This document shows positions 1-64,000 of a stretch of DNA of 64,000 nucleotides, piece after piece (position 1 is the first letter of the stretch; each line of letters starts with the position of its first letter). The DNA is taken from NCBI GenBank assembly GCA_039796155.1, contig JBDKKJ010000002.1, positions 97,161-161,160 on the forward strand. Reading direction: 5' to 3'. Source of the stretch: Candidatus Parcubacteria bacterium. Lineage in GTDB: Bacteria > Patescibacteriota > Minisyncoccia > Phycocordibacterales > UBA6065. Under the pieces are notes generated by a model. It saw only the letters and a list, made by a program, of their open reading frames with translations. It had not been told where the DNA came from and made no database searches. Both the position numbers and the translations under genes were made by a program.

Positions 1-217
1 TTGCTTCTCGAGTATTAATTTCAGCTTCTTCTACTTTGTCGGCTGCGTGGAAAGTAACATCAGAAATTCGTCCTGTGAGGAGGTTTTTGATTTTGGTCTT
101 GTTCTGAGGCTTTCGCTGCTGCATACGAAAGATGTGGTTTTCAAGCACCTCGTACGGTTCACTTTCGTAAACAATGTATTTTCGAACTGTTATTTCACTG
201 TAATCGAGCATCGACAT
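1..217 (-). CDS. efp: Elongation factor P, N-terminal portion (gene continues past left edge)
   Basis: Own minus-strand translation from ATG at 217: MSMLDYSEITVRKYIVYESEPYEVLENHIFRMQQRKPQNKTKIKNLLTGRISDVTFHAADKVEEAEINTRE.. This fits the EF-P domain I pattern (..PY.V.E......KP.....TK.KNLLTG.....F.A..KVE.A.I..RE). It is absent from the ORF track because there is no stop in the window. Confidence 0.85.
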   Translation of the reverse strand, partial: MSMLDYSEITVRKYIVYESEPYEVLENHIFRMQQRKPQNKTKIKNLLTGRISDVTFHAADKVEEAEINTREA

Positions 218-361
218 AGGTTTTTATAATATGGCTTAATAGGGCTTTATCCTAGCCTAAGAGAGGGAACTTGTCTACCAGCGCATCTTTATCTTATTTT
301 TATCCCTTATTTCGTATGCTGATTCGCGGAATCGTTCTTTGTAACATATAAACCAAGCACT

Positions 362-388
362 AAAAATCCCGACCATGTCGGGATTTTT
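362..388. terminator. Symmetric A5-stem-T5 hairpin (bidirectional terminator-like) between divergent efp and GT2 genes
   Basis: aaaaatcccgac-cat-gtcgggattttt forms a perfect 12-bp stem with a 3-nt loop. No annotated gene ends here. Confidence 0.35.
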
Positions 389-400
389 AGGTAGTCTTTT

Positions 401-409
401 TGTTATACT
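401..409 (+). promoter_or_regulatory. Extended -10 promoter element TGtTATACT for the GT2-GtrA gene
   Basis: tgttatact lies 18 nt upstream of ATG 427. The identical TGTTATACT motif recurs at 20658-20666 upstream of the gene starting at 20700. Confidence 0.45.
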
Positions 410-426
410 TTAGGTATCCTCTATCT

Positions 427-1536
427 ATGAAAATAATTGCGGTCATACCCACTTACAACGAGTCTGGCACGATTGCTGACATTATAAAGGCTGTGTTTTC
501 TGTTGACGTGAGTAAGGAAAACTCTCTTGGCATACTTGTTGTAGACGACTCATCTCCTGATGGAACCGCTGACATTGTTCATGCTTTACAGAAAACATAT
601 TCAAGCCTATCCATAGTTTCTGGAAAGAAAGTTGGTCTCGGCGCTGCCTATATTCGGGGGATAAGTTATGCTCTTGCTACACTTAAAGCCGACTGTGTTA
701 TTCAGATGGATGCAGATTTTTCACATGATCCAAATGACATTCCACGTCTCATTGAAGGATTAGGCCACGCTGACATGGTAATAGGTAGCAGGTATGTTTC
801 CGGAGGGACCATCCCCAGAGAATGGGGTATTGTTAGAAAACTTAATTCAAGAGTGGGGAACATGGTTGCTCGGTACGTTGCTGGTCTTTATCCAATTAGA
901 GATTGCACGGCGGGATTTAGAGCCATTCACGCACGAATTCTTAAAAGTGTTGATTTTTCTGCAGTGAAAGTTCAAGGTTATGTTTTTCAGGTGGCACTTT
1001 TACATGCCATTCGGGTTCAAGGCGCCATAATTAAAGAAATTCCAGTAGATTTCAGAGAGCGAACTATAGGTGTTTCTAAACTCGGTCTTAAGGATGTTAT
1101 TGAGTTTATTCTTAATTGTTGGTGGATACGCCTTCAGAGATTTGAAACCTTTTTACGTTTTTCTGTTGTTGGTTTGTCGGGGGTGGTAGTTAATCTTTCC
1201 ACGTTCTCACTTTGTATATTTTTCGGGATTCATCCGTTTGTCGCTTCGCCGATTGCAATTGAGTTATCAATTATTTCTAATTTCGCTTTTAACAACTTTT
1301 GGACATTCAAGAAGCGTGATACTGGACAGGGTATATACATGAAAGGGCTTAAGTTTAATATCGTGTCTTTAGGCTCGCTCGTCATCAGTTATGGTACTTT
1401 TTTAGCACTTTCGTCTGTGTTTCCTCATATTTCACCACTCTTTAATCAGGCTGCAGGAATAGTGCCTGCAATGATTGTTAACTATCTTTTCAATTCTTAC
1501 TGGACCTTTAAAAGCCGTTCAGAGGGAACTCTGTAA
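427..1536 (+). CDS. GT2 polyprenol-phosphate sugar synthase (Dpm1/Ppm1-like) fused to C-terminal GtrA-like membrane domain
   Basis: MKIIAVIPTYNESGTI..VVDDSSPDGT..QMDADFSHDP is a GT2 signature. The C-terminal about 130 aa have 4 TM helices with ..FNNFWTFK.. and ..NYLFNSYWTFK.. (GtrA-like). Start re-called at ATG 427 (track start 400 is TTG). Confidence 0.8.
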   Translation: MKIIAVIPTYNESGTIADIIKAVFSVDVSKENSLGILVVDDSSPDGTADIVHALQKTYSSLSIVSGKKVGLGAAYIRGISYALATLKADCVIQMDADFSHDPNDIPRLIEGLGHADMVIGSRYVSGGTIPREWGIVRKLNSRVGNMVARYVAGLYPIRDCTAGFRAIHARILKSVDFSAVKVQGYVFQVALLHAIRVQGAIIKEIPVDFRERTIGVSKLGLKDVIEFILNCWWIRLQRFETFLRFSVVGLSGVVVNLSTFSLCIFFGIHPFVASPIAIELSIISNFAFNNFWTFKKRDTGQGIYMKGLKFNIVSLGSLVISYGTFLALSSVFPHISPLFNQAAGIVPAMIVNYLFNSYWTFKSRSEGTL

Positions 1537-3209
1537 ACCTTAAACATCTCTTTACCTGCAAGGTTTTTTATAATATCACCCTGTATCTTTTCCTCTTCGA
1601 GCGCTTCCACAAATTTATCTACGAGGTCGATTTGTCCGGCTGGAATTATACGTTTTGTATCTAGCACCTCTTTTGAAATAGGAGATATAACATAAAGGTC
1701 TTTACGGCTGATTGCTACCAAGTCTATGAGATTAACTCCGCCCTGTGTTGGATCGAAATAAACATCTGATAGGATAGGGACTGCGTGGTAGTTGATGTAC
1801 CTAAGGAAGTACCAATTCTGTGCAAACCAATTAATTCTGTCGTCGTATATAACAACACTTCTACCTGCAACGTCTTTATTTGTGAAGTTCAAATCTTTTG
1901 GCGACCGAATAGATTTTTTTAAAGGAAGCCGGGTTATTACATTTTTACGTAAGTATGAATCAAGCTCGTTAAAGCCATAATCTGAGAGTTTTGATTTTGA
2001 GTAGAAAACACCGTGTACTCCAATTGGTTTAACCAAGATGTTTGTGTTTATTGCATAGAATGCTTCAAATACGCAGATGAGCACTATTGTACCTACAAGG
2101 ATATATCTCTTACTCTCCCTTGTGCGGTTTTTCCAATCACAAACAGCCAGGGCGGTAAGGATAGCGATGATCGGTGTTAGAACTGAATCGAAACGTGTTC
2201 CTCCAGAAAAAAATGCAGACATCAACAAGAATGATAAAAAAAACGAGAGGGTGTGTTCTTCGAATCGATCCGAAGTTCTTCTGATACATTTATAAATAAT
2301 CCAAAGCACTGATAATGCTGAGAGAAGCGAGAAGCCGAATGAGTTGTTTTCAGCAAAAGATGAGAATGTTGAAGAGATATTTTTAAGCGGATTAAAATCA
2401 ATACCGCGACTTGATATTGCTGAAAAATCCGCCGGATGCATACCGACGATCGAGGAAAGAGCTGCGTCAAAATGTCCGCGCTCTTGGTACATTGCGATGT
2501 TATATATAACAACAGGCAGGATTATTACAATAAATATACTTAAGGCTATAGACCACTCTTTTGTTCTAAAACTGCCAAGTACATTCTTTCGGTATCTAAT
2601 GAGTGCAAAGAGAGCTGGAAGAAATATAAATATTGCGGTGTACTTTGTCATACACGCCAACGCAGAACTTGCTGCACCTATATAGAGCCAGTGCGGTTTT
2701 GCATCTTCATTCGTGGTCAGGAAATATAACGCGAAGAGGGATGTGATTATAAAAAGTTGTTCAATTCCTTCAAGATAACCTGCGAGACCCGCCCATACTG
2801 CATACGAGTTGATTGCTAACAGACAGGCTGCCCAGATGGCCTTTTCTGTTCCAACGATTCTTTTGACTGCAATACAGAGTGCCAATACAGAAATTAATCC
2901 AGCAAACACAAAAGGTGCACGGGCGCCAAAAGGCGATCCTCCGAAAAAAGTAAAAGAAATATTCTGGAGCATGAAGGCTACTGGAGGTGCATCATGGAAT
3001 GAAAGTAGCGCCCAAGAGGGGATATGGCCAAGCCAGTCAATAGGAGCTTGTTGCCCGCCCAGAAGTCGATCAAACCATCCATAGGCTCTAAATGAATTGA
3101 GTGCGTTGTCTGAATAAAGGTCGCTTTTGTTAATACCGCCAAACCATAAGAAAAGGATGAATATGACGGCTATAAACGCGATTATCTTCTTGTGCTGTGT
3201 CTTTAACAT
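1497..3209 (-). CDS. GT-C fold, family 39-like (ArnT/PMT-like) polytopic membrane glycosyltransferase
   Basis: 570 aa with more than 10 hydrophobic helices followed by a large soluble C-terminal domain. The architecture is typical of polyprenyl-phosphate-sugar dependent GT39 enzymes. It is convergent with the GT2-GtrA gene and overlaps it by 40 nt. Confidence 0.6.
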   Translation of the reverse strand: MLKTQHKKIIAFIAVIFILFLWFGGINKSDLYSDNALNSFRAYGWFDRLLGGQQAPIDWLGHIPSWALLSFHDAPPVAFMLQNISFTFFGGSPFGARAPFVFAGLISVLALCIAVKRIVGTEKAIWAACLLAINSYAVWAGLAGYLEGIEQLFIITSLFALYFLTTNEDAKPHWLYIGAASSALACMTKYTAIFIFLPALFALIRYRKNVLGSFRTKEWSIALSIFIVIILPVVIYNIAMYQERGHFDAALSSIVGMHPADFSAISSRGIDFNPLKNISSTFSSFAENNSFGFSLLSALSVLWIIYKCIRRTSDRFEEHTLSFFLSFLLMSAFFSGGTRFDSVLTPIIAILTALAVCDWKNRTRESKRYILVGTIVLICVFEAFYAINTNILVKPIGVHGVFYSKSKLSDYGFNELDSYLRKNVITRLPLKKSIRSPKDLNFTNKDVAGRSVVIYDDRINWFAQNWYFLRYINYHAVPILSDVYFDPTQGGVNLIDLVAISRKDLYVISPISKEVLDTKRIIPAGQIDLVDKFVEALEEEKIQGDIIKNLAGKEMFKVYRVPSERLLKVQ

Positions 3210-3235
3210 TTGTTTATGGTAGCAAATAATTAAAG

Positions 3236-3261
3236 AAAAAACTGCTCAATGGCAGTTTTTT
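3236..3261 (-). terminator. Intrinsic terminator after recA
   Basis: aaaaaactgc-tcaatg-gcagtttttt lies immediately downstream of the recA stop (3279). Confidence 0.6.
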
Positions 3262-3278
3262 CTAAGATCTATCTTTGT

Positions 3279-4361
3279 TTAAATTTCCTTCAGTTTTTCT
3301 CGGATCTTCTTCAAGATTTCACTCGTGATTTTTGTGTTTTCTTTGAGGAACTGTCGAGTAGCGTCGTATCCACGACCGAGAGGAAGCTTTTCACCACCTT
3401 CAGGCTGGTATGAGTATGAAGCACCGGATTTTGCAATGATTCCGTGGCTTTCACCGAGGGCAATGATTTCACCTTCACGAGAAATTCCTTCGTTGTACAT
3501 AAGATCAAATTCAGTCTGCTTGAATGGGGCAGCGACCTTGTTCTTTACTACCTTTACACGTACGCGGCCTCCGACGATCTCTTCACCCTTCTTTATCTGA
3601 GCGATGCGTCGGATATCGAGGCGGACAGATGTGTAGAACTTCAAAGCCTTTCCACCTGGAGTGGTTTCAGGATTTCCGAACATCACACCAATCTGCATAC
3701 GAATCTGGTTGATGAAGATAACTACGGTCTTAGACTTTGCGGTAATTGCAGTGAGCTTTCGAAGAGCCTGTGACATAAGGCGAGCCTGCTTGCCCATATG
3801 TGAAGCACCCATGTCACCCTCAATCTCATCCTTTGGGGTGAGGGCAGCGACAGAGTCAATAACAATAACGTCGAGTTTCCCTGAACGTACAAGTGACTCT
3901 ACGATCTCGAGAGCTTGTTCACCTGTGTCAGGCTGAGAAATCAAAAGCTCATCAATCTTTACACCAATCTTTTTAGAGTAGTCAGGATCCATTGCGTGTT
4001 CAGCGTCGATGAAGGCGCAGATACCACCTGTCTTTTGTGCCTCAGCGATGATGTGAAGGGAGAGGGTAGTCTTTCCAGATGATTCAGGTCCATAGATTTC
4101 AATGATACGTCCACGGGGAACACCTCCAATACCGAGGGCGGCATCGAGTCCAATAGAGCCTGTAGGAATAGCATTAATATTTACCTTCGGCTTTTCACCG
4201 AGTTTCATAATTGACTCGTCACCGAACTTTGTTCGGATAGCTGCAAGGGTGTCGTCCATGTTAGGCGCCGCCTTCTTTGCAACAATTTCTTCACCATCTG
4301 TTCCGATTATCTTCTCCGCAACTTCTTTTACTTCTGAACCTTTCTTTTCTTTTTTTGCCAT
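3279..4361 (-). CDS. recA: Recombinase RecA
   Basis: ..[54 protein letters not shown].. is colinear with RecA over 360 aa. Confidence 0.97.
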
Positions 4362-4362
4362 A

Positions 4363-4716
4363 TTATTTATAGATTAGCTGTAACGTCTTTTGTGCCGTCC
4401 TGCCGAACCGATCTTTTGCCTCGAGCGTCATTATATTATATCCGTAGGAAAGAAGTATCTTTTCTGTAAACACCCCCGACTCATCGGTAAATATTTTATT
4501 CCCGTTGAGTGTCAGGAACGAAATATTTTTTGCAGAACCTCTTACGGTAATAAGTGATTCTGTCGACGTGGCCCCATTAAGAGGGGAGGTGATGTCTATG
4601 TAAGGACCTTCTACAAGACTCTTGGCTCTAAAAGCACCATAACCAACAATAAGAGAGATGGCTCCGATAGCTATCCATATTCTTACCCATAATTTTACTT
4701 TTCGGCGGTCGGTCAT
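4363..4716 (-). CDS. Membrane-anchored small protein with beta-rich (Ig-like) ectodomain, unknown function
   Basis: 117 aa. N-terminal TM helix [17 protein letters not shown], then a beta-strand-rich domain of about 85 aa. Its stop is 1 nt from the recA start, so it sits in the ftsK-orf-recA operon. Confidence 0.5.
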
Positions 4717-4756
4717 GTGCTTCTCGGATTATTCTGTCAGATGGCTGTTAAAGGAA

Positions 4757-7051
4757 TTATAAATTCTCCTCGTCGCTCTGTGGATTAATTGGGGCTTGTG
4801 TAGGTGTAGGGGTTGCGGCACCAGTAAGGATCACTGGTCGAGGTTTTGAGCCGTCAGCTTCACCGATAACACCTCGTTCCTGAAGAAGATCCATGAGTCG
4901 TGCTGCACGTGAATATCCAACACGAAGTTTTCTTTGAATGTATGACGTAGATGCTTTACCTGCTTCGATAACGACACGTTTTGCTTCATCGTACATGTCG
5001 TCATCTTCACCTGGTTCATCTGTTCCCATGTCATCGAGTGTTGCAGAGAATATTGCTCCATCACTCTTTACAGCAGAATCCGTAAGGTTGATTTCATCAT
5101 TGAGTTCGTCTATATGACTGTCGATAAGGAACTTCACAACCTTCTTTACCTCGCTTTCAGAGATGTATGCACACTGTATACGTGTGGGCTTAGACATTTC
5201 GCCACCTAAATAGAGCATGTCTCCTTGTCCGAGAAGTTTTTCCGCACCTGGCTGATCGAGAATGGTGCGTGAATCGATCTGAGACGCCACCTGAAGAGCG
5301 AGGCGAGCAGGGATGTTGGCTTTAATAAGACCGGTAATAACGTTTACAGACGGTCGTTGTGTTGAAAGCATGAGATGGATACCGACGGCTCGTGACATCT
5401 GAGCGAGACGAACGATACCTGCTTCGAGTTCTCGAGGGTAGGTCTGCATGATATCTGCCAATTCGTCGATGATAACAACAATATAAGGCATTGGATCGAG
5501 ACCTTTTGCTTCTTCAGCTGTATCACCATCCTTCTTTACCTTTACTTTCTTCAATGATGGCTCATATATAGTCTTGTGATATGAATCGATGTCGCGCACA
5601 GAAGATTCTTGGAGAACGTTATAGCGTCTATCCATTTCTTTTGCAGCCCATTTCAATGAGAGGATAGCTTTCTTTGCATCAGTAATAACAGGGGTGAGGA
5701 GGTGAGGAATCTTATTATAAAGAGTAAGTTCCACTCGCTTAGGGTCGATCATGATGAACTTGAGCTTCTCAGGTCCGAGACGATAGAGGAGAGAGACAAT
5801 AAGTGCGTGAATGGTCACTGATTTACCTGAACCTGTAGCACCTGCAATGAGGAGGTGGGGCATCTTTGCCACGTTCTGGAAGTGAGACTTACCAGAGATA
5901 CCTTTTCCAAGACCTACAAGGAGTGGTTTCTCAGACGTCTGGAATTCTTCAGCACTAAAGAGCGTACCAAGACCGACGGTGGTTTTAATAGTGTTAGGAA
6001 TTTCAACACCCACGAGTGACTTGCCAGGGATTGGAGCTTCGATACGGATTGAAGGAGCTGCGAGGGCGTAGGCGAGGTTGTCCTGGAGTGCTGCGATGCG
6101 TGAGAGCTTCACACCTTCGGCTGGCTTGAGTGCATAGCGGGTGACTGACGGTCCGATTGAAACCTCATCCATTTCTACATCGATACCGAAATTCGCGAGA
6201 GTTCTCTTTATAATGTTTGCGTTTGCTTTTACATCTCCTACAACAGGTTTACCCTTATCCTTTTCGAGAAGAGAAAGTGGGGGAGGAGTATATTCTTTCT
6301 CAGCATCATGCTTTGAAGGTTTGATAAAGTCCTTGCCGTCTTCTTCGGTCGCAGTGAATTTAAGGTCCTTTGGCTTCTTCTCTTCTTTAACCTTTTCTTC
6401 TTTTTTCTCTTTTTTAGGCGCCTCTTCTTCAGATGGAAGAGAGAGTTTGAGGTTTACATCGTCATCAACGCTTACTTCCTCTTCTTCGTCCTTGTTTTTC
6501 TCTCTATTAAAGCTAAAGAGTGACTTGAGGTCGAGTTCTTCATTAAAGGCTATGAGGATAGATACAACGACGAGTGCGGAGAGGAATACGAGTGAAGCTG
6601 AAACATCAAACATAAGGACAAAAGGTTTTGCCACCCATGTACCAATAAATCCACCTTGAGTCTTTGAGACGATATCTATAATACCGAGCGTTGCGATAAG
6701 AAAGAGGAGTGATCCGTAAAGTTTTGCTATATCAAAATGGCGGTGAAGGTTTCGAAGGAATGTAAGTCCAAGGACAACGGCGATAAGAGGGAGGAGGTAG
6801 TATCCAACACCCAAAAGATATGAGAGACCAACGAACGTATAGTGACCAACAATACCTGCTTTGTGCCACGGTTCAATTGCGAGGGATGTAAATATCGCAA
6901 GAACAAAAAACGCCACTGCAAATATACCTTGAACTGTTTCGTCAGGAAGGTTTCTAATAAAGCCCTTTTTCGACTCCTTTTTCTCCTTTTTTGAAGTCGG
7001 TTTTGTAATCTCTTCTTCTACCTCAATATCAATCTTTTTCTTTTTCGCCAT
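4757..7051 (-). CDS. ftsK: DNA translocase FtsK/SpoIIIE
   Basis: N-terminal TM helices, an acidic/Lys-rich linker, Walker A LLIAGATGSGKS, ..VVIIDELADIM.., and the C-terminal gamma wHTH STSYIQRKLRVGYSRAARLMDLLQERGVIG. Confidence 0.95.
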   Translation of the reverse strand: MAKKKKIDIEVEEEITKPTSKKEKKESKKGFIRNLPDETVQGIFAVAFFVLAIFTSLAIEPWHKAGIVGHYTFVGLSYLLGVGYYLLPLIAVVLGLTFLRNLHRHFDIAKLYGSLLFLIATLGIIDIVSKTQGGFIGTWVAKPFVLMFDVSASLVFLSALVVVSILIAFNEELDLKSLFSFNREKNKDEEEEVSVDDDVNLKLSLPSEEEAPKKEKKEEKVKEEKKPKDLKFTATEEDGKDFIKPSKHDAEKEYTPPPLSLLEKDKGKPVVGDVKANANIIKRTLANFGIDVEMDEVSIGPSVTRYALKPAEGVKLSRIAALQDNLAYALAAPSIRIEAPIPGKSLVGVEIPNTIKTTVGLGTLFSAEEFQTSEKPLLVGLGKGISGKSHFQNVAKMPHLLIAGATGSGKSVTIHALIVSLLYRLGPEKLKFIMIDPKRVELTLYNKIPHLLTPVITDAKKAILSLKWAAKEMDRRYNVLQESSVRDIDSYHKTIYEPSLKKVKVKKDGDTAEEAKGLDPMPYIVVIIDELADIMQTYPRELEAGIVRLAQMSRAVGIHLMLSTQRPSVNVITGLIKANIPARLALQVASQIDSRTILDQPGAEKLLGQGDMLYLGGEMSKPTRIQCAYISESEVKKVVKFLIDSHIDELNDEINLTDSAVKSDGAIFSATLDDMGTDEPGEDDDMYDEAKRVVIEAGKASTSYIQRKLRVGYSRAARLMDLLQERGVIGEADGSKPRPVILTGAATPTPTQAPINPQSDEENL

Positions 7052-7168
7052 AGTGTTGAAATTATATCACGTTTAAATGGTGTCCTATTGCACGTCTCTT
7101 TCTTTTGTGTCGGAGAGTCTGTTAGACCTTTACGTCCTAGATACGAAAATCTATAATGGACACATCTC

Positions 7169-7197
7169 TTGACATTTTTCAATAAAGGACATATTAT
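7169..7197 (+). promoter_or_regulatory. Sigma70-type promoter TTGACA-17-TATTAT for gene 7287
   Basis: ttgaca tttttcaataaaggaca tattat. It is embedded in three copies of the word A(A/T)(A/T)GGAC. Confidence 0.55.
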
Positions 7198-7286
7198 ATA
7201 AAAGACAAATTATGTCCGATTGTAGGCAGATATAAAGGACTTCTCTTAAAGACAAAGTTTAATTAACCTTAATTTATAACGATTTT

Positions 7287-8156
7287 ATGGAAGGGACACA
7301 CCAGAATCAAAATAAACCACTCGAGAGCCGATCAGAAATCGGTCTTTCTCCAGTCTTGTCTTTCGGTTCGAACGCTCACTTCTCATACCTCTACAAGAAG
7401 ACTGAAAAACTCGTGACAGCGATTTACATGATCACTAATTTCATTAAAGACAATGAGCCTCTTAAGTGGAAGTTCCGTGACAATGCACTGAAGCTTCTTT
7501 CTCATAATCGTGCATTCACAAACGTATCGCTTTCTGAACGAAAAGATCTCATCAAGGAATACCAGGGAATAGCACTTGAAATTGTTTCTCTTTCAAGTAT
7601 TGCTTCACACGGAGGTCTCATTTCCGAGATGAATGCTGACATTCTTTCTCGTGAGTTTACAAACCTCATTTCACTCATAGAAAAAGAAGAGAACAAGAAG
7701 GCAAATGACGAGACTGTTTCTCTTTCATCTAACTTCTTCCAGGTGGCACAACCGGCAGATCGACCGCTTCGTTCTGAAACACTAGCAACACCGGTTGTAG
7801 CACCAACTTCAACACCACGAGAGAACGTCCTTTATGCTCCTGAAATTACAGAATCTGTCCTTGATAAAGGACACACCCCCGAGAGGATTGAAAAGAAGCC
7901 TGAGTATTTGTCATATAATAAGGAGGTAAGGGATAAACCAGCCGTGTCAAAGTCTGCAGACTCAAAGGATGGGCGACAGGCGGTGATCCTCAAACTTCTC
8001 TCAAAAAAGAGTGGTCTCAATATAAAAGATTTCGGTGAGTCAATTAAAGGTGTCAGTGCAAAGACGATCCAGCGTGAACTTCTCTCTATGGTAGCTTCTG
8101 GTGTCCTTAAGAAAGAAGGGGAACGACGGTGGAGTACATATTCTCTCGCTTCATAA
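7287..8156 (+). CDS. Hypothetical protein with C-terminal winged-helix (DeoR-like) DNA-binding domain
   Basis: 289 aa. The C-terminus ..RQAVILKLLSKKSGLNIKDFGESIKGVSAKTIQRELLSMVASGVLKKEGERRWSTYSL is wHTH-like. The N-terminal two thirds are unrecognised. Confidence 0.5.
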   Translation: MEGTHQNQNKPLESRSEIGLSPVLSFGSNAHFSYLYKKTEKLVTAIYMITNFIKDNEPLKWKFRDNALKLLSHNRAFTNVSLSERKDLIKEYQGIALEIVSLSSIASHGGLISEMNADILSREFTNLISLIEKEENKKANDETVSLSSNFFQVAQPADRPLRSETLATPVVAPTSTPRENVLYAPEITESVLDKGHTPERIEKKPEYLSYNKEVRDKPAVSKSADSKDGRQAVILKLLSKKSGLNIKDFGESIKGVSAKTIQRELLSMVASGVLKKEGERRWSTYSLAS

Positions 8157-8161
8157 ACCCA

Positions 8162-8193
8162 AGCAGGCCCTGCACGAGCAGGGCTTGCTTTTT
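8162..8193 (+). terminator. Intrinsic terminator after gene 7287
   Basis: agcaggccctg-cacgag-cagggcttgct followed by tttt. Confidence 0.6.
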
Positions 8194-8701
8194 GTCCATT
8201 TTTGGCATATTATAGAGGGGTGGCTAATACCCCATGGAATAAGGCTTTTAAAGGTCTTTTCCTCGCTTATCCACATGTATGTTGCGCCTCATAGGCTAGA
8301 CATATATACTTATTGGGTTACGGCATTCCAGACCAGTCTGTATTCTTGACCATTGAAAACAGCATAGCGATTATAAAAGTTACAGACGATCAGTTTGTTT
8401 CCGACGGTGTTCTGCATATCAGACAATCCCTTACATCCCTTGCCGCTATCTCCAAGCTTTGTGTCGACCTACTTGTTGAAGGTTAAAAACTTCAGCAAAG
8501 GAAAAATAAAGTTTGGTGAATAGTCGAGGAGCAGGCGAATAGGCGAAAGCTTAGTCGTTGCGCTCTACACTCCCTCTGTTGCTGTCGAAGCGCAGGGAAG
8601 AGTGAAGATTATTTAGTTAGTTTATCCACGGACCGGAAAGAGCATTCATTATTAGTTCAAGTCTCTTTCCGAATCCATCATTACAAGAAGTACACACAAT
8701 T

Positions 8702-10600
8702 ATGAAAATTTCATCAAAGATTGCTGTAGGTGCATTGAGCCTTGCTCTTGCTTTCTCAGTATCTTCAGGCGTTTCTGCACAGACTATGTCTTATGCAGAT
8801 CTTATCAAGGCTTTCGTTGCTGCTGGTATCATTTCTGCTGACAAGGCAGCTATGGCAACAGCACTTGTCTCTTCAACAGCTTCAACTTCATTCTCTAAGG
8901 ACCTTACAGTAGGTTCATCAGGTTCTGAAGTTTCAGCTCTTCAGGCGGCTATCGGAGTTACACCAGCTACTGGTTACTTCGGTTCAGTAACAAAGTCAGC
9001 AGTTATGAAGTTCCAGGCTTCAAAGGGAATTTCAGCAACAGGTTTCGTTGGACCACTCACACGAGCTGCTCTTAACGGATCAGGTTCATCTGTAGTAACA
9101 GCTCCAGTTGTAACTACTCCAGGTACAACTTCAGTTGTTAACTCAGGTGTAGAAGGTACACTCACTGTTGACCGATTCTCAATCTCAAACACAACAGCGT
9201 ACGAAGGTGACTCAATGGTTCCTGTCCTTGCTATCAAGCTCCAGGCAAAACTTTCTGACCTCACAGTTCAGCGCGTTAAGCTTGATCTCGGAACTTCAAC
9301 TTCAATCTACACAAAGGTCTACAAGACTCTCTATGTAGTTGACGATGCAGGTAAGGTTGTTGCTCAGGCAGACCTTAACTCAAACACAGTTGTAAAGAAC
9401 GACACACAGTATGAAATCACTTTCGGTGGTTTCAGCTACGTTATTGCTAAGGACTCTTCAAAGGTTCTTACTATAAAGGCAGATGTTTACAGCTCTGTAA
9501 AGCCGGCAGATCAGGGTTCACGAACAATCCGACTTGCAGGTACAGACAAGGGTGTTCGAGCGGTTGACGGTGCAGGTATCGACCAGTACGCTGGTGGAAC
9601 AACTGTAACTCAGTCAGTTACGATCTCAACAACACTTGCTGATTCAGCAACAATGAATCTTTCGACAAACTCTTCAAACTACAAGACAACTGAAGTTATC
9701 GCTTCAGCTGGCTCAAGTGAAGATGAACTCGACAAGCTCGCTGTTCTCGCTTTTGACCTTAAGGCAAACAAGGCAGACCTCGATGTCACAGACCTCGAAG
9801 TTCGCTTTACTTCTTCAGGTTCAACAGCTACAACAACTACTGCTTACCTCTACGACGGGTCAACTCTTATCTCAACTGAATCAATCAACGCTGGCGTTGC
9901 TTCATTCAACGATACGAACCGACTCTTCTCTGTAGCAAAGGATGCAACAAAGACACTCACAGTTAAGGTTGATGTTCGAGGTGCAACAGCATCACAGACA
10001 ACTATCGCAGCTAACGTGCTCGCATCAGGTGTATCAGCTGAAAATGCTTCAAGCGAATCAAAGACTGTTTCTGGTTCAGCTACTGGCGAGAACATGGTTA
10101 TCCGAAATGTCGGACCAGTATTCTCACTCGTAAGCAAGGGTATTTCAGTTAGCGGTACAAACAACTCAGGTACAACTCTCTCAACATCTACAATCACAGC
10201 GACATTCTCGCTCCAGATTCAGGCATTGGGTGGAGACATTAGCTTCGGTTCACAGGCTTCAGCAACACCTATGTTTGGATTCAAGATCTACGACGTAGCT
10301 GGTACTGATGTAAGTGCTGCTGCAGGTGCAGGTGCAACTACAACTGGTTTCACTATCCCTTCATCAGGTGTAGTAACTCCAGTAAACGGAGATGCAGCTT
10401 CATTCACACTCCAGGAAAACAATACAGTTACTCTTAATCCGATTACTGTAACTATCCCTGGTAAGACAGCTGCTGGTATCCAGCCTCAGGCTGCGGTTTC
10501 TGTAGGTATCAGCTCAATCAAGTGGATTGGAACTGTTCCTCAGACTTCAACATTCATGGCAGGTAAGACTGAATGGAGAACAAATACACAGACTCCTTAA
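8702..10600 (+). CDS. Secreted surface protein: signal peptide + peptidoglycan-binding (PG_binding_1-like) domain + S/T-rich beta-sandwich repeats
   Basis: Signal peptide MKISSKIAVGALSLALAFSVSSGVSAQ. GSSGSEVSALQAAIGV..GYFGSVTKSAVMKFQASKGISATGFVGPLTRAAL matches the PG-binding repeat. The remainder is low-complexity T/S/V-rich with two internally similar domains of about 90 aa. Confidence 0.65.
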   Translation: MKISSKIAVGALSLALAFSVSSGVSAQTMSYADLIKAFVAAGIISADKAAMATALVSSTASTSFSKDLTVGSSGSEVSALQAAIGVTPATGYFGSVTKSAVMKFQASKGISATGFVGPLTRAALNGSGSSVVTAPVVTTPGTTSVVNSGVEGTLTVDRFSISNTTAYEGDSMVPVLAIKLQAKLSDLTVQRVKLDLGTSTSIYTKVYKTLYVVDDAGKVVAQADLNSNTVVKNDTQYEITFGGFSYVIAKDSSKVLTIKADVYSSVKPADQGSRTIRLAGTDKGVRAVDGAGIDQYAGGTTVTQSVTISTTLADSATMNLSTNSSNYKTTEVIASAGSSEDELDKLAVLAFDLKANKADLDVTDLEVRFTSSGSTATTTTAYLYDGSTLISTESINAGVASFNDTNRLFSVAKDATKTLTVKVDVRGATASQTTIAANVLASGVSAENASSESKTVSGSATGENMVIRNVGPVFSLVSKGISVSGTNNSGTTLSTSTITATFSLQIQALGGDISFGSQASATPMFGFKIYDVAGTDVSAAAGAGATTTGFTIPSSGVVTPVNGDAASFTLQENNTVTLNPITVTIPGKTAAGIQPQAAVSVGISSIKWIGTVPQTSTFMAGKTEWRTNTQTP

Positions 10601-10655
10601 TACGGAATCTGAGTATCGATCAAGTGCTAGTCCGCAAGGATTAACATAAGGTTAG

Positions 10656-10688
10656 AAAAACACCACATCGAAAGATGTGGTGTTTTTC
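10656..10688 (+). terminator. Intrinsic terminator after surface-protein gene
   Basis: acaccacatc-gaaa-gatgtggtgt followed by ttttt. This shows that track start 10675 lies inside the hairpin. Confidence 0.7.
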
Positions 10689-10734
10689 GTTGTCTAAAAC
10701 TCTAAGATGGCAATTGATTGTGTATAATAAGGCT

Positions 10735-11727
10735 ATGAAGAAAGATACACGCGAGCAGGGTTTTGCACTAAAGTTAATGGTTATTGTTGTTGGTGTTTGT
10801 ATTATATTTATCGTTCTTGCTGGACTTGCAAGTCGTATTGGCTTGGGTACAGGATCTCTTTCGCCAAGTATTCTAACTAACTACAATCCTTCAAGTGATA
10901 TTGAATCACGGACAAATCCTATGCTTGATTTTGGTAACGATTCTGGGTTTGTGAGTTCGGACAATAGTTCAGCACGATCTGTCCCTAACACAGATGGTAC
11001 AGGTAAGTCGCCATACTACGGTAAGGTAAATATGTCAGTCGGTAATTCCTATACAATCCAGCCGTCTGATGAGTATTTGATTCTTACAAACAATACAGCT
11101 GTTCCAGTTAACATAACAGGCTGGGCGTTTCTAAACAGTAAGGGTAGTAGGCCAATTCAGAATAGTGGCAATAGTTATTTTTATCCAAGTCCCGACACTG
11201 CAATTATAGGAAAGGGTACTGAGTTCCTTAATTCAAACGGAGTGTTCAATACGGGCCCGATTATGCTTAAAAGCGGGGATACTGCGTATGTTGTCACAGG
11301 CAAAAACTTTGCACAGTTTCCGTTTTCAATCTGGACTTCGTTCCGTGAAAATATATGTCTAGGGTATCTAGAAAATTATCCGTTCACTCCGCGTGTAAAC
11401 CTCGCGTGTCCTGCTTTGGTTAACGATCCGTTGGTAAAAACTTTAACTGATGAATGTTACGACTATGTCGCAACTCTTGGTCGTTGTGAAAATCCAGAAA
11501 AGAATAACAGGAAAGTGTACGATCAGCAGCCGTCACACTGCAAGAACTTTATTGCTGCTCGGGTGGGGTATGCACAGTGTGTTGCTCAAAACTCAAATGT
11601 GAATGGATTCTCACTTAATCAATGGCGAATTTTCCTTGGTCAGAGTAAGGAGATGTGGGCTTTGCAAAGAGAAACTATTACTCTCTACGATGCGAAGGGA
11701 CTTATTGTAAGTCAGCTAAGTTATTAA
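10735..11727 (+). CDS. Membrane-anchored protein with lamin-tail-domain (LTD)-like region and Cys-rich C-terminus
   Basis: Start re-called at ATG 10735 (MKKDTREQGFALKLMVIVVGVCIIFIVLAGL is a TM anchor). ..EYLILTNNTAVPVNITGWAFLNSKG.. is LTD-like. The C-terminal region has 8 Cys. Confidence 0.5.
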   Translation: MKKDTREQGFALKLMVIVVGVCIIFIVLAGLASRIGLGTGSLSPSILTNYNPSSDIESRTNPMLDFGNDSGFVSSDNSSARSVPNTDGTGKSPYYGKVNMSVGNSYTIQPSDEYLILTNNTAVPVNITGWAFLNSKGSRPIQNSGNSYFYPSPDTAIIGKGTEFLNSNGVFNTGPIMLKSGDTAYVVTGKNFAQFPFSIWTSFRENICLGYLENYPFTPRVNLACPALVNDPLVKTLTDECYDYVATLGRCENPEKNNRKVYDQQPSHCKNFIAARVGYAQCVAQNSNVNGFSLNQWRIFLGQSKEMWALQRETITLYDAKGLIVSQLSY

Positions 11728-11783
11728 CAGTTAGTTTTTTGTCTTTTATTTTTTTTTGATGGCCTTTGTCGGATGATGGGTGA

Positions 11784-13037
11784 ATGAATCCAAGAAAAAT
11801 AAAAATAGTAGGTGGTCTTTTTTGTGTTTGCACCTTGCTGCCTTTACAGGTTTTCGGTCAAATTGTGCTGACGGAGATTATGTATGACGTAGAGGGGACC
11901 GATATAGGGAGGGAATGGGTTGAAGTTCAAAATACAGGAAGTTCCGCAGTGGATCTTTCCTTGTGGAAATTTTTTGAGGCCAACACAGCTCACAAGCTTG
12001 TGCCTTTAGGTGATACAGCGGTGCCACCATCGGGTTTCGCGGTTATTACAGACAATGCTGACAAGTTTAAAGCAGATAACCCTGGATTCTCGGGACCACT
12101 TTTTGATAGTACGTTCTCACTGAGTAATGAAGGGGAGACTTTGGTAATTAAGGATCCGGCCGGCGCCGACAGCGATTCGGTGACGTACCAGCCTGCGCTT
12201 GGCGGCGCCGGCGATGGCACCACACTGCAGAAAACCACCAGTGGATGGATTTCCGCACCTAGAACCCCAGGGTCTGCTACGACAGCGACCGAATCAGCAC
12301 CAACAAGCTCTACACCTGCAACAAGCACTCCGATTGGTACCACTGAAGACACTGAAACAAGTGAGGCAAAAGATATTCCTACTGTCATAGACACTCTCTC
12401 AACGCATTCAAGCCAATCTGTTGCACTTGTGGCACAAGACAAAGAAGAGTTTCAGGTAACGGCAGGCAGATCACGTCTTGGTTTTGTGGGAGTACCCTTA
12501 ATTTTTGAGGGAAAAATAAAAATAGCAAAAAACACAAGTTCCGGCTCACTTCAGGGGGTGTGGTCATTGGGTGATGGCACCGAACAGACAGGGGATCGGG
12601 TAAGCCATGTTTATGAATTTCCAGGTGATTATATCGTGGTGCTAAACTCCTCACTCGGTAACTCATCGGCAGTTACAAAAGTAAAAGTAAGGATACTCGA
12701 TCCGCAAGTTGGTCTAGCTTTAAGCGGTGAACACTCTGTTGAGATTAAGAACGAATTAAATTCAGAGCTAAATATTGGTGGCTGGATTCTTGAAACAGCA
12801 AGCAAGAGATTTATTGTTCCACGAGATACTCTCATAGCCAAAAAATCAGCAATAAAGATATCGCTCAACGTGGGTGGTCTCTATCCTGTAAAAGAGTACG
12901 TGCGATTCGCCAATCCTTCAGGGAAGATTTTGTCGACACTATATGTGTCTCAAGTACGAAAGAGTGAACCTGTCGTCCTTTTACCTGACGGAATCGACTC
13001 AGTACTCTTCATGCGCAAAATTAAAGAAATGCTATGA
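11784..13037 (+). CDS. Secreted LTD - PKD - LTD-like domain protein
   Basis: Signal peptide MNPRKIKIVGGLFCVCTLLPLQVFG. The LTD is ..IVLTEIMYDVEGTDIGREWVEVQNTGSSAVDLSLWKF.....GFAVITDNADKF...FSLSNEGETLVIKD. The PKD motif is WSLGDGTEQTGDRVSHVYEFPGDYIVVLN. A second LTD-like stretch is VEIKNELNSELNIGGWILE. Confidence 0.7.
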   Translation: MNPRKIKIVGGLFCVCTLLPLQVFGQIVLTEIMYDVEGTDIGREWVEVQNTGSSAVDLSLWKFFEANTAHKLVPLGDTAVPPSGFAVITDNADKFKADNPGFSGPLFDSTFSLSNEGETLVIKDPAGADSDSVTYQPALGGAGDGTTLQKTTSGWISAPRTPGSATTATESAPTSSTPATSTPIGTTEDTETSEAKDIPTVIDTLSTHSSQSVALVAQDKEEFQVTAGRSRLGFVGVPLIFEGKIKIAKNTSSGSLQGVWSLGDGTEQTGDRVSHVYEFPGDYIVVLNSSLGNSSAVTKVKVRILDPQVGLALSGEHSVEIKNELNSELNIGGWILETASKRFIVPRDTLIAKKSAIKISLNVGGLYPVKEYVRFANPSGKILSTLYVSQVRKSEPVVLLPDGIDSVLFMRKIKEML

Positions 13038-16000
13038 TTAATCCATGTTCGACAAAACTTTCTTCAAGTTTGCGTTGGGATTCACTGCGATTGTTGCCTT
13101 TAGTATGGGGGCAATTTATATTAGTAACCATCTTTCAAGCCAGACCGACTCAAACCAAGCGGCTGTATCTCGTTAAGTTTTTTGTAATTAGTATTCTTAT
13201 TTTCTGCTCTCTAAAAGCATCCATTGCGGATGCTTTTGTTGTTTCTCCACACGAAATATTCACAGACACCACGTGGAGTAAGGTTGAGGGACCCTACCTT
13301 GTTCCATGGCCACTTACTATTCACGCAGGAGCGACTCTTTCAATTGAGCCTGGGACAGTTGTTGCTCTACAAGGCGCGCCAATATACGTGGAGGGTGCGT
13401 TACGTGTAGGGGATGACGCTTCAGAGAGCGTGGTGTTTGAATCTACTCTTGAATCTGGGATTATTTCGCCTGAAGCTGATCCACCGAACGATACAGCGTA
13501 TCTACAGCTTGTAGTAGAGACCGGGCAGATTGATGTATCGAATGTAGAAATACGTGGTCATCTGTCACTTCGAACACGAAACGGTCGGGTGAAAATAAAC
13601 GCATTGTCCGCTTCGTCGAGTGATATGTATTTTGATGGCTACAGCCAGGCGACTGCAACTGTCATGTTTTTAGATCAAACTGACTTCATTGTTGTATCCA
13701 ACAATAGTTCACTGTCCCTCCAAGGATCTACTATCCATGATGGATATATAAATATTGATACTCAAAGCAGTTTGTCGCTCCAATATACTGAACTTTTTGA
13801 TATTGAAAAAATACGCATTCTGAATCAAAGTTCTTGTGTAGTCGAGTCCGTGTATATCTCTGGTGGCGGCGGTTTTCTAATAAAGAATAAAAGCACTGCG
13901 GCTATCGGTAATTCAGTCGTTGAGAATATTTTCGCTGACTCAGTCTTTTCTGTATCGAATCAATCGAGGATTAATTTTACCGACTCAGCAGTATCACCCT
14001 TATTTTCAAATTTTGTGCTTTTGGTGGATGGTTCGACGCTTGCGGCAACATCAACAGATGTTACAAATATGTTACAAAAGGGGATACAGGCTGTGCGAGA
14101 CGTGTCGGTGCATCTCTATGATGTAACGATAGCTCACACCCTGGCAACCGGATCTTTTGACACTTTTCTTGTGTCTCTTGTTGGATCAACTCTTGTTGCA
14201 TCCAAATCATCGTTTCTTTCTACATCCGGCAATGCTCTGGAACTGTATAACTCAAATACAAAACCGTATTCTACTATTTCTATAAATGATTCGACGATTA
14301 AAGATTACGGTCAGTCGGGAGTGTATGCAGTACAAGCAACGGGAACTATCGAACATACATCAATACGTAATGGTCGAAAGGGAATCGAACACATATTTTC
14401 TCACCTGAATGTTGTGCAATCCTATATTTCTGATAATTCAGAGTATGGAGCCGTGGCGTACGTTCCCTCATATACTCTTTTGGCACAAGATAATTTTTGG
14501 GGAGACTCATCAGGGCCTCATCATGAAGCCATCGCATCCTCGGGTAAAGGTGACACTGTTTCAGATAATGTTCTATTTGCACCATGGCTTTCAAAAGACC
14601 CTTTAAACCCTTGCTGCTCTAGTGTCCTATTTTTACCTGGACTTATGGCAAGTAGGTTGTATGCGTCAAACACAGATGCTAAAGAGGAGAAGTTGTGGGA
14701 ACCCAGTACCCTTGGAGGGGGTCGAATATCAGAATTGCATCTAGATGATATGGGGCAAAGTATGCGCGGTGACATATATACCCGGGATGTAATCGATGAA
14801 ACTCCTTTACCTTTGTTGGGTGTAAATATTTATAAATCATTCACACAAGACATGAGTGAAATAAAGGATTCTAGTCGTATCCAGGATTGGGTGACAATTC
14901 CTTACGATTGGAGGCTGTCCATTTATAACCTACTAGATAAGGGCCTCAATGAAGAAGGTAATATCTTCTACTCACAACCAACTACCTCTCCATACATTCT
15001 TCAAGAGTTTAAACGATTGGCACGTGAATCCAAAACAGGAAGAGTTACAATCGTCGCTCATTCAAATGGAGGACTTGTTGCAAAAGCACTTGCTGTAAAA
15101 TTAAAAGTTCTTGGAATAGATACGCTTATAGATAAAGTTATTTTGGTTGCAGTGCCGCAAATAGGTACACCTCAAGCGGTCGGCGCGTTATTGCACGGTT
15201 TTGGACAAGGTATACCCAAAGACTCTTTTCCATTTCTTGCATCACCAAAACGTATGCAGACGTTTGGCTTTAATATGCCTGGTGCATATGGTCTGTTGCC
15301 GTCTTTTTCATATTTTGCTGCAGTGGGGGATCCTTTAATTACTTTTGACACTTCGCTTATTGCGACGTTTCCCAATTTTTTATATTTTTTGCGTGGACTA
15401 AACCCGCATCTTCTTTCATACAGTCAGTATCTACACGAAGAAATAGATGTATGGATGCCACCACCTCATATTCAGGTGGTACAAATCGGTGGGTGGGGTA
15501 GGGATACGGTGAAAGGCATTTGGTATTACCAAGGTGTTAAAAACAAAAAGCCTATTACACAGTACGAGCCTTTGTTTACTGAGAATGGTGATCAAACGGT
15601 AGTCATTCCAAGCGCTTTGTTTATAGCGACTTCAACTTCAAATATCAGCCGGTATTGGATAAATCTAAAACAGGCAAACAAGGGCTCGTTTATAAAAAAA
15701 TCACATGCAGACATTCTGGAGCTATCTGAAATGAGGAATCTTATTCAGAAGGTCGTACTGAGTGAGCCTGTTGCGAGTATGGATACTATTGCTACATCTT
15801 CACCTGTTTTTGCGGTTGATAAAAAAGTACAAATCCTTCTTCATTCTGAAGCCGCAGAACTTGATATGTATGACGCTGAGGGAAATCACACGGGTATTTC
15901 CACTACAACAGGATTGATAGAGGAGGGTATTCCTAATAGCTCGTATGGGCGACTAGGCAATGTGGTGTATATCCGTGTGTCAGATGATGGTGCTTATGTT

Positions 16001-17188
16001 CCAGTAAGTAAAAAAGCATACGTGACGACGCGTGCACCCACTACTCAAGAAGACTCGTATACCATTGATGTAACTCAAATTGAGGATAATGGTGTTGCCA
16101 CAACCACATCGTTTGTTGACGTATCTGTGACCGGAACAACCACTGCCTCTTTTAGTGTTCCCAAACTTTCAGACGAGACACCAGTTCTTGAGATGGATGT
16201 AAATAACGATGGTCTCATGGACTATCAAATCAAGCATCATGAAAATGATGTACCCGTGATTCCGGCTCGTGAGGCAAGAAGCCCGCAGGGCGGTACCCGT
16301 CGCCACACTATTTCAACTTCAACAATCAAGGTAATTCAGAGGTTGGAGGTGGCTGGCACGGGAGGCAACTTTACTGGCCGGTATTTTCAGTTCACTCCAT
16401 CAACAAGTCAAAAAAATGGTGGTGTAATTCTTACTAATCAGACCGCTTCAGTTTTCAATGCGCTATCGCATGATAAGATGTTACGTGTCAGTTCCTTTTC
16501 GTCTAATTATAAACATATGAAAAAAATACTCGGTGTTATTATTGCTATTGGTATTCTCGGGGGTATCGGGTTTGTGTATGTTGCACGACCCGTTTCAGCA
16601 CCAACACAAGACATTAACACCGCTGTATCTGCAAAGCTTCCTGCGGACTCTGCTACCTCAAGCATGTATCGTATCTCTCAAGAAAAGTCTTTGGTGAAGT
16701 TTACAATGAATGAAATGCTTAACGGTTCACCATTCTTGGTCGTTGGTACAACTACACAAGTTGCCGGTGACATTGCTATTAAGGATGGTAAGTTTCAGAT
16801 AGGTGAGCTCGCTATTAATGCAAAAACACTCGTAACAGATAGTTCAAGTAGAAACGCTGCTATTGCACGATTTATTCTAAAGTCGGAAACACCGGGTAAC
16901 GAATTCATCACCTTTAAGCCAACATCAAACAACCTTTCAGGTTCAGTTGAGGTGGGGAAGATCGTTTATTTTAACCTTTCTGGAGACCTCACTATTTCAG
17001 GTGTTACAAAGCCTGTAACGTTTACTACAAGCGCAGTTGTAAGCAATACTCAAATCGTAGGTACCGCTGAGACTACTATAAAAAGATCTGACTTTAATCT
17101 TAAGATCCCGAACCTCTCGTTTATTGCGAATGTGGACGATGCTTTTCCTGTGACAATATCGATTGTTGCTGACAGAATAATGCAATAA
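13034..17188 (+). CDS. Giant 1384-aa protein: right-handed beta-helix region + LCAT/PGAP1-like alpha/beta-hydrolase (lipase/acyltransferase) + TM segment + C-terminal YceI-like lipid-binding domain
   Basis: ATGA overlap with the upstream stop. Residues about 70-500 are repetitive N/S/T/V-rich beta-helix-like repeats. The lipase part has ..VLFLPGLMASRLY.., nucleophile elbow VTIVAHSNGGLVA, ..ENGDQTVVIPSAL.. and ..KKSHADILE.. (a putative Ser-Asp-His triad). A TM segment KKILGVIIAIGILGGIGFVYV follows. The YceI-like tail is ..SLVKFTMNE...VAGDI....INAKTLVTDSSSRNAAI......EFITFK....GDLTISGVTKPVTF....IKRSDFNLKIP. Confidence 0.7.
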   Translation: MINPCSTKLSSSLRWDSLRLLPLVWGQFILVTIFQARPTQTKRLYLVKFFVISILIFCSLKASIADAFVVSPHEIFTDTTWSKVEGPYLVPWPLTIHAGATLSIEPGTVVALQGAPIYVEGALRVGDDASESVVFESTLESGIISPEADPPNDTAYLQLVVETGQIDVSNVEIRGHLSLRTRNGRVKINALSASSSDMYFDGYSQATATVMFLDQTDFIVVSNNSSLSLQGSTIHDGYINIDTQSSLSLQYTELFDIEKIRILNQSSCVVESVYISGGGGFLIKNKSTAAIGNSVVENIFADSVFSVSNQSRINFTDSAVSPLFSNFVLLVDGSTLAATSTDVTNMLQKGIQAVRDVSVHLYDVTIAHTLATGSFDTFLVSLVGSTLVASKSSFLSTSGNALELYNSNTKPYSTISINDSTIKDYGQSGVYAVQATGTIEHTSIRNGRKGIEHIFSHLNVVQSYISDNSEYGAVAYVPSYTLLAQDNFWGDSSGPHHEAIASSGKGDTVSDNVLFAPWLSKDPLNPCCSSVLFLPGLMASRLYASNTDAKEEKLWEPSTLGGGRISELHLDDMGQSMRGDIYTRDVIDETPLPLLGVNIYKSFTQDMSEIKDSSRIQDWVTIPYDWRLSIYNLLDKGLNEEGNIFYSQPTTSPYILQEFKRLARESKTGRVTIVAHSNGGLVAKALAVKLKVLGIDTLIDKVILVAVPQIGTPQAVGALLHGFGQGIPKDSFPFLASPKRMQTFGFNMPGAYGLLPSFSYFAAVGDPLITFDTSLIATFPNFLYFLRGLNPHLLSYSQYLHEEIDVWMPPPHIQVVQIGGWGRDTVKGIWYYQGVKNKKPITQYEPLFTENGDQTVVIPSALFIATSTSNISRYWINLKQANKGSFIKKSHADILELSEMRNLIQKVVLSEPVASMDTIATSSPVFAVDKKVQILLHSEAAELDMYDAEGNHTGISTTTGLIEEGIPNSSYGRLGNVVYIRVSDDGAYVPVSKKAYVTTRAPTTQEDSYTIDVTQIEDNGVATTTSFVDVSVTGTTTASFSVPKLSDETPVLEMDVNNDGLMDYQIKHHENDVPVIPAREARSPQGGTRRHTISTSTIKVIQRLEVAGTGGNFTGRYFQFTPSTSQKNGGVILTNQTASVFNALSHDKMLRVSSFSSNYKHMKKILGVIIAIGILGGIGFVYVARPVSAPTQDINTAVSAKLPADSATSSMYRISQEKSLVKFTMNEMLNGSPFLVVGTTTQVAGDIAIKDGKFQIGELAINAKTLVTDSSSRNAAIARFILKSETPGNEFITFKPTSNNLSGSVEVGKIVYFNLSGDLTISGVTKPVTFTTSAVVSNTQIVGTAETTIKRSDFNLKIPNLSFIANVDDAFPVTISIVADRIMQ

Positions 17189-17201
17189 GAGTTACACAAA
17201 T

Positions 17202-18527
17202 ATGAAATCGATCTTTAGGTCTAAAAAACGAAAGCTTCTTGTCGGCACTCTTATTTTCCTTGTTGTGGGCGGTACTATTGGGACGTATGTCTTTATAAAA
17301 TCGACCCCAAAAGAAATTGTATATAAAACTCCCGAGGAGAAGGATCTTTATGTTCGTTTCCTGATGGAAAGTTTTGACACGATTAAACAGAACTATTGGG
17401 CAAAGACTGAGGAGGGTGATATGGCTACACACTTTCAGCAGTCACTTCAGAAAGCAGAAAACTCAATTACGTTACCAGTCCTCGTAACTCGAGATAGAGC
17501 AGGTACAGCCAAAATGCTTTCTGTGGCCTTCTTAGCTGCAACTTCTACTGATGCAAGGAAAAATCTCGCACTCAATACACTTAATGTCGCGTTGTATAAT
17601 CTGCAGCCATACGGTAGAAATGGCGCACTGTCACAAACACAAGAAACAGCATTTCGAGAAAATGTAGCAAACGTGAATCCAAATAAAGATTTGTACAAAG
17701 ACCTCGGTCTTGAAAAAGGTGCCACGGCTGAAGCGGTTACTGTAGCGTACGAGGAGAAGGCTAAGGCGCTCGCTAAAGATCCGACGCCAGAGGCAAAGGC
17801 CGAATTGGCGAAAGTGTCACATGCAAAGGAGGTGCTTGCGAATCCAAACACTAAAGATTTGTATGACGCTGCAAAGATTGAGCCAACATCATCGACAAAT
17901 ATTCTAGGGAAGACCTTGTATGTAAAAATTGATCGTATTTCTCCGACTACTCTTTTGGAATTCGGACGCACGGTGTATTCTGCAACAACAACACCGGGAC
18001 TCAACAGCATGATTATTGATTTTCGACAAAACCTTGGAGGTGCTCTCGATTTTGCACAGAACTTTCTAGGACTTTTCTTGGGACAAAATCAATTCGCCTT
18101 TGATCTATTTCACCAAGGAGACTACAACGCACAGCGAACAAATCAGCCTTATTTTCCAGAACTTGCTCGTTATAAAGATATTGTGATTCTGACTGATAAT
18201 ATGACACAGTCTACAGCTGAAGTTACAAGTGCCGCATTTAAGCGATTTAAATTGGGGACAGTGGTGGGCGGTACTACACGTGGTTGGGGAACAGTTGAAA
18301 ATACATTCCCGCTACAAACAACGGTTGATGAAAAGGAAAAGTACGCGCTTCTTCTGGTTCATAGCATTACATTACGCGAAGATAATCAGCCTACTGAAGG
18401 AAGGGGAATTGATCCAGATGTAAATATCTCAAATCCTAACTGGAAGAAAGAATTAGAAGGTAGGCTTAAATCGTCAGAGTTTACAAAATTGGTTGAAAAG
18501 CTCGTTTCAGCGTCACCAAATAAATAA
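17202..18527 (+). CDS. Membrane-anchored S41 (C-terminal processing peptidase)-like protein with embedded degenerate J-like domain
   Basis: TM anchor LLVGTLIFLVVGGTIGTYVFI. S41-like motifs are ..MIIDFRQNLGGALDF.., ..LTDNMTQSTAEVTSAAFK.. and ..GGTTRGWGTVE.. The insert DLYKDLGLEKGATAEAVTVAYEEKAKALAKDPTPEAKAELAKVSHAKEVLANPNTKDLYD parallels a DnaJ J-domain. Confidence 0.6.
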   Translation: MKSIFRSKKRKLLVGTLIFLVVGGTIGTYVFIKSTPKEIVYKTPEEKDLYVRFLMESFDTIKQNYWAKTEEGDMATHFQQSLQKAENSITLPVLVTRDRAGTAKMLSVAFLAATSTDARKNLALNTLNVALYNLQPYGRNGALSQTQETAFRENVANVNPNKDLYKDLGLEKGATAEAVTVAYEEKAKALAKDPTPEAKAELAKVSHAKEVLANPNTKDLYDAAKIEPTSSTNILGKTLYVKIDRISPTTLLEFGRTVYSATTTPGLNSMIIDFRQNLGGALDFAQNFLGLFLGQNQFAFDLFHQGDYNAQRTNQPYFPELARYKDIVILTDNMTQSTAEVTSAAFKRFKLGTVVGGTTRGWGTVENTFPLQTTVDEKEKYALLLVHSITLREDNQPTEGRGIDPDVNISNPNWKKELEGRLKSSEFTKLVEKLVSASPNK

Positions 18528-18529
18528 TA

Positions 18530-18560
18530 AAAAAGGCCGCGACAGAGTCGCGGCCTTGCT
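18530..18560. terminator. Bidirectional intrinsic terminator (S41-like gene on +; cryptic unit on -)
   Basis: aaaaaggccgcgac-agag-tcgcggcc with A-rich and T-rich flanks on the two strands. Confidence 0.65.
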
Positions 18561-18576
18561 GTTCTACGTGCCGAAG

Positions 18577-18696
18577 CTATCGAGCCTTGCCACCGCCCAG
18601 TAATTTGAGCATTGCGGCCTGTTCGTTGAAACGCTTTTGTGCGCGGCCGGCTACTGTGAGGCGGTTCCTTCGGGTATTAGTTTGATTTCTTTTCAT
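18577..18696 (-). CDS. Candidate 39-aa highly basic peptide inside a cryptic minus-strand transcription unit (alternatively a non-coding RNA)
   Basis: Own translation: MKRNQTNTRRNRLTVAGRAQKRFNEQAAMLKLLGGGKAR*. It is below the 60-aa track cutoff and is bracketed by the promoter at 18759-18786 (-) and the terminator at 18530-18560. There is no confident family match. Confidence 0.25.
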   Translation of the reverse strand: MKRNQTNTRRNRLTVAGRAQKRFNEQAAMLKLLGGGKAR

Positions 18697-18758
18697 GGGG
18701 GAGCGGGATAACTGCGTAGAACATCCTACAACCGGGATGGCTATAGGAGTCGCGTATC

Positions 18759-18786
18759 AGTATAGTTTTTGGCCCAAATATGTCAA
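18759..18786 (-). promoter_or_regulatory. Near-consensus minus-strand promoter TTGACA-16-TATACT
   Basis: The reverse complement reads ttgaca tatttgggccaaaaac tatact. It points away from rplJ toward the terminator at 18530-18560. Confidence 0.55.
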
Positions 18787-18794
18787 CGCTTGAA

Positions 18795-18950
18795 AAAGAG
18801 CCTTTAATCTGATAGTCTCTATCTCGAAAGGCCGGAGAAAGTAGGTGGCCCAATACAAGGCCATAATCCTCGCAAGAGGCACTCCTACTGAGGTCGAAAC
18901 GCGTTACAGCGTCTCTACTCCGTTCTGCCTTAGGGCAGACCTTTTTATTA
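18795..18950 (+). promoter_or_regulatory. Structured rplJ leader (L10-leader-like) ending in attenuator hairpin
   Basis: A three-way-junction candidate is present: agtagg...cctact encloses tggcc-caatacaa-ggcca and cctc-gcaa-gagg. Next come acgc-gttaca-gcgt and tctgcc-ttag-ggcaga + cctttttatt (18924-18946), 27 nt before the rplJ ATG. Confidence 0.45.
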
Positions 18951-18972
18951 TTAGCGGTAAGTTGAAATATAC

Positions 18973-19464
18973 ATGCCAATCACAAAAGACAAGAAGAAAG
19001 AACTGATTTCAGAACTTGAAACAGTTTTCAAGAATTCAAATGGCGTCGTCTTTGTGGGATTCAAGGGTCTCAAAGTAAACGAGGCGAACAATATGCGAAA
19101 GGGCTTCAAGGCTCAGGGCGTAAACTTCATCGTTGCTAAGAAAACTCTTATGGGTCGCGCACTCGAAGCTGCAAAAATTACAGGAACACTTCCTGTTATC
19201 GGAGCAGAAGTCGCAGTTGCGTACTCAGCAGACAACCTCACAACAGCACGCGAAGTCGGAGGATTTTTGAAGAAGAACAAAGATAAGCTTTCTGTCCTCG
19301 GTGGAATTTTCGAAGGAAAGTTCATCACAAAGGAAGATGTTATCGCGTACTCTTCAATCCCAGATCGACAGACTCTCTACGCTCAGGTGGTCAACCTATT
19401 CAATTCTCCTATCCAGGGATTTGTTATGGCCGCAAGCGAGATTGCAAAGAAGAAGCAGGCTTAA
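18973..19464 (+). CDS. rplJ: 50S ribosomal protein L10
   Basis: 163 aa. MPITKDKKKELISELETVFKNSNGVVFVGFKGLKVNEANNMRKGFKAQGVNFIVAKKTL.. matches L10 and the gene lies directly upstream of rplL. Confidence 0.9.
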   Translation: MPITKDKKKELISELETVFKNSNGVVFVGFKGLKVNEANNMRKGFKAQGVNFIVAKKTLMGRALEAAKITGTLPVIGAEVAVAYSADNLTTAREVGGFLKKNKDKLSVLGGIFEGKFITKEDVIAYSSIPDRQTLYAQVVNLFNSPIQGFVMAASEIAKKKQA

Positions 19465-19488
19465 TTTATTTATCATTTATCAAAACGT

Positions 19489-19860
19489 ATGGAAACTCCA
19501 GCAAAATTTAAGGCAATCGTAGATGCTCTCGAAGCGATGTCAGTTCTTGACCTCCACGAGCTTGTAAAGCACCTCGAAACAAAGTTCGGTGTATCAGCAG
19601 CAGCAGTTGCAGCTCCAGCAGCAGCAGCAGGCCCAGCAGCAGAAGAGAAGTCTACATTCACTGTAGAGCTCAAGGACTCAGGTGCTTCAAAGATCAACGT
19701 TATCAAGGTTGTTAAGGAAGCTCTTGGCCTCGGACTTAAGGAAGCTAAGGACCTCGTTGATGCAGCTCCAAAGGTGCTCAAGGAAGGTGTTAAGAAGGAA
19801 GATGCAGAAAAGCTTAAGAAGGACATCGAAGCAGCAGGAGGAAAGGTTGAACTTAAATAA
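19489..19860 (+). CDS. rplL: 50S ribosomal protein L7/L12
   Basis: ..[27 protein letters not shown](Ala-rich hinge)..[56 protein letters not shown] is canonical L7/L12. Confidence 0.97.
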
Positions 19861-19883
19861 GTTCATTCGTTCTCTTACAAAAA

Positions 19884-19906
19884 AACCACCTCAGGGTGGT
19901 TTTTTG
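19884..19906 (+). terminator. Intrinsic terminator after rplL
   Basis: aaccaccc(t)cagggtggtt followed by ttttt. Confidence 0.65.
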
Positions 19907-19959
19907 CTGCTATATTTTTGGAATTGTTTTGATTGCTATTCTGTGAGATTCTGGAGGGT

Positions 19960-20625
19960 ATGGATAAAGCACTTATAGGTATCATGGTTGTCGTCGCACT
20001 CTTTATACTTGGTGGTTCAGGTATTCTTTCGAGTCCTGTAGTGCAACCTTCGTCTAAAGAGGAAACATTCACTATCCCTGTGCCGACTGATTTTGCGCAA
20101 AGCACTGAGACACCGGTGGTTCCTACACGACCCGTTGAATCAGCTGAAGAGGGATCGGTTCGTATTACGTCAGGAGGCCCAAATTCTATAACTGTTTCTC
20201 AGGATCAGACAACAGGCATTTTCTCACTTGGTGTACAGGCGGTTGGTTCGCAAATATCTATTCAACGTATTCGAATTGATTTAGGGGCGACTAAAGATGT
20301 GTGGCTGAGAATCTTTAAGACACTGTATGTTGTTGATGGTTCGGGAAAAGTTTTAGCTCAAAGTGAACTTACGAAAAGTACTGTAAGTAATATGAACGGT
20401 CGCTGGGTTGCGACGTTGGCAGGTTTTGATTTTGCGGTAAAAAAGAATGAAACAGGTACTTTGTATATTAAGGCCAACTCATACCCTTTAATAGATTCAA
20501 ATTCGACAGAAACCTTTACGTTGGCTATCACAGAGGGTGGTGTACGTGGCCAGGATGCTCGAGGTGGCAATATTTATGGCCCAGCAAAGACCATTTCTCT
20601 TCAAGTAGTACATCCCGTTGAGTAG
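19960..20625 (+). CDS. Membrane-anchored protein carrying one copy of the beta-domain found in the 8702 surface protein
   Basis: Start re-called at ATG 19960 (MDKALIGIMVVVALFILGG is a TM anchor). QRIRIDLGATKDVWLRIFKTLYVVDGSGKVLAQSEL..TLYIKANSY aligns with QRVKLDLGTSTSIYTKVYKTLYVVDDAGKVVAQADL..VLTIKADVY of the 8702 protein. Confidence 0.55.
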   Translation: MDKALIGIMVVVALFILGGSGILSSPVVQPSSKEETFTIPVPTDFAQSTETPVVPTRPVESAEEGSVRITSGGPNSITVSQDQTTGIFSLGVQAVGSQISIQRIRIDLGATKDVWLRIFKTLYVVDGSGKVLAQSELTKSTVSNMNGRWVATLAGFDFAVKKNETGTLYIKANSYPLIDSNSTETFTLAITEGGVRGQDARGGNIYGPAKTISLQVVHPVE

Positions 20626-20699
20626 TTTTAGGGTACTTTTCTATTCCGTTCCCGTTTTGTTATACTCCCCTTATACATTTATTCAGCAATCAAACATAC

Positions 20700-21326
20700 A
20701 TGGACACACTTTCACAGCTTTTCGGAACTACACTTAAAGTAAAACTCTTGCGACTCTTCCTATTCAATAAGGGCACGTCGTATGACGTAATGCATATTGA
20801 GGACAAAACCGGCGCGCGTGCTCGCGATATTGAAAAAGAAATAGCGGCCCTCAAAAAAATGGGTCTTATAAAAGCATCATCACTTTCTCGAATTGTTCAG
20901 ATTAAGAAAGGGAAGAAGATTATTGAAAAGAAGAAACAATTTAAAGCATGGACTCTTGATAGCAATTTTGAATTTGCTGAACCGCTTTCAGATTTCTTAA
21001 TAAAAACGCATTCACTCGAAGACAGAGCGATTGTCCGTCGACTTGAAAAAGTGGGGAAGATAAAGGCAGTTGTTGTTGCCGGCATTTTCCTCCGAGACTC
21101 TGAGAGTCGAATTGATATGTTTATTGTTGGCGACAATATCAAGCAGTCTTCACTGGATAAGGTTATTAAATCTATTGAATCTGAGATGGGTAAGGACGTC
21201 CGTTACGTAATGCTCACTGGATCTGACTTTGAATACCGGATAAGTATGAATGACAAGCTTGTTCGCGATGTGCTCGATTTTCCACATAAGCTTCTACTCA
21301 ATAAAATAGGTATTGTAAGCAAATAG
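20700..21326 (+). CDS. Putative wHTH regulator with C-terminal nucleotidyltransferase-like fold
   Basis: The N-terminus TLKVKLLRLFLFNKGTSYDVMHIEDKTGARARDIEKEIAALKKMGLIK is ArsR/MarR-like wHTH. The C-terminus ..IKAVVVAGIFLRDSESRIDMFIVGDNI.. is NTase-like. It is preceded by TGTTATACT at 20658-20666. Confidence 0.4.
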   Translation: MDTLSQLFGTTLKVKLLRLFLFNKGTSYDVMHIEDKTGARARDIEKEIAALKKMGLIKASSLSRIVQIKKGKKIIEKKKQFKAWTLDSNFEFAEPLSDFLIKTHSLEDRAIVRRLEKVGKIKAVVVAGIFLRDSESRIDMFIVGDNIKQSSLDKVIKSIESEMGKDVRYVMLTGSDFEYRISMNDKLVRDVLDFPHKLLLNKIGIVSK

Positions 21327-21338
21327 AGAGGGGTGGAT

Positions 21339-21364
21339 AAAAAGCGCGCTTGAGCGCTTTTTTC
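21339..21364 (+). terminator. Intrinsic terminator
   Basis: aaagcgc-gcttga-gcgcttt followed by ttt. Confidence 0.55.
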
Positions 21365-21416
21365 GTTGTATAATTATCCTTGTAGTTATATTTATCAGTT
21401 TTTACCTTTAATATTT

Positions 21417-22112
21417 ATGGTATTGCAAACATGGGGTAACACAATTTCAGGCGCTTTCCAGGGAATCTGGGCTGGCGTAATTGCGTTTATTCCGAGTCTC
21501 GTTGCGGCTCTCGTTATTTTTATCATCGGTTGGATTGTTGCTGCACTTGTTGCAAAGATCATTGCGCACGCAATCAAGGCTATCAAGCTCGATCACGCTC
21601 TTGATCAGGCAGGTTTCGGTGCAGTGGTAAAGCGTGCCGGCTTCACTCTTGATTCAGGTGCTTTTATCGGTGGAATCGTAAAGTGGTTTATTATCGTTGC
21701 ATTCCTCGTTGCTTCGTTTGAAGTACTTGGTTTGAGCCAGGTAAACACATTCCTCCAGCAGGTAGTTCTCCTTTACTTGCCACAGGTATTGGTTGCAGTC
21801 CTCATTCTCCTTGTTTCTGTTGTCATTGCTGACACAGTTTCAAAGGTTGTAGTAGGTTCAGCAAAGGCGGCAGGTGTAAAGTCAGCTAACTTCCTTGGTA
21901 CAGTTACCAAGTGGGCTATCTGGATTTTTGCTCTCCTTGCTGCGCTCGTTCAGCTCGGTATTGCAGTAGGATTCATTCAGACTCTTTTCACAGGAGTTGT
22001 AGTGGCTCTCTCACTCGCGTTTGGGCTCGCGTTCGGACTTGGAGGACAGCAGGCAGCTGCAGGTTATATTGAAAAGATGAAGCACGAAATTGCAGATCAC
22101 AATAACAATTAA
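21417..22112 (+). CDS. Polytopic membrane protein with repeated 'conserved TM helix' motifs (mechanosensitive-channel-associated type)
   Basis: Start re-called at ATG 21417. Repeats of the form ..IPSLVAALVIFIIGWIVAALVAKII.. / ..LPQVLVAVLILLVSVVIADTVSKVV.. / ..VTKWAIWIFALLAALVQLGI.. Confidence 0.5.
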   Translation: MVLQTWGNTISGAFQGIWAGVIAFIPSLVAALVIFIIGWIVAALVAKIIAHAIKAIKLDHALDQAGFGAVVKRAGFTLDSGAFIGGIVKWFIIVAFLVASFEVLGLSQVNTFLQQVVLLYLPQVLVAVLILLVSVVIADTVSKVVVGSAKAAGVKSANFLGTVTKWAIWIFALLAALVQLGIAVGFIQTLFTGVVVALSLAFGLAFGLGGQQAAAGYIEKMKHEIADHNNN

Positions 22113-22138
22113 TATTTTTTAGTTACACTTACTCGTTT

Positions 22139-22561
22139 ATGCGAAAAGACATTTCATCACTCGTTGTTAGACTCATTATTGGAGGAATTTTCATTGCAGC
22201 GGGCTGGATGAAGGTCTCTGACATGGCGGGTACCCTCGGTTTCTTTAGCAGTCTCGGAATTCCAGCATACCTTACCTATGCAGTTTCATACCTCGAACTT
22301 ATCGGAGGTGTGGCAATTGTTCTCGGTGCATGGACATGCATTTCTTCTGCAGTACTCGGAGTTATCATGATTGTTGCAGTTGGAATTACATACAAGGGCG
22401 GTCTCCAGGCTTTCGGATATCCTCTTGTAACTCTTGCAGGTCTCGTTTCACTTATTGGTTCATGTGGAGGTAAATTCTCAGTACTCAAGTGCGGAGGATG
22501 CGACTCATGTTCAAAGTGTGGTGGTGAAGACAAAGTAGGGGAGGCTCCAAAGATGATGTAG
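22139..22561 (+). CDS. DoxX-family membrane protein with Cys-rich C-terminal tail
   Basis: ..LVVRLIIGGIFIAAGWMKV...YLELIGGVAIVLG.. is DoxX-like with 4 TM helices. The tail is SCGGKFSVLKCGGCDSCSKCGGEDK. Confidence 0.65.
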   Translation: MRKDISSLVVRLIIGGIFIAAGWMKVSDMAGTLGFFSSLGIPAYLTYAVSYLELIGGVAIVLGAWTCISSAVLGVIMIVAVGITYKGGLQAFGYPLVTLAGLVSLIGSCGGKFSVLKCGGCDSCSKCGGEDKVGEAPKMM

Positions 22562-22586
22562 TTGTTCGGTCGTAAGACCAAGAGCA

Positions 22587-22619
22587 AAAGGCCGGTTGCC
22601 GTAGGCAACCGGCCTTTTA
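22587..22619 (+). terminator. Intrinsic terminator after DoxX gene
   Basis: aaaggccggttgcc-gta-ggcaaccggccttt forms a 14-bp stem. Confidence 0.7.
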
Positions 22620-22760
22620 CCTATAAAAATAGGCCGTATTATGACAAAAGATTATAAAGTATCAGACACAGCAAATAACATTATGTCAATATCTGTAAGG
22701 TTCTTTTGCTAAGACCGTCTTAGATACCTTAGACAAAAGAGAGGAATCGTGGTTTGGGGC

Positions 22761-22788
22761 TTGACGAATGAAGCGCCATCAGTATACT
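22761..22788 (+). promoter_or_regulatory. Promoter TTGACG-16-TATACT, likely the 23S-5S promoter
   Basis: ttgacg aatgaagcgccatcag tatact lies about 380 nt upstream of the 23S 5' end. No plus-strand protein gene lies between them. Confidence 0.55.
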
Positions 22789-22867
22789 TAGCTCTACCTC
22801 TAATTATGGTTATTACATTCACTTCAGCGCGAACGAAATAAGGCCATTCAATTGGCTCTATTACGTT

Positions 22868-22920
22868 CCGCTCAACTGAGCGGATTTCTTTTTTTAAAGG
22901 TATGTTGTTTCTTTGAAAAC
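22868..22920 (+). promoter_or_regulatory. 23S leader hairpin + U-tract followed by boxA-like TTTCTTTGA
   Basis: ccgctc-aact-gagcgg + atttcttttttt, then ..tgttgtttctttgaaaac. The 16S leader carries the same word (atttctttgag, about 39361-39371). Confidence 0.35.
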
Positions 22921-23727
22921 TAAACCCCACCGCATTAGTCTTTAGATCCGGTTCAGCGTTCTCTGCGTTTTTTATAAGCGCGCAGAACGCTGGGCCGGAC
23001 CTTTGGTCTTTTCAAGAGTGCAGGTGGCTACTACGTTCTATAGACGGACGTAGTAAAACCTACTTTTTATCCAGGAAAGATAAAAGTAGAAACAGGTAAA
23101 TTAAAGTATTAAGTCTTTATTCGTTGTAAGCGAATAAAGATCACTGAGACAAGTTAGTTTAGTGGTTTTTAAATTTCCTAATAGGAAATTTAAGAGCATA
23201 TGGTGGATGCCTAGGCTTCTGAGAAGCGATGAAGGACGTTGTGTAGCGACGATAATTTCGGGGAGCCGCTGAACAGGCTTTGATCCGGAAGTTTCCGAAT
23301 GAGGCAACTCCTCTCGTAGAGATACGAGAGACATTCACGTTTAACGTGAATGAGCACACCCTGGGAAGTAAAACATTTCAGTACCAGGAGGAAGAGAAAA
23401 CAATGTCCGCGTACTGCGGACACCATTACCTTAGTAGTGGCGAGCGAAAGGGTAAGAGCCCAAACTCGGTCTAAATCGTGGATTATGTCGCAAGACGTAG
23501 AACACGATTTAGATCGGGGGTTATAAGGTGATAACGTCTCTATTTATAGAGGAAAAAGTCAAAAAATATTTTGTTAACGGAATTGGCTGGAAAGCCAAGC
23601 CCTAGAGAGTGATAGCCTCGTACGTGAAAATAAAATATCTTTTTTGTTGTCATTCTTGAGTACCTCAGGACACGAATAGCCTGAGGGAATTCGCCGGGAC
23701 TAACCGGCAAGGCTAAATATTCCAGAA

Positions 23728-23767
<40 letters not shown>

Positions 23768-24355
23768 CATCCCGGAGAGGGAGGTGAAATAGAACTGAAA
23801 CCATATGCTTACAAGGAGTGGGAGCGGACTGTCGCAAGACATGATCCGTCACCGCGTGCCTATTGAAGAATGAGCCAACGAGTTGATGCATGCTGCAAGG
23901 CTAAGGGCTTGAAAGCCCGGAGCCGCAGGGAAACCGAGTGTGAATAGCGCGAATCAGTAGTATGCATCAGACCCGAAGCCGAGTGAGCTTGCCATGTGCA
24001 GGTTGAACGCTGTCGAAAGACAGCGGAAGGACCGAACGCTAGAGACGTGCAATACTCTGCGATGACATGTGGTATGGAGTGATAAGCTCATCGAACTCGG
24101 TAATAGCTGGTTCTCTCCGAAATATGTTTAGGCATAGCGTCGTTTGTTCCCAAGGGGGGTAGAGCACTGGAAGATTCTGACAGGTAGAAATATCGCAGAA
24201 CCTATCAAACTCCGAATACCCTTGGTTAAAAGAACGGCAGTAAGTCCGTGGGGGCTAAGCTCCATAGGACAAAAGGGAAACAGCCCGAATCTCAATTTAA
24301 GGTCCCAAAATTTATGCTAAGTACTAGGGAGGTGGTGAATCTTCTTTGACGGTGA

Positions 24356-24387
<32 letters not shown>

Positions 24388-25234
24388 GAAAGCGTAACAG
24401 CTCACTCACTTAGAGGGTTTGCGCCGCAGATGATCGGGGTTAAAGCATAATACCGAAACTGAGGATTGCATCTGTCTTCGGACAGGTGCTCTGGTAGGAG
24501 AGTATTCTACTCTGCGATGAAGGCAAAGGGGTGACCCATGCTGGAGCGTGTAGAAGTAAGAATGTTGGCACAAGTAACCACAATGCGGATGAGAAATCCG
24601 CACGCCGAAAGATTAAGGTTTCCTTCGCAATGGACTTCAGCGAAGGGTTAGTCGGGCCTAAGGGGATGGTGAAAACCGTACCTGATGGACACACGGTTAA
24701 TATTCCGTGACTTACAGTTGGTGCGATGGCATGACGGAGCACAATATATGTAGCCCCTTATTGGATTGGGGTCTTTGGTCAGAGGGTGTGGTACCAGGAA
24801 AATCCGGTACCCGGTTGTTTAATCAACGAGCCTAAGGACAGGAGGGAAGCTCTAGCTTGCTAGAGGGAACTACATAAACCGAGCTTTCAAGAAAAGTGTC
24901 TAAGCATAACCAAAGGTAATCCGTACCGAAAACCGAAACAGGTGATCACGTCGAGAAGACGAAGGCGAACGAGTGAAGGTCCTCCAAGGAACTCGGCAAA
25001 AAATCAGCCGTAAGTTAGCGATAAGGCTTGCCTCCTATTTATTTAGGAGGCCGCAGCGAAAGTATGCCTGGCGACTGTTTATCAAAAACACAGCTCCCTG
25101 CGAACTCGTAAGAGGATGTATAGGGGGTGACACTTGACCAATGCCAGAAGGTCAACCATTTGCGGTGCGATTATATCAAGCTGATGAATGTAAGCCCTGG
25201 TGAATGTCGGCGGTAACTATAACCGTCCTAAGGT

Positions 25235-25444
25235 TCTGTATCTTTTCGCAAGAAAGGCTACAGAAGGACTAGGACGGTCATAGCAGTGTTAGATAGATAC
25301 GAGCCTAATAGATATGTTACACAGAAGCTACCTGATATCGCAGTAATGCAGTATCAGTCCACACATGATTAACGAGAGACCAACGTCATGGATCCGAACT
25401 CGCAAGAGAGGATAAAGATAGAGTCCAACTTTGAGGAATAGTTG
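25235..25444 (+). mobile_element. 210-nt ORF-less insertion in 23S after the U equivalent to E. coli about U1931 (putative small group I intron)
   Basis: The exon junction CCTAAGGT|AGCGCAATTCC restores the universal CCUAAGGUAGCGAAAUUCC. The last exon nucleotide is U and the last insertion nucleotide is G. The first 31 nt form a GNRA-capped hairpin (tctgta tcttttc gcaa gaaagg c tacaga). Confidence 0.6.
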
Positions 25445-26105
25445 AGCGCAATTCCTTGTCAGGTAAGTTCTGACGCGTTGAATAGTGTAACGTCTGGGCA
25501 ACTGTCTCGGAGGACAGCTCGGTGAAAATACAATCCCGGTGAAGATGCCGGGTACCTGCAGTTAGACGAAAAGACCCTAGAAGCTTTACTATAGCTTGAT
25601 ATTGAATATACGATTGCGATGCGTAGCATAGACGTGAGACTTTGAAGTGCGCTTTCGGGTAGCATGGAGTCGCCAGTGAAATAGCGTTCTTCGTTGTTGT
25701 ATATTCTAACCCCAAGGGCAAAAACCATGGGAGACAGTATCTGGTGGGTAGTTTTAGTGGGGCGCTATCCTCCTAAAAAGTAACGGAGGAGCCTATTAAG
25801 GTCAGCTAGTCGCGAATGGAAACCGTGACGATAGTGTATGGGCATAAGCTGGCTTAACTGTAAGACGTACTTGTCGAGCAGATACGAAAGTAGAGCTAAG
25901 TGAACCGACCTTTCGCATTAGATGCGGGGGAAGATTATCGGACAAAAGCTACTCTAGGGATAACAGGCTCGTTCCGCCTAAGAGTTCATATCGACGGCGG
26001 AGTTCGGCACCTCGATGTCGGCTCGTCTTATCCTGGGGGTGGAGAAGCTCCCAAGGGTTTGGCTGTTCGCCAATTAAAAAGGCACGTGAGCTGGGTTCAG
26101 ACCGT

Positions 26106-26414
26106 TTAGATCGTGACGATTGCGCATTTTGCGCGGTGGTCATGCGCTAGACAGTCTGAATCCCTCGGACATCAAGGACACATGAGACACAACCAATCAC
26201 GGCGGTCGCACGGGGTAACCTTTGCGTACGTCATCAACTTATTTCGGTAAAATCCACACATAATATGATATGTAGGGACTATACCGAGGGAATTTTTGTT
26301 ACACGAATCTCGTGTTATGAAATGCCCGTAGAGACTAAACGTTGATCTCCTTACTAACAAAATAGGTAAGGATGAAGATATAGTCCATTCCGCACAGCAA
26401 TGTGCGAAAAGAAG
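26106..26414 (+). mobile_element. 309-nt ORF-less insertion in 23S after the U equivalent to E. coli about U2593 (putative group I intron at the I-CreI-type site)
   Basis: The exon junction TTCAGACCGT|CGTGAGACAGG restores UUAGAACGU|CGUGAGACAG. The 5' exon ends in U and the insertion ends in G. GCGGU(C) words that could pair with the exon ACCGU occur at about nt 30 and about nt 97 of the insertion. Confidence 0.6.
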
Positions 26415-26815
26415 CGTGAGACAGGTTGGTCTCCTATCTACTGCAGGCGTTGATTCTTGAGGAGCTTTGCTTCTAGTACGAGAGGACCGAAGTGAACGGA
26501 CCGCTGGTCTATCTGCTGTCACGCCCGTGGCAACGCAGAGTAGCTATGTCCGGAATGGATAACCACTGAAAGCATCTAAGTGGGAAACCAACTCCAAGAT
26601 AAGGAATCGTTTGAGAGCCCTAGAAGACTACTAGGTTGATAGGCTTTAGGTGTACGCACAGCAATGTGTTAAGCCGAGAAGTACTAATTGCTCGATCTTA
26701 TTAGGAAATTTATGAATCACACGGGTGTATCAAGGGGATACATGCCGGTTCTAATTTTCTCAGATTTTAATATACCTGACTTACTGTATTTCCAAATAAA
26801 CAACATAATTGAATT

Positions 26816-26934
26816 CTCTGTTCTGGTGATTCAACGCGATGGAACCACCTCTTCCCATCCCGAACAGAGAAGTTAAACGTCGTAGTGCCGATGATAGTCC
26901 TACAGGGCGAAAGTAGGTAGTCGCCAGTACAGAG
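26816..26934 (+). rRNA. rrf: 5S rRNA
   Basis: ..ctggtgat...ccacctcttcccatcccgaacagagaagttaaacg..gtgccgatgatagt...gtaggtagtcgccag.. The helix I ends pair and extend into flanking gaattc/gaattc. Confidence 0.9.
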
Positions 26935-26944
26935 AATTCAATTC

Positions 26945-26972
26945 AAAAAACCACCCGCAAGGGTGGTTTTTT
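26945..26972 (+). terminator. Intrinsic terminator after 5S
   Basis: aaaaccaccc-gcaa-gggtggtttttt. Confidence 0.7.
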
Positions 26973-27019
26973 GTTGCCTATATACACCAGCACTCTTTCC
27001 CTTTATACTAGTTAAATAT

Positions 27020-27781
27020 ATGGCATCCTGGTCAACTAAACGAAAATACGGCTATTTCTTCGGACTCATTTTTATGGTTGTCCTTCTTGGAGGAGTTCCA
27101 GCCTTTTTTCTATTTTATAAAGCTCCAACATGTTCTGATGGGAAACAAAATGGTGGAGAGCGGGGAGTAGATTGTGGAGGTAAGTGCGCACGACTTTGTC
27201 CTGCTGATTTTACATCTACACGGGTACTTTGGAGTCATTCAATGAAGATTCTTCCAGGTATATACAACTCGCTCACATACATTCAAAATCCAAATCAGGC
27301 TGTTGAGATAAAATCTCTTGATTACAGTATCAAACTCTACGATATAGAAGGGATTCTTATTGCTGAACGAAAGGGTTCAACATTTGTGCCGGCAGGACAA
27401 AAGTTTGTTGTTTTCCAAGGAGGTATCAAAACAGGTGAGCGAACTCCTGTAAAAACTACATTTGAATTCACCGCTGAACCTCTGTGGAGACCAGGAAACG
27501 TTCTTTCAAAGCTTCGTGTGCTTAATTCTGAACTTGAGCAAAGTAATTCACCAAAGGTAGAGGTAAAGATTCAGAATGATGCAGTGGATCAGAGTTTTTC
27601 GAACATCGATGCGTATGTCATTTTGTATGATAAAGACGACAATCGTGTAGCGTTCTCAAAGACTGTTATTGAGCAGATAGGAGCGACAGAGGTGCAGTCA
27701 CTCTACTTCACCTGGCCTGAAGCCTTTGTACGGCCTATAGTGCGTACAGAGGTCGTATTCATGGCTCGTCCTCGTAACTAA
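27020..27781 (+). CDS. Membrane-anchored hypothetical protein with N-proximal Cys cluster
   Basis: Start re-called at ATG 27020. MASWSTKRKYGYFFGLIFMVVLLGGVPAFFLF (TM) is followed by CSDGKQNGGERGVDCGGKCARLC. The gene lies immediately upstream of the SEDS gene. Confidence 0.45.
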   Translation: MASWSTKRKYGYFFGLIFMVVLLGGVPAFFLFYKAPTCSDGKQNGGERGVDCGGKCARLCPADFTSTRVLWSHSMKILPGIYNSLTYIQNPNQAVEIKSLDYSIKLYDIEGILIAERKGSTFVPAGQKFVVFQGGIKTGERTPVKTTFEFTAEPLWRPGNVLSKLRVLNSELEQSNSPKVEVKIQNDAVDQSFSNIDAYVILYDKDDNRVAFSKTVIEQIGATEVQSLYFTWPEAFVRPIVRTEVVFMARPRN

Positions 27782-27782
27782 T

Positions 27783-28928
27783 ATGCCAGACATTGTTAAA
27801 GGCTTTGGCGCACGGATTGCGCGTTCTCCTATAGATTGGGTAATGCTTGGCGCTGCGATTACCCTCGTGCTTTTTGGTCTTGTAACCATGAACTCGTTTG
27901 TAGGGTCAAATTACTACTTTGAGAAGCAGGGGATTTGGCTTGTTGTCTCTCTGGGCGTCTTCTTCGGGGTAAGTCTAATTGACTGGTCTTTTCTTAAGCG
28001 TACACAAGTTCTCATCACACTTTTTGGAGCGCTCCTTGCACTTCTTGGGTCACTTCTTTTCCTTGTGCGGGCTATTAAAGGTGCTCAGAGCTGGATCGAC
28101 TTTGGCCTTTTTTCATTTCAACCAACAGATTTTGCAAAGCTTCTTTTGATTCTCATTTTGGCAAAATACTTTTCACGCAGACATGTTGAAATTGCCCGCA
28201 TACGTCATGTAATTGTCTCAGGTGTGTATGCGTTTATACTGTTTGCTCTGGTTGCATTACAGCCTGACTTCGGAGGGGCGGTTATTATTGCCTCGGTATG
28301 GCTCGGTATGGTGCTCATCTCGGGTATTTCAAGAAAACATATTCTCATCCTTTTTACCTGTGCGGCAATTGCTTTTACAGTGCTCTGGAATTTTGGTTTT
28401 AAAGACTATCAAAAGGATAGAATTCTTACATTTATCCATCCGCTGGCTGATATACGTGGTACGGGATACAACGCGTATCAGTCAACTATTGCCGTAGGAT
28501 CCGGAGAGATTGTAGGCAAGGGAATTGGCTACGGTACACAGTCGAAATTGAAATTCCTTCCCGAATATCAGACAGACTTTATTTTTGCAGCCTTTGCTGA
28601 AGAGTGGGGATTTCTTGGCGTAATACTTTTCTTTGGAGCTTTTGGAGTACTTATATGGCGCATTATCGCTAATGCACGAAGGGGTACAACTAATTTTGAG
28701 ATACTCTACGGTCTGGGTCTTTCAATACTGTTCATGAGTCATTTCTTCATCAATGTGGGTATGAATATGGGACTTCTTCCGGTTACGGGAATTACACTGC
28801 CGTTTGTTTCGTACGGAGGATCACACCTTTTAACATCGTTCTTCGCTTTAGGTATTTTGCAGTCACAGCGCAGATATATGCGCGGTGTTCATAAAGAAGA
28901 GACCAAAAACGAATTCCTCGGTATATAA
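27783..28928 (+). CDS. SEDS-family peptidoglycan polymerase (FtsW/RodA/SpoVE)
   Basis: 381 aa, about 10 TM helices. ..FQPTDFAKLLLILILAKY.., ..LQPDFGGAVII.., ..EYQTDFIFAAFAEEWGFLG.., ..LPFVSYGGSHLL.. are SEDS signatures. Confidence 0.9.
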   Translation: MPDIVKGFGARIARSPIDWVMLGAAITLVLFGLVTMNSFVGSNYYFEKQGIWLVVSLGVFFGVSLIDWSFLKRTQVLITLFGALLALLGSLLFLVRAIKGAQSWIDFGLFSFQPTDFAKLLLILILAKYFSRRHVEIARIRHVIVSGVYAFILFALVALQPDFGGAVIIASVWLGMVLISGISRKHILILFTCAAIAFTVLWNFGFKDYQKDRILTFIHPLADIRGTGYNAYQSTIAVGSGEIVGKGIGYGTQSKLKFLPEYQTDFIFAAFAEEWGFLGVILFFGAFGVLIWRIIANARRGTTNFEILYGLGLSILFMSHFFINVGMNMGLLPVTGITLPFVSYGGSHLLTSFFALGILQSQRRYMRGVHKEETKNEFLGI

Positions 28929-28929
28929 C

Positions 28930-30039
28930 TTATTTCGTCTTGTAGACTTCAACGGTTTTCTCAACCATCTTTGTAAGAGAGAATTCATTTTTAACCCTTT
29001 CGTTGAGCGCTTTACCAAGGTTCATGCGGTTTTCAGGATTTCCGTGAAGAGAGGTGAGTGCTCGTTCTATTTCTTTATTATTTTTTGAATGAATCAAAAT
29101 ACCCGACTTCAAGTCCTCGATTATTTCAGGAATTCCACCGACAGATGTAGCCACCACAGGTACAGATGCGAGGCCGGCTTCGAGTAGTACGTAACCAAAT
29201 GCCTCCGAAAGCGAAGGAAGAAGGAAGATGTCGAAAGCTTTCACATACTTTGAAGCATCAGGGAGAAATCCTGTGAGGTGAACTTTCGTTTCAAGTTTTT
29301 TATCAGCGATTTCTTTTTCGAGTGTTTGTTTGAGATCACCCGTACCGATGATGGTATAGCTGAAAGGGAACGTAAGGGTGCGCACGGCATCGATGGCGTA
29401 CGTGAGACCTTTAACAGGATGAAGTTCTGCGATGGTTCCAATAGAGAATGTGTCGTGGGCAATACCAAGGTGCTTGCGGGCTTCCTCTTTATCCATAGGA
29501 TCTGAGGCTTCAAGTCCAAGATGAACAACCCGGATTCTCTTGTCCATATACGGCATGTGTAAAATCTGGCGCCTTACCGCATCAGATACTGCAATAGTCG
29601 TATGTGAGAGCATGACGGTCGTCCAGTGAAGAATGGTAATGAGCCACTTTGAAATGGTTCCTCGATCTTCGTTAAATGCCCATGCGTGTGCGGTAAAGAT
29701 AATGTGTGGCACACGAAGTATCCGTGCAGCAAGTCCACCAACACCTCCGATTTTTGAACTGTTCACGTGTACGACGTCTGGCTTTTCCTTTCGCATCACA
29801 TTCCAGAGCCAAAAGAAGACAGCGATGTCTTTAAAAGGATTTACGTTTTTCTGGAGAAAGGGAATAGAGATTGTCCGCACTTCTACTGCATCTAGTTTTG
29901 TCTTAAGAAGACCATCACCACCAAGGGCAACAGTGACTGAGTGGGTGTCTTTGAGTGAACGTGCTATGTCGAATACATAACGCTGTGCACCTCCGAAGTT
30001 GGATTTTGTGATGAGAATCAGTATTTTTTGTTTTTCCAT
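28930..30039 (-). CDS. Glycosyltransferase family 4 (GT-B)
   Basis: ..ILITKSNFGGAQRYV.. at the N-terminus and ..LLPSLSEAFGYVLLEAGLASVPVVATSVGGIPEII.. (EX7E-type motif). Confidence 0.85.
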   Translation of the reverse strand: MEKQKILILITKSNFGGAQRYVFDIARSLKDTHSVTVALGGDGLLKTKLDAVEVRTISIPFLQKNVNPFKDIAVFFWLWNVMRKEKPDVVHVNSSKIGGVGGLAARILRVPHIIFTAHAWAFNEDRGTISKWLITILHWTTVMLSHTTIAVSDAVRRQILHMPYMDKRIRVVHLGLEASDPMDKEEARKHLGIAHDTFSIGTIAELHPVKGLTYAIDAVRTLTFPFSYTIIGTGDLKQTLEKEIADKKLETKVHLTGFLPDASKYVKAFDIFLLPSLSEAFGYVLLEAGLASVPVVATSVGGIPEIIEDLKSGILIHSKNNKEIERALTSLHGNPENRMNLGKALNERVKNEFSLTKMVEKTVEVYKTK

Positions 30040-30174
30040 AAAGGTAGCTTAAATTATAGCTTTTTTTAGAGAAATAAGGAGCTTTGCGACTATATTTACC
30101 CTTATCCCCCTTGGGGAAAGAGTTTTTCGCTAACCCTTGTAACCTGCAAGCGTTACTGTATATTATAGTTCTAT

Positions 30175-31479
30175 ATGAATACCCTTGGCCGAAAGACCCC
30201 ATTTATCCTGCTTGTCGGCGACATTGTTATCTGTGTTGTAGCTCTCTGGCTTACGCTTCTTATTCGGTACCAGGTAATTCCAGACCCTGAATTGTTTTTC
30301 AGTCATCTTGTGCCGTTTTTAACCCTCTTTCTTTTGTGGGTCCTTTCATATTTTATTGCCGGCCTTTATGAAAGAAGCACTGCGATACTCCGTGCATCAA
30401 CCTATCAGACACTTTTGTACGCCCAGCTCGCTAATGCTGCGCTCGCGGTTGGATTCTTTTACTTTTACCCAACATCGATTGCACCAAAGACAAATCTTCT
30501 GTTGTACTTCATCGTTTCAACACTCCTTATCTTTGGATGGAGAGCTTTTGTCTATCGTTTTGTTATTCGAGAAAAGCGCGAGGAGTCTATTGTTATCGGA
30601 AGCGGGGTAGAACTTAAGGAACTCAAAGAAGTTGGCTATACACAGGTGTTTGACCTTGATGCGCCGTCTAACAATCTTGAAAAAGATGTGAAATCTATTG
30701 TCTCAAAAGGAGCTTCAATGATTGTAATCGACCTGTCGCACCCAAAGGTACAGGGACTTCTTCCTGAACTCTATAATCTCTTGTTGTCGAAGATACGTTT
30801 CATTGATATTCACCAAGTGTACGAAAGCGTGTTTAATCGAGTTGCTCTCACGCTTGTCACACACAGCTGGTTTCTTGAGAATATTTCAGCATCTCCGAAA
30901 CATGTCTATGACATCATAAAAAGGGTGATGGACTTTACGTTTGCTGGGATTGGAAGCCTTGTGTCGCTTGTGGTATATCCGTTTGTATACATTGCCATTA
31001 AACTCGATGATAAAGGGCCGGTGTTCGTTGTTCAGGAAAGAATTGGTAAAGATAATAAAGTAATTAAGCTTCTTAAATTCCGAAGCATGCGAGCAAGCGA
31101 CAAGGGCGTGTGGGTAAAGGAAGGGGACGATCGCATCACTCGAGTGGGCAAGTTTATTCGAAAGACACGTATTGATGAACTGCCTCAGCTTTTCTCGGTT
31201 GTTAAAGGAGATATGTCGCTTGTGGGTCCACGACCAGACATCTATGATCTTGGTGTGAAACTTTCTGAGGAAATTCCGTATTATACTTTACGCACCATCA
31301 TAAAGCCGGGGTTGTCAGGATGGGCGCAGATACGACAGGAATTGCCACCACAGTCACTCGAAGAGACAAAGGTTCGTTTGGCCTACGATTTTTATTACAT
31401 AAAGCATCGATCACTCTTTCTTGATATAAAGATTGCACTTCAGACTATTGCAACTCTTCTTTCAAGAAGCGGAAAATAA
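30175..31479 (+). CDS. Polyprenyl-phosphate glycosyl-1-phosphate transferase (WbaP/bacterial sugar transferase family)
   Basis: N-terminal TM helices and a C-terminal catalytic block ..KRVMDFTFAGIGSLV....KGPVFVVQERIGKDNKVIKLLKFRSM........DELPQLFSVVKGDMSLVGPRP.. Confidence 0.85.
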   Translation: MNTLGRKTPFILLVGDIVICVVALWLTLLIRYQVIPDPELFFSHLVPFLTLFLLWVLSYFIAGLYERSTAILRASTYQTLLYAQLANAALAVGFFYFYPTSIAPKTNLLLYFIVSTLLIFGWRAFVYRFVIREKREESIVIGSGVELKELKEVGYTQVFDLDAPSNNLEKDVKSIVSKGASMIVIDLSHPKVQGLLPELYNLLLSKIRFIDIHQVYESVFNRVALTLVTHSWFLENISASPKHVYDIIKRVMDFTFAGIGSLVSLVVYPFVYIAIKLDDKGPVFVVQERIGKDNKVIKLLKFRSMRASDKGVWVKEGDDRITRVGKFIRKTRIDELPQLFSVVKGDMSLVGPRPDIYDLGVKLSEEIPYYTLRTIIKPGLSGWAQIRQELPPQSLEETKVRLAYDFYYIKHRSLFLDIKIALQTIATLLSRSGK

Positions 31480-31483
31480 CACC

Positions 31484-32539
31484 ATGTCTAAATTATTCAT
31501 TACAGGAGGTTCGGGATACGTCGGTGCAATGCTCATTCAGCAGTTTGTTGAGCGACCAGATGTGTCTGCTATTTTTACGGTTGATAAAGAACTAGCTTCT
31601 GAACTCTATGCAGGGAATAAGAAGGTCACATTCATCCAGTCAAACCTTGCTGATACAGAAAACTGGTTGGCGCAGGCAAAGGCATTTGCTCCTGATGTTG
31701 TTGTACATACCGCGTGGCAGATTCGTGAAATGTACGGCCAAAAAGATACTCAGTGGAAGTGGAATATCGATGGCTCTGATGCTGTATTTGATTTTGCTTT
31801 TGGAACTCCATCTGTAAAGAAGTTGATTCATTTTTCTACTGTTGCTTCATATGGCGCGTACCCAACAAACACCATTGATCATTACTTTAAAGAAGCGGAG
31901 GGTTTTAGAAAGACTGATTACCTTTATGCAGAAGAAAAGAGAATTACTGAAGAACACCTCGAAGCAAAATACTCTGAAGCAAAGAAGGCGGGGAAGATTC
32001 CTCAAGTGTTTATTGTGCGCCCAGCCGCAATCACCGGCCCTCGCGGTCGTTACATGCGTATACGATTCGGTCTTCAAGCAGCCCTCTCGGGACAGCTCCG
32101 TGAAAACTTTATTCACCGAGTCATCTCAGCGATGGTTTCGTTTGTGCCTGTTACTTCAAAGTGGCTTCGCCAGTTTATTCACGAGGACGATGTAACTGAC
32201 ATTGTTGCGCTTCTCGCACTCACGCCGGTAAAGGGGGAATACGAAGCGTTTAATATCTGTCCTCCTGGAGCACCAGTGCTTGGTCCCGATATGGCACAGG
32301 CAGTTAACAAAAAAGCCATTCGTGTGAGCCCATATCTGATCCGACCCGTATTCTTTATCATGTGGCACATTTCTCGAGGAAAAGTGCCTACATCAAAAGG
32401 TGGTTGGAAATCATATTCGTATCCAATCGCTGTAGACGGTTCGAAATTGACTCAGATGTACGGATACAAGTACAAGTTTGAACCAAAGGACGCATTTGTT
32501 AAAAAAGAAGGACGCTATGCCAAATACATCAAAAACTAA
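31484..32539 (+). CDS. NAD-dependent epimerase/dehydratase family (SDR) protein
   Basis: Start re-called at ATG 31484: MSKLFITGGSGYVGAML.. (Rossmann GxxGxxG). ..YLYAEEK.. is a YxxxK-like motif. Confidence 0.7.
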   Translation: MSKLFITGGSGYVGAMLIQQFVERPDVSAIFTVDKELASELYAGNKKVTFIQSNLADTENWLAQAKAFAPDVVVHTAWQIREMYGQKDTQWKWNIDGSDAVFDFAFGTPSVKKLIHFSTVASYGAYPTNTIDHYFKEAEGFRKTDYLYAEEKRITEEHLEAKYSEAKKAGKIPQVFIVRPAAITGPRGRYMRIRFGLQAALSGQLRENFIHRVISAMVSFVPVTSKWLRQFIHEDDVTDIVALLALTPVKGEYEAFNICPPGAPVLGPDMAQAVNKKAIRVSPYLIRPVFFIMWHISRGKVPTSKGGWKSYSYPIAVDGSKLTQMYGYKYKFEPKDAFVKKEGRYAKYIKN

Positions 32540-33464
32540 AAATTCAGTTACAAAGAAAGCTCTTGTTATCGGCGGTGCTGGTTTCATTGGTTCTCATTTG
32601 ACCGACGCTCTTATTAAAGACGGCTATGAAGTGTTGGTGTTCGACAATCTTTCAAATGGCAAGAAAGAAAACGTAAACAAGAAAGCTGTTCTTCAGGTGG
32701 GGGATATTCGAAATGCAGAAGATCTCAAAAAGGCTTTCATGTACCTCGGTCCAGGGGTATGTGTATTTCATTTAGCATGTCTTCCACGTGTGCAGTTTTC
32801 TATTGATTTTCCACGTGAGTCCCACGATGCAAATATAAACGGAACACTTAACGTGCTTCTAGCTTCACACGAAGGTAAAGCAAATCGAGTTATTTATTCT
32901 GCATCAAGCTCTGCATATGGCGATCAGGATGTTTTGCCGCTTGTTGAAACTATGAAGCCAAATCCAAAGAGCCCGTACGCGCTTCAGAAACACACCGGCG
33001 AGCTCTATGCGAAAGTTGCGTTCGAAGCATACGGCCTTGGCACTGTGTGTCTTCGCTACTTTAATGTCTACGGTCCACGTCAGGAGCCAGATGGTTCATA
33101 TGCTCAGGCTATTCCAAAGTTTATTGGACAGCGAAAGAAGGGGATATCTATCACTATCACGGGTGACGGTAAACAGACTCGTGACGCAACACATGTCTCT
33201 GATGTTGTGCGAGCAAACATGTTGGCCGCAAAGAGTAAGAAGGTAGGAAAGGGAGAGGTAATCAATATCGGTTCAGGTAAGAATCATTCAGTGTTAAAAC
33301 TCGCCGCGCTTATTGGTGGACCAGTGGTTCATATCGAAGCTCGATTGGAACCTCGTAATACTCAAGCAGATATTCGTTTAGCAAAAAAGTTACTCGGTTG
33401 GGTGCCAAAGGTGACTTTGGAGAAGGGGATAAAGGAGCTTAAAAAATTAAGTGGGTTGAAGTAG
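32517..33464 (+). CDS. NAD-dependent sugar epimerase/dehydratase (UDP-glucose 4-epimerase / UDP-xylose synthase-like)
   Basis: ALVIGGAGFIGSHL..., ..SSSSAYG.., ..SPYALQK.. (YxxxK), ..RYFNVYGPRQ.. Start re-called at ATG 32517. Confidence 0.8.
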   Translation: MPNTSKTKNSVTKKALVIGGAGFIGSHLTDALIKDGYEVLVFDNLSNGKKENVNKKAVLQVGDIRNAEDLKKAFMYLGPGVCVFHLACLPRVQFSIDFPRESHDANINGTLNVLLASHEGKANRVIYSASSSAYGDQDVLPLVETMKPNPKSPYALQKHTGELYAKVAFEAYGLGTVCLRYFNVYGPRQEPDGSYAQAIPKFIGQRKKGISITITGDGKQTRDATHVSDVVRANMLAAKSKKVGKGEVINIGSGKNHSVLKLAALIGGPVVHIEARLEPRNTQADIRLAKKLLGWVPKVTLEKGIKELKKLSGLK

Positions 33465-33469
33465 AAAAA

Positions 33470-33508
33470 CAAAGGCGGCGGGGACTTCGTCCCCGCCGCC
33501 TTTGTTTT
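33470..33508 (+). terminator. Intrinsic terminator
   Basis: aaaggcggcgggga-cttcg-tccccgccgccttt followed by gtttt. Confidence 0.7.
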
Positions 33509-33565
33509 CTTTGCAAAAACCTATAATAAGAGCTAGTATAGCCCTACATTAATACAGTAATTCAT

Positions 33566-34903
33566 ATGTGGAAAAAAAGAATTTCAGCCCTTGTGCTCTT
33601 GGTTATAGCGTTCGGTGTCGGTTATTTTACGTACGATAAAGCAGGAATCGAAACTCGATTCCCTTACAAGCTTGGTCTCGACCTTTCAGGTGGTACACAC
33701 CTTGTGTTCCGTGCTGATACTACAAACCTTCCTGATTCAGAAATCAGGGACGCGATGACTTCTCTTGCAGAGGTTGTAGAACGACGTGTAAACCTCTTCG
33801 GTGTATCTGAACCAATTGTTCAGGTGGAGACTGGGGGTACTGTGGGAAACACTGAGCATCGTCTTATTGTTGAACTCCCAGGTATTACTGATGTTAAGGA
33901 TGCGGTTGATTTGATTGGTAAAACACCAACTCTTGATTTTCGTCTTATGAAGCCAGGAGCAGATAAACTTACTCCTGATGAACAGAAGATTGCTACAATT
34001 GATGATATTTTCGTAACAACAGGACTCACAGGTCGCTACCTTAAAATTGCTCGATTGGAATTTGATCAGACAACATACGTTCCACACGTAGCTATTGAAT
34101 TCAATGACGACGGCGCAAAATTGTTTGCAAAAATCACAAAAGAAAATGTTGGAAAGGTTCTTGCCATCTTCCTCGACGGCGCACCTATTTCTACTCCAGT
34201 TATTCAGACTGAAATCTCTTCAGGGCAGGCAGTTATCAATGGTTCATTCAATGTAAGTCAGGCAAAGGCTCTTGTTCGCGATCTCAACTACGGAGCACTT
34301 CCTGTGCCAATTTTACTTGCATCTACTCAGACTGTAGGTGCGACCCTTGGTAAAGGTGCTCTTGATGCAAGCGTGTTCGCTGGTCTCGTTGCTCTCATTG
34401 CTGTGGCAATCTTCCTTATCGTTTGGTATCGAATTCCTGGTATTATTGCAACAATTGCACTCCTCATCTATGTTGCACTTAACCTCGCACTCTTCAAGCT
34501 TATTCCTGTAACTCTTACGGCTGCAGGTATTGCTGGATTTATTTTGACCCTCGGTATGGCCGTAGATGCGAACATCCTTATTTTCGAAAGAATGAAAGAA
34601 GAACTCGCTCGAGGTCACGCTTTACCTTTCGCTATTAAAGAAGGATTCCACCGCGCCTGGAACTCGATTCGAGATTCAAACTTGTCGTCTATTATTACTG
34701 CGATTATTCTTTATTACTTCGCATCAACTCCAGTTATCAAGGGATTTGCCCTTGTATTCGGGCTCGGTGTTGTCGTATCAATGTTCACTGCTATCACAGC
34801 GTCTCGAACGCTCCTCATGGCAGTAGGTGTAAAGGGAGAAAGTAAGTTTGCGCGATTCTTCTTTGGCTCAGGATTTATCCCGTCTAAGAAGCATTCTAAT
34901 TAA
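33566..34903 (+). CDS. secD: Protein translocase subunit SecD
   Basis: ..LGLDLSGGTHLVF.., ..EPIVQ.., and the C-terminal 6-TM block ..GYGALPVPI...TVGATLGK.....LTLGMAVDANILIFERMKEE.. Confidence 0.93.
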   Translation: MWKKRISALVLLVIAFGVGYFTYDKAGIETRFPYKLGLDLSGGTHLVFRADTTNLPDSEIRDAMTSLAEVVERRVNLFGVSEPIVQVETGGTVGNTEHRLIVELPGITDVKDAVDLIGKTPTLDFRLMKPGADKLTPDEQKIATIDDIFVTTGLTGRYLKIARLEFDQTTYVPHVAIEFNDDGAKLFAKITKENVGKVLAIFLDGAPISTPVIQTEISSGQAVINGSFNVSQAKALVRDLNYGALPVPILLASTQTVGATLGKGALDASVFAGLVALIAVAIFLIVWYRIPGIIATIALLIYVALNLALFKLIPVTLTAAGIAGFILTLGMAVDANILIFERMKEELARGHALPFAIKEGFHRAWNSIRDSNLSSIITAIILYYFASTPVIKGFALVFGLGVVVSMFTAITASRTLLMAVGVKGESKFARFFFGSGFIPSKKHSN

Positions 34904-34914
34904 TACCTACATAT

Positions 34915-35832
34915 ATGTTTATCGTTACATACAGAAAATTCTTCTATACGATCTCAGGCATCATTTTGGTGGCTGCTATCGCCGCACTCTCACTCTGGGG
35001 TCTCAAGCCAGGTATTGATTTCAAGGGTGGATCAATCATTGAAATCGAGTACGCATCATCAACTCGACCAACAACTGAGTCTTTCAAACCTGCTCTCGAT
35101 GCTTTGAATCTCGGTGAATACTCAGTTCGCGAAACAGGAACAGCTGGATTTATTATCCGAACAGCCGAACTCTCACCAGAAGCTCATAACACAGTTCTCG
35201 CGGCTATCTCAAACAACGGCACTATAACCATCTCTGAAAAGCGCTTTGACTCTGTGGGTCCTATCCTCGGAAAGGAAGCTCTCGAGAAGTCATGGATGTC
35301 TATTGCACTCGTATTGATTGCGATTGTTATCTTTATTACCTTTGCTTTCCGTGGCGTATCTAAACCAGTTGCTTCATGGAAGTACGGTCTCATTGCTATC
35401 GTCGCCCTCATTCACGACGTGGTTGTCCCAGCGGGTGTGTTTGCGGTTCTCGGTCACTTTGCCGGGGTAGAAGTAGACACACTCTTCGTTACGGCACTCC
35501 TTGTTATCCTTGGTTTCTCAATTCACGACACCATCGTGGTGTTTGACCGAGTTCGTGAAAACCTCAAGCATAATTTTGATGGAAAGCTCAAGAAGTCATT
35601 TGATGTCATTGTGGGTGAGTCTATTAATCAGACATTCGTCCGATCAATCAACACATCTCTCACAACACTCATTGCCATCTTCGTGCTTTATCTTGTTGGT
35701 GCTGAAGCGACAAAGACATTTGCGCTCGCACTCCTCGTGGGAATCCTCATGGGTACATACTCATCAATCTTCCTTGGTTCACCGCTCCTTGTATCAGTAT
35801 TCAAGTGGCAGGAAAAGAAAGCAGGAAAATAA
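34915..35832 (+). CDS. secF: Protein translocase subunit SecF
   Basis: ..GIDFKGGSIIE.., ..LIHDVVVPAGVFA..., ..LGFSIHDTIVVFDRVREN.. It follows secD by 11 nt. Confidence 0.93.
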   Translation: MFIVTYRKFFYTISGIILVAAIAALSLWGLKPGIDFKGGSIIEIEYASSTRPTTESFKPALDALNLGEYSVRETGTAGFIIRTAELSPEAHNTVLAAISNNGTITISEKRFDSVGPILGKEALEKSWMSIALVLIAIVIFITFAFRGVSKPVASWKYGLIAIVALIHDVVVPAGVFAVLGHFAGVEVDTLFVTALLVILGFSIHDTIVVFDRVRENLKHNFDGKLKKSFDVIVGESINQTFVRSINTSLTTLIAIFVLYLVGAEATKTFALALLVGILMGTYSSIFLGSPLLVSVFKWQEKKAGK

Positions 35833-35842
35833 GTATTATAAT

Positions 35843-35875
35843 AAAACCGAGACCCACGTCTCGGTTTTATTTTTA
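35843..35875 (+). terminator. Intrinsic terminator after secF
   Basis: aaaaccgagac-ccac-gtctcggtttt followed by attttt. Confidence 0.7.
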
Positions 35876-35880
35876 CAAAA

Positions 35881-36657
35881 ATGTCATTCCTTAAAAAAGT
35901 AGAATATACAGCAAAAGGTGTGGGGCATATGCCTCTGCTTGTTCCGCATATAAAGCATGGATTTTCTTGGGGAATGCCAAACATGTCGTTTGCTCACGGT
36001 GAGCCGCTCGAAGTTGAACAATCTGAAGCTGAGTTTTTAAAGATGGCGGGTTTGAAAGGTGACCAAGGAATCGTTGTTATGGCGCCTGAACACGGTGTGC
36101 GTATTGTGGAGGTCTCACAGGACGATGAAATGCGTCGTACTGTTGATTGTGACTGTTTAGTAACAACCGAAAAAGGTCTTACTCTCGCTGCAAAACCAGG
36201 TGATTGTATTGTTGCGATAATAACTACAAAGAAATCTATACACAGGCAGGCGCTCGCTTTGGTACACGCAGGACGCAAAGGACTTGATCACAATATTCTT
36301 GAAAAGGTTATTTCATACCTCACGGTAAAACATTTAATCAAAACCGCGGATCTGCTCGTGGGCGTTGCTCCATGTATAACACTTAAAAATTATTGTATTA
36401 AGGATGTGGCAGAATTGCAGTATCCTGAAATTTGGAATGGATATATGCATAAACGTGAAGACTTATATTATCTCGACCTTGTGGGTTTATTTAGACACCA
36501 ACTCCTATCTGCAGGGATTAAAGAGGAGAACATGGTTCAGTATGATGTTGATACATTTGATGCCGCACAGACAGGAGAAACCTTTTCACACAGACGCTCA
36601 CAAGTCTACCCAGAATTCAAAAATGGGCGTTTTATTGTAGCCGCACAACTGGACTAA
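35881..36657 (+). CDS. YfiH/PgeF (DUF152) family protein (peptidoglycan editing factor / laccase-domain)
   Basis: ..VTTEKGLTLAAKPGDCIVAII...ALVHAGRKGL.. parallels the family motifs ..ADC.P....HAGWRG.. Length is 258 aa. Confidence 0.55.
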   Translation: MSFLKKVEYTAKGVGHMPLLVPHIKHGFSWGMPNMSFAHGEPLEVEQSEAEFLKMAGLKGDQGIVVMAPEHGVRIVEVSQDDEMRRTVDCDCLVTTEKGLTLAAKPGDCIVAIITTKKSIHRQALALVHAGRKGLDHNILEKVISYLTVKHLIKTADLLVGVAPCITLKNYCIKDVAELQYPEIWNGYMHKREDLYYLDLVGLFRHQLLSAGIKEENMVQYDVDTFDAAQTGETFSHRRSQVYPEFKNGRFIVAAQLD

Positions 36658-36693
36658 GATTGCTTTTTCCCTAGAGTGGAGTAGATTTTACGT

Positions 36694-38187
36694 ATGAATA
36701 TAGCCTTATATATAGTTTTGGCGCTCGTATTGGTAATACCATCATCTGCACAGGCAGCATGGTGGAAGCCTGTATCTTGGAAAGTGTTTCAAAAAAGCAC
36801 TACCACGCAAGCATTCGCTACCACCACGCAGGCACTCGCTACCACCACGATAGCAACAACAAGTGTCCAAACATTTGCGCCTCCTTCAACAGATGAATTA
36901 TTAAAGAGAATTGCAGAGCTTGAAGACAAGCTTGATAAAGCATTGGGCAAAAAGACTGGAACATCTGTACAGGAAAAAGTTGTGAAAGTTGCTATAAAAG
37001 AAGACACCTCTTCTTCAACTGGTCTTTCGGAAAAACAACTTATAGCAAAGGTGCGTCCCGCAATTATTTCTGTAGATACAGCAACTAGTTCAGGAAGCGG
37101 AGTAATTATTGATGCGCAAGGACACGCACTCGTTGCAGCTCATACGCTGTGGTCAGTAGAAAAAGGTGTTGTTGTCGGCGCCGCGGATACGATGTCAGTA
37201 ACGTTTTCTGATGGTTCAAAGAAGACCGCGAAGTTGATTGGTATTAATGAAGCAAAAGATATCGCGATTATTCAGATTTTGGGCAAGACCTCATTTTCAT
37301 ATCTAAAACTTGCTCATGACGCAGGTGTAAGGACAGGTGACACAGTGCATGTGTTTGGATCTCCTGCGATGCGCGGTGGTTCGGGCGGTATAGATATAGC
37401 ACAAGGAACTGTCTCTCAGAAAAGTTCAAATTCAGTTGAAGTACTTTCGAGTGTAAAACCACTTGATAATAGTGCGGCGCTCGTAAATTCAAAAGGTGAA
37501 TTCATTGCTCTGCCACGAAACCCCGTCTGTAAAGTATTAGAAGAGGGCGAGATCTGTCTTAAATATAAAATCGCAAATGACGTGGTAGCTTCAACGTTTG
37601 CGAAAGTACGTGACGGCATGAAACTATATAAAAACAAAAAGTACTACACCAAGGAAGAGTACCTTGTTCACGGCCAACTTGAGGGCGTCTATAACAATGC
37701 TCGAGAAAGCGGTTCGATTCAGTATGCGATTTCTGGTTTGTCAGGTAAAAATTCGTTTGATTACTTTAACGGAAAGCTTACTGACGATCAGGAAGGGAAG
37801 ATTACAAAGCTCTATCTGAACAAACTCAAGGTTGGCGCCGATAGCCTTTCTAAGGCGGCTGATTCTCTTAAAGCGAAATCACACGGTCTTAATATTTTCT
37901 TTATCGATGAAGTCGCATCTGTTGCTACCCTTGGCGACTATCAGAAAAATATTCTTAAGCAAATCGAAATAGAGAATCGTGCAAAGTACAAAGAGTATGA
38001 GAAAAAGGTGAGTTACTGGTCTATAAAAAAGAACGAATACGATAGTCTTTTAACACGTCTCGAAGACGCAACGCACGACTATCTCACAGAGCAGGGTGTG
38101 CTCATGGAGGCAGAAGTAAAGTACTTTGTTGCAGAGCAACAAAGAGTGCTCAACATGGTTTCAGCTGAAACTATAAGTCTGTTCTAA
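36694..38187 (+). CDS. Secreted trypsin-like (S1C/HtrA-like, no PDZ) serine protease domain + C-terminal helical domain
   Basis: Signal peptide MNIALYIVLALVLVIPSSAQA. ..SGSGVIIDAQGHALVAAHTL.. (His), ..KDIAIIQI.. (Asp), ..DNSAALVNSKGEFIAL.. (Ser). The C-terminal about 170 aa are K/E-rich and helical. Confidence 0.6.
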   Translation: MNIALYIVLALVLVIPSSAQAAWWKPVSWKVFQKSTTTQAFATTTQALATTTIATTSVQTFAPPSTDELLKRIAELEDKLDKALGKKTGTSVQEKVVKVAIKEDTSSSTGLSEKQLIAKVRPAIISVDTATSSGSGVIIDAQGHALVAAHTLWSVEKGVVVGAADTMSVTFSDGSKKTAKLIGINEAKDIAIIQILGKTSFSYLKLAHDAGVRTGDTVHVFGSPAMRGGSGGIDIAQGTVSQKSSNSVEVLSSVKPLDNSAALVNSKGEFIALPRNPVCKVLEEGEICLKYKIANDVVASTFAKVRDGMKLYKNKKYYTKEEYLVHGQLEGVYNNARESGSIQYAISGLSGKNSFDYFNGKLTDDQEGKITKLYLNKLKVGADSLSKAADSLKAKSHGLNIFFIDEVASVATLGDYQKNILKQIEIENRAKYKEYEKKVSYWSIKKNEYDSLLTRLEDATHDYLTEQGVLMEAEVKYFVAEQQRVLNMVSAETISLF

Positions 38188-38191
38188 AAGG

Positions 38192-39019
38192 TTAATCTCG
38201 AATCATTTTTGAGAACTGGGGACTATCTGCATACTTTTCTGCACGGGCATTGATATTGAATCGTGTACGAGCCTCTTCGAAAGGGAGGTCGGTGTTGATG
38301 AGGCCTAGTTCGTAGGCATAGCGGTCAGAGTAGCCGGGAAGGAGAATGCGGAGATCGTATGGTATGCGATCAGGTACCAGTTTATTCACGTGGCTTACTA
38401 TATTGGTTGTACAGGTTGAGGTAAGGGTATTATAAAACTCTGGTTTCTGCTGAAGTTTATCTGCGCGGGCGAGCATGTCGAGGAAAAGTGATTTCATACC
38501 CGCCTTGTCTGCCTTAATTGGATACAGGAACACTTGATCGCGGCGGTAGTTTGCTCGCAATCCGATGACATCGTGCTCATCGGCGATTACGTATGCAAGT
38601 TCATACTGTCGAAGGAAACCTTTTGTTGCAGAAAAATTCTCACCTTTTTCTTTACGAATTTCGACAGAGATTGCTACATGGCCACCATCACTAAAGCCGA
38701 AGGTAAGGAGGGTGTGCGCAGCACCGGGATTAGTTGAAAATGGTTCAACCATAAAATCCACCGATGAAATTGTGTCGAGATTAAATGTCTTATCGTAGTA
38801 GCCAGGAGTGTAATCAGATGTCGTACGGTAGGTAAAATTACGAATATTCTGAATGGTGACGAGGTTGTCGTTAATAGATATTCTTGGATCAACCGCCTGG
38901 TCTGTATTCCAGTCTCGGTTGGTTTTTGGGGTGGTGAGGAGGATTAATATCCCATAACCAATAATCAGTAGACCAATAAACCGAACACACCATTTCAATA
39001 TTGCTCTTATAATTTTCAT
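38192..39019 (-). CDS. DUF4105 (Lnb N-terminal periplasmic domain-like) membrane-anchored protein
   Basis: Start re-called at ATG 39019 (track start 39043 is TTG). TM anchor IGLLIIGYGILILL, then ..NRDWNTDQAV.., ..AHTLLTFGF.., ..YELAYVIADEHDVIGLRANYR..VFLYPI.. Confidence 0.5.
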   Translation of the reverse strand: MKIIRAILKWCVRFIGLLIIGYGILILLTTPKTNRDWNTDQAVDPRISINDNLVTIQNIRNFTYRTTSDYTPGYYDKTFNLDTISSVDFMVEPFSTNPGAAHTLLTFGFSDGGHVAISVEIRKEKGENFSATKGFLRQYELAYVIADEHDVIGLRANYRRDQVFLYPIKADKAGMKSLFLDMLARADKLQQKPEFYNTLTSTCTTNIVSHVNKLVPDRIPYDLRILLPGYSDRYAYELGLINTDLPFEEARTRFNINARAEKYADSPQFSKMIRD

Positions 39020-39162
39020 ATACGTATTGTAGCCTATATTCAAACGTCTCCAAGGTATTTCGTTTTAAAGTGATATCTGTGGTCAAACCGGTCACTTTTT
39101 TGGCTTAAAATATAGCTTTAAAAGCGATGAGGTATAAATCCCTTATATAAGGCCCTTTATGC

Positions 39163-39190
39163 TTGACTCTGCTTAGGCCGTGTGTATAAT
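39163..39190 (+). promoter_or_regulatory. 16S rRNA promoter TTGACT-16-TATAAT
   Basis: ttgact ctgcttaggccgtgtg tataat lies about 350 nt upstream of the 16S 5' end. Confidence 0.65.
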
Positions 39191-39538
39191 AGACCCTACC
39201 TCTGAAAAACTTCGGTTTGAAGAAAAAAGACTTCGAAAGATGTCATTTTTCTTTAAGGGGGAAGGCACTGTTGGACTTTGAAATAATTATTGTTAAATAA
39301 AGATATTGAAAACGTACAAGTGAAATTTAGAAATTTCCTTCGTAAGTGCAAGTTCAATATTTCTTTGAGTAGTGTTGGATACTGCGACCAGTTCAGATTC
39401 AGTTCTGGCGCAGATGATAGGATCGTGGAGGCGGGAAAGCACCCGTGAATCTCCCAGGATAAAGTAGTCAGCAGTTTATACTGTCGTCTATTTTGTTCCG
39501 TTCGCTTTAATTAGATTCTTCGGAATTTCTTTAAAGTT

Positions 39539-41035
<1,497 letters not shown>

Positions 41036-41212
41036 AGTGAAAAACACGCTTATTGTCTTCGGACAATAGCTTACAGAGTCGATCGTTTTAATACGGGTTT
41101 GCGAGATACCTATAACTCGATGGAATCAGGGAAGACTGATACCGACCTAGTAACCTTTATTGGATACTAAGGTAAGAACGGAACAAAATAGAATACAGTA
41201 TATTTTGAAAGA

Positions 41213-41238
41213 AAACCGCCCTAAAGGCGGTTTTCTTC
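41213..41238 (+). terminator. Intrinsic terminator after 16S
   Basis: aaaaccgcc-ctaaa-ggcggtttt followed by cttc. Confidence 0.65.
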
Positions 41239-41252
41239 TGGTTGGAAAGCGC

Positions 41253-41280
41253 TTGACAAAATCGTACTATCTGATATAAT
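41253..41280 (+). promoter_or_regulatory. Consensus promoter TTGACA-16-TATAAT for orphan cassette 41366
   Basis: ttgaca aaatcgtactatctga tataat lies 15 nt after the 16S terminator. Confidence 0.65.
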
Positions 41281-41365
41281 AATAATAAGACACGTTCGGG
41301 AGGCTCTATCAAGAGTCCATCCCTTTGGCAAAGAAAATGCACAGTAACACTCAATTCATGTGAAT

Positions 41366-41674
41366 ATGAAGTTGGTTCAATATCGCAAAGACTGGCTACA
41401 AAGCCTTGTCGACGCGATTCTGTTTGTGTTCGACTGCATGGCGAAATTATTCGTCTGGCTTGTCTCAGGTGCTCTCTTGCTTTCGAAGCAGGGTATCGCT
41501 GAGGCTCGCAGTGACCCCAAGAAGGTCTATGCAATCATCGGTGGTCCTTTGATCACCTACGTCGGACTTGGAATGATTCGCTGTCTCAGCGTCATCCTGT
41601 CCAACAACCCAACAATATACTACATGCCGGTCCTCGACTGGTGGTGGGTGTATCTTATGAAGTTGCTCCATTAA
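41366..41674 (+). CDS. Orphan 102-aa membrane protein (2-3 TM), stand-alone cassette between 16S and tRNA-Ile
   Basis: MKLVQYRKDWLQSLVDAILFVFDCMAKLFVWLVSGALLL...VYAIIGGPLITYVGLGMIRCLSVIL...DWWWVYLMKLLH. The ORF fills the space between its own promoter and terminator. About 45% GC in the first 100 nt (hand count). No family recognised. Confidence 0.5.
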   Translation: MKLVQYRKDWLQSLVDAILFVFDCMAKLFVWLVSGALLLSKQGIAEARSDPKKVYAIIGGPLITYVGLGMIRCLSVILSNNPTIYYMPVLDWWWVYLMKLLH

Positions 41675-41694
41675 CTTCAACAAAAATGGAAACT

Positions 41695-41726
41695 GGCGCC
41701 GTGTCTAGCACACCGGCGCCTTTTTG
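41695..41726 (+). terminator. Intrinsic terminator of cassette 41366
   Basis: ggcgccgtgt-ctagc-acac(c)ggcgcc followed by tttttgtttt. Confidence 0.65.
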
Positions 41727-41839
41727 TTTTAAAGAAAGTCATTTTTCTTGAAAAATAAGGGCTTTTCTGCTATATTTCTGAAGCGTCATAAGGCCCTGTC
41801 GACCTCGTATCAACGACAGATATAAGGGCCCTTGTAGCG

Positions 41840-41868
41840 ATAATATGCGCGTATAGCTGTTTTGGTAG
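41840..41868 (+). repeat. Degenerate duplicate of the tRNA-Ile 5' end plus its upstream ATAAT
   Basis: ataatatGCGCGTATAGCTgttTTGGTAG (41840-41868) versus ataat-GCGCGTATAGCTcagTTGGTAG (41905-41931). Confidence 0.7.
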
Positions 41869-41909
41869 TTAAACGGATATGTAGCACATTTGAGACGGGT
41901 AGGTATAAT

Positions 41910-41982
41910 GCGCGTATAGCTCAGTTGGTAGAGCACATCACTGATACTGATGGGGTCCTAGGTTCAAATCCTAGTACGCGCA
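41910..41982 (+). tRNA. tRNA-Ile (anticodon GAU), no encoded CCA
   Basis: Hand-folded cloverleaf: acceptor GCGCGTA/TACGCGC+A, D arm GCTC-AGTTGGTA-GAGC, anticodon arm CATCA-CTGATAC-TGATG, variable GGGTC, T arm CTAGG-TTCAAAT-CCTAG. Confidence 0.92.
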
Positions 41983-41989
41983 CAAAGTA

Positions 41990-42031
41990 AAAAAGAGGGG
42001 GCGAGCGCGAAGCGCCCGCCCCCTCTTTTTA
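41990..42031 (+). terminator. Intrinsic terminator after tRNA-Ile
   Basis: agagggggcgagcgc-gaa-gcgcccgccccctct followed by ttttt. Confidence 0.7.
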
Positions 42032-42082
42032 TGCAATCTGCTACACTAGAGGGGACAGTTACTAATCGTAAAAAATACACAC

Positions 42083-42724
42083 ATGCAACCTCTATTTACC
42101 ATCAAAGAAGCTCTTTCATTCGGTTGGAAGAAGACCGTAGAGAATCTTTGGTTTTTAATTATCCTCACAGTCGCGACAATTATTGTTAGTTTCGCCTTTG
42201 ATAACGTTAAAGGTGACTTTGCGCCCCTCTTTAGAATTTTGAACATGGTCGTAAGCTATCTTGCGATGTATGTTGCGATAAAGGCAGGGCTTAAGATTTT
42301 TGCTGGATCAAAGCCAGAAGCAAAAGATGTACTCGACGTAAACTGGTCACAGTTCGGCTGGTATATTCTTGGTCTCATTCTTTCAAATATTGCTATCGTT
42401 ATCGGGTTCGTCCTCTTTATCATTCCTGGAATATACCTAGCGGTGCGTTTGAACATGATGACTTTTACTCTTATTGACCAGAATCTCAAACCTGTTGATG
42501 CTTTCAAGAAAAGTCTCGAGCTTACTCGAGGTCGCTTCTGGAAGCTTCTTGGATTCGGGTGTGTAATTGCCCTTATTAATGTTCTTGGTGTGTTGGCAGC
42601 TGGTGTTGGAATTCTCATCAGTATTCCTGTATCACTTCTTGCGACGGTATATGTCTATGAAAAATTAAAGGCAGCACCGGTTGTTGTGGCTCCTGCACCG
42701 ACAACACCTGTAGCAACGGTCTAA
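42083..42724 (+). CDS. Polytopic membrane protein, unknown function (DUF975/YciC-like topology)
   Basis: 213 aa with 5-6 TM helices. ..IKEALSFGWKKTVENLWFLIILTV.. and an Ala/Pro/Val-rich C-terminal tail. Confidence 0.45.
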   Translation: MQPLFTIKEALSFGWKKTVENLWFLIILTVATIIVSFAFDNVKGDFAPLFRILNMVVSYLAMYVAIKAGLKIFAGSKPEAKDVLDVNWSQFGWYILGLILSNIAIVIGFVLFIIPGIYLAVRLNMMTFTLIDQNLKPVDAFKKSLELTRGRFWKLLGFGCVIALINVLGVLAAGVGILISIPVSLLATVYVYEKLKAAPVVVAPAPTTPVATV

Positions 42725-42734
42725 CTTAAACTAC

Positions 42735-43637
42735 ATGTCTATCCTACTCATTCTTGGAATTCTCGCGGTTATAATATTCTTCTCAAGTATCCGTATTATT
42801 GAGCAGAACTCTGTTGCGGTGGTTGAGTTTCTTGGTAAATACAGCCGCATGATGACTGCAGGTTTCAACTGGAAGATTCCTGTGTTTGAACGTATCGCTC
42901 AGAAGGTGTCTTTGCGCCAGCAGAACTTTTTGGTAAATGGACTCTATCCCTCAAAAGACAAAGTGATGGTCACTGTTTCAACTAACCTTATTTATACTGT
43001 AAGCAACAGTGACGAAGGAATAAAGAAGTATACGTATGCTCTTGAGAATCGACATGAGTCTATTGCAGCAGGTATTGAAAACTCGCTCCGAACATACATT
43101 GCTCGTGAAACTCACGAAGGAATTCTTGAGAAGAAGGAAGAGCTCGCTATTCATATCAAGAGTGATTTGGAACGACAGTTCGATGAATGGGGAATGGTTA
43201 TCATGAGTTTCCAGATTACTAACATTGCATTCCCAGCAACTATTACTGATGCGATGTCTGAAGTGGTTGCGTCTGAGCAGTTGCGCCGTGCAGCAGAGAA
43301 CAAAGGTGAAGCGGTAAAGATTCAGTCTATTAAAGAGGCAGAAGCTGATAAAGAGCGAAAGCGATTGCAAGGAGAGGGAATTGCGCTTGAACGAAAGGCA
43401 ATTGCAGAAGGCTTCAAGGAGTCAATTGAACTCATGAAGATGGCGACAGGGCAAAATGCTCGTGAGATTATGTCGGTACTTACACTTACTCAGTATCTCG
43501 ACACTATGAAGGGTATTGGTACATCAAATAATTCTAAAGTGATCTTCTTGGATTCAAATTTGGCAAAGACTTCGGAACTTGTTCAACAGCTTTCAGGGGC
43601 TATCGAAGCATCGGTGGAGCGAAAGCATTCTAAGTAG
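42735..43637 (+). CDS. SPFH/Band 7 (stomatin/flotillin-like) domain protein
   Basis: N-terminal TM helix, then ..IRIIEQNSVAVVEFLGKYSRMMTAGFNWKIPVFERI....DLERQFDEWGMVIMSFQITNI.. and a coiled-coil tail. Confidence 0.8.
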   Translation: MSILLILGILAVIIFFSSIRIIEQNSVAVVEFLGKYSRMMTAGFNWKIPVFERIAQKVSLRQQNFLVNGLYPSKDKVMVTVSTNLIYTVSNSDEGIKKYTYALENRHESIAAGIENSLRTYIARETHEGILEKKEELAIHIKSDLERQFDEWGMVIMSFQITNIAFPATITDAMSEVVASEQLRRAAENKGEAVKIQSIKEAEADKERKRLQGEGIALERKAIAEGFKESIELMKMATGQNAREIMSVLTLTQYLDTMKGIGTSNNSKVIFLDSNLAKTSELVQQLSGAIEASVERKHSK

Positions 43638-43660
43638 TCGGTAAAGGGTTGATGGATAAA

Positions 43661-43695
43661 GAAAAGGGCCGGGCGCGCAGCGCCCGGCCTTTTTC
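43661..43695 (+). terminator. Intrinsic terminator
   Basis: ggccgggcg-cgcag-cgcccggcc followed by tttttc. Confidence 0.7.
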
Positions 43696-43779
43696 TTTGC
43701 CTTCACCTTCACTATGGTGCAATAGTTTGAAAAAAACCGATTTTTCTGTATGATAAGGACTCGTTATTTTAATAAAACC

Positions 43780-45156
43780 ATGATCACAAAAAAGACCAAG
43801 ATACTTGTAAAGATTGCAGATAATCGCTCAGAAGTGCCTTTTATTAAGTCACTATTTGATGCTGGTGGTAATGTTGCATGGCTCAATACCGCTCATCAGG
43901 ATGAAGAGGCAACACTCAAGGTTATCAACAATATCCGTGCTGTAAGCAGTCTCATTCCAATTGCTATCGATACAAAGGGTCCAGAAGTACGAACAAAAAA
44001 TATCGAGGTTCCTTTTGAGGTAAAGAAGGGTGATCATATTACTTTCACAGGAGATGCTTCTGTAAAAGGAAAGAATGTTGTGCTTGTAACATACCCAAAT
44101 TTTCACAATGAAATTCCTGTTGGCGAAGTCATTCTTTATGATGATGCCCTCATTGAAACAGTGGTTGTGGAGAAGCTCTCAAAGGGAATCAAATGTGTAG
44201 TGAATAATCCTGGTCTCATCAAGAACAAGAAAAGTCTTAACATTCCAAACGTTCATATTAAACTTCCTGCACTTTCTGAGAAGGACAAGGGCTTTATTCA
44301 CTTCTGTGCAAAGCATAATGTTGATTACATCACACACTCATTTATGCGTGATCGAAATGATGTTGCGGAAATTCGAAAAATCACAGACACATACCCTGAT
44401 TATGCTCCAAAGATAATTGCAAAAATTGAGAATCGTGAAGGTTTCAAGAATGTTCGAGATATTCTCAAACACTGTGACGGGCTTATGGTCGCTCGAGGAG
44501 ATCTTGGTGCAGAAGTTGGTCTCGAAAATGTTCCATTCATGCAGAAGAAAATGGTAGAAGCATGTCTTGATATGGGTAAGTATTGTATCGTTGCAACTCA
44601 AGCACTTGAAAGCATGATCAAGAATCCTCGACCAACTCGAGCTGAGGTGTCGGATGTTGCAAATGCCGTCCTTGAAGGAACAGGATCTGTATCAATGTCA
44701 GGAGAGACAGCATACGGTGACTACCCTGTAGAGGCAACGACAACTATGGCAAAGATTATGAAGGCGGTTGAAGATAAGCGATCAGAACTTCCTCACTTCA
44801 CAGCCACTCCGGTAAAACCAAATGCAATATTTAAACTCGCTCAGAGCATTCTGAAGAAGTCTGAATCAGGCAAAGCAAAGGCTATCTTTGCTATAGGATC
44901 TGACATAACTCTCCTCCGTGCTTTCGCAGCGTACCGACCATCTGTAATGGTTATTGCCGCATGTGAAAAAGAATCAGATGTTCGAGAGCTTGGACTTGCA
45001 TATGGTATCGACGCACACCTTGTTGCTGAGCCGACCGCAAAACATGTTTCAATGGCCCAGAAAGATTCTTTTAAAGCAAAGGATGTTGTGTTGGTGGTGG
45101 AGAAGAGTGGTAAGGGATACAAAACATCTCTCAAGGCTTTTGGAAGCATTAAATAG
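43780..45156 (+). CDS. pyk: Pyruvate kinase
   Basis: Start re-called at ATG 43780 (MITKKTKILVKI..). ..AWLNTAHQ.., ..IAIDTKGPEVRT.., ..IAKIENREG.., ..MVARGDLGAEV.., ..VATQALESM.. The candidate promoter TTGAAA-17-TATGAT overlaps track start 43750. Confidence 0.9.
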   Translation: MITKKTKILVKIADNRSEVPFIKSLFDAGGNVAWLNTAHQDEEATLKVINNIRAVSSLIPIAIDTKGPEVRTKNIEVPFEVKKGDHITFTGDASVKGKNVVLVTYPNFHNEIPVGEVILYDDALIETVVVEKLSKGIKCVVNNPGLIKNKKSLNIPNVHIKLPALSEKDKGFIHFCAKHNVDYITHSFMRDRNDVAEIRKITDTYPDYAPKIIAKIENREGFKNVRDILKHCDGLMVARGDLGAEVGLENVPFMQKKMVEACLDMGKYCIVATQALESMIKNPRPTRAEVSDVANAVLEGTGSVSMSGETAYGDYPVEATTTMAKIMKAVEDKRSELPHFTATPVKPNAIFKLAQSILKKSESGKAKAIFAIGSDITLLRAFAAYRPSVMVIAACEKESDVRELGLAYGIDAHLVAEPTAKHVSMAQKDSFKAKDVVLVVEKSGKGYKTSLKAFGSIK

Positions 45157-45195
45157 TTTTTAGGTAGGGTTCTTTGAAGAGGGAACGAAAAGATA

Positions 45196-45236
45196 GAGAA
45201 AAGGCCGGGGACGCGAAGCGTCCCCGGCCTTTTCTC
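45196..45236 (+). terminator. Intrinsic terminator after pyk (perfect 19-bp stem)
   Basis: gagaaaaggccggggacgc-gaa-gcgtccccggccttttctc. Confidence 0.75.
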
Positions 45237-45252
45237 TACCAAATACAGGCTA

Positions 45253-45281
45253 TTGACAGATACTATATAAGGGTGTATAAT
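45253..45281 (+). promoter_or_regulatory. Perfect consensus promoter TTGACA-17-TATAAT (orphan A)
   Basis: tattgaca gatactatataagggtg tataat. Confidence 0.7.
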
Positions 45282-45313
45282 ACACTAAGTATAAAGTACC
45301 TTTACAGAGCATG

Positions 45314-45359
45314 CGGTTGCAGAATCGAGGGCTCGAAAAAGCCTTGGATTCTGCAACCG
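45314..45359 (+). promoter_or_regulatory. 13-bp hairpin in the roughly 160-nt 5' leader of orphan A, followed by U-rich tract
   Basis: cggttgcagaatc-(gagggctcgaaaaagccttg)-gattctgcaaccg, then acaccatcctaatttatttcttttt. A second small hairpin tctctc-attcc-gagaga lies at about 45399-45415. Confidence 0.5.
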
Positions 45360-45449
45360 ACACCATCCTAATTTATTTCTTTTTGCCACGGCAAGGAGAA
45401 TCTCTCATTCCGAGAGAAGGACGAACCGTCGTTGCCAGAGCAATCCATC

Positions 45450-46094
45450 ATGACAACTCCCACTGCTACTCCTGATACTGCTCCTGCTGCTCCGGTTTCA
45501 GTCTTCTCGGAGATCGATCTGAGCGGCGCCGGCAGCATCAACGTTCTACTCCTGAAGTTCACGTTCACAAATGCTAAGCGGATTCCGCCAGGCATCGAAG
45601 AGCGGAAGCGCGACAGCGACTTCACCTTAGACATGAAGCGCGCATCGGCCCATGGCATGCAGCACTTCGGTGCTGTCCGCCAGGGTCGTTTCGACAACGG
45701 TAAGCCCGTGGTTGAAGTGAAGAACGGTATCTGTGCTCGGACGCTCCGCAAGAGCCTCCGTAACACAGGCGCTACTCCGCTCAAAGCGCACTGGTTCCAG
45801 AAGACGGACGGCAAAGTTGTTGTCGTCCTTGAGTATGCCCTTCCTGGGCATAAGTTTTGGGGAGAGCCTGCGGAATTTCCACCGGCTACCCTCGAAGCGA
45901 TTCGGGCCTTGGCCCGTTTCTCCTGGCAGTTCTGCCAGATCTATAAGAACACTCCCCAGGCGACTGGGAAGGAGAATGGAACCATCACGGTGAACTTCGG
46001 TGGGCTTCAACCCGAGAACCAAGCGGTTAAAAACATGCTCGAAGTCGAAGGCCATCAGTTGATGGTCACTCCGTTCGCGGAGTCCACGGACTGA
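45450..46094 (+). CDS. Orphan A: 214-aa GC-rich hypothetical protein, no recognisable domain
   Basis: ATG 45450 (track start 45432 is TTG). MTTPTATPDTAPAAPVSVFSEIDLSGAGSINVLLLKFTFTNAKRIPPGIEERKRD.. 56% GC in the first 100 nt versus 35% for the first 100 nt of adjacent pyk (hand counts). The ORF fills the promoter-to-terminator interval. Confidence 0.6.
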   Translation: MTTPTATPDTAPAAPVSVFSEIDLSGAGSINVLLLKFTFTNAKRIPPGIEERKRDSDFTLDMKRASAHGMQHFGAVRQGRFDNGKPVVEVKNGICARTLRKSLRNTGATPLKAHWFQKTDGKVVVVLEYALPGHKFWGEPAEFPPATLEAIRALARFSWQFCQIYKNTPQATGKENGTITVNFGGLQPENQAVKNMLEVEGHQLMVTPFAESTD

Positions 46095-46118
46095 TTGTCC
46101 GAGACTCGGAACGGGATA

Positions 46119-46146
46119 GGGCGCTTCTCACGAAGCGCCCTTTCTT
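46119..46146 (+). terminator. Intrinsic terminator of orphan A
   Basis: gggcgcttc-tcac-gaagcgccc followed by tttctt. Confidence 0.7.
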
Positions 46147-46152
46147 ATTGTA

Positions 46153-46180
46153 TTGACAATACTATAAATTATGCTATAAT
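46153..46180 (+). promoter_or_regulatory. Consensus promoter TTGACA-16-TATAAT (orphan B)
   Basis: tattgaca atactataaattatgc tataat. It shares TATTGACA(g)ATACTATA with the orphan A promoter. Confidence 0.7.
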
Positions 46181-46208
46181 ATTATTTGTAAGCTCGTTAA
46201 CACTCCTT

Positions 46209-46252
46209 CGATGAGAGCCACCAAAGATTTGATGCTTTGATGGCTCTCATCG
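46209..46252 (+). promoter_or_regulatory. 17-bp interrupted hairpin in the roughly 120-nt 5' leader of orphan B
   Basis: cgatgagagcca-c-caaag-atttgatg-ctttg-a-tggctctcatcg. Confidence 0.5.
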
Positions 46253-46309
46253 AGCATCTCGTAGCAACAGCTACGGGATTCACCCAATACATTGACAGGA
46301 AATACCACA

Positions 46310-47011
46310 ATGAGTAAACAACCTCAGGCTGCGAACTTCGCAGTTAGGCAGACTTCCGGTAACGGCAAGTCTTTAGTTAAACGGTCGGGCGCACACGCTC
46401 CTGACCTTAACCGCAATCCGCTTACGCGGGAGGCAATCTCGTTCTACGAGAAGCATGGAGCATTGAAGAAGGATGTATATCCCATTCGGTGCTACGTGGC
46501 TGCAGAGATGCTCCGTCGTCTAGCGATGGCACTGGGACGACAAATCACCGTCGAGGATCTCAGGCTCTTCATCGGACTTGAGCTCACGACGGCGACATGC
46601 AAGATCAGCGGGCAGAATTTTCAACCTGTCTGGTGGGCGATTATCACACAGCAGCTCATCGACTGTGCTGCGCGAGACAAGAAAATCGACAATGGTCTGA
46701 TTGTCAAAGTTGGCTGCTTCTACATGACGCGGAATACCGGTTCGGATGAGATTCTTGTCTTTTCCGGGTATCCCTATTCATGGGGTTATGGCCACCAAGA
46801 CAAGCCTGCGGAAGACAATCCTCTCATAATTGGTTACACGACCAATAAAGAACGGTGGGGTCTTCCTCTCGAAAAAGTAAACGAGATGATTGTGACGCGC
46901 AGGCAGGAGCGCGCCGGGAAAGCATTCGTGCCGGCGGTGAAAAAAGGAGAAGCAGGATTTGCTACCCTGGGAGAGTTCTTTAAGCCAAGCAAAAAACTCC
47001 GTGGGCAGTAA
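46310..47011 (+). CDS. Orphan B: 233-aa GC-rich hypothetical protein, no recognisable domain
   Basis: ATG 46310 (track start 46292 is TTG). MSKQPQAANFAVRQTSGNGKSLVKRSGAHAPDLNRNPLTREAISFYEKHG... 52% GC in the first 100 nt (hand count). Confidence 0.6.
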   Translation: MSKQPQAANFAVRQTSGNGKSLVKRSGAHAPDLNRNPLTREAISFYEKHGALKKDVYPIRCYVAAEMLRRLAMALGRQITVEDLRLFIGLELTTATCKISGQNFQPVWWAIITQQLIDCAARDKKIDNGLIVKVGCFYMTRNTGSDEILVFSGYPYSWGYGHQDKPAEDNPLIIGYTTNKERWGLPLEKVNEMIVTRRQERAGKAFVPAVKKGEAGFATLGEFFKPSKKLRGQ

Positions 47012-47025
47012 AAAGCCTTAAGGGC

Positions 47026-47056
47026 AAAAAGGGCGTTACCTCGGTGACGCCCTTTA
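47026..47056. terminator. Bidirectional terminator between orphan B (+) and truD (-)
   Basis: aaaaagggcgttacc-tc-ggtgacgcccttt. Confidence 0.65.
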
Positions 47057-47069
47057 GAATTTTGTAAAT

Positions 47070-48446
47070 TTAGATCAACTCCGTTTCCTTGTTCATGTTT
47101 TCTAATTTTCTGAATATATCTACAGTGCGAGCGCGCTCTGGATTTGAGGATACTAGGGAACCTTCTATTTTATCTGTCGACATGCCATCAGGCAGACAGT
47201 CTCCTATGATATTTATATGGTGGGACAGAAAAGTCGTCGCATAGGCTCCCTTTGGCAAGCTGAACGAGATGAATGATCCTTGTGCAGCATGGCGCACTTC
47301 GATGTTTTTGGCAGTCTCGGTGGTTTGAACCATGCGGTGAGCGAGTCTTATGAATGGCAGAGGTTTGAGATTCTGAAACGGAGGTGGAAATATACCCAAA
47401 GACTGGAGCTCTGCTCGGTAGGTATCAATATCTCGACGCTCGTTAGAGAAAATGAGCGGTAAGTGGGATGGAGGTTGCATGCCTGTTTGTATGTAGCTTG
47501 ATATCTTCTCATTAAAGAGGAGAGATGAAAGACCGTAGAGCCAGAGCTGGACTTGATCAGGGATTGTGCTGAGCGCGCCGCTATAGTCGGTCGGATGCTT
47601 CACCAAATGATCAAGGATCGGAGCCTCGCAAATCATGATATTAAGGATCGGTTCAAAGACATTTCTTACTTCAGCCCAGGTTTTCTTTGTTTTTGCCTCA
47701 ACACGGAGATTTGATATGAAAGGAAGTTCGCGAGGCTGTACATCGAACATGAGACTTCTAACTGTTTGTTCGTAGTTACCCCGGAGAAGCTCGTAACCCC
47801 AGAGATAGTTTATAAGACGGGGACTACCAAATCTTTGCAGGTAGAAGAAGTTATAAAAAGCTTCGCTCTCTTTTGGTTCGATGTCGAGAGTGGCTCCTGG
47901 ATTCATGCGGACAAATATGCCGAAACGATTTCCATTCAGGTTAGTCATGCTAATTACACCTTTTCCGCGGAAAACGTCTTTGAGGAAATAGAATGGAGAA
48001 GCAATCTGTTTGAGTTTTTCTTCGTCGCAACCGCGTATTGATATACGTTGAGAGGTGATAGCGTGCTTATCTTTAATACCCGCATATCCGATTGAGCGTT
48101 CGGGCACATTAAGCTTCTCAGCCAACTCTTTTATGACTTCGAGAGTAGAGAGGCCACATTTTACCAAAGTCGCGTATATTGTTTCACCTTCGCCAGGAAT
48201 AGTAGCGTTGTTTTCAAGGACGTCCTGATAATCTATCGTTTGAACTTTATTTTCTGTATCTATCTCCTCGACGATAAAGTCTTCTGGATAAAGCTTCATG
48301 TATCCATTCGGAAATGATTCCTTGCCGGGAATACGAATACCGAATCGTTGCACGTCCCGAGCGTCTTCGATAAAAGATTTTTTATGAAAAAGTTCGGGTG
48401 TTTCTGCGATTGTCTTTTTAATGATGGGGTTGTTGCGATTGATCAT
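47070..48446 (-). CDS. truD: tRNA pseudouridine synthase TruD/Pus7 family (long form)
   Basis: ..GYAGIKDKHAITSQRISI.. (TruD GxKDxxAxTxQ motif) and ..YFLNYFGxQRFG-like YLQRFGSPRL.. Start re-called at ATG 48446, giving an ATGA overlap with the upstream stop (track start 48464 is GTG). Confidence 0.75.
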   Translation of the reverse strand: MINRNNPIIKKTIAETPELFHKKSFIEDARDVQRFGIRIPGKESFPNGYMKLYPEDFIVEEIDTENKVQTIDYQDVLENNATIPGEGETIYATLVKCGLSTLEVIKELAEKLNVPERSIGYAGIKDKHAITSQRISIRGCDEEKLKQIASPFYFLKDVFRGKGVISMTNLNGNRFGIFVRMNPGATLDIEPKESEAFYNFFYLQRFGSPRLINYLWGYELLRGNYEQTVRSLMFDVQPRELPFISNLRVEAKTKKTWAEVRNVFEPILNIMICEAPILDHLVKHPTDYSGALSTIPDQVQLWLYGLSSLLFNEKISSYIQTGMQPPSHLPLIFSNERRDIDTYRAELQSLGIFPPPFQNLKPLPFIRLAHRMVQTTETAKNIEVRHAAQGSFISFSLPKGAYATTFLSHHINIIGDCLPDGMSTDKIEGSLVSSNPERARTVDIFRKLENMNKETELI

Positions 48447-49327
48447 TTGCCTGTGATTATGCACGCGATTGCGCCGCTAAATGTTTTGCCAGAGGCACGA
48501 GCTTTGAGGAGGCCGGCGAGCGAGAGCGAGCCGTTACCAGTCGTGTCTATACCAGCTTTTTCCTTTAACATTTTTTGAGCAGAAGAGATGTAAGAATTTT
48601 CTGCGATAAAGGCACCGCCACCAGTTTTAATGAGCGCTTCTGAAAGAGCGGTTTTACGGTGGGCGACACGATCGACGATTGCGTCTGCCAAAGAAATCTC
48701 TTTTGGAAGTGAGGTGGCAGAAGTATCGAAATCACTAGCTAATGGCGCAGTTTCAGTTGTCTGTACGATAAAGACAGAAACAGCCTTCTTGAGCCTTAAA
48801 AAGTGCTCTGAAAGGGCCTGTGCGGTCGTTCCTGACGAGGAAGCTATAAAGACAGTAGAAAGCTCAGGAATGGCCAAAAGCTCCTCTGCAAGGGCCCTGT
48901 AACCAACAAGAGCACTATCATCAGTCGACTGACGGAGGCTTGCAATTTTAGTGCCTTTTATGAGATTTAAAAGTGACTGAAGTGGCCGTTCTGTTTCTGT
49001 AAGTGTGATACGTGGATCGGTAATTTCAGAGAGGAGCCAGTTCTTCTTTGAGGGGTTTATATTTTTTCCTACAAGGACAGAGAGGGTGAGTCCGCGGCCC
49101 TCGGTCGCGTTTAGTTTTACAATATACCGAACAGCGGCGAGGGCCGCATTCCCCGACGACGAAATAGCAAAATGCGTGATGCCCTGAGCAACCTGCTCAT
49201 CAATCATGTGTGGAATTGAGCGACCCTTGTGAGAACCAAGAGGATGGAGGTCCTCACGTTTAAAATAGAGTGCAGGGACTCCGATTTCCTGAGCTAGTTC
49301 TGGATGTGATGTCTGGGGCGTTACCAT
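48443..49327 (-). CDS. PLP-dependent fold-type II enzyme (threonine synthase-like)
   Basis: ..YFKREDLHPLGSHKGRS.. (PLP-Lys motif like ..NPTGSFKDRG..), ..AISSSGNAALAAV.., and the C-terminus ..ACIITGK. 294 aa. Confidence 0.55.
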   Translation of the reverse strand: MVTPQTSHPELAQEIGVPALYFKREDLHPLGSHKGRSIPHMIDEQVAQGITHFAISSSGNAALAAVRYIVKLNATEGRGLTLSVLVGKNINPSKKNWLLSEITDPRITLTETERPLQSLLNLIKGTKIASLRQSTDDSALVGYRALAEELLAIPELSTVFIASSSGTTAQALSEHFLRLKKAVSVFIVQTTETAPLASDFDTSATSLPKEISLADAIVDRVAHRKTALSEALIKTGGGAFIAENSYISSAQKMLKEKAGIDTTGNGSLSLAGLLKARASGKTFSGAIACIITGK

Positions 49328-49392
49328 GGTTGTATACTATCGTTTTTCGGCTATTATATAAAGGCTTACGAAATTTAATTTTTTATACATCT

Positions 49393-49557
49393 ATGAAATG
49401 CGTCTGCCCTGAATGTAAGAATGATATTGATGTTTCAAAGTATCCAAAGCTCGCTGTTGGACACGTTATTGAATGTACTACCTGCGGAATCATGCTCGAG
49501 GTTCGGGCGATGGAAGGCGGAGTAATCACTACGGAAATAGTAGACGAAGGTAAATAA
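49393..49557 (+). CDS. 54-aa zinc-ribbon protein, LysW-like architecture
   Basis: ATG re-called at 49393: MKCVCPECKNDIDVSKYPKLAVGHVIECTTCGIMLEVRAMEGGVITTEIVDEGK. CPEC..(17)..CTTCG..LEV is followed by an acidic tail, compared with the LysW pattern CPECG...GE...C.DCG..LEV....E. Confidence 0.4.
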   Translation: MKCVCPECKNDIDVSKYPKLAVGHVIECTTCGIMLEVRAMEGGVITTEIVDEGK

Positions 49558-49666
49558 AAAATCGCAAAGTACTTTTCTCGGGCACGCATATCCGTCTGCT
49601 GACGGATTGCTCTGCTCGGCCCGTCGGCCTGCGCAAGGCCCGAATAAAAGTACTTTGCGATTTTTT
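49556..49666. terminator. 111-nt branched palindromic element between convergent genes (bidirectional terminator or structured RNA)
   Basis: The outer stem is a perfect 21 bp (aaaaaatcgcaaagtactttt / aaaagtactttgcgatttttt) extended by tcgggc/gcccga. The GC-rich interior has sub-hairpins atccgt-ctgctg-acggat and ggcc-cgtc-ggcc. Confidence 0.5.
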
Positions 49667-49669
49667 AAT

Positions 49670-51073
49670 TTACTTCAGCGCCAATTTCTTTATCGTTTCC
49701 TCAATCATTCCGCGGAATCCGTGTGAACCAAGAAAGGCGATTACGTCACCCTCGTTTCGTGCGAGAACAAGGAAGTCTACGAGTGCCTCGTCATCATCAA
49801 TGTAGTGAACGTCTTTATGGCTTTCGAGAATTGTTTCTGCGAGCTCATCTCCTTCGAATGTTTTTTCAGGATTTGCGGTATCTACTTTGAGTTTTGAAAG
49901 ACGGGGGATAACAACCGTATCGGCATCCTTAAATGCATGTTCGTAAGCTGGCTTTGACTGAGGTGTTCGGTTTCCAATATTTGGCTCGTATACAGCAACA
50001 ATGAGACCAGAATAGATTGAGCGAAGGTTTGCAAGAACTGACTTTGCTTTTTCTGGGCTGTGCGCAATGTCATCGATAACTGTCACTTTATTCTCATAAC
50101 GCTTTTCGAGGCGGCGCTTCATTCCAAGAAAGCTTTTTACACCATCGCTGATATCGCCCGGAGCAATACCCGCAACATGTGCCATGGCAAAACAACCAGT
50201 AATGTTTTCAGCGTTGTATGCGCCAAGGAGGGGACATTCAATGTTGTAAGTTTTGCCGTGGTAGATAATATCGAAAGCGATTCCTGTTGGTGTTGAGACT
50301 ACTTTTTCATAACGATAGTCAGCATTCTTATCTTTACCGTAGCTCACGTACTCACGCTTTGCAGACTTTAATAGCTTCGGCAATGTTTCTGTATCGAGAC
50401 ATGCAACAACCACGCCATCTTTAGGAACCATGGTGATGAGTTCCTTGAACGCATTGAAATACTCTTGTTCAGTAGGATAAAGGTCGGCATGATCCCACTT
50501 TACTGCCGTAAGGAGAAGGTGGGTTGGTTTGTAGTGGAAAAACTTTGCGCGCTTGTCCCACTTTGCTGTTGAATATTCATCACCTTCAACAATAGACCAG
50601 TCACCAGTATCGACAGCCGCTGACGGTGCACCGTCCTGAGTAAGTCCTCCAACCATGTATGAAGGTTTCTTGCCTGTATGTTTAAAGATATGAGAGAGAA
50701 GTGCGCTCGATGTTGTCTTGCCATATGTTCCTGATACAACAATCGAATGTTTCTGGATAAGGTATTCACCGGTTACTTCAGGGAAAGATTTAAAAGGAAT
50801 GTTGTGCTCCTTTGCATACAGAAGTTCCGGATTGTTTGATGACGCAGCATTTCCTACAACAACAAAGTCAGGCACACCACCTTCAATCATTTTTTCAGGA
50901 TGCCATCCAGAGTAATAAGGAATACCGAGTGTAGTGAGGTGGGTTGAAATAGGTGGAAAGAAACCGGCATCAGAACCAGTTACTTTAAAACCTTTTTGCC
51001 AGAGAGCTGTCGCTACGGCTGACATTGCCACGCCGCAGATGCCTATAAAATGGACTTTTTTCGGGGTATTCAT
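49670..51073 (-). CDS. Mur ligase family: Mpl-like / MurC-like UDP-N-acetylmuramate ligase
   Basis: ..VHFIGICGVAMSAVATALWQKGFKVTGSDAGFFPPIS..VVVGNAASSNNPE..SGTYGKTTSSAL.. The N-terminus resembles Mpl (..GSDANVYPPMS..GNA..RGNP..) more than MurC. Confidence 0.7.
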   Translation of the reverse strand: MNTPKKVHFIGICGVAMSAVATALWQKGFKVTGSDAGFFPPISTHLTTLGIPYYSGWHPEKMIEGGVPDFVVVGNAASSNNPELLYAKEHNIPFKSFPEVTGEYLIQKHSIVVSGTYGKTTSSALLSHIFKHTGKKPSYMVGGLTQDGAPSAAVDTGDWSIVEGDEYSTAKWDKRAKFFHYKPTHLLLTAVKWDHADLYPTEQEYFNAFKELITMVPKDGVVVACLDTETLPKLLKSAKREYVSYGKDKNADYRYEKVVSTPTGIAFDIIYHGKTYNIECPLLGAYNAENITGCFAMAHVAGIAPGDISDGVKSFLGMKRRLEKRYENKVTVIDDIAHSPEKAKSVLANLRSIYSGLIVAVYEPNIGNRTPQSKPAYEHAFKDADTVVIPRLSKLKVDTANPEKTFEGDELAETILESHKDVHYIDDDEALVDFLVLARNEGDVIAFLGSHGFRGMIEETIKKLALK

Positions 51074-51116
51074 AGTAGAAGTCCTATTCTAAGCCATTCG
51101 TTACGAATTTAAAAGC

Positions 51117-51539
51117 TTATTCGTGATGATATTTTTCGTTTTTAAGAATAGTGAACGCTCGGTAGAGTTGTTCGAGGAAAATGACGCGTACAAGGTCGTG
51201 AGGGAAAGTCATCTTTGAGAGGGCAATTGTCCCATCAGCAAGGTCGCGAACTGCCTGTGTAAATCCAAATGGTCCGCCAACAACAAAAGCCAAACTCTTT
51301 GGACTCATGTTTAACTGTTTTTCAATAAATTGAGAGAGTTCCATTGAAGTATATTCACGACCCTTTTCATCGAGGAGGTAGACTCGTTCAAATTTCTCTA
51401 AAGTTTTCTCGAGTTTGTCGTCCGTTGTTTCAATGAATTCAAAAGGGCTGTAACGGCTAATACGTCCCGCATAATCTTTAATAGATTCCTGGAGTTCTTT
51501 GATATTTGTTTTACCAACGGTTACGAGTGCAATTTTCAT
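51117..51539 (-). CDS. rlmH: 23S rRNA (pseudouridine1915-N3)-methyltransferase RlmH
   Basis: MKIALVTVGK.... ..FVVGGPFGFT...ALSKMTFPHDLVRVIFLEQLYRAFTILKNEKYHHE matches the RlmH C-terminus (..IGG.G......LSLS.MT.PH...R..L.EQ.YRA..I....YH.). Confidence 0.85.
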   Translation of the reverse strand: MKIALVTVGKTNIKELQESIKDYAGRISRYSPFEFIETTDDKLEKTLEKFERVYLLDEKGREYTSMELSQFIEKQLNMSPKSLAFVVGGPFGFTQAVRDLADGTIALSKMTFPHDLVRVIFLEQLYRAFTILKNEKYHHE

Positions 51540-51540
51540 A

Positions 51541-52194
51541 TTATTTGAGGATATCTCGTAATGGTGTCGTATCTACCTGCCACGTTTGTCCATCAAACCA
51601 TTCGCCTCCAAGAAATTGGAGCTTGTAGGTGTCAGATGTGCGTTGTAGTGAGCCAAGGTACACATATTCTTTACCTTTTGTTTTCGCCCATTCAATGAGT
51701 TGTGTCATCATGCCAAGTCCTCGCGAAGGTTCTGTTTCATCTTCAATATAAAAAGGGAAGCTGTAGTGAATCGCGTGATCTGTTTCAACGCAGATGACGT
51801 AACCTACAACCTGTTCAGTTTTTGCATTGGTAAAGACGAGGAGCTTATTAAAGTTTGTCTTCTCACCATCGGTGAGTATTTCTTTTGCTTTATTTGCAGA
51901 AAAAACATTGTCACCAAATTTTTCATAAAAGTCCTTTGCGAGCTTTCCGATGCGCCATGAGTAGTCGGCATAGGGGATTGGCTTTACCACAAGATACATG
52001 TGTTCTGATTTACGAAGGATTCGACGGTTCTCGCTTGAGCTTGTGTACGCGTTGAGATTCACACGAAAGCTTCGCGTCCTATTCATCACACCTTTATCTA
52101 CACGGGTAAAGACATAGCCGGCATCGTACATTTTCTCGATGTTCACTGAAGAAAAGTCAGTAATTATTTTAGTATCCCAGTTGAGGTATGTCAT
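51541..52194 (-). CDS. Arginyl/leucyl-tRNA--protein transferase-like (Ate1/Bpt family, GNAT fold) protein
   Basis: Start re-called at ATG 52194, 4 nt after the mraY stop (track start 52239 is TTG). ..MYDAGYVFTRV....RSFRVNL..YTSSSENRRILRK.. and ..VVGYVICVETDHAIHYSFPFY....SRGLGMMTQLIEWAKTKGKEYVYLGS......YKLQF.GGEW.. parallel the ATE_N/ATE_C motifs. Confidence 0.45.
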   Translation of the reverse strand: MTYLNWDTKIITDFSSVNIEKMYDAGYVFTRVDKGVMNRTRSFRVNLNAYTSSSENRRILRKSEHMYLVVKPIPYADYSWRIGKLAKDFYEKFGDNVFSANKAKEILTDGEKTNFNKLLVFTNAKTEQVVGYVICVETDHAIHYSFPFYIEDETEPSRGLGMMTQLIEWAKTKGKEYVYLGSLQRTSDTYKLQFLGGEWFDGQTWQVDTTPLRDILK

Positions 52195-52198
52195 AGGT

Positions 52199-53332
52199 TT
52201 AGTGAAGTCCAATCCAGACTCCGAGAAGGACGAATCCAAAATGGATTATCCAGAGACGCATAATTGTTTTTTCTTCGCTCCATCCGCAAAGTTCGAGATG
52301 GTGGTGAAGAGGTGCCATACGGAATACTCGTCGACCGAATACGTGGCGACCAATTGTTTGAATAATAACTGTGATAGCTTCGGCGTAGAACATGAAAGCA
52401 ATAAAAGGAAGGATGGCCATTGAGTTTACGGCAAGGGCATTAATCGCAAGTAGAGCTCCAAGCCCAAGGGAACCAACGTCACCCATTTGGAATCTTGCAG
52501 GTTTTATATTGAAGTAGGTATATGAAATCAACGACCCGGCAGTAACTGCATTGAGAACCGCGAGTGCATCGTAGCCAGATATCCAAGCCAAAAAAGAAAG
52601 CGCACCGAATGTAGGAATCAGCATTCCACCAGCAAGTCCATCCATGCCATCAGAAATATTTACGGCATTAGCGGTAAACATCACGATAAGAATGATAAGT
52701 GGAACAATCAAAATGCCGATACTGATGTAGCCATGGAAGGGAACATAAATGTCCTGCCACGCTTCACCGAGTTTGTAATAAATCCACCATGCAGAAACCG
52801 CACCGGCGGCAAACTGCAGGAGAAGTTTCTCGTGAACGAGGACGCCGGTGCGCTGCTTTGAACCAAAAATAGTTGTTGCTCGCTTAAAAAGTGTCCACGG
52901 AAATGTGATTACAAACCACGCTTTTACATACCAGCGTTTATGAACACGAATAAGTGTAACGACCTGAGCAAGTGATCTCTGTCGTCGCTCACCTCCAAAG
53001 ATATTAAGCAGATCATCAATTGCTCCAAGAAGAGAGGCGATGACGAGTACTCCAATTGGCACCCATGTGTACTGGCGGTCCCAGTTAAAGAAATAGGTGG
53101 TGATAATAATAGTGGCAATCACAAGAATACCTCCCATGATCGGTGTATTCATTTTTTCAGGATGTGCATCGAGTACGAGTGATTGTGCGCTTACACTCTT
53201 TCGTGCGATACCATATCTACGAAGTATTTTAATGAGGAGCGGAGCACACAAAAGGCTTGCAACAGCTGATGCTATGGCAAAACCAAGAATATGGGTAAGG
53301 CTCTCAATCTGAGAGGGCAAGAAATCTGTCAT
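52199..53332 (-). CDS. mraY: Phospho-N-acetylmuramoyl-pentapeptide transferase MraY
   Basis: ..KMNTPIMGGIL.., ..LGAIDDLLNIFG.., ..NAVNISDGMDGLAGG.., ..MGDVGSLGLGA.., ..MAPLHHHLELCGWSE.. Start re-called at ATG 53332 (MTDFLPSQ..), which removes the overlap with the upstream gene. Confidence 0.9.
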   Translation of the reverse strand: MTDFLPSQIESLTHILGFAIASAVASLLCAPLLIKILRRYGIARKSVSAQSLVLDAHPEKMNTPIMGGILVIATIIITTYFFNWDRQYTWVPIGVLVIASLLGAIDDLLNIFGGERRQRSLAQVVTLIRVHKRWYVKAWFVITFPWTLFKRATTIFGSKQRTGVLVHEKLLLQFAAGAVSAWWIYYKLGEAWQDIYVPFHGYISIGILIVPLIILIVMFTANAVNISDGMDGLAGGMLIPTFGALSFLAWISGYDALAVLNAVTAGSLISYTYFNIKPARFQMGDVGSLGLGALLAINALAVNSMAILPFIAFMFYAEAITVIIQTIGRHVFGRRVFRMAPLHHHLELCGWSEEKTIMRLWIIHFGFVLLGVWIGLH

Positions 53333-53378
53333 AAAAGCAGTATAAAACAGTATGAGTAAAGTATAAAGCCTGTATCTT

Positions 53379-54155
53379 TTATATATTGAAGGCGAGTCGG
53401 CGCACTGAAACTTCCTGAGCTGTCTTTGCACTCTCGAGGGTGTAGTTGTCGTTTCCTGTAACTCCATCCTCGTGCCAAGTTCCATTCATAATAGTGTCAT
53501 CATGAAGCGTAATAGATCCTTCCCGAACACCATGATTATAAAGACCATCAGATGGCCATGCGTACGAGTGTGCGTATGAAATTTTTACTCCATGCACATC
53601 TTCGTTTATTCCTGTAATAACTAGAATGTGATTATATGTTTTCTCTTTACCTGTACCCATAAAGGTAATGATGTCACCTGCACGTGCATCTGAGATTGAA
53701 ATTTCAGAACTATTTGTATCGTGTCTAAAAGAATTCACTCCAAGGTTTTCAGCAGGGCGGAGACGTGCCAAGAAGGACCCGATGATTCCCGTACGTGTTG
53801 ATGTTACAAAACTAGTAATATTCTTACCGGTTTTTTCCTGTGCAAAGGCATTGAGTACGTGATATGCAAAACCTGAGCAATCGATTCCGAGGTTGCTGGT
53901 TACTAAAAACTCTTTTGTTTTATCTGTAGAAAGGCTCTCGATAGGCACGCGAGCAAGCTTTGCAATGATATGTGCTTCCTCAACAATTTCTTCAGGACTT
54001 CCTTTGCCTATAAGCACACGTAAATTGCCGCGAGTTTTTTTGCGTCGATTATTAAAGTAGGGACATGAAGGCTTTGCACTTAAAGAAAGCGAAAGATAGG
54101 CATCAATAACACTTCGTGCCTTTGCTCCGATAGTATGTGTTTCTACTGTATGCAT
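53379..54155 (-). CDS. NlpC/P60-like (C40) cysteine peptidase-fold protein
   Basis: ..LGIDCSGFAYHVLNAF.. (catalytic Cys motif) and ..GDIITFMGTGKEKTYNHILVITG.. (His). Confidence 0.55.
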   Translation of the reverse strand: MHTVETHTIGAKARSVIDAYLSLSLSAKPSCPYFNNRRKKTRGNLRVLIGKGSPEEIVEEAHIIAKLARVPIESLSTDKTKEFLVTSNLGIDCSGFAYHVLNAFAQEKTGKNITSFVTSTRTGIIGSFLARLRPAENLGVNSFRHDTNSSEISISDARAGDIITFMGTGKEKTYNHILVITGINEDVHGVKISYAHSYAWPSDGLYNHGVREGSITLHDDTIMNGTWHEDGVTGNDNYTLESAKTAQEVSVRRLAFNI

Positions 54156-55330
54156 GATGCGATGAATTTTCCAGACTGATTTAACGTATTGTGGCTCTCC
54201 ATTATACCTAGAGATGACTGAATGCGAAAAAGTTCTTTATTGTGCATAACATTTTTATACTCAATTACAGTGAACCCCTTTTCTTTAAGCGCAGAAACAT
54301 TCACTCTGTGGGGCACGTTTGTGACTCGTTCCACTATCTGAGCACCAGAATTGATCTGTGTTGTCGAAAGTGGCATCCACTTTTTCAGCAGAGCAGAAAT
54401 GTGTGTTTCAAAAATAGTTAGAGATTTTGGACGGGCTGATTTTTGAAGAGTTGATTCAAAAACAGTCGACGCAGCCTGACGCGCATTTATTTCGAGAAGA
54501 TAGATTTTGCCAGATACAGCGTCTTTAATAACATCGACGCCAAAGAGCCCGCGCCACGAATCTTTTTTAAGTCGCAGGCCTATGACGTGGGCGATCCGAG
54601 CAATCTCTTTTCTATCTTCTTTAGAAATAATTGACCAGTCATTACCTATAGTAGAGAAGGGCAGGTCGGTAAAAGGAGAAAGCCCGGTAATTTGGTAGCT
54701 CGGCGAACCAACAATAATTGCAAAGCGATTCACTGAAGCATTCACGGTATATACAGGTCCTTCGATAAAATCCACGATACGGCATTCTCGTTCAGGAAAC
54801 TTTGCTTTAAGGGGTTCTAGATCAGATGAAGAAGTAATGATGTATGTCCCTTGTCCGGTATGGGTATGATTAAACTGAAGTACAAACTTTTTATTTTCAA
54901 AAACTACATCTTTAACGAGTGCGACCCGGTTTGGTGGCAACAGGTTTGCATCAGTACCAAGCCACGCAATCTGTGAGATTTTTTCTTCTACCTTTTTTCC
55001 AAGTTCTGCTGAAGGATTTAAAAGGTTCCAATGCATCTGCTGCGCCAACCGCTCTATACGTGGAGTGTTTTGAAATACAACTACATCAGCATCGTGAGTA
55101 TCGATAATTTTTTGAACTTCAGGAAGGAGGAGTAAATCATACGTATCAAGGTCACCTGATTCAAGGGTGTTTTCATGAAGCCATACGTTCTCAGGGTGCT
55201 GTGCCTTTATTTCTCGGCCATATGCAGTGTCGTTAGAAACTATAAAGTAGTTGCTTGTAGGTACCATACCTAAAGCCCGCTCAATATCGCGGGTAACGTA
55301 GATAAGGGGTTTTTTGAGGACAAGAGACAT
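54143..55330 (-). CDS. ATP-grasp domain protein (unknown ligase)
   Basis: Start re-called at ATG 55330. ..KFVLQFNHTHTGQGTYII.., ..CRIVDFIEGPVYTVNA.., ..WRGLFGVDVIKDAVSGKIYLLEINARQAAS.. is the ATP-grasp C-terminal signature. Confidence 0.65.
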   Translation of the reverse strand: MSLVLKKPLIYVTRDIERALGMVPTSNYFIVSNDTAYGREIKAQHPENVWLHENTLESGDLDTYDLLLLPEVQKIIDTHDADVVVFQNTPRIERLAQQMHWNLLNPSAELGKKVEEKISQIAWLGTDANLLPPNRVALVKDVVFENKKFVLQFNHTHTGQGTYIITSSSDLEPLKAKFPERECRIVDFIEGPVYTVNASVNRFAIIVGSPSYQITGLSPFTDLPFSTIGNDWSIISKEDRKEIARIAHVIGLRLKKDSWRGLFGVDVIKDAVSGKIYLLEINARQAASTVFESTLQKSARPKSLTIFETHISALLKKWMPLSTTQINSGAQIVERVTNVPHRVNVSALKEKGFTVIEYKNVMHNKELFRIQSSLGIMESHNTLNQSGKFIASCIQ

Positions 55331-55358
55331 ACCTGATAGTATACTGAACGCACAAACT

Positions 55359-56024
55359 ATGGCTACTCTATATATAGTCGCAACACCAATCGGCAACCTC
55401 GAAGACATCACGTTTCGAGCTGTTCGCATATTAAAGGAAGTGCACGCGGTCTTCTGCGAGGATACCCGTACGTCACGTGTACTCTTTTCTAAATACGGAA
55501 TTACCACAAAAACAGAGAGTTTCCATGCGCAGAGCCCGCTCTCGCGTATTGATTACATTTCTGAGCTTCTTGAGGGAGGTAGAGATCTAGCTCTTGTATC
55601 TGATGCGGGCACTCCAGGCATTTCTGATCCAGGAATGGTACTAGTCTCGGAGGTTCGAAAGAGACTTCCATCTGTTGCGGTGGTTGCGATTCCCGGTGCG
55701 TCTGCTTTAACTGCTGCGGTATCTGTTGCGGGTCGACCTCTCCATGAATTCGTATTTCTCGGATTTTTACCTCATAAAAAAGGCCGACAAACTATCTTTG
55801 AAGAAATAAAAACAGGGGAACGACCGTATGTTTTTTATGAATCTCCACACCGAATCGAAAAAACTCTTGAGTCACTCAAAGATATCCCTAAGACAGTAAC
55901 TATTCTTCGAGAAATTACTAAAATGTATGAATCATATGTTTCTGGAACGGCGGAGGAGGTATTACTTTCATTTAAAAATAATCCCGACACCCTTCGCGGT
56001 GAATTTGTAGTGATTGTTGGATAA
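55359..56024 (+). CDS. rsmI: 16S rRNA (cytidine1402-2'-O)-methyltransferase RsmI
   Basis: MATLYIVATPIGNLEDITFRAVRILKEVHAVFCEDTR..., ..LVSDAGTPGISDPG.., ..FLGFLPHKKG.., ..FYESPHRI.. Confidence 0.9.
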   Translation: MATLYIVATPIGNLEDITFRAVRILKEVHAVFCEDTRTSRVLFSKYGITTKTESFHAQSPLSRIDYISELLEGGRDLALVSDAGTPGISDPGMVLVSEVRKRLPSVAVVAIPGASALTAAVSVAGRPLHEFVFLGFLPHKKGRQTIFEEIKTGERPYVFYESPHRIEKTLESLKDIPKTVTILREITKMYESYVSGTAEEVLLSFKNNPDTLRGEFVVIVG

Positions 56025-56063
56025 AAAAAGTATATACTGGCTTTATAATTTTTTTACATACAG

Positions 56064-56234
56064 ATGAAATACAGAAATCTTATAATCACCCTCGGCTTTA
56101 TCGTAATCTTTATCCAATTTTTGGGTTTTCCTCAAGCATGGCGTGATGTGCTTTATATCCTGAGTGGTCTACTTGTCATAACGTTTGGTTACCTTTCTGA
56201 AGCAGAAAAGAAAACAGCTCCTACTCAACCTTAA
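56064..56234 (+). CDS. 56-aa two-TM mini-protein (below the ORF-track cutoff)
   Basis: Own translation: MKYRNLIITLGFIVIFIQFLGFPQAWRDVLYILSGLLVITFGYLSEAEKKTAPTQP*. The stop lies 5 nt before the next gene. Confidence 0.4.
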   Translation: MKYRNLIITLGFIVIFIQFLGFPQAWRDVLYILSGLLVITFGYLSEAEKKTAPTQP

Positions 56235-56239
56235 TATTT

Positions 56240-57484
56240 GTGGCAAAAAACAGAACAAAAGAAAGTATACGTGCTTATAGAATTGGAGCATCGCTCGTAA
56301 CACTTTTTATTTTTCTGTTTGTTCTCACGTATGTAGGTGTACCAGGTGTGGGAGATATCAGTTATTCATCCTCAGATTTCAATGTCTCAGCCACCAGTAC
56401 TCCAGAGGAAGTTATTCCTGAGGTTGTACATATCAAAACACCTTCTGCGGTAAAGGGTATATATATGACTTCGTGTGTGGCTGCTACACCATCTTTGCGA
56501 AGCAATCTTGTAAAGCTAATTGATGAAACAGAGATTAATGCGGTCGTGTTAGACGTAAAAACGTTTGATGGATATATTTCATTCGAGCCACGTGATGAAA
56601 ATTTAAAGCATGCTACAGGAGGTTGCTTTGTGAAGGACATGAAGGAGTTTATCGAGCACCTTCATAGTAAAGACATTTATGTGATTGGTCGTGTGGCTTC
56701 GTTCCAAGATGCACTGCAGGTAAAGTTGCGTCCAGAACTTGCAGTTAAGAAAGCTACTGCAACCACAACCGTGTGGAGGGATTACAAAGGAATTCCGTGG
56801 ATTGATGCATCCGCGCAACCGCACAGAGAATACCTTGTTGCAATAGCAAAAGCCGCACATGAGATCGGGTTCGATGAAATTAATTTTGATTACATTAGAT
56901 TTCCGTCAGACGGAAACATGAAAGACATCATGTATCCGTGGAGTGGAAAACAAAAAAAGAGTGATGTTATGCGTTCATTTTTTGAGTATCTTCATAATGA
57001 ACTTTCACCTAAGGGAATAATTATTTCTGCGGATACATTCGGTATGACAACTACAAATACTGATGATTTAAATATTGGCCAGATTCTTGAAGACGCTCTA
57101 CCGTTCTTTGATTACATCGCACCGATGGTGTATCCATCGCACTATCCGGTAGGATTTATGAATTTTCAAGATCCAAATAAGCACGTCTACGAAATAGTAA
57201 ATTATTCAATGAAGGTAGCTGTTGAAAGAGCACGGGCCACAACCACGACTGTTGCATTACCTGGCGCACGTATTGGTACAACCACACCAGCACTTTATGC
57301 AAAACCGTCGTTCGACATACAAAAATTACGGCCGTGGCTTCAAGATAATAACTATCCTGTGACCTATACCGCTGAAATGGTTCGAGCACAGATCCAAGCA
57401 ACGTACGACACAGGACTTACATCATGGATGCTCTGGAATGCAGGGAATAGATACACAAGGGCAGCTTTGACGGAAGGTCAATAA
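56240..57484 (+). CDS. Putative TIM-barrel glycoside hydrolase (DUF4015-like), membrane anchored
   Basis: GTG start. TM anchor IGASLVTLFIFLFVLTYVGV. ..VKGIYMTSCVAATPSLRSNLVKLIDETEINAVVLDVKTFDGYISF.., ..GFDEINFDYIRFP.. Confidence 0.5.
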   Translation: MAKNRTKESIRAYRIGASLVTLFIFLFVLTYVGVPGVGDISYSSSDFNVSATSTPEEVIPEVVHIKTPSAVKGIYMTSCVAATPSLRSNLVKLIDETEINAVVLDVKTFDGYISFEPRDENLKHATGGCFVKDMKEFIEHLHSKDIYVIGRVASFQDALQVKLRPELAVKKATATTTVWRDYKGIPWIDASAQPHREYLVAIAKAAHEIGFDEINFDYIRFPSDGNMKDIMYPWSGKQKKSDVMRSFFEYLHNELSPKGIIISADTFGMTTTNTDDLNIGQILEDALPFFDYIAPMVYPSHYPVGFMNFQDPNKHVYEIVNYSMKVAVERARATTTTVALPGARIGTTTPALYAKPSFDIQKLRPWLQDNNYPVTYTAEMVRAQIQATYDTGLTSWMLWNAGNRYTRAALTEGQ

Positions 57485-57496
57485 TACGGTATATTA

Positions 57497-57524
57497 TTGA
57501 CGCGGCAGAAATTCTGGCTAGATT
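57497..57524 (+). promoter_or_regulatory. Promoter TTGACG-16-TAGATT for mini-gene 57536 (near-leaderless)
   Basis: ttgacg cggcagaaattctggc tagatt. The ATG lies 12 nt after the -10 element. Confidence 0.5.
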
Positions 57525-57535
57525 ACCTACACCAC

Positions 57536-57727
57536 ATGCACATTGCACTTACATCAGTTCGTGGGCTCGGACAAAAGCTCGCTGCGCTGAGGGACCGTCT
57601 CGGTTTCACTATCACTCGTGACGGAAAAGTAATCCGACTGCGTGATGTAAGACCTTGGGGCGTTATCACCTGTATTATTCACGGTTTAGCCGGAATCTTC
57701 GGGTGGGAAGGTCGTCCTCGCCGTTAA
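57536..57727 (+). CDS. Orphan 63-aa GC-rich mini-protein with C-terminal hydrophobic helix
   Basis: MHIALTSVRGLGQKLAALRDRLGFTITRDGKVIRLRDVRPWGVITCIIHGLAGIFGWEGRPRR. 52% GC in the first 100 nt (hand count). It has its own promoter and terminator. Confidence 0.45.
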   Translation: MHIALTSVRGLGQKLAALRDRLGFTITRDGKVIRLRDVRPWGVITCIIHGLAGIFGWEGRPRR

Positions 57728-57743
57728 CGAAATCGTCAGTATG

Positions 57744-57768
57744 GTCGCCCTCTTCGGGCGACTTTTTT
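57744..57768 (+). terminator. Intrinsic terminator of mini-gene 57536
   Basis: gtcgccc-tcttc-gggcgac followed by tttttt. Confidence 0.7.
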
Positions 57769-57783
57769 ATAGAAATAAACGAC

Positions 57784-57812
57784 TGGACACTTTTTTAAAA
57801 GCAGTGTACTAT
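57784..57812 (+). promoter_or_regulatory. Candidate promoter TGGACA-17-TACTAT for mini-gene 57913
   Basis: tggaca cttttttaaaagcagtg tactat, about 100 nt upstream of ATG 57913. Confidence 0.35.
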
Positions 57813-57912
57813 ATTTATCGGCAGCAGATTCCGTATACCAGTTACCGGAGTCCTTTTTGAGACAGTTCGGAGTCTTAAACAAGATTGTACTGGTTGTTTG
57901 ATCATTAGTTAT

Positions 57913-58140
57913 ATGGCACACCCGCACAGCAATACACAGTTCATGTCCGGCGGATATGGACGGTCTTCCTCATCCTATCAGGCTCCAGGACAAGCAGCCG
58001 CAGAGCAGCGTCGTCGCGACGCTACCCAGCAGCAGCAAGTCCAGGTCCAGAGTGTTATACCGCATCGCGGTGAATACACAGGAACGCTTGATCGGCGACG
58101 GATTGGTTTCTTGCAGCCGGCGGCTCAAGAAACCAAGTAG
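57913..58140 (+). CDS. Orphan 75-aa GC-rich low-complexity (Q/R/S/G-rich) mini-protein
   Basis: MAHPHSNTQFMSGGYGRSSSSYQAPGQAAAEQRRRDATQQQQVQVQSVIPHRGEYTGTLDRRRIGFLQPAAQETK. 58% GC in the first 100 nt (hand count). Followed by its own terminator. Confidence 0.4.
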   Translation: MAHPHSNTQFMSGGYGRSSSSYQAPGQAAAEQRRRDATQQQQVQVQSVIPHRGEYTGTLDRRRIGFLQPAAQETK

Positions 58141-58157
58141 CAGGTTGTATTAGAAGC

Positions 58158-58191
58158 GCGGGAGTTCACGTTTACGTGGGCTCCCGCTTTT
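58158..58191 (+). terminator. Intrinsic terminator of mini-gene 57913
   Basis: gcgggag-ttcacgtttacgtgg-gctcccgc followed by tttt. Confidence 0.65.
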
Positions 58192-58231
58192 GATTTTGTT
58201 TATATTCTTAAAAAATGGCACAATAGAGGAA

Positions 58232-60106
58232 ATGACAAGCGACGACAAAGTAACATATTTCGGTCAGACTGATTCCAGAAATAAACTTGTTAAATTCGGC
58301 ATCAGAGCCGAGGATCGCACCCGACACGTCTATGTGATCGGAAAGACAGGTATGGGTAAATCAAACTTATTGGAGGTTATGTCGGTACAAGATATTCAAA
58401 GCGGGGAAGGCTTGTGTTTTATAGATCCGCACGGCAAGACGGCTGAGCTCCTCCTCAACTATATTCCAGAAAATCGAATTAAAGACGTAGTGTACTTTGC
58501 ACCGTTTGATATCGAAAATCCTATTTCATTTAATGTGATGGAAGATGTGGGTTATGACAAACGACACCTTGTTGTGTCCGGCCTCATGTCTACTTTTAAA
58601 AAGATCTGGGTTGATGCGTGGTCTGCTCGTATGGAGTACATTCTTTCAAACACACTGCTCGCACTTCTTGAGTATCCTGATGCAACACTCCTCGGGGTGA
58701 ACAAAATGCTTTCAGACAAAGTATATCGAAAGAAAGTTGTTGATAACATTACCGACCCGGCAGTAAAGTCATTCTGGGTTGATGAGTTTGCAAAATACAC
58801 AGAAAAATTTGCAGCTGAAGCAACTCCTGCTATTCAAAATAAAATTGGGCAGTTCACAAACAATCCACTCATTAGAAATATTATTGGTCAGCCAAAATCT
58901 TCTTTTGATATACGTAGGATGATGGATGAGAGAAAGATTCTCATTGTTAACCTATCAAAGGGAAGAGTGGGTGAGTCAAACGCAAACCTTTTGGGTTCGA
59001 TGCTCATTACTAAAATATATTTGGCTGCTATGTCTCGAGCCGATGCTTCAGAAAAAACAATTAAGTCTTTGCCAAACTTTTACCTGTACGTGGACGAATT
59101 TCAGTCTTTCGCCAACGAATCATTTGCCGATATTCTTTCTGAAGCACGAAAGTACAAGCTTAATCTAACTATTGCTCATCAGTATGTTGAACAAATGTCT
59201 GAAGAGGTGCGCGCGGCGGTATTCGGAAACGTGGGTACAATGATTGTATTTCGTGTTGGATCTTTTGATGCTGAGCAGTTTGAAAAGGAGTTTGCGCCAA
59301 AGTTCACCGCTGACGATATTGTGAACCTTGGAAAGTATCAAATGTATTTACGACTTATGATCGATGGTGTTGGATCACAGCCTTTCTCAGCTACAGGATT
59401 GCCACCGGTTGTTTTGCCACCGATTTCATATAAATCCCAGGCGGTCGAGTCGTCACAAACAACATACGGACATCCTCGTGAAAAAGTCGAAGAATATATT
59501 AAAAACTGGATGGCCGGGAATCCTGAAGGAAAAGCTGAAGTGAAAACCGATAAGGTAGTCATACCAGCAAACTCGGCTCAACCAGCTCAGCAGAATCAGA
59601 TAGGGCAGCAAACACCGCGGCCGGTTCAAGCTACACGACCACCGCAAGATTTTCGTAAGCCGGTACAACAAATTCCTGTACAAAATAACCGCCCAGCAGG
59701 AGAGGTGAAGCAGCCGGTAAGAGATGATCGAAGCCGGCAATCTGTCCCTGTACCTCCACCACTTGAAAACACAGATGGTTTTCAAGGTCTTGCTGCTCTT
59801 AAAAAGATGGGTAATGAAGCACCTGCACGTATACACCGTTTGCCAGAACGAAAGGGTGTTACTCCCGAGTCACGTAATGAGTTAAAGCAGGCTCTCGCGG
59901 CACTCATCAAACCCCCGCAGTCAACTCAGATGCCGGCAGCCCCCGCAGCAACAACGACAGTTCCGGTTACTCCTGTTCAAGCACCTAAACAGCCAATCCA
60001 ATCTCAGTCTCAGACAAAACCTGTAGAAAAGCCGATACAACAAGAAAAGAAGGAAAGCCTTAAAGAAGTTCCCGAGGACGTGCTCAAAAGGATTCTTGAG
60101 GTATAG
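58232..60106 (+). CDS. VirD4/TraG/TraD-like (type IV secretion coupling protein-type) P-loop ATPase with Pro/Gln-rich C-terminal tail
   Basis: Start re-called at ATG 58232. Walker A VIGKTGMGKSNL, ..CFIDPHGK.., Walker B ..FYLYVDEFQSFA.., ..LNLTIAHQYVEQM.., ..GNVGTMIVFRVG.. The last roughly 170 aa are P/Q/V-rich and low-complexity. Confidence 0.6.
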   Translation: MTSDDKVTYFGQTDSRNKLVKFGIRAEDRTRHVYVIGKTGMGKSNLLEVMSVQDIQSGEGLCFIDPHGKTAELLLNYIPENRIKDVVYFAPFDIENPISFNVMEDVGYDKRHLVVSGLMSTFKKIWVDAWSARMEYILSNTLLALLEYPDATLLGVNKMLSDKVYRKKVVDNITDPAVKSFWVDEFAKYTEKFAAEATPAIQNKIGQFTNNPLIRNIIGQPKSSFDIRRMMDERKILIVNLSKGRVGESNANLLGSMLITKIYLAAMSRADASEKTIKSLPNFYLYVDEFQSFANESFADILSEARKYKLNLTIAHQYVEQMSEEVRAAVFGNVGTMIVFRVGSFDAEQFEKEFAPKFTADDIVNLGKYQMYLRLMIDGVGSQPFSATGLPPVVLPPISYKSQAVESSQTTYGHPREKVEEYIKNWMAGNPEGKAEVKTDKVVIPANSAQPAQQNQIGQQTPRPVQATRPPQDFRKPVQQIPVQNNRPAGEVKQPVRDDRSRQSVPVPPPLENTDGFQGLAALKKMGNEAPARIHRLPERKGVTPESRNELKQALAALIKPPQSTQMPAAPAATTTVPVTPVQAPKQPIQSQSQTKPVEKPIQQEKKESLKEVPEDVLKRILEV

Positions 60107-60151
60107 TAACCTTGTGGGGCAGGACGGAATTATAGAAAGAACACTACTGAT

Positions 60152-61342
60152 ATGGCTAAAAAACGAGTTCTCATATTCTCATTTGTATATTATCCTCGCT
60201 TTATAGGCGGGGCAGAGATTGCTATTAAAGAAATCACCGACAGGATTGGTGATGATATTGAGTTTGACCTTATTGCCCTTCGACTCGATAAAAAGCTACC
60301 GAAGATGGAGAAAGTAGGGAATGTCACCGTTCATCGTATTGGTTGGGTTGGTAAAACTGATGCGTCTCCAGATTCTCTGCCACTCTATCTTCATCTCAAC
60401 AAATACGTTTACCCATTTACTGCAGCTCTCGCAGCTGTACGACTGCACGCGCAGGAAAAATATGATGGAATTTGGGCGATGATGGCAAATTATTCTGGCT
60501 TTGCCGCTTTGTTCTTTAAACTCTTTCATATGCACGTGCCTTTTATTCTGACTCTTCAGGAAGGGGATCCAATCGACTATATTCAAAAGCGAGTTCGACC
60601 TATTTCGAAAATCTTCAAAATGATTTTTACGCATGCGGATCGCATCCAAACGATTTCACATTATCTTGCCGATTTTGCTAAAACTATGGGTGCAACATGT
60701 CCGGTAACTGTTGTGCCAAACGGTGTTGATATCAAACATTTTTCTCGAGAGTATGATCCGCAGGAACTCGCTGTACTTAAAAAAACGTTAGGTAAAGAAG
60801 AGGGAGACGTCTTTATAATCACGACCTCTCGACTCGTTGTGAAAAACGCGGTCATAGATATTGTTGAATCACTTGCGTACCTACCTGAAAACGTAAAACT
60901 ACTTGTTCTCGGGACGGGATATGAATTATCTAATTTAAAGAAGCGAGCACATGAACTCGGTGTTACATCTCGGGTAAATTTCCTTGGCTACGTATCACAC
61001 GCAGACATGCCAAAGTTTTTGAAAATTTCAGATATCTTTATTCGACCTTCTTTGTCTGAAGGTTTTGGTAATTCATTTATCGAAGCCATGGCTGCTGGTC
61101 TACCGGTAATCGCAACTCCCGTGGGAGGCATCGTTGATTTCTTAAAGAATAAGGAGACGGGTATTTTCTGCGAGGTCTCGAATCCAGAGGATATTGCTCG
61201 TAAGGTTGAAGTTTTTATGCACGATACGAATCTCCGAAATGAAATCGTTGATAATGCCATGCATATGGTTTTAGACCACTATGATTGGAAGCTTGTGTCA
61301 AAAGACATGAAGGAAAAAGTATTTGATATACTGGAGGCATGA
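60152..61342 (+). CDS. Glycosyltransferase family 4
   Basis: ..IRPSLSEGFGNSFIEAMAAGLPVIATPVGGIVDFL.. is the GT-B EX7E motif. Confidence 0.85.
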   Translation: MAKKRVLIFSFVYYPRFIGGAEIAIKEITDRIGDDIEFDLIALRLDKKLPKMEKVGNVTVHRIGWVGKTDASPDSLPLYLHLNKYVYPFTAALAAVRLHAQEKYDGIWAMMANYSGFAALFFKLFHMHVPFILTLQEGDPIDYIQKRVRPISKIFKMIFTHADRIQTISHYLADFAKTMGATCPVTVVPNGVDIKHFSREYDPQELAVLKKTLGKEEGDVFIITTSRLVVKNAVIDIVESLAYLPENVKLLVLGTGYELSNLKKRAHELGVTSRVNFLGYVSHADMPKFLKISDIFIRPSLSEGFGNSFIEAMAAGLPVIATPVGGIVDFLKNKETGIFCEVSNPEDIARKVEVFMHDTNLRNEIVDNAMHMVLDHYDWKLVSKDMKEKVFDILEA

Positions 61343-62451
61343 AAATTCTGATAGCTACCGGCATATTCCCGCCCCAGATTGGTGGACCAGCAACCTATTC
61401 AAAGTTACTTTACGATGAACTCCCCAAGAGGGGGATTAACGTAGAGATAGCAACGTTTGGTGATTATCTTGATAAGCCAAAGGTTGTTCGTCATTTTCTA
61501 TATTTTCTCGAATTGTTACGAAAAGCAGCTGATGTCGATATGGTCTATGCACTCGATCCTGTATCAGTTGGTTTGCCGGCTCTTATCGCTTCTCAGATTC
61601 GAGACAAAAAATTTGTACTTCGTGTTGCTGGTGACTATGCATGGGAGCAGGGAACTCAAAGATTTGGTGTAACTGACATTCTCGACGAGTTTGCAAAGAC
61701 TACTGAAAAATACTCATGGCAGGTAAAACTTTTGAAAAAAGTTCAGACGTATGTTGCAGAGGGTGCATTTCGCATCATTGTGCCCAGCAATTACCTAAAA
61801 GGTATTGTTTCAGCGTGGGGAATCAGTCCGGATAAAGTTACTGTCGTGTATAACGGTTTCCATGTAGCGCTTTCAAAAACTCTTCGTACAAGTGTGCGAA
61901 AGAAGCTTGGACTTGAAGGTTCCGTGATTGTCAGTGCGGGGCGTTTGGTTCCATGGAAGGGAATGAAAGAGTTGATTGAGACTTTGCCGCACGTAATAAA
62001 GGAGGTTTCAGATGCTCGATTGGTAATTGTAGGTGACGGTCCCGAGAAAAAGAACCTCGAGGAATATGTTGTTTCTCTTGGTTTGTCTGAGAGGGTTAGA
62101 TTTACGGGTAAATTGAGCCAGAAAGAGCTTTTTGACTATGTGAAGGCTGCCGATGTCTTTGCTCTTAATACAGCGTATGAAGGCCTTTCTCATCAGATTC
62201 TTGAAACCATGGCTATAGGTACACCGGTTATAACAACAGGTATAGGGGGAAACCCTGAAGTAATACAAAACGGCAAGACGGGTATATTGCTTGCACCTAA
62301 CGATATTCCTGCTTTTACCAAAGCACTGACCGATCTGCTGTCATCTCGTGCGGTAGCATTCAGTATTGCTCAAGCAGCAAAAAAAGCAGTAGGAAAGTTC
62401 ACTGATGAAGCAATGCTCACTCGTATAACCGAAGAACTCAAAAAATTATGA
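61339..62451 (+). CDS. Glycosyltransferase family 4
   Basis: MKILIATGIFPPQIGGPATY.. and ..ALNTAYEGLSHQILETMAIGTPVITTGIGGNPEVI.. ATGA overlap with the previous gene. Confidence 0.85.
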   Translation: MKILIATGIFPPQIGGPATYSKLLYDELPKRGINVEIATFGDYLDKPKVVRHFLYFLELLRKAADVDMVYALDPVSVGLPALIASQIRDKKFVLRVAGDYAWEQGTQRFGVTDILDEFAKTTEKYSWQVKLLKKVQTYVAEGAFRIIVPSNYLKGIVSAWGISPDKVTVVYNGFHVALSKTLRTSVRKKLGLEGSVIVSAGRLVPWKGMKELIETLPHVIKEVSDARLVIVGDGPEKKNLEEYVVSLGLSERVRFTGKLSQKELFDYVKAADVFALNTAYEGLSHQILETMAIGTPVITTGIGGNPEVIQNGKTGILLAPNDIPAFTKALTDLLSSRAVAFSIAQAAKKAVGKFTDEAMLTRITEELKKL

Positions 62452-63551
62452 TTAATGTACTCATGATATCGACCGACGCAAAAATCCTTGAAGAAGGGAG
62501 TGACGTGCGTGCGCGAATGATTGAATATGGAACACTATTCTCTGAGCTTCATATTGTTGTTTTTTCAACAGGTTCTTTGTCTAAAACAATACACATTGCA
62601 CAAAATGTATTTGCATACCCAACCAATTCTCTTTCGAAATTTCTTTATATTAAAGATGCCGTATCTGTCGGTTCAAAAATTATTAAAGAAAAAGGATTCA
62701 CTTCAGCCACAAGTGTCATAACGACACAAGACCCTTTTGAAACAGGAGTGGTGGGGCGCTTACTTTCGAATGCTTCAAAAATTCGTCTTCATGTACAGAT
62801 TCACACTGATTTTAAAAGTCCTTACTTTAAAAAGAGTGCGTTAAATAAAATTCGCATCGCCCTCTCAGAGCGAGTGTTGCCAGGTGCTCAGGCGATTCGT
62901 GTTGTGTCCGAAAGAATTTTTAAAAGTTTACCTGCTGATGTGAAAAGCAAGACATCTATTCTTCCTATTTTTGCAGATGTAGAGGCAATAGAAAATGCGC
63001 CCATAGGTATGGACCTACAGAAAATGTACTCTCAATTTGAAAAGATTGTACTTATTGCATCTCGAATTACTAAGGAAAAAGATATCCCAACGGCATTAAA
63101 AGCATTTAAAGGGTGTCTTGAGTCACAACCTAACACAGGGCTGATTATTGTTGGATCTGGTCCAGAAGAGGATGCTCTTAAAAAGGAAGTGCGCTCACTT
63201 GGCCTGGAAAAATCAATTGTATTTGAATCGTGGGCAGATCACGATACCCTTATCTCATACATGAAGAGCTGTGATGTGTTTCTTTCGTCATCTCTTTATG
63301 AAGGTTATGGACTTTCTATGTTGGAGGCTCACACGGCAGGAGCTCTCCTCGTTGCTACTGATACGGGAATTGCACCTGAACTTGTTTCAGAGGAGGCACT
63401 TGTTGAAGTAGGGGACGTAGAAAAGATGAGTGTTGCCCTCGATAAAGCGCTTTCAGGTAAAGTTGCTCGCAAGCCATATGAGTATTCGTATTCTTCAAAA
63501 GAAGATTATTTGAAGCAGTATCAGATAGATATTGAAAGGACTTTAAACTAA
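62448..63551 (+). CDS. Glycosyltransferase family 4
   Basis: ..LSSSLYEGYGLSMLEAHTAGALLVATDTGIAPELV.. ATGA overlap with the previous gene. Confidence 0.8.
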   Translation: MINVLMISTDAKILEEGSDVRARMIEYGTLFSELHIVVFSTGSLSKTIHIAQNVFAYPTNSLSKFLYIKDAVSVGSKIIKEKGFTSATSVITTQDPFETGVVGRLLSNASKIRLHVQIHTDFKSPYFKKSALNKIRIALSERVLPGAQAIRVVSERIFKSLPADVKSKTSILPIFADVEAIENAPIGMDLQKMYSQFEKIVLIASRITKEKDIPTALKAFKGCLESQPNTGLIIVGSGPEEDALKKEVRSLGLEKSIVFESWADHDTLISYMKSCDVFLSSSLYEGYGLSMLEAHTAGALLVATDTGIAPELVSEEALVEVGDVEKMSVALDKALSGKVARKPYEYSYSSKEDYLKQYQIDIERTLN

Positions 63552-63555
63552 CCAC

Positions 63556-64000
63556 ATGAAGATACTTATTGTCACTCAAACGGTAGATAGTAAAGATCCA
63601 AAACTTGGGTTTTTTCATCGATGGATTATTGAATTCGCAAAGAATTTTGAAAAAGTGACGGTTATTGCTCTGGGTGTGGGGGAGTATATGTTCCCAAATA
63701 ATGTCTCGGTCTTTTCTTTAGGTAAAGAACAAGGTGTTGGTCGTCTTGCATACATTAAAAACTTTTACGCACATGTTATTTCACAGAGAAATGAGTATGA
63801 TGCTGTGTTTGTGCACATGAATCCAGTGTATGTGATACTTGGTTTTCTCCCGTGGAAACTTTTGAACAAGCGAATATCACTTTGGTATGTACATAAAATG
63901 GTAGATGCAAAGCTTAAGGTTGCAACCGTCCTCGCGAATACAATATTCACAGCTTCAAAAGAAAGTTTTCGAATACCATCTCCAAAGGTTTTGGTTACAG
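63556..64000 (+). CDS. Glycosyltransferase (GT-B N-terminal half), runs off the right edge
   Basis: Own translation from ATG 63556: MKILIVTQTVDSKDPKLGFFHRWIIEFAKNFEKVTVIALGVGEY...VFVHMNPVYVILG.. Not in the ORF track because there is no stop in the window. Confidence 0.6.
   Translation, partial: MKILIVTQTVDSKDPKLGFFHRWIIEFAKNFEKVTVIALGVGEYMFPNNVSVFSLGKEQGVGRLAYIKNFYAHVISQRNEYDAVFVHMNPVYVILGFLPWKLLNKRISLWYVHKMVDAKLKVATVLANTIFTASKESFRIPSPKVLVT

Follow-up and report, generated by a model that had tools for sequence, protein, structure and literature searches.

A lipase gene joined in frame to a YceI gene in a surface-protein operon of Parcubacteria

Introduction

LPLA2 (PLA2G15) and LCAT are capped hydrolases with a catalytic triad formed by an xHSxGG nucleophile elbow, a DGDxTV acid motif and a C-terminal His, together with a PYDWR signature, and secreted enzymes of this type are of the kind that makes lysolipids. 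All of these features recur in the hydrolase studied here, which is unlike LPLA2 and LCAT in being bacterial, predicted extracellular, positioned between a beta-helix and a beta-sandwich, and 14–17% identical to them in structural alignments. The family to which it belongs is large, and those of its members that are named among the matches listed all come from CPR lineages. These CPR 'lipase/acyltransferase domain-containing' proteins, such as 'Lecithin:cholesterol acyltransferase [Parcubacteria group bacterium GW2011_GWB1_40_5]' (P0362), share the hydrolase and beta-sandwich core at 35–51% identity while their N-terminal modules vary, and in many of them a C-terminal QTA motif precedes an amphipathic or transmembrane (TM) helix. 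In contrast, the protein described here and P0001 have no amphipathic tail and run on into a YceI domain.

Known proteins of the YceI family, including Escherichia coli YceI (1y0g), Thermus thermophilus TT1927b (1wub), Helicobacter pylori HP1286 (3hpe) and Burkholderia lipocalins of the BcnA type, are located outside the cytoplasm and have an export signal. TT1927b binds polyisoprenoid and HP1286 binds a fatty-acid amide. The YceI part analyzed here shares their full-length PF04264 match, but its gene is read through from an upstream lipase gene and its predicted anchor is an uncleaved TM helix instead of a cleaved signal peptide. A lipase of related fold whose gene adjoins that of a small extracytoplasmic protein is also found in the T6SS pair Tle4/Tli4 (4r1d), although our sequence has no T6SS context and YceI is unrelated to Tli4 and widespread without a lipase. 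Fusions of adjacent operon genes through loss of a stop codon, for which the Rosetta-stone signature is classically used to infer functional linkage, resemble the present case in that the parts are separate in relatives and fused in one lineage. Here, however, the downstream part retains its own start site and export signal, and the topology predicted for the fusion would conflict with the normal location of that part.

CPR/Patescibacteria are thought to be incapable of making their own membrane lipids. According to a 2024 perspective, no mechanism of lipid uptake or breakdown has been identified in Patescibacteria (PMC11665869), and lysolipids are described as enriched in CPR cells, with field data suggesting that they serve as the currency (PMC7242380). 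We here analyzed a stretch of 64,000 nucleotides from a Candidatus Parcubacteria bacterium (contig JBDKKJ010000002.1), hereafter called the window, in which an earlier sequence-only reading had proposed a surface-exposed fusion of adhesin, lipase and lipid carrier. The parts, i.e. a beta-helix, an LCAT-type lipase and YceI, are known already, and what is new is their variant joining.

Results

The open reading frame runs from 13034 to 17188 on the + strand, starts with ATG and encodes 1384 aa plus a stop codon, with no internal stop, as had been claimed, and the exact protein is deposited at NCBI as MEN9621683.1 ('hypothetical protein RLZZ67_117 [Candidatus Parcubacteria bacterium]', from a MAG). 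It contains, in order, a right-handed beta-helix, an LCAT/LPLA2-type hydrolase, a beta-sandwich, a disordered linker, one TM helix and YceI. The beta-helix, LCAT-like and YceI assignments of the sequence-only reading were correct, having Pfam matches above the gathering scores, and its four quoted motifs were all present (LPGLMASRLY at aa 534, AHSNGG at 675, GDQTVV at 852 and SHADIL at 890). By hydropathy only two segments were strongly hydrophobic, these being aa 46–64 in the signal region and aa 1165–1183 (score 2.55). A second locus, L001, derived from an independent assembly (Logan SRR22045393), has an uninterrupted frame of 1344 aa with 59% amino acid identity and the same flanking genes. 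The combination of lipase and YceI is otherwise very rare, since a word-indexed search of 5.8 billion cluster representatives gave one other protein having both PF02450 and PF04264, and a YceI domain was found in none of the 150 best lipase-family representatives (from 1.84 billion).

The last 4 nt of the upstream gene, including its stop codon, are at the same time the first 4 nt of the frame (ATGA). The N-terminal region (13034..13231, +) has a MxxxCSTKxSS start that is conserved in the alignment with L001 and L007, followed by a long n-region and a hydrophobic core at aa 46–64, with a probable signal-peptidase site predicted after IADA (aa 66). The right-handed parallel beta-helix that follows (approximately aa 67–520; 13232..14593, +) was found through the Pfam families Beta_helix (PF13229, E 1.4e-6, 28.4 bits against a cutoff of 25.9) and NosD, and an AF2 model built with a 6-sequence alignment had regular short beta strands throughout (pLDDT 77, pTM 0.78). 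Its top fold matches in the PDB were all beta-helix proteins, namely PL6 alginate lyases, AlgG, phage tailspikes, PfbA and Ag43, at weak TM scores of 0.2–0.45. These matches span lyases, epimerases, tailspikes and adhesins.

The alpha/beta hydrolase with cap (approximately aa 527–925; 14612..15808, +) was supported by Pfam, AF2 and Foldseek. The LCAT family PF02450 matched at aa 597–728 with E 2.2e-10 and 40.7 bits against a cutoff of 21, aligning profile positions 66–181 of 392, and DUF7379 and PGAP1 gave matches below threshold on the same nucleophile-elbow stretch. An intact Ser-Asp-His triad had been called plausible, and this was borne out by the predicted nucleophile Ser677 (in AHSNGG; codon 15062..15064, +), the predicted acid Asp853 (in GDQTVV; 15590..15592, +) and the predicted base His891 (in SHADIL; 15704..15706, +), each invariant in all 45 aligned homologues, as was the PYDWR motif at aa 623–627. 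Modelled together with the beta-sandwich, the hydrolase reached a pLDDT of 89.5 and a pTM of 0.92, and its predicted fold was closest to the crystal structures of LPLA2 and LCAT. The top Foldseek structures were LPLA2 4x97/4x90 and LCAT 5bv7/4x96 (E 1e-14 to 1e-12, TMt 0.65–0.71), with LPLA2 4x97 at E 1.6e-14 and TMt 0.70, LCAT 5bv7 at E 3e-13 and Tle4 4r1d at E 1e-8. The beta-sandwich itself (approximately aa 931–1055; 15824..16198, +; AF2 strands at 412–536 of the model) is kept in L001, L006 and L007.

The beta-sandwich is followed by a T/G/S-rich linker (aa 1056–1135; 16199..16438, +) that is poorly conserved, with 20–36% identity to L001, and whose insertions and deletions relative to L001 preserve the frame. 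Next comes a QTASVFN motif (aa 1136–1142; 16439..16459, +), which in unfused relatives precedes the C-terminal amphipathic tail of the lipase. A QTA within the last 70 aa was seen in 37 of 248 family members against about 5 expected by chance, mostly 36–37 aa from the C-terminus. In place of the tail, the stop and a spacer of 21–34 nt, the window has a junction segment (aa 1143–1161, ALSHDKMLRVSSFSSNYKH; 16460..16516, +), in which 10 of 19 residues are identical to L001 and which has a homologous sequence in L005, in front of the standalone YceI gene there. The tails of unfused lipases are amphipathic and basic, with helical hydrophobic moments of 0.44–0.67, as compared to 0.14 for the junction peptide. 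A TM anchor after the QTA motif is used elsewhere in the family, as shown by P0003, P0313, P0161 and P0128, where QTA is followed by a spacer, a TM helix and, at the very end, a basic tail.

The YceI-like lipid-binding domain (aa 1212–1379; 16667..17170, +) gave a full-length match to PF04264 (E 3.5e-18, profile positions 1–150 of 150), and a profile of its close homologues matched the structures 3hpe, 1y0g, 1wub, 7bwl and 5w2x, deposited as polyisoprenoid-binding or YceI-like proteins. Most of the domain is 86–91% identical to L001, with identity falling to about 64% at aa 1300–1349. YceI had earlier been taken as the third part of one protein, and the domain is indeed there, but as a complete gene with its own start and signal anchor. 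The last 223 aa match hundreds of standalone Parcubacteria YceI proteins of 220–223 aa at 100% coverage and up to 74% identity, and such standalone homologues all open with MKK and a signal-anchor helix. In a 33-sequence alignment, 32 standalone homologues begin at the column of an internal ATG, Met1162 (16517..16519, +), except that three have slightly shifted starts, which identifies this ATG as the start codon of the ancestral YceI gene. The MKK and the TM signal anchor (aa 1165–1184 by hydropathy and alignment; 16526..16585, +) are intact in the window but internal. The 15 aa that precede the helix contain four K/R and one H, with KHMKK among them, and the following 15 aa contain a single R. 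These charges fit an N-in/C-out signal anchor.

Met1162 also has the features of a start site. The genome has no Shine-Dalgarno motifs, which makes AT richness and lack of structure the relevant signals for a start, and the ±30 nt around Met1162 have a folding energy of −2.1 kcal/mol and a GC content of 0.28, which is inside the range of 31 annotated starts. A context as extreme was seen for 1.3% (folding) and 0.6% (GC) of 157 internal in-frame ATGs. At the equivalent ATG of L001 the folding energy is −3.2 kcal/mol versus −10.7 ± 2.6 for its other internal ATGs. Third-position identity between the window gene and L001, averaging 0.44, is 0.76 over the 21 codons centred on Met1162, ranking second among 1323 such segments in a tie with codons 415–435, and the highest value, 0.90 over codons 1–21, is that of the annotated start. 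These features, which could partly be due to AT-rich coding of the MKK and TM segment, suggest that YceI is probably still made on its own from Met1162.

The frame lies in a conserved gene cluster. Three genes upstream (8702..13037, +), encoding proteins with PG_binding_1 (8702–10600), LTD (10675–11727) and LTD plus PKD (11784–13037) domains, have the same order in L001, L005, L006 and L007, and the downstream neighbour, with a DnaJ domain and an S41 peptidase domain (17202..18527, +), is conserved in the same four loci. Lipase and YceI share one stop-to-stop frame only in the window and L001 among 90 sequences (89 loci and the window), corresponding to two of nine syntenic loci. The proposed domain order was hence found again in L001, while in the seven other syntenic relatives (L005, L006, L007, L010, L012, L013 and L017) lipase and YceI are separate neighbouring genes. 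In L006, L007, L010, L013 and L017 the lipase stop is followed after 21–34 nt by the YceI ATG, and in these five the lipase ends in a QTASVF-type motif and a basic amphipathic tail. In L012 the gap between lipase and YceI is longer. In L005, YceI has an extra gene and a different lipase beside it, the latter being of LCAT/PGAP1 type, barely related to the original and in the same position next to YceI, which suggests that the pairing has been maintained.

Outside this group the two families part. No LCAT-like gene was present within 6 kb upstream of the L011 YceI gene, and none was found near loci with YceI below 50% identity, many of these contigs being short, while in L002 and L004 lipase homologues occur with no YceI gene next to them. 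Because each occurs without the other as neighbour, the families are not generally interdependent, and on these gene neighbourhoods the lipase–YceI adjacency appears confined to one subclade. The transferable result is a conserved lipase–YceI gene pair within that clade, in a surface-protein operon.

Discussion

We lean, with moderate confidence, towards the explanation that two neighbouring genes of a Parcubacteria surface-protein operon have become joined in frame and now give dual products, with roles as lipase and carrier. What had been described as a fusion is one frame, but it reflects a lineage-specific in-frame joining of genes that are separate in the closest relatives. The first gene would encode a secreted protein in which a signal peptide is followed by the beta-helix, the LCAT/LPLA2-type serine hydrolase, the beta-sandwich and the disordered linker. 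The second would encode a YceI lipid-binding protein of 223 aa that stays attached to the membrane's outer face through its N-terminal signal anchor, which is not cleaved. The common ancestor of the window genome and L001 would have lost about 50–70 nt, comprising the amphipathic tail, the stop codon and the spacer, and ribosomes on the first gene would now run into the second. One product would be normal YceI, translated from Met1162 and using its own anchor for export. The other, produced by reading through from the first gene, would be a long protein tethered to the membrane by the YceI TM helix in place of the lost tail, and its YceI moiety would probably lie on the cytoplasmic side. The location of YceI thus depends on the use of Met1162 as a start. 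The beta-helix may bind polysaccharide or a surface structure, the hydrolase may cleave or transacylate phospholipids at the membrane, as LPLA2/LCAT do, to give lysolipids and fatty acids, and the co-operonic YceI may bind these hydrophobic products at the cell's own membrane.

It is also conceivable, albeit unlikely, that the joining is neutral or slightly harmful, with the lipase carrying a useless extension, YceI being made from its own start and the adjacency reflecting a shared operon for secreted proteins only. The restricted distribution of the fusion would agree with this, as would the short and not strongly conserved fusion-specific segment, with its 10 of 19 residues identical to L001, and the wide occurrence of YceI genes without a lipase neighbour and vice versa. 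On the other hand, the original lipase of L005 was exchanged for a barely related one beside YceI, and the fused state has outlasted saturating synonymous divergence (third-position identity 0.44). The lost tail is moreover conserved in relatives, so its loss without compensation should be costly.

Rather improbable in our view is a genuine single-polypeptide machine, having either the beta-helix and lipase outside with YceI on the cytoplasmic face, or all parts outside through an unusual insertion, whereby lipid released outside would be handed across to, or received inside by, the same molecule. The frame is open in two genomes at 59% identity with frame-preserving linker indels, both halves are under purifying selection, and a TM anchor after the QTA motif has precedent in four family members. 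Survival of the fused frame in two lineages to this divergence could mean that the single polypeptide is itself selected; the fusion-specific segment is only about 20 codons, and by our own estimate it would stay open by chance with a probability of about 0.2. Against such a machine, all standalone homologues export YceI by this helix as an N-in signal anchor, the start-site hallmarks at Met1162 are kept in both fused genes, and the fusion occurs in two of nine syntenic loci and nowhere else among the sequences examined. A TM helix following a secreted ectodomain would act as a stop-transfer anchor and leave the YceI of the long protein in the cytoplasm, and the charges around this helix are the reverse of those due for such an anchor. 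With one TM helix before YceI and charges favouring N-in/C-out, as predicted from sequence, the proposal of adhesin, lipase and carrier all at the surface in a single polypeptide does not hold up well and is topologically unlikely.

Very doubtful is a pair resembling effector and immunity protein, in which the phospholipase would be a weapon against host or competitor membranes and YceI would shield the producer's membrane, either through binding to the enzyme or by sequestering lysolipids and fatty acids. Tle4, solved with its immunity protein Tli4 (4r1d), was the next-best fold match after LPLA2/LCAT (E 1e-8), YceI-type lipocalins such as BcnA shield cells from toxic lipophilic compounds and from lipid radicals (PMC5350466, PMC9113575), and a role for phospholipases in breaching host envelopes has been suggested for Patescibacteria (PMC11665869). 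Yet YceI is here a widespread family of housekeeping type, mostly without a lipase, immunity proteins are normally specific partners, and a covalent fusion of toxin and antidote is not expected. Finally, a sequencing or assembly artefact (missed stop or frameshift), which a small error could have produced, since just 21–34 nt separate the stop from the YceI ATG in the closest unfused relatives, is effectively refuted because L001, from another sample and at 59% amino acid identity, independently carries the same joined frame with a different junction sequence, and neither alternative frame of the window encodes a tail remnant or displaced continuation.

Returning to the two joined genes, the frame speaks for a partnership of lipase and carrier, but not for one machine placed entirely at the surface. 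What looks like a striking 'new architecture' can arise when neighbouring genes lose the stop codon between them and the downstream start remains in use, and an unfamiliar domain order is therefore not enough in itself to infer a new machine. The conserved lipase–YceI adjacency lends some support to a putative stripping and capture of lipids, and the pair appears a reasonable candidate for lipid acquisition. A bolder and more speculative proposal, to which we give a low probability, is that the LCAT/LPLA2-like enzyme and YceI form the missing lipid-acquisition module of Parcubacteria, with the fusion as a Rosetta-stone record of their physical partnership. The beta-helix would then dock on a neighbouring cell, the enzyme would free (or transacylate) lysolipids and fatty acids from the membrane of that neighbour, and membrane-anchored YceI would capture them for incorporation. 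A lipase encoded beside, and in one lineage running into, a lipid-binding YceI protein thereby offers a concrete, cloneable candidate pair for how these bacteria may obtain their lipids.

Domain composition and fold of the fused ORF

The fused ORF (window 13034..17188, + strand) starts with an ATG and runs for 1384 codons without an internal stop. Its product is already found at NCBI as MEN9621683.1 ('hypothetical protein RLZZ67_117 [Candidatus Parcubacteria bacterium]'), from a contig of 175,553 bp, and is named 'polyisoprenoid-binding protein YceI/pimeloyl-ACP methyl ester carboxylesterase' by JGI. Pfam hits above the gathering score were obtained for Beta_helix (E 1.4e-6), LCAT (aa 597-728, E 2.2e-10) and YceI (aa 1212-1379, full profile, E 3.5e-18), with weaker DUF7379, PGAP1 and Ser_hydrolase hits coinciding with the nucleophile-elbow stretch and hence not counted as independent support. 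Hydropathy analysis gave only two strongly hydrophobic segments, one near the N-terminus (aa 46-64) and one at aa 1165-1183.

Searching the PDB directly by sequence with the hydrolase and with YceI returned nothing useful, and a fold search for the former and a profile search for the latter were needed. The AlphaFold2 model of aa 520-1060 was confident (pLDDT 89.5, pTM 0.92) and its hydrolase best matched lysosomal phospholipase A2 (LPLA2; 4x97/4x90, E ~1e-14, TMt 0.70), followed by human LCAT (E 1e-13 to 1e-12, TMt 0.65) and Tle4, a phospholipase effector of the T6SS (E 1e-8); beyond the hydrolase lies a beta-sandwich (aa 931-1055). The N-terminal 460 aa were modelled as regular short strands (pLDDT 77), matching with weak scores only right-handed beta-helix proteins, namely alginate lyases, AlgG, tailspikes and the adhesins PfbA and Ag43, and a profile built from YceI homologues matched the solved YceI structures 3hpe, 1y0g, 1wub, 7bwl and 5w2x. 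When the hydrolase region was aligned with 44 homologues, Ser677, Asp853 and His891 were invariant, as was the LCAT-family PYDWR motif. The sequence-only reading, which had described a single uninterrupted ORF with beta-helix, LCAT-like and YceI domains and a plausible Ser-Asp-His triad, was thereby borne out on each of these points, and the motifs it quoted lie at aa 534 (LPGLMASRLY), 675 (AHSNGG), 852 (GDQTVV) and 890 (SHADIL).

Two genes joined in one lineage

Hundreds of standalone YceI proteins, 220-223 aa in size, could be matched along their full length to the last 223 aa, counted from the internal Met1162 (window 16517), with identities reaching 74%. In an alignment of 33 sequences the standalone proteins had, with three exceptions, their N-termini at the Met1162 column. 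These N-termini consist of MKK, then a hydrophobic helix and then a conserved RPVSAPxQD. A whole-protein search of 5.8 billion cluster representatives found a single protein with the same architecture, P0001 (1344 aa, 59% identity over 100% of the query), encoded in the relative locus L001 on a contig syntenic with the window. When 1.84 billion proteins were searched exhaustively with HMMER, the best 150 family representatives all lacked a YceI domain. A scan of GTDB genomes with a single YceI protein was uninformative, giving only two loci, both distant and neither of them near a lipase.

With 80 further YceI loci supplied by a metagenome scan, both domains were scored by HMMs on the six-frame stop-to-stop ORFs of the collected loci. 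Only the window and L001 had both in one frame, and L005, L006, L007, L010, L012, L013 and L017 carried the lipase as a gene of its own just upstream of YceI. The L006 locus (GCA_036400935.1) has a lipase of 1149 aa, a stop, 34 nt and a separate YceI of 223 aa; the corresponding values in L007 are 1200 aa, 27 nt and 222 aa. No lipase was detected beside YceI in L011 or in any more distant locus, many of the distant contigs being short. We conclude that in the fused ORF two genes, both of known kinds, have been joined in-frame in this lineage alone. The architecture had been put forward as one not known to have been described; it is indeed rare, P0001 being the sole other example found, because it is made of two genes that are normally separate, as they are in seven syntenic relatives.

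Loss of the lipase tail at the junction

The lipases of L006, L007, L010, L013 and L017 share a C-terminal arrangement: an ASVF-type motif (in L006, QTASVF), a basic amphipathic helix of 26-32 residues and a stop located 21-34 nt before the YceI ATG. The window and L001 retain QTASVFNA, followed by only 19 residues before Met1162, so that tail, stop and spacer, in all some 50-70 nt, are missing from both. The helical hydrophobic moment is 0.44-0.67 for the tails of the relatives, compared with 0.14 at the junction of the fused gene. When the sequence ahead of the YceI ATG was translated in all three frames, neither the window nor L001 showed a remnant of the tail, which favours a deletion and led us to reject a simple +/-1 frameshift or artefact as the origin of the join. 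A programmed frameshift at ATGAAAAAAATA was likewise rejected, as all inspected standalone YceI genes except that of L012 begin with the identical sequence, which simply encodes MKKI. An upstream extension of the L010 YceI, suggested by a tblastn match, proved spurious, the upstream peptide being unrelated. The open junction was not counted as evidence of selection, because 20 codons have an estimated chance of ~0.2 of staying open and the homologous stretch of the unfused L005 is also open.

The retained motif is part of a C-terminal module that recurs in the family. QTA occurs in the last 70 aa of 37 of 248 LCAT-like family members (~5 expected by chance), usually 36-37 aa from the C-terminus and followed by a basic amphipathic helix or, less often, by a TM helix. 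In the form QTA(S/A)(V/A)(Y/F) it recurs at the C-termini of LCAT-like proteins such as P0127, P0131, P0134, P0330 and P0003, and lies at 16439-16459 in the window; the TM-helix version ends in a basic tail. The module may serve to tether the protein to a membrane or as a signal for sorting. A sortase-type signal, for which QTA plus a hydrophobic C-terminus might speak, was set aside, since the module was not seen in the inspected C-termini of other secreted proteins of the window, and we therefore treat it as a family-specific tail.

Replacement of the lipase in L005

The L005 YceI is 74% identical to that of the window. Homology to the window/L001 junction is seen in the ~60 nt preceding its ATG, so that junction-like sequence here precedes a standalone YceI gene; the YceI frame is open for ~65 codons upstream of the start. 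In this region of L005 (5524-8875) the place of the beta-helix/LCAT gene is taken by that of a 746-aa LCAT/PGAP1/Lipase_2-type protein without beta-helix, not alignable to the window hydrolase by tblastn, and an extra gene for a 123-aa multi-TM membrane protein lies between it and YceI. A lipase is thus kept adjacent to YceI in L005 even after replacement.

Probable internal start and predicted topology

Both fused genes keep the Met-Lys-Lys and signal-anchor helix of the standalone proteins. Third-codon-position identity between the window and L001 averaged 0.44 and, among 1323 sliding 21-codon windows, was highest at codons 1-21, the annotated start (0.90), with codons 1152-1172, centred on Met1162, tied with codons 415-435 at the second level (0.76). 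No Shine-Dalgarno-like GGAGG motif was found upstream of 22 start sites inspected in the window, where the sequence around start codons is rich in A/T and has little structure. The region of Met1162 +/-30 nt, at -2.1 kcal/mol and GC 0.28, falls within the spread of values at 31 annotated starts (which average -5.1 kcal/mol and GC 0.33), compared with means of -10.1 kcal/mol and GC 0.43 for internal ATGs; among 157 other internal in-frame ATGs, 1.3% were as extreme with regards to folding and 0.6% with regards to GC. The internal YceI start of L001 has -3.2 kcal/mol vs -10.7 +/- 2.6 at the other internal ATGs of that locus, and standalone YceI starts in relatives range from -0.6 to -6.6 kcal/mol. 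The conserved anchor, third-position identity, unstructured AT-rich context and agreement with L001 are indirect signs that Met1162 is probably still used as a start.

Codons 1-21 (window 13034-13096) are the most strongly conserved nucleotide stretch anywhere in the fused gene, with an amino-acid identity to L001 of just 0.52. The start overlaps the stop of the upstream gene (ATGA), and the N-terminal peptide MxxxCSTKxSS is seen again in L001 and L007. The pattern points to an element for translational coupling or regulation, or else to a second frame that is conserved.

Within 15 residues on either side, the helix at aa 1165-1184 is preceded by four K/R and one H and followed by a single R. 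Such a charge pattern is that of an N-in/C-out signal anchor, as predicted for YceI export in every standalone homologue. In the long polypeptide, following ~1100 residues exported by the N-terminal signal, the same helix would instead act as a stop-transfer anchor, leaving YceI in the cytoplasm. The earlier proposal of adhesin, lipase and lipid carrier displayed on one surface chain is therefore unlikely. In our preferred model the gene would give two products, a normal surface YceI initiated at Met1162 and a read-through lipase in which the YceI helix would replace the lost amphipathic membrane tether.

Genomic surroundings

Directly upstream of the lipase, at 8702-13037 and in the same orientation, lie PG_binding_1, LTD and LTD+PKD genes for predicted secreted or surface proteins, in an order conserved in four relatives; with lipase and YceI they probably form one surface-protein operon. 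The window and the contigs of the closest standalone YceI genes share the order PG_binding, LTD, LTD+PKD, lipase, YceI, DnaJ-S41 peptidase, L10 and L7/L12. The DnaJ-S41 gene (17202-18527), downstream of YceI, encodes a hydrophobic N-terminus, a DnaJ domain (aa 163-222) and an S41 C-terminal-processing peptidase (aa 238-408), an odd combination also kept beside YceI in L001, L005, L006 and L007.

The 16S rRNA gene and the tRNA-Ile(GAT) gene behind it (39539-41983) lie ~13 kb downstream of 23S and 5S (23176-26929), and such unlinked, unusually ordered rRNA genes are typical of CPR genomes. The 23S gene is 3533 nt long vs a 2925-nt model and holds a group I intron at 26148-26407. This intron, the separation of 16S from 23S-5S and the taxonomy of the named homologues of the fused parts (Paceibacterota and Parcubacteria) place the window in a CPR-type genome.

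Functional implications

LPLA2 and LCAT, which the window enzyme most resembles by fold, attack glycerophospholipid acyl esters on the surface of membranes and are also capable of acyl transfer, and crystal structures of YceI proteins contain bound polyisoprenoids and fatty-acyl compounds. For Patescibacteria, full-text literature searches found no relevant paper on either the LCAT-like family or YceI. Lipophilic molecules are sequestered by lipocalins related to YceI (PMC5350466, PMC9113575). CPR bacteria have been described as lacking the ability to make membrane lipids, and their cells as enriched in lysolipids (PMC7242380); according to a 2024 perspective no mechanism of lipid uptake or breakdown has been identified (PMC11665869).

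A partnership of lipase and YceI carrier is plausible in view of the clade-conserved gene pair, the lipase swap in L005 and the join in one lineage. YceI genes mostly stand without a lipase gene beside them and lipase homologues elsewhere occur without YceI, which argues against any general mutual dependence. The pairing may possibly also be effector-immunity-like, and a purely neutral fusion is likewise possible. The fusion is a caution against taking products of stop loss for designed architectures, and is of value mainly because it draws attention to a lipase-YceI pair of Parcubacteria that can be tested.
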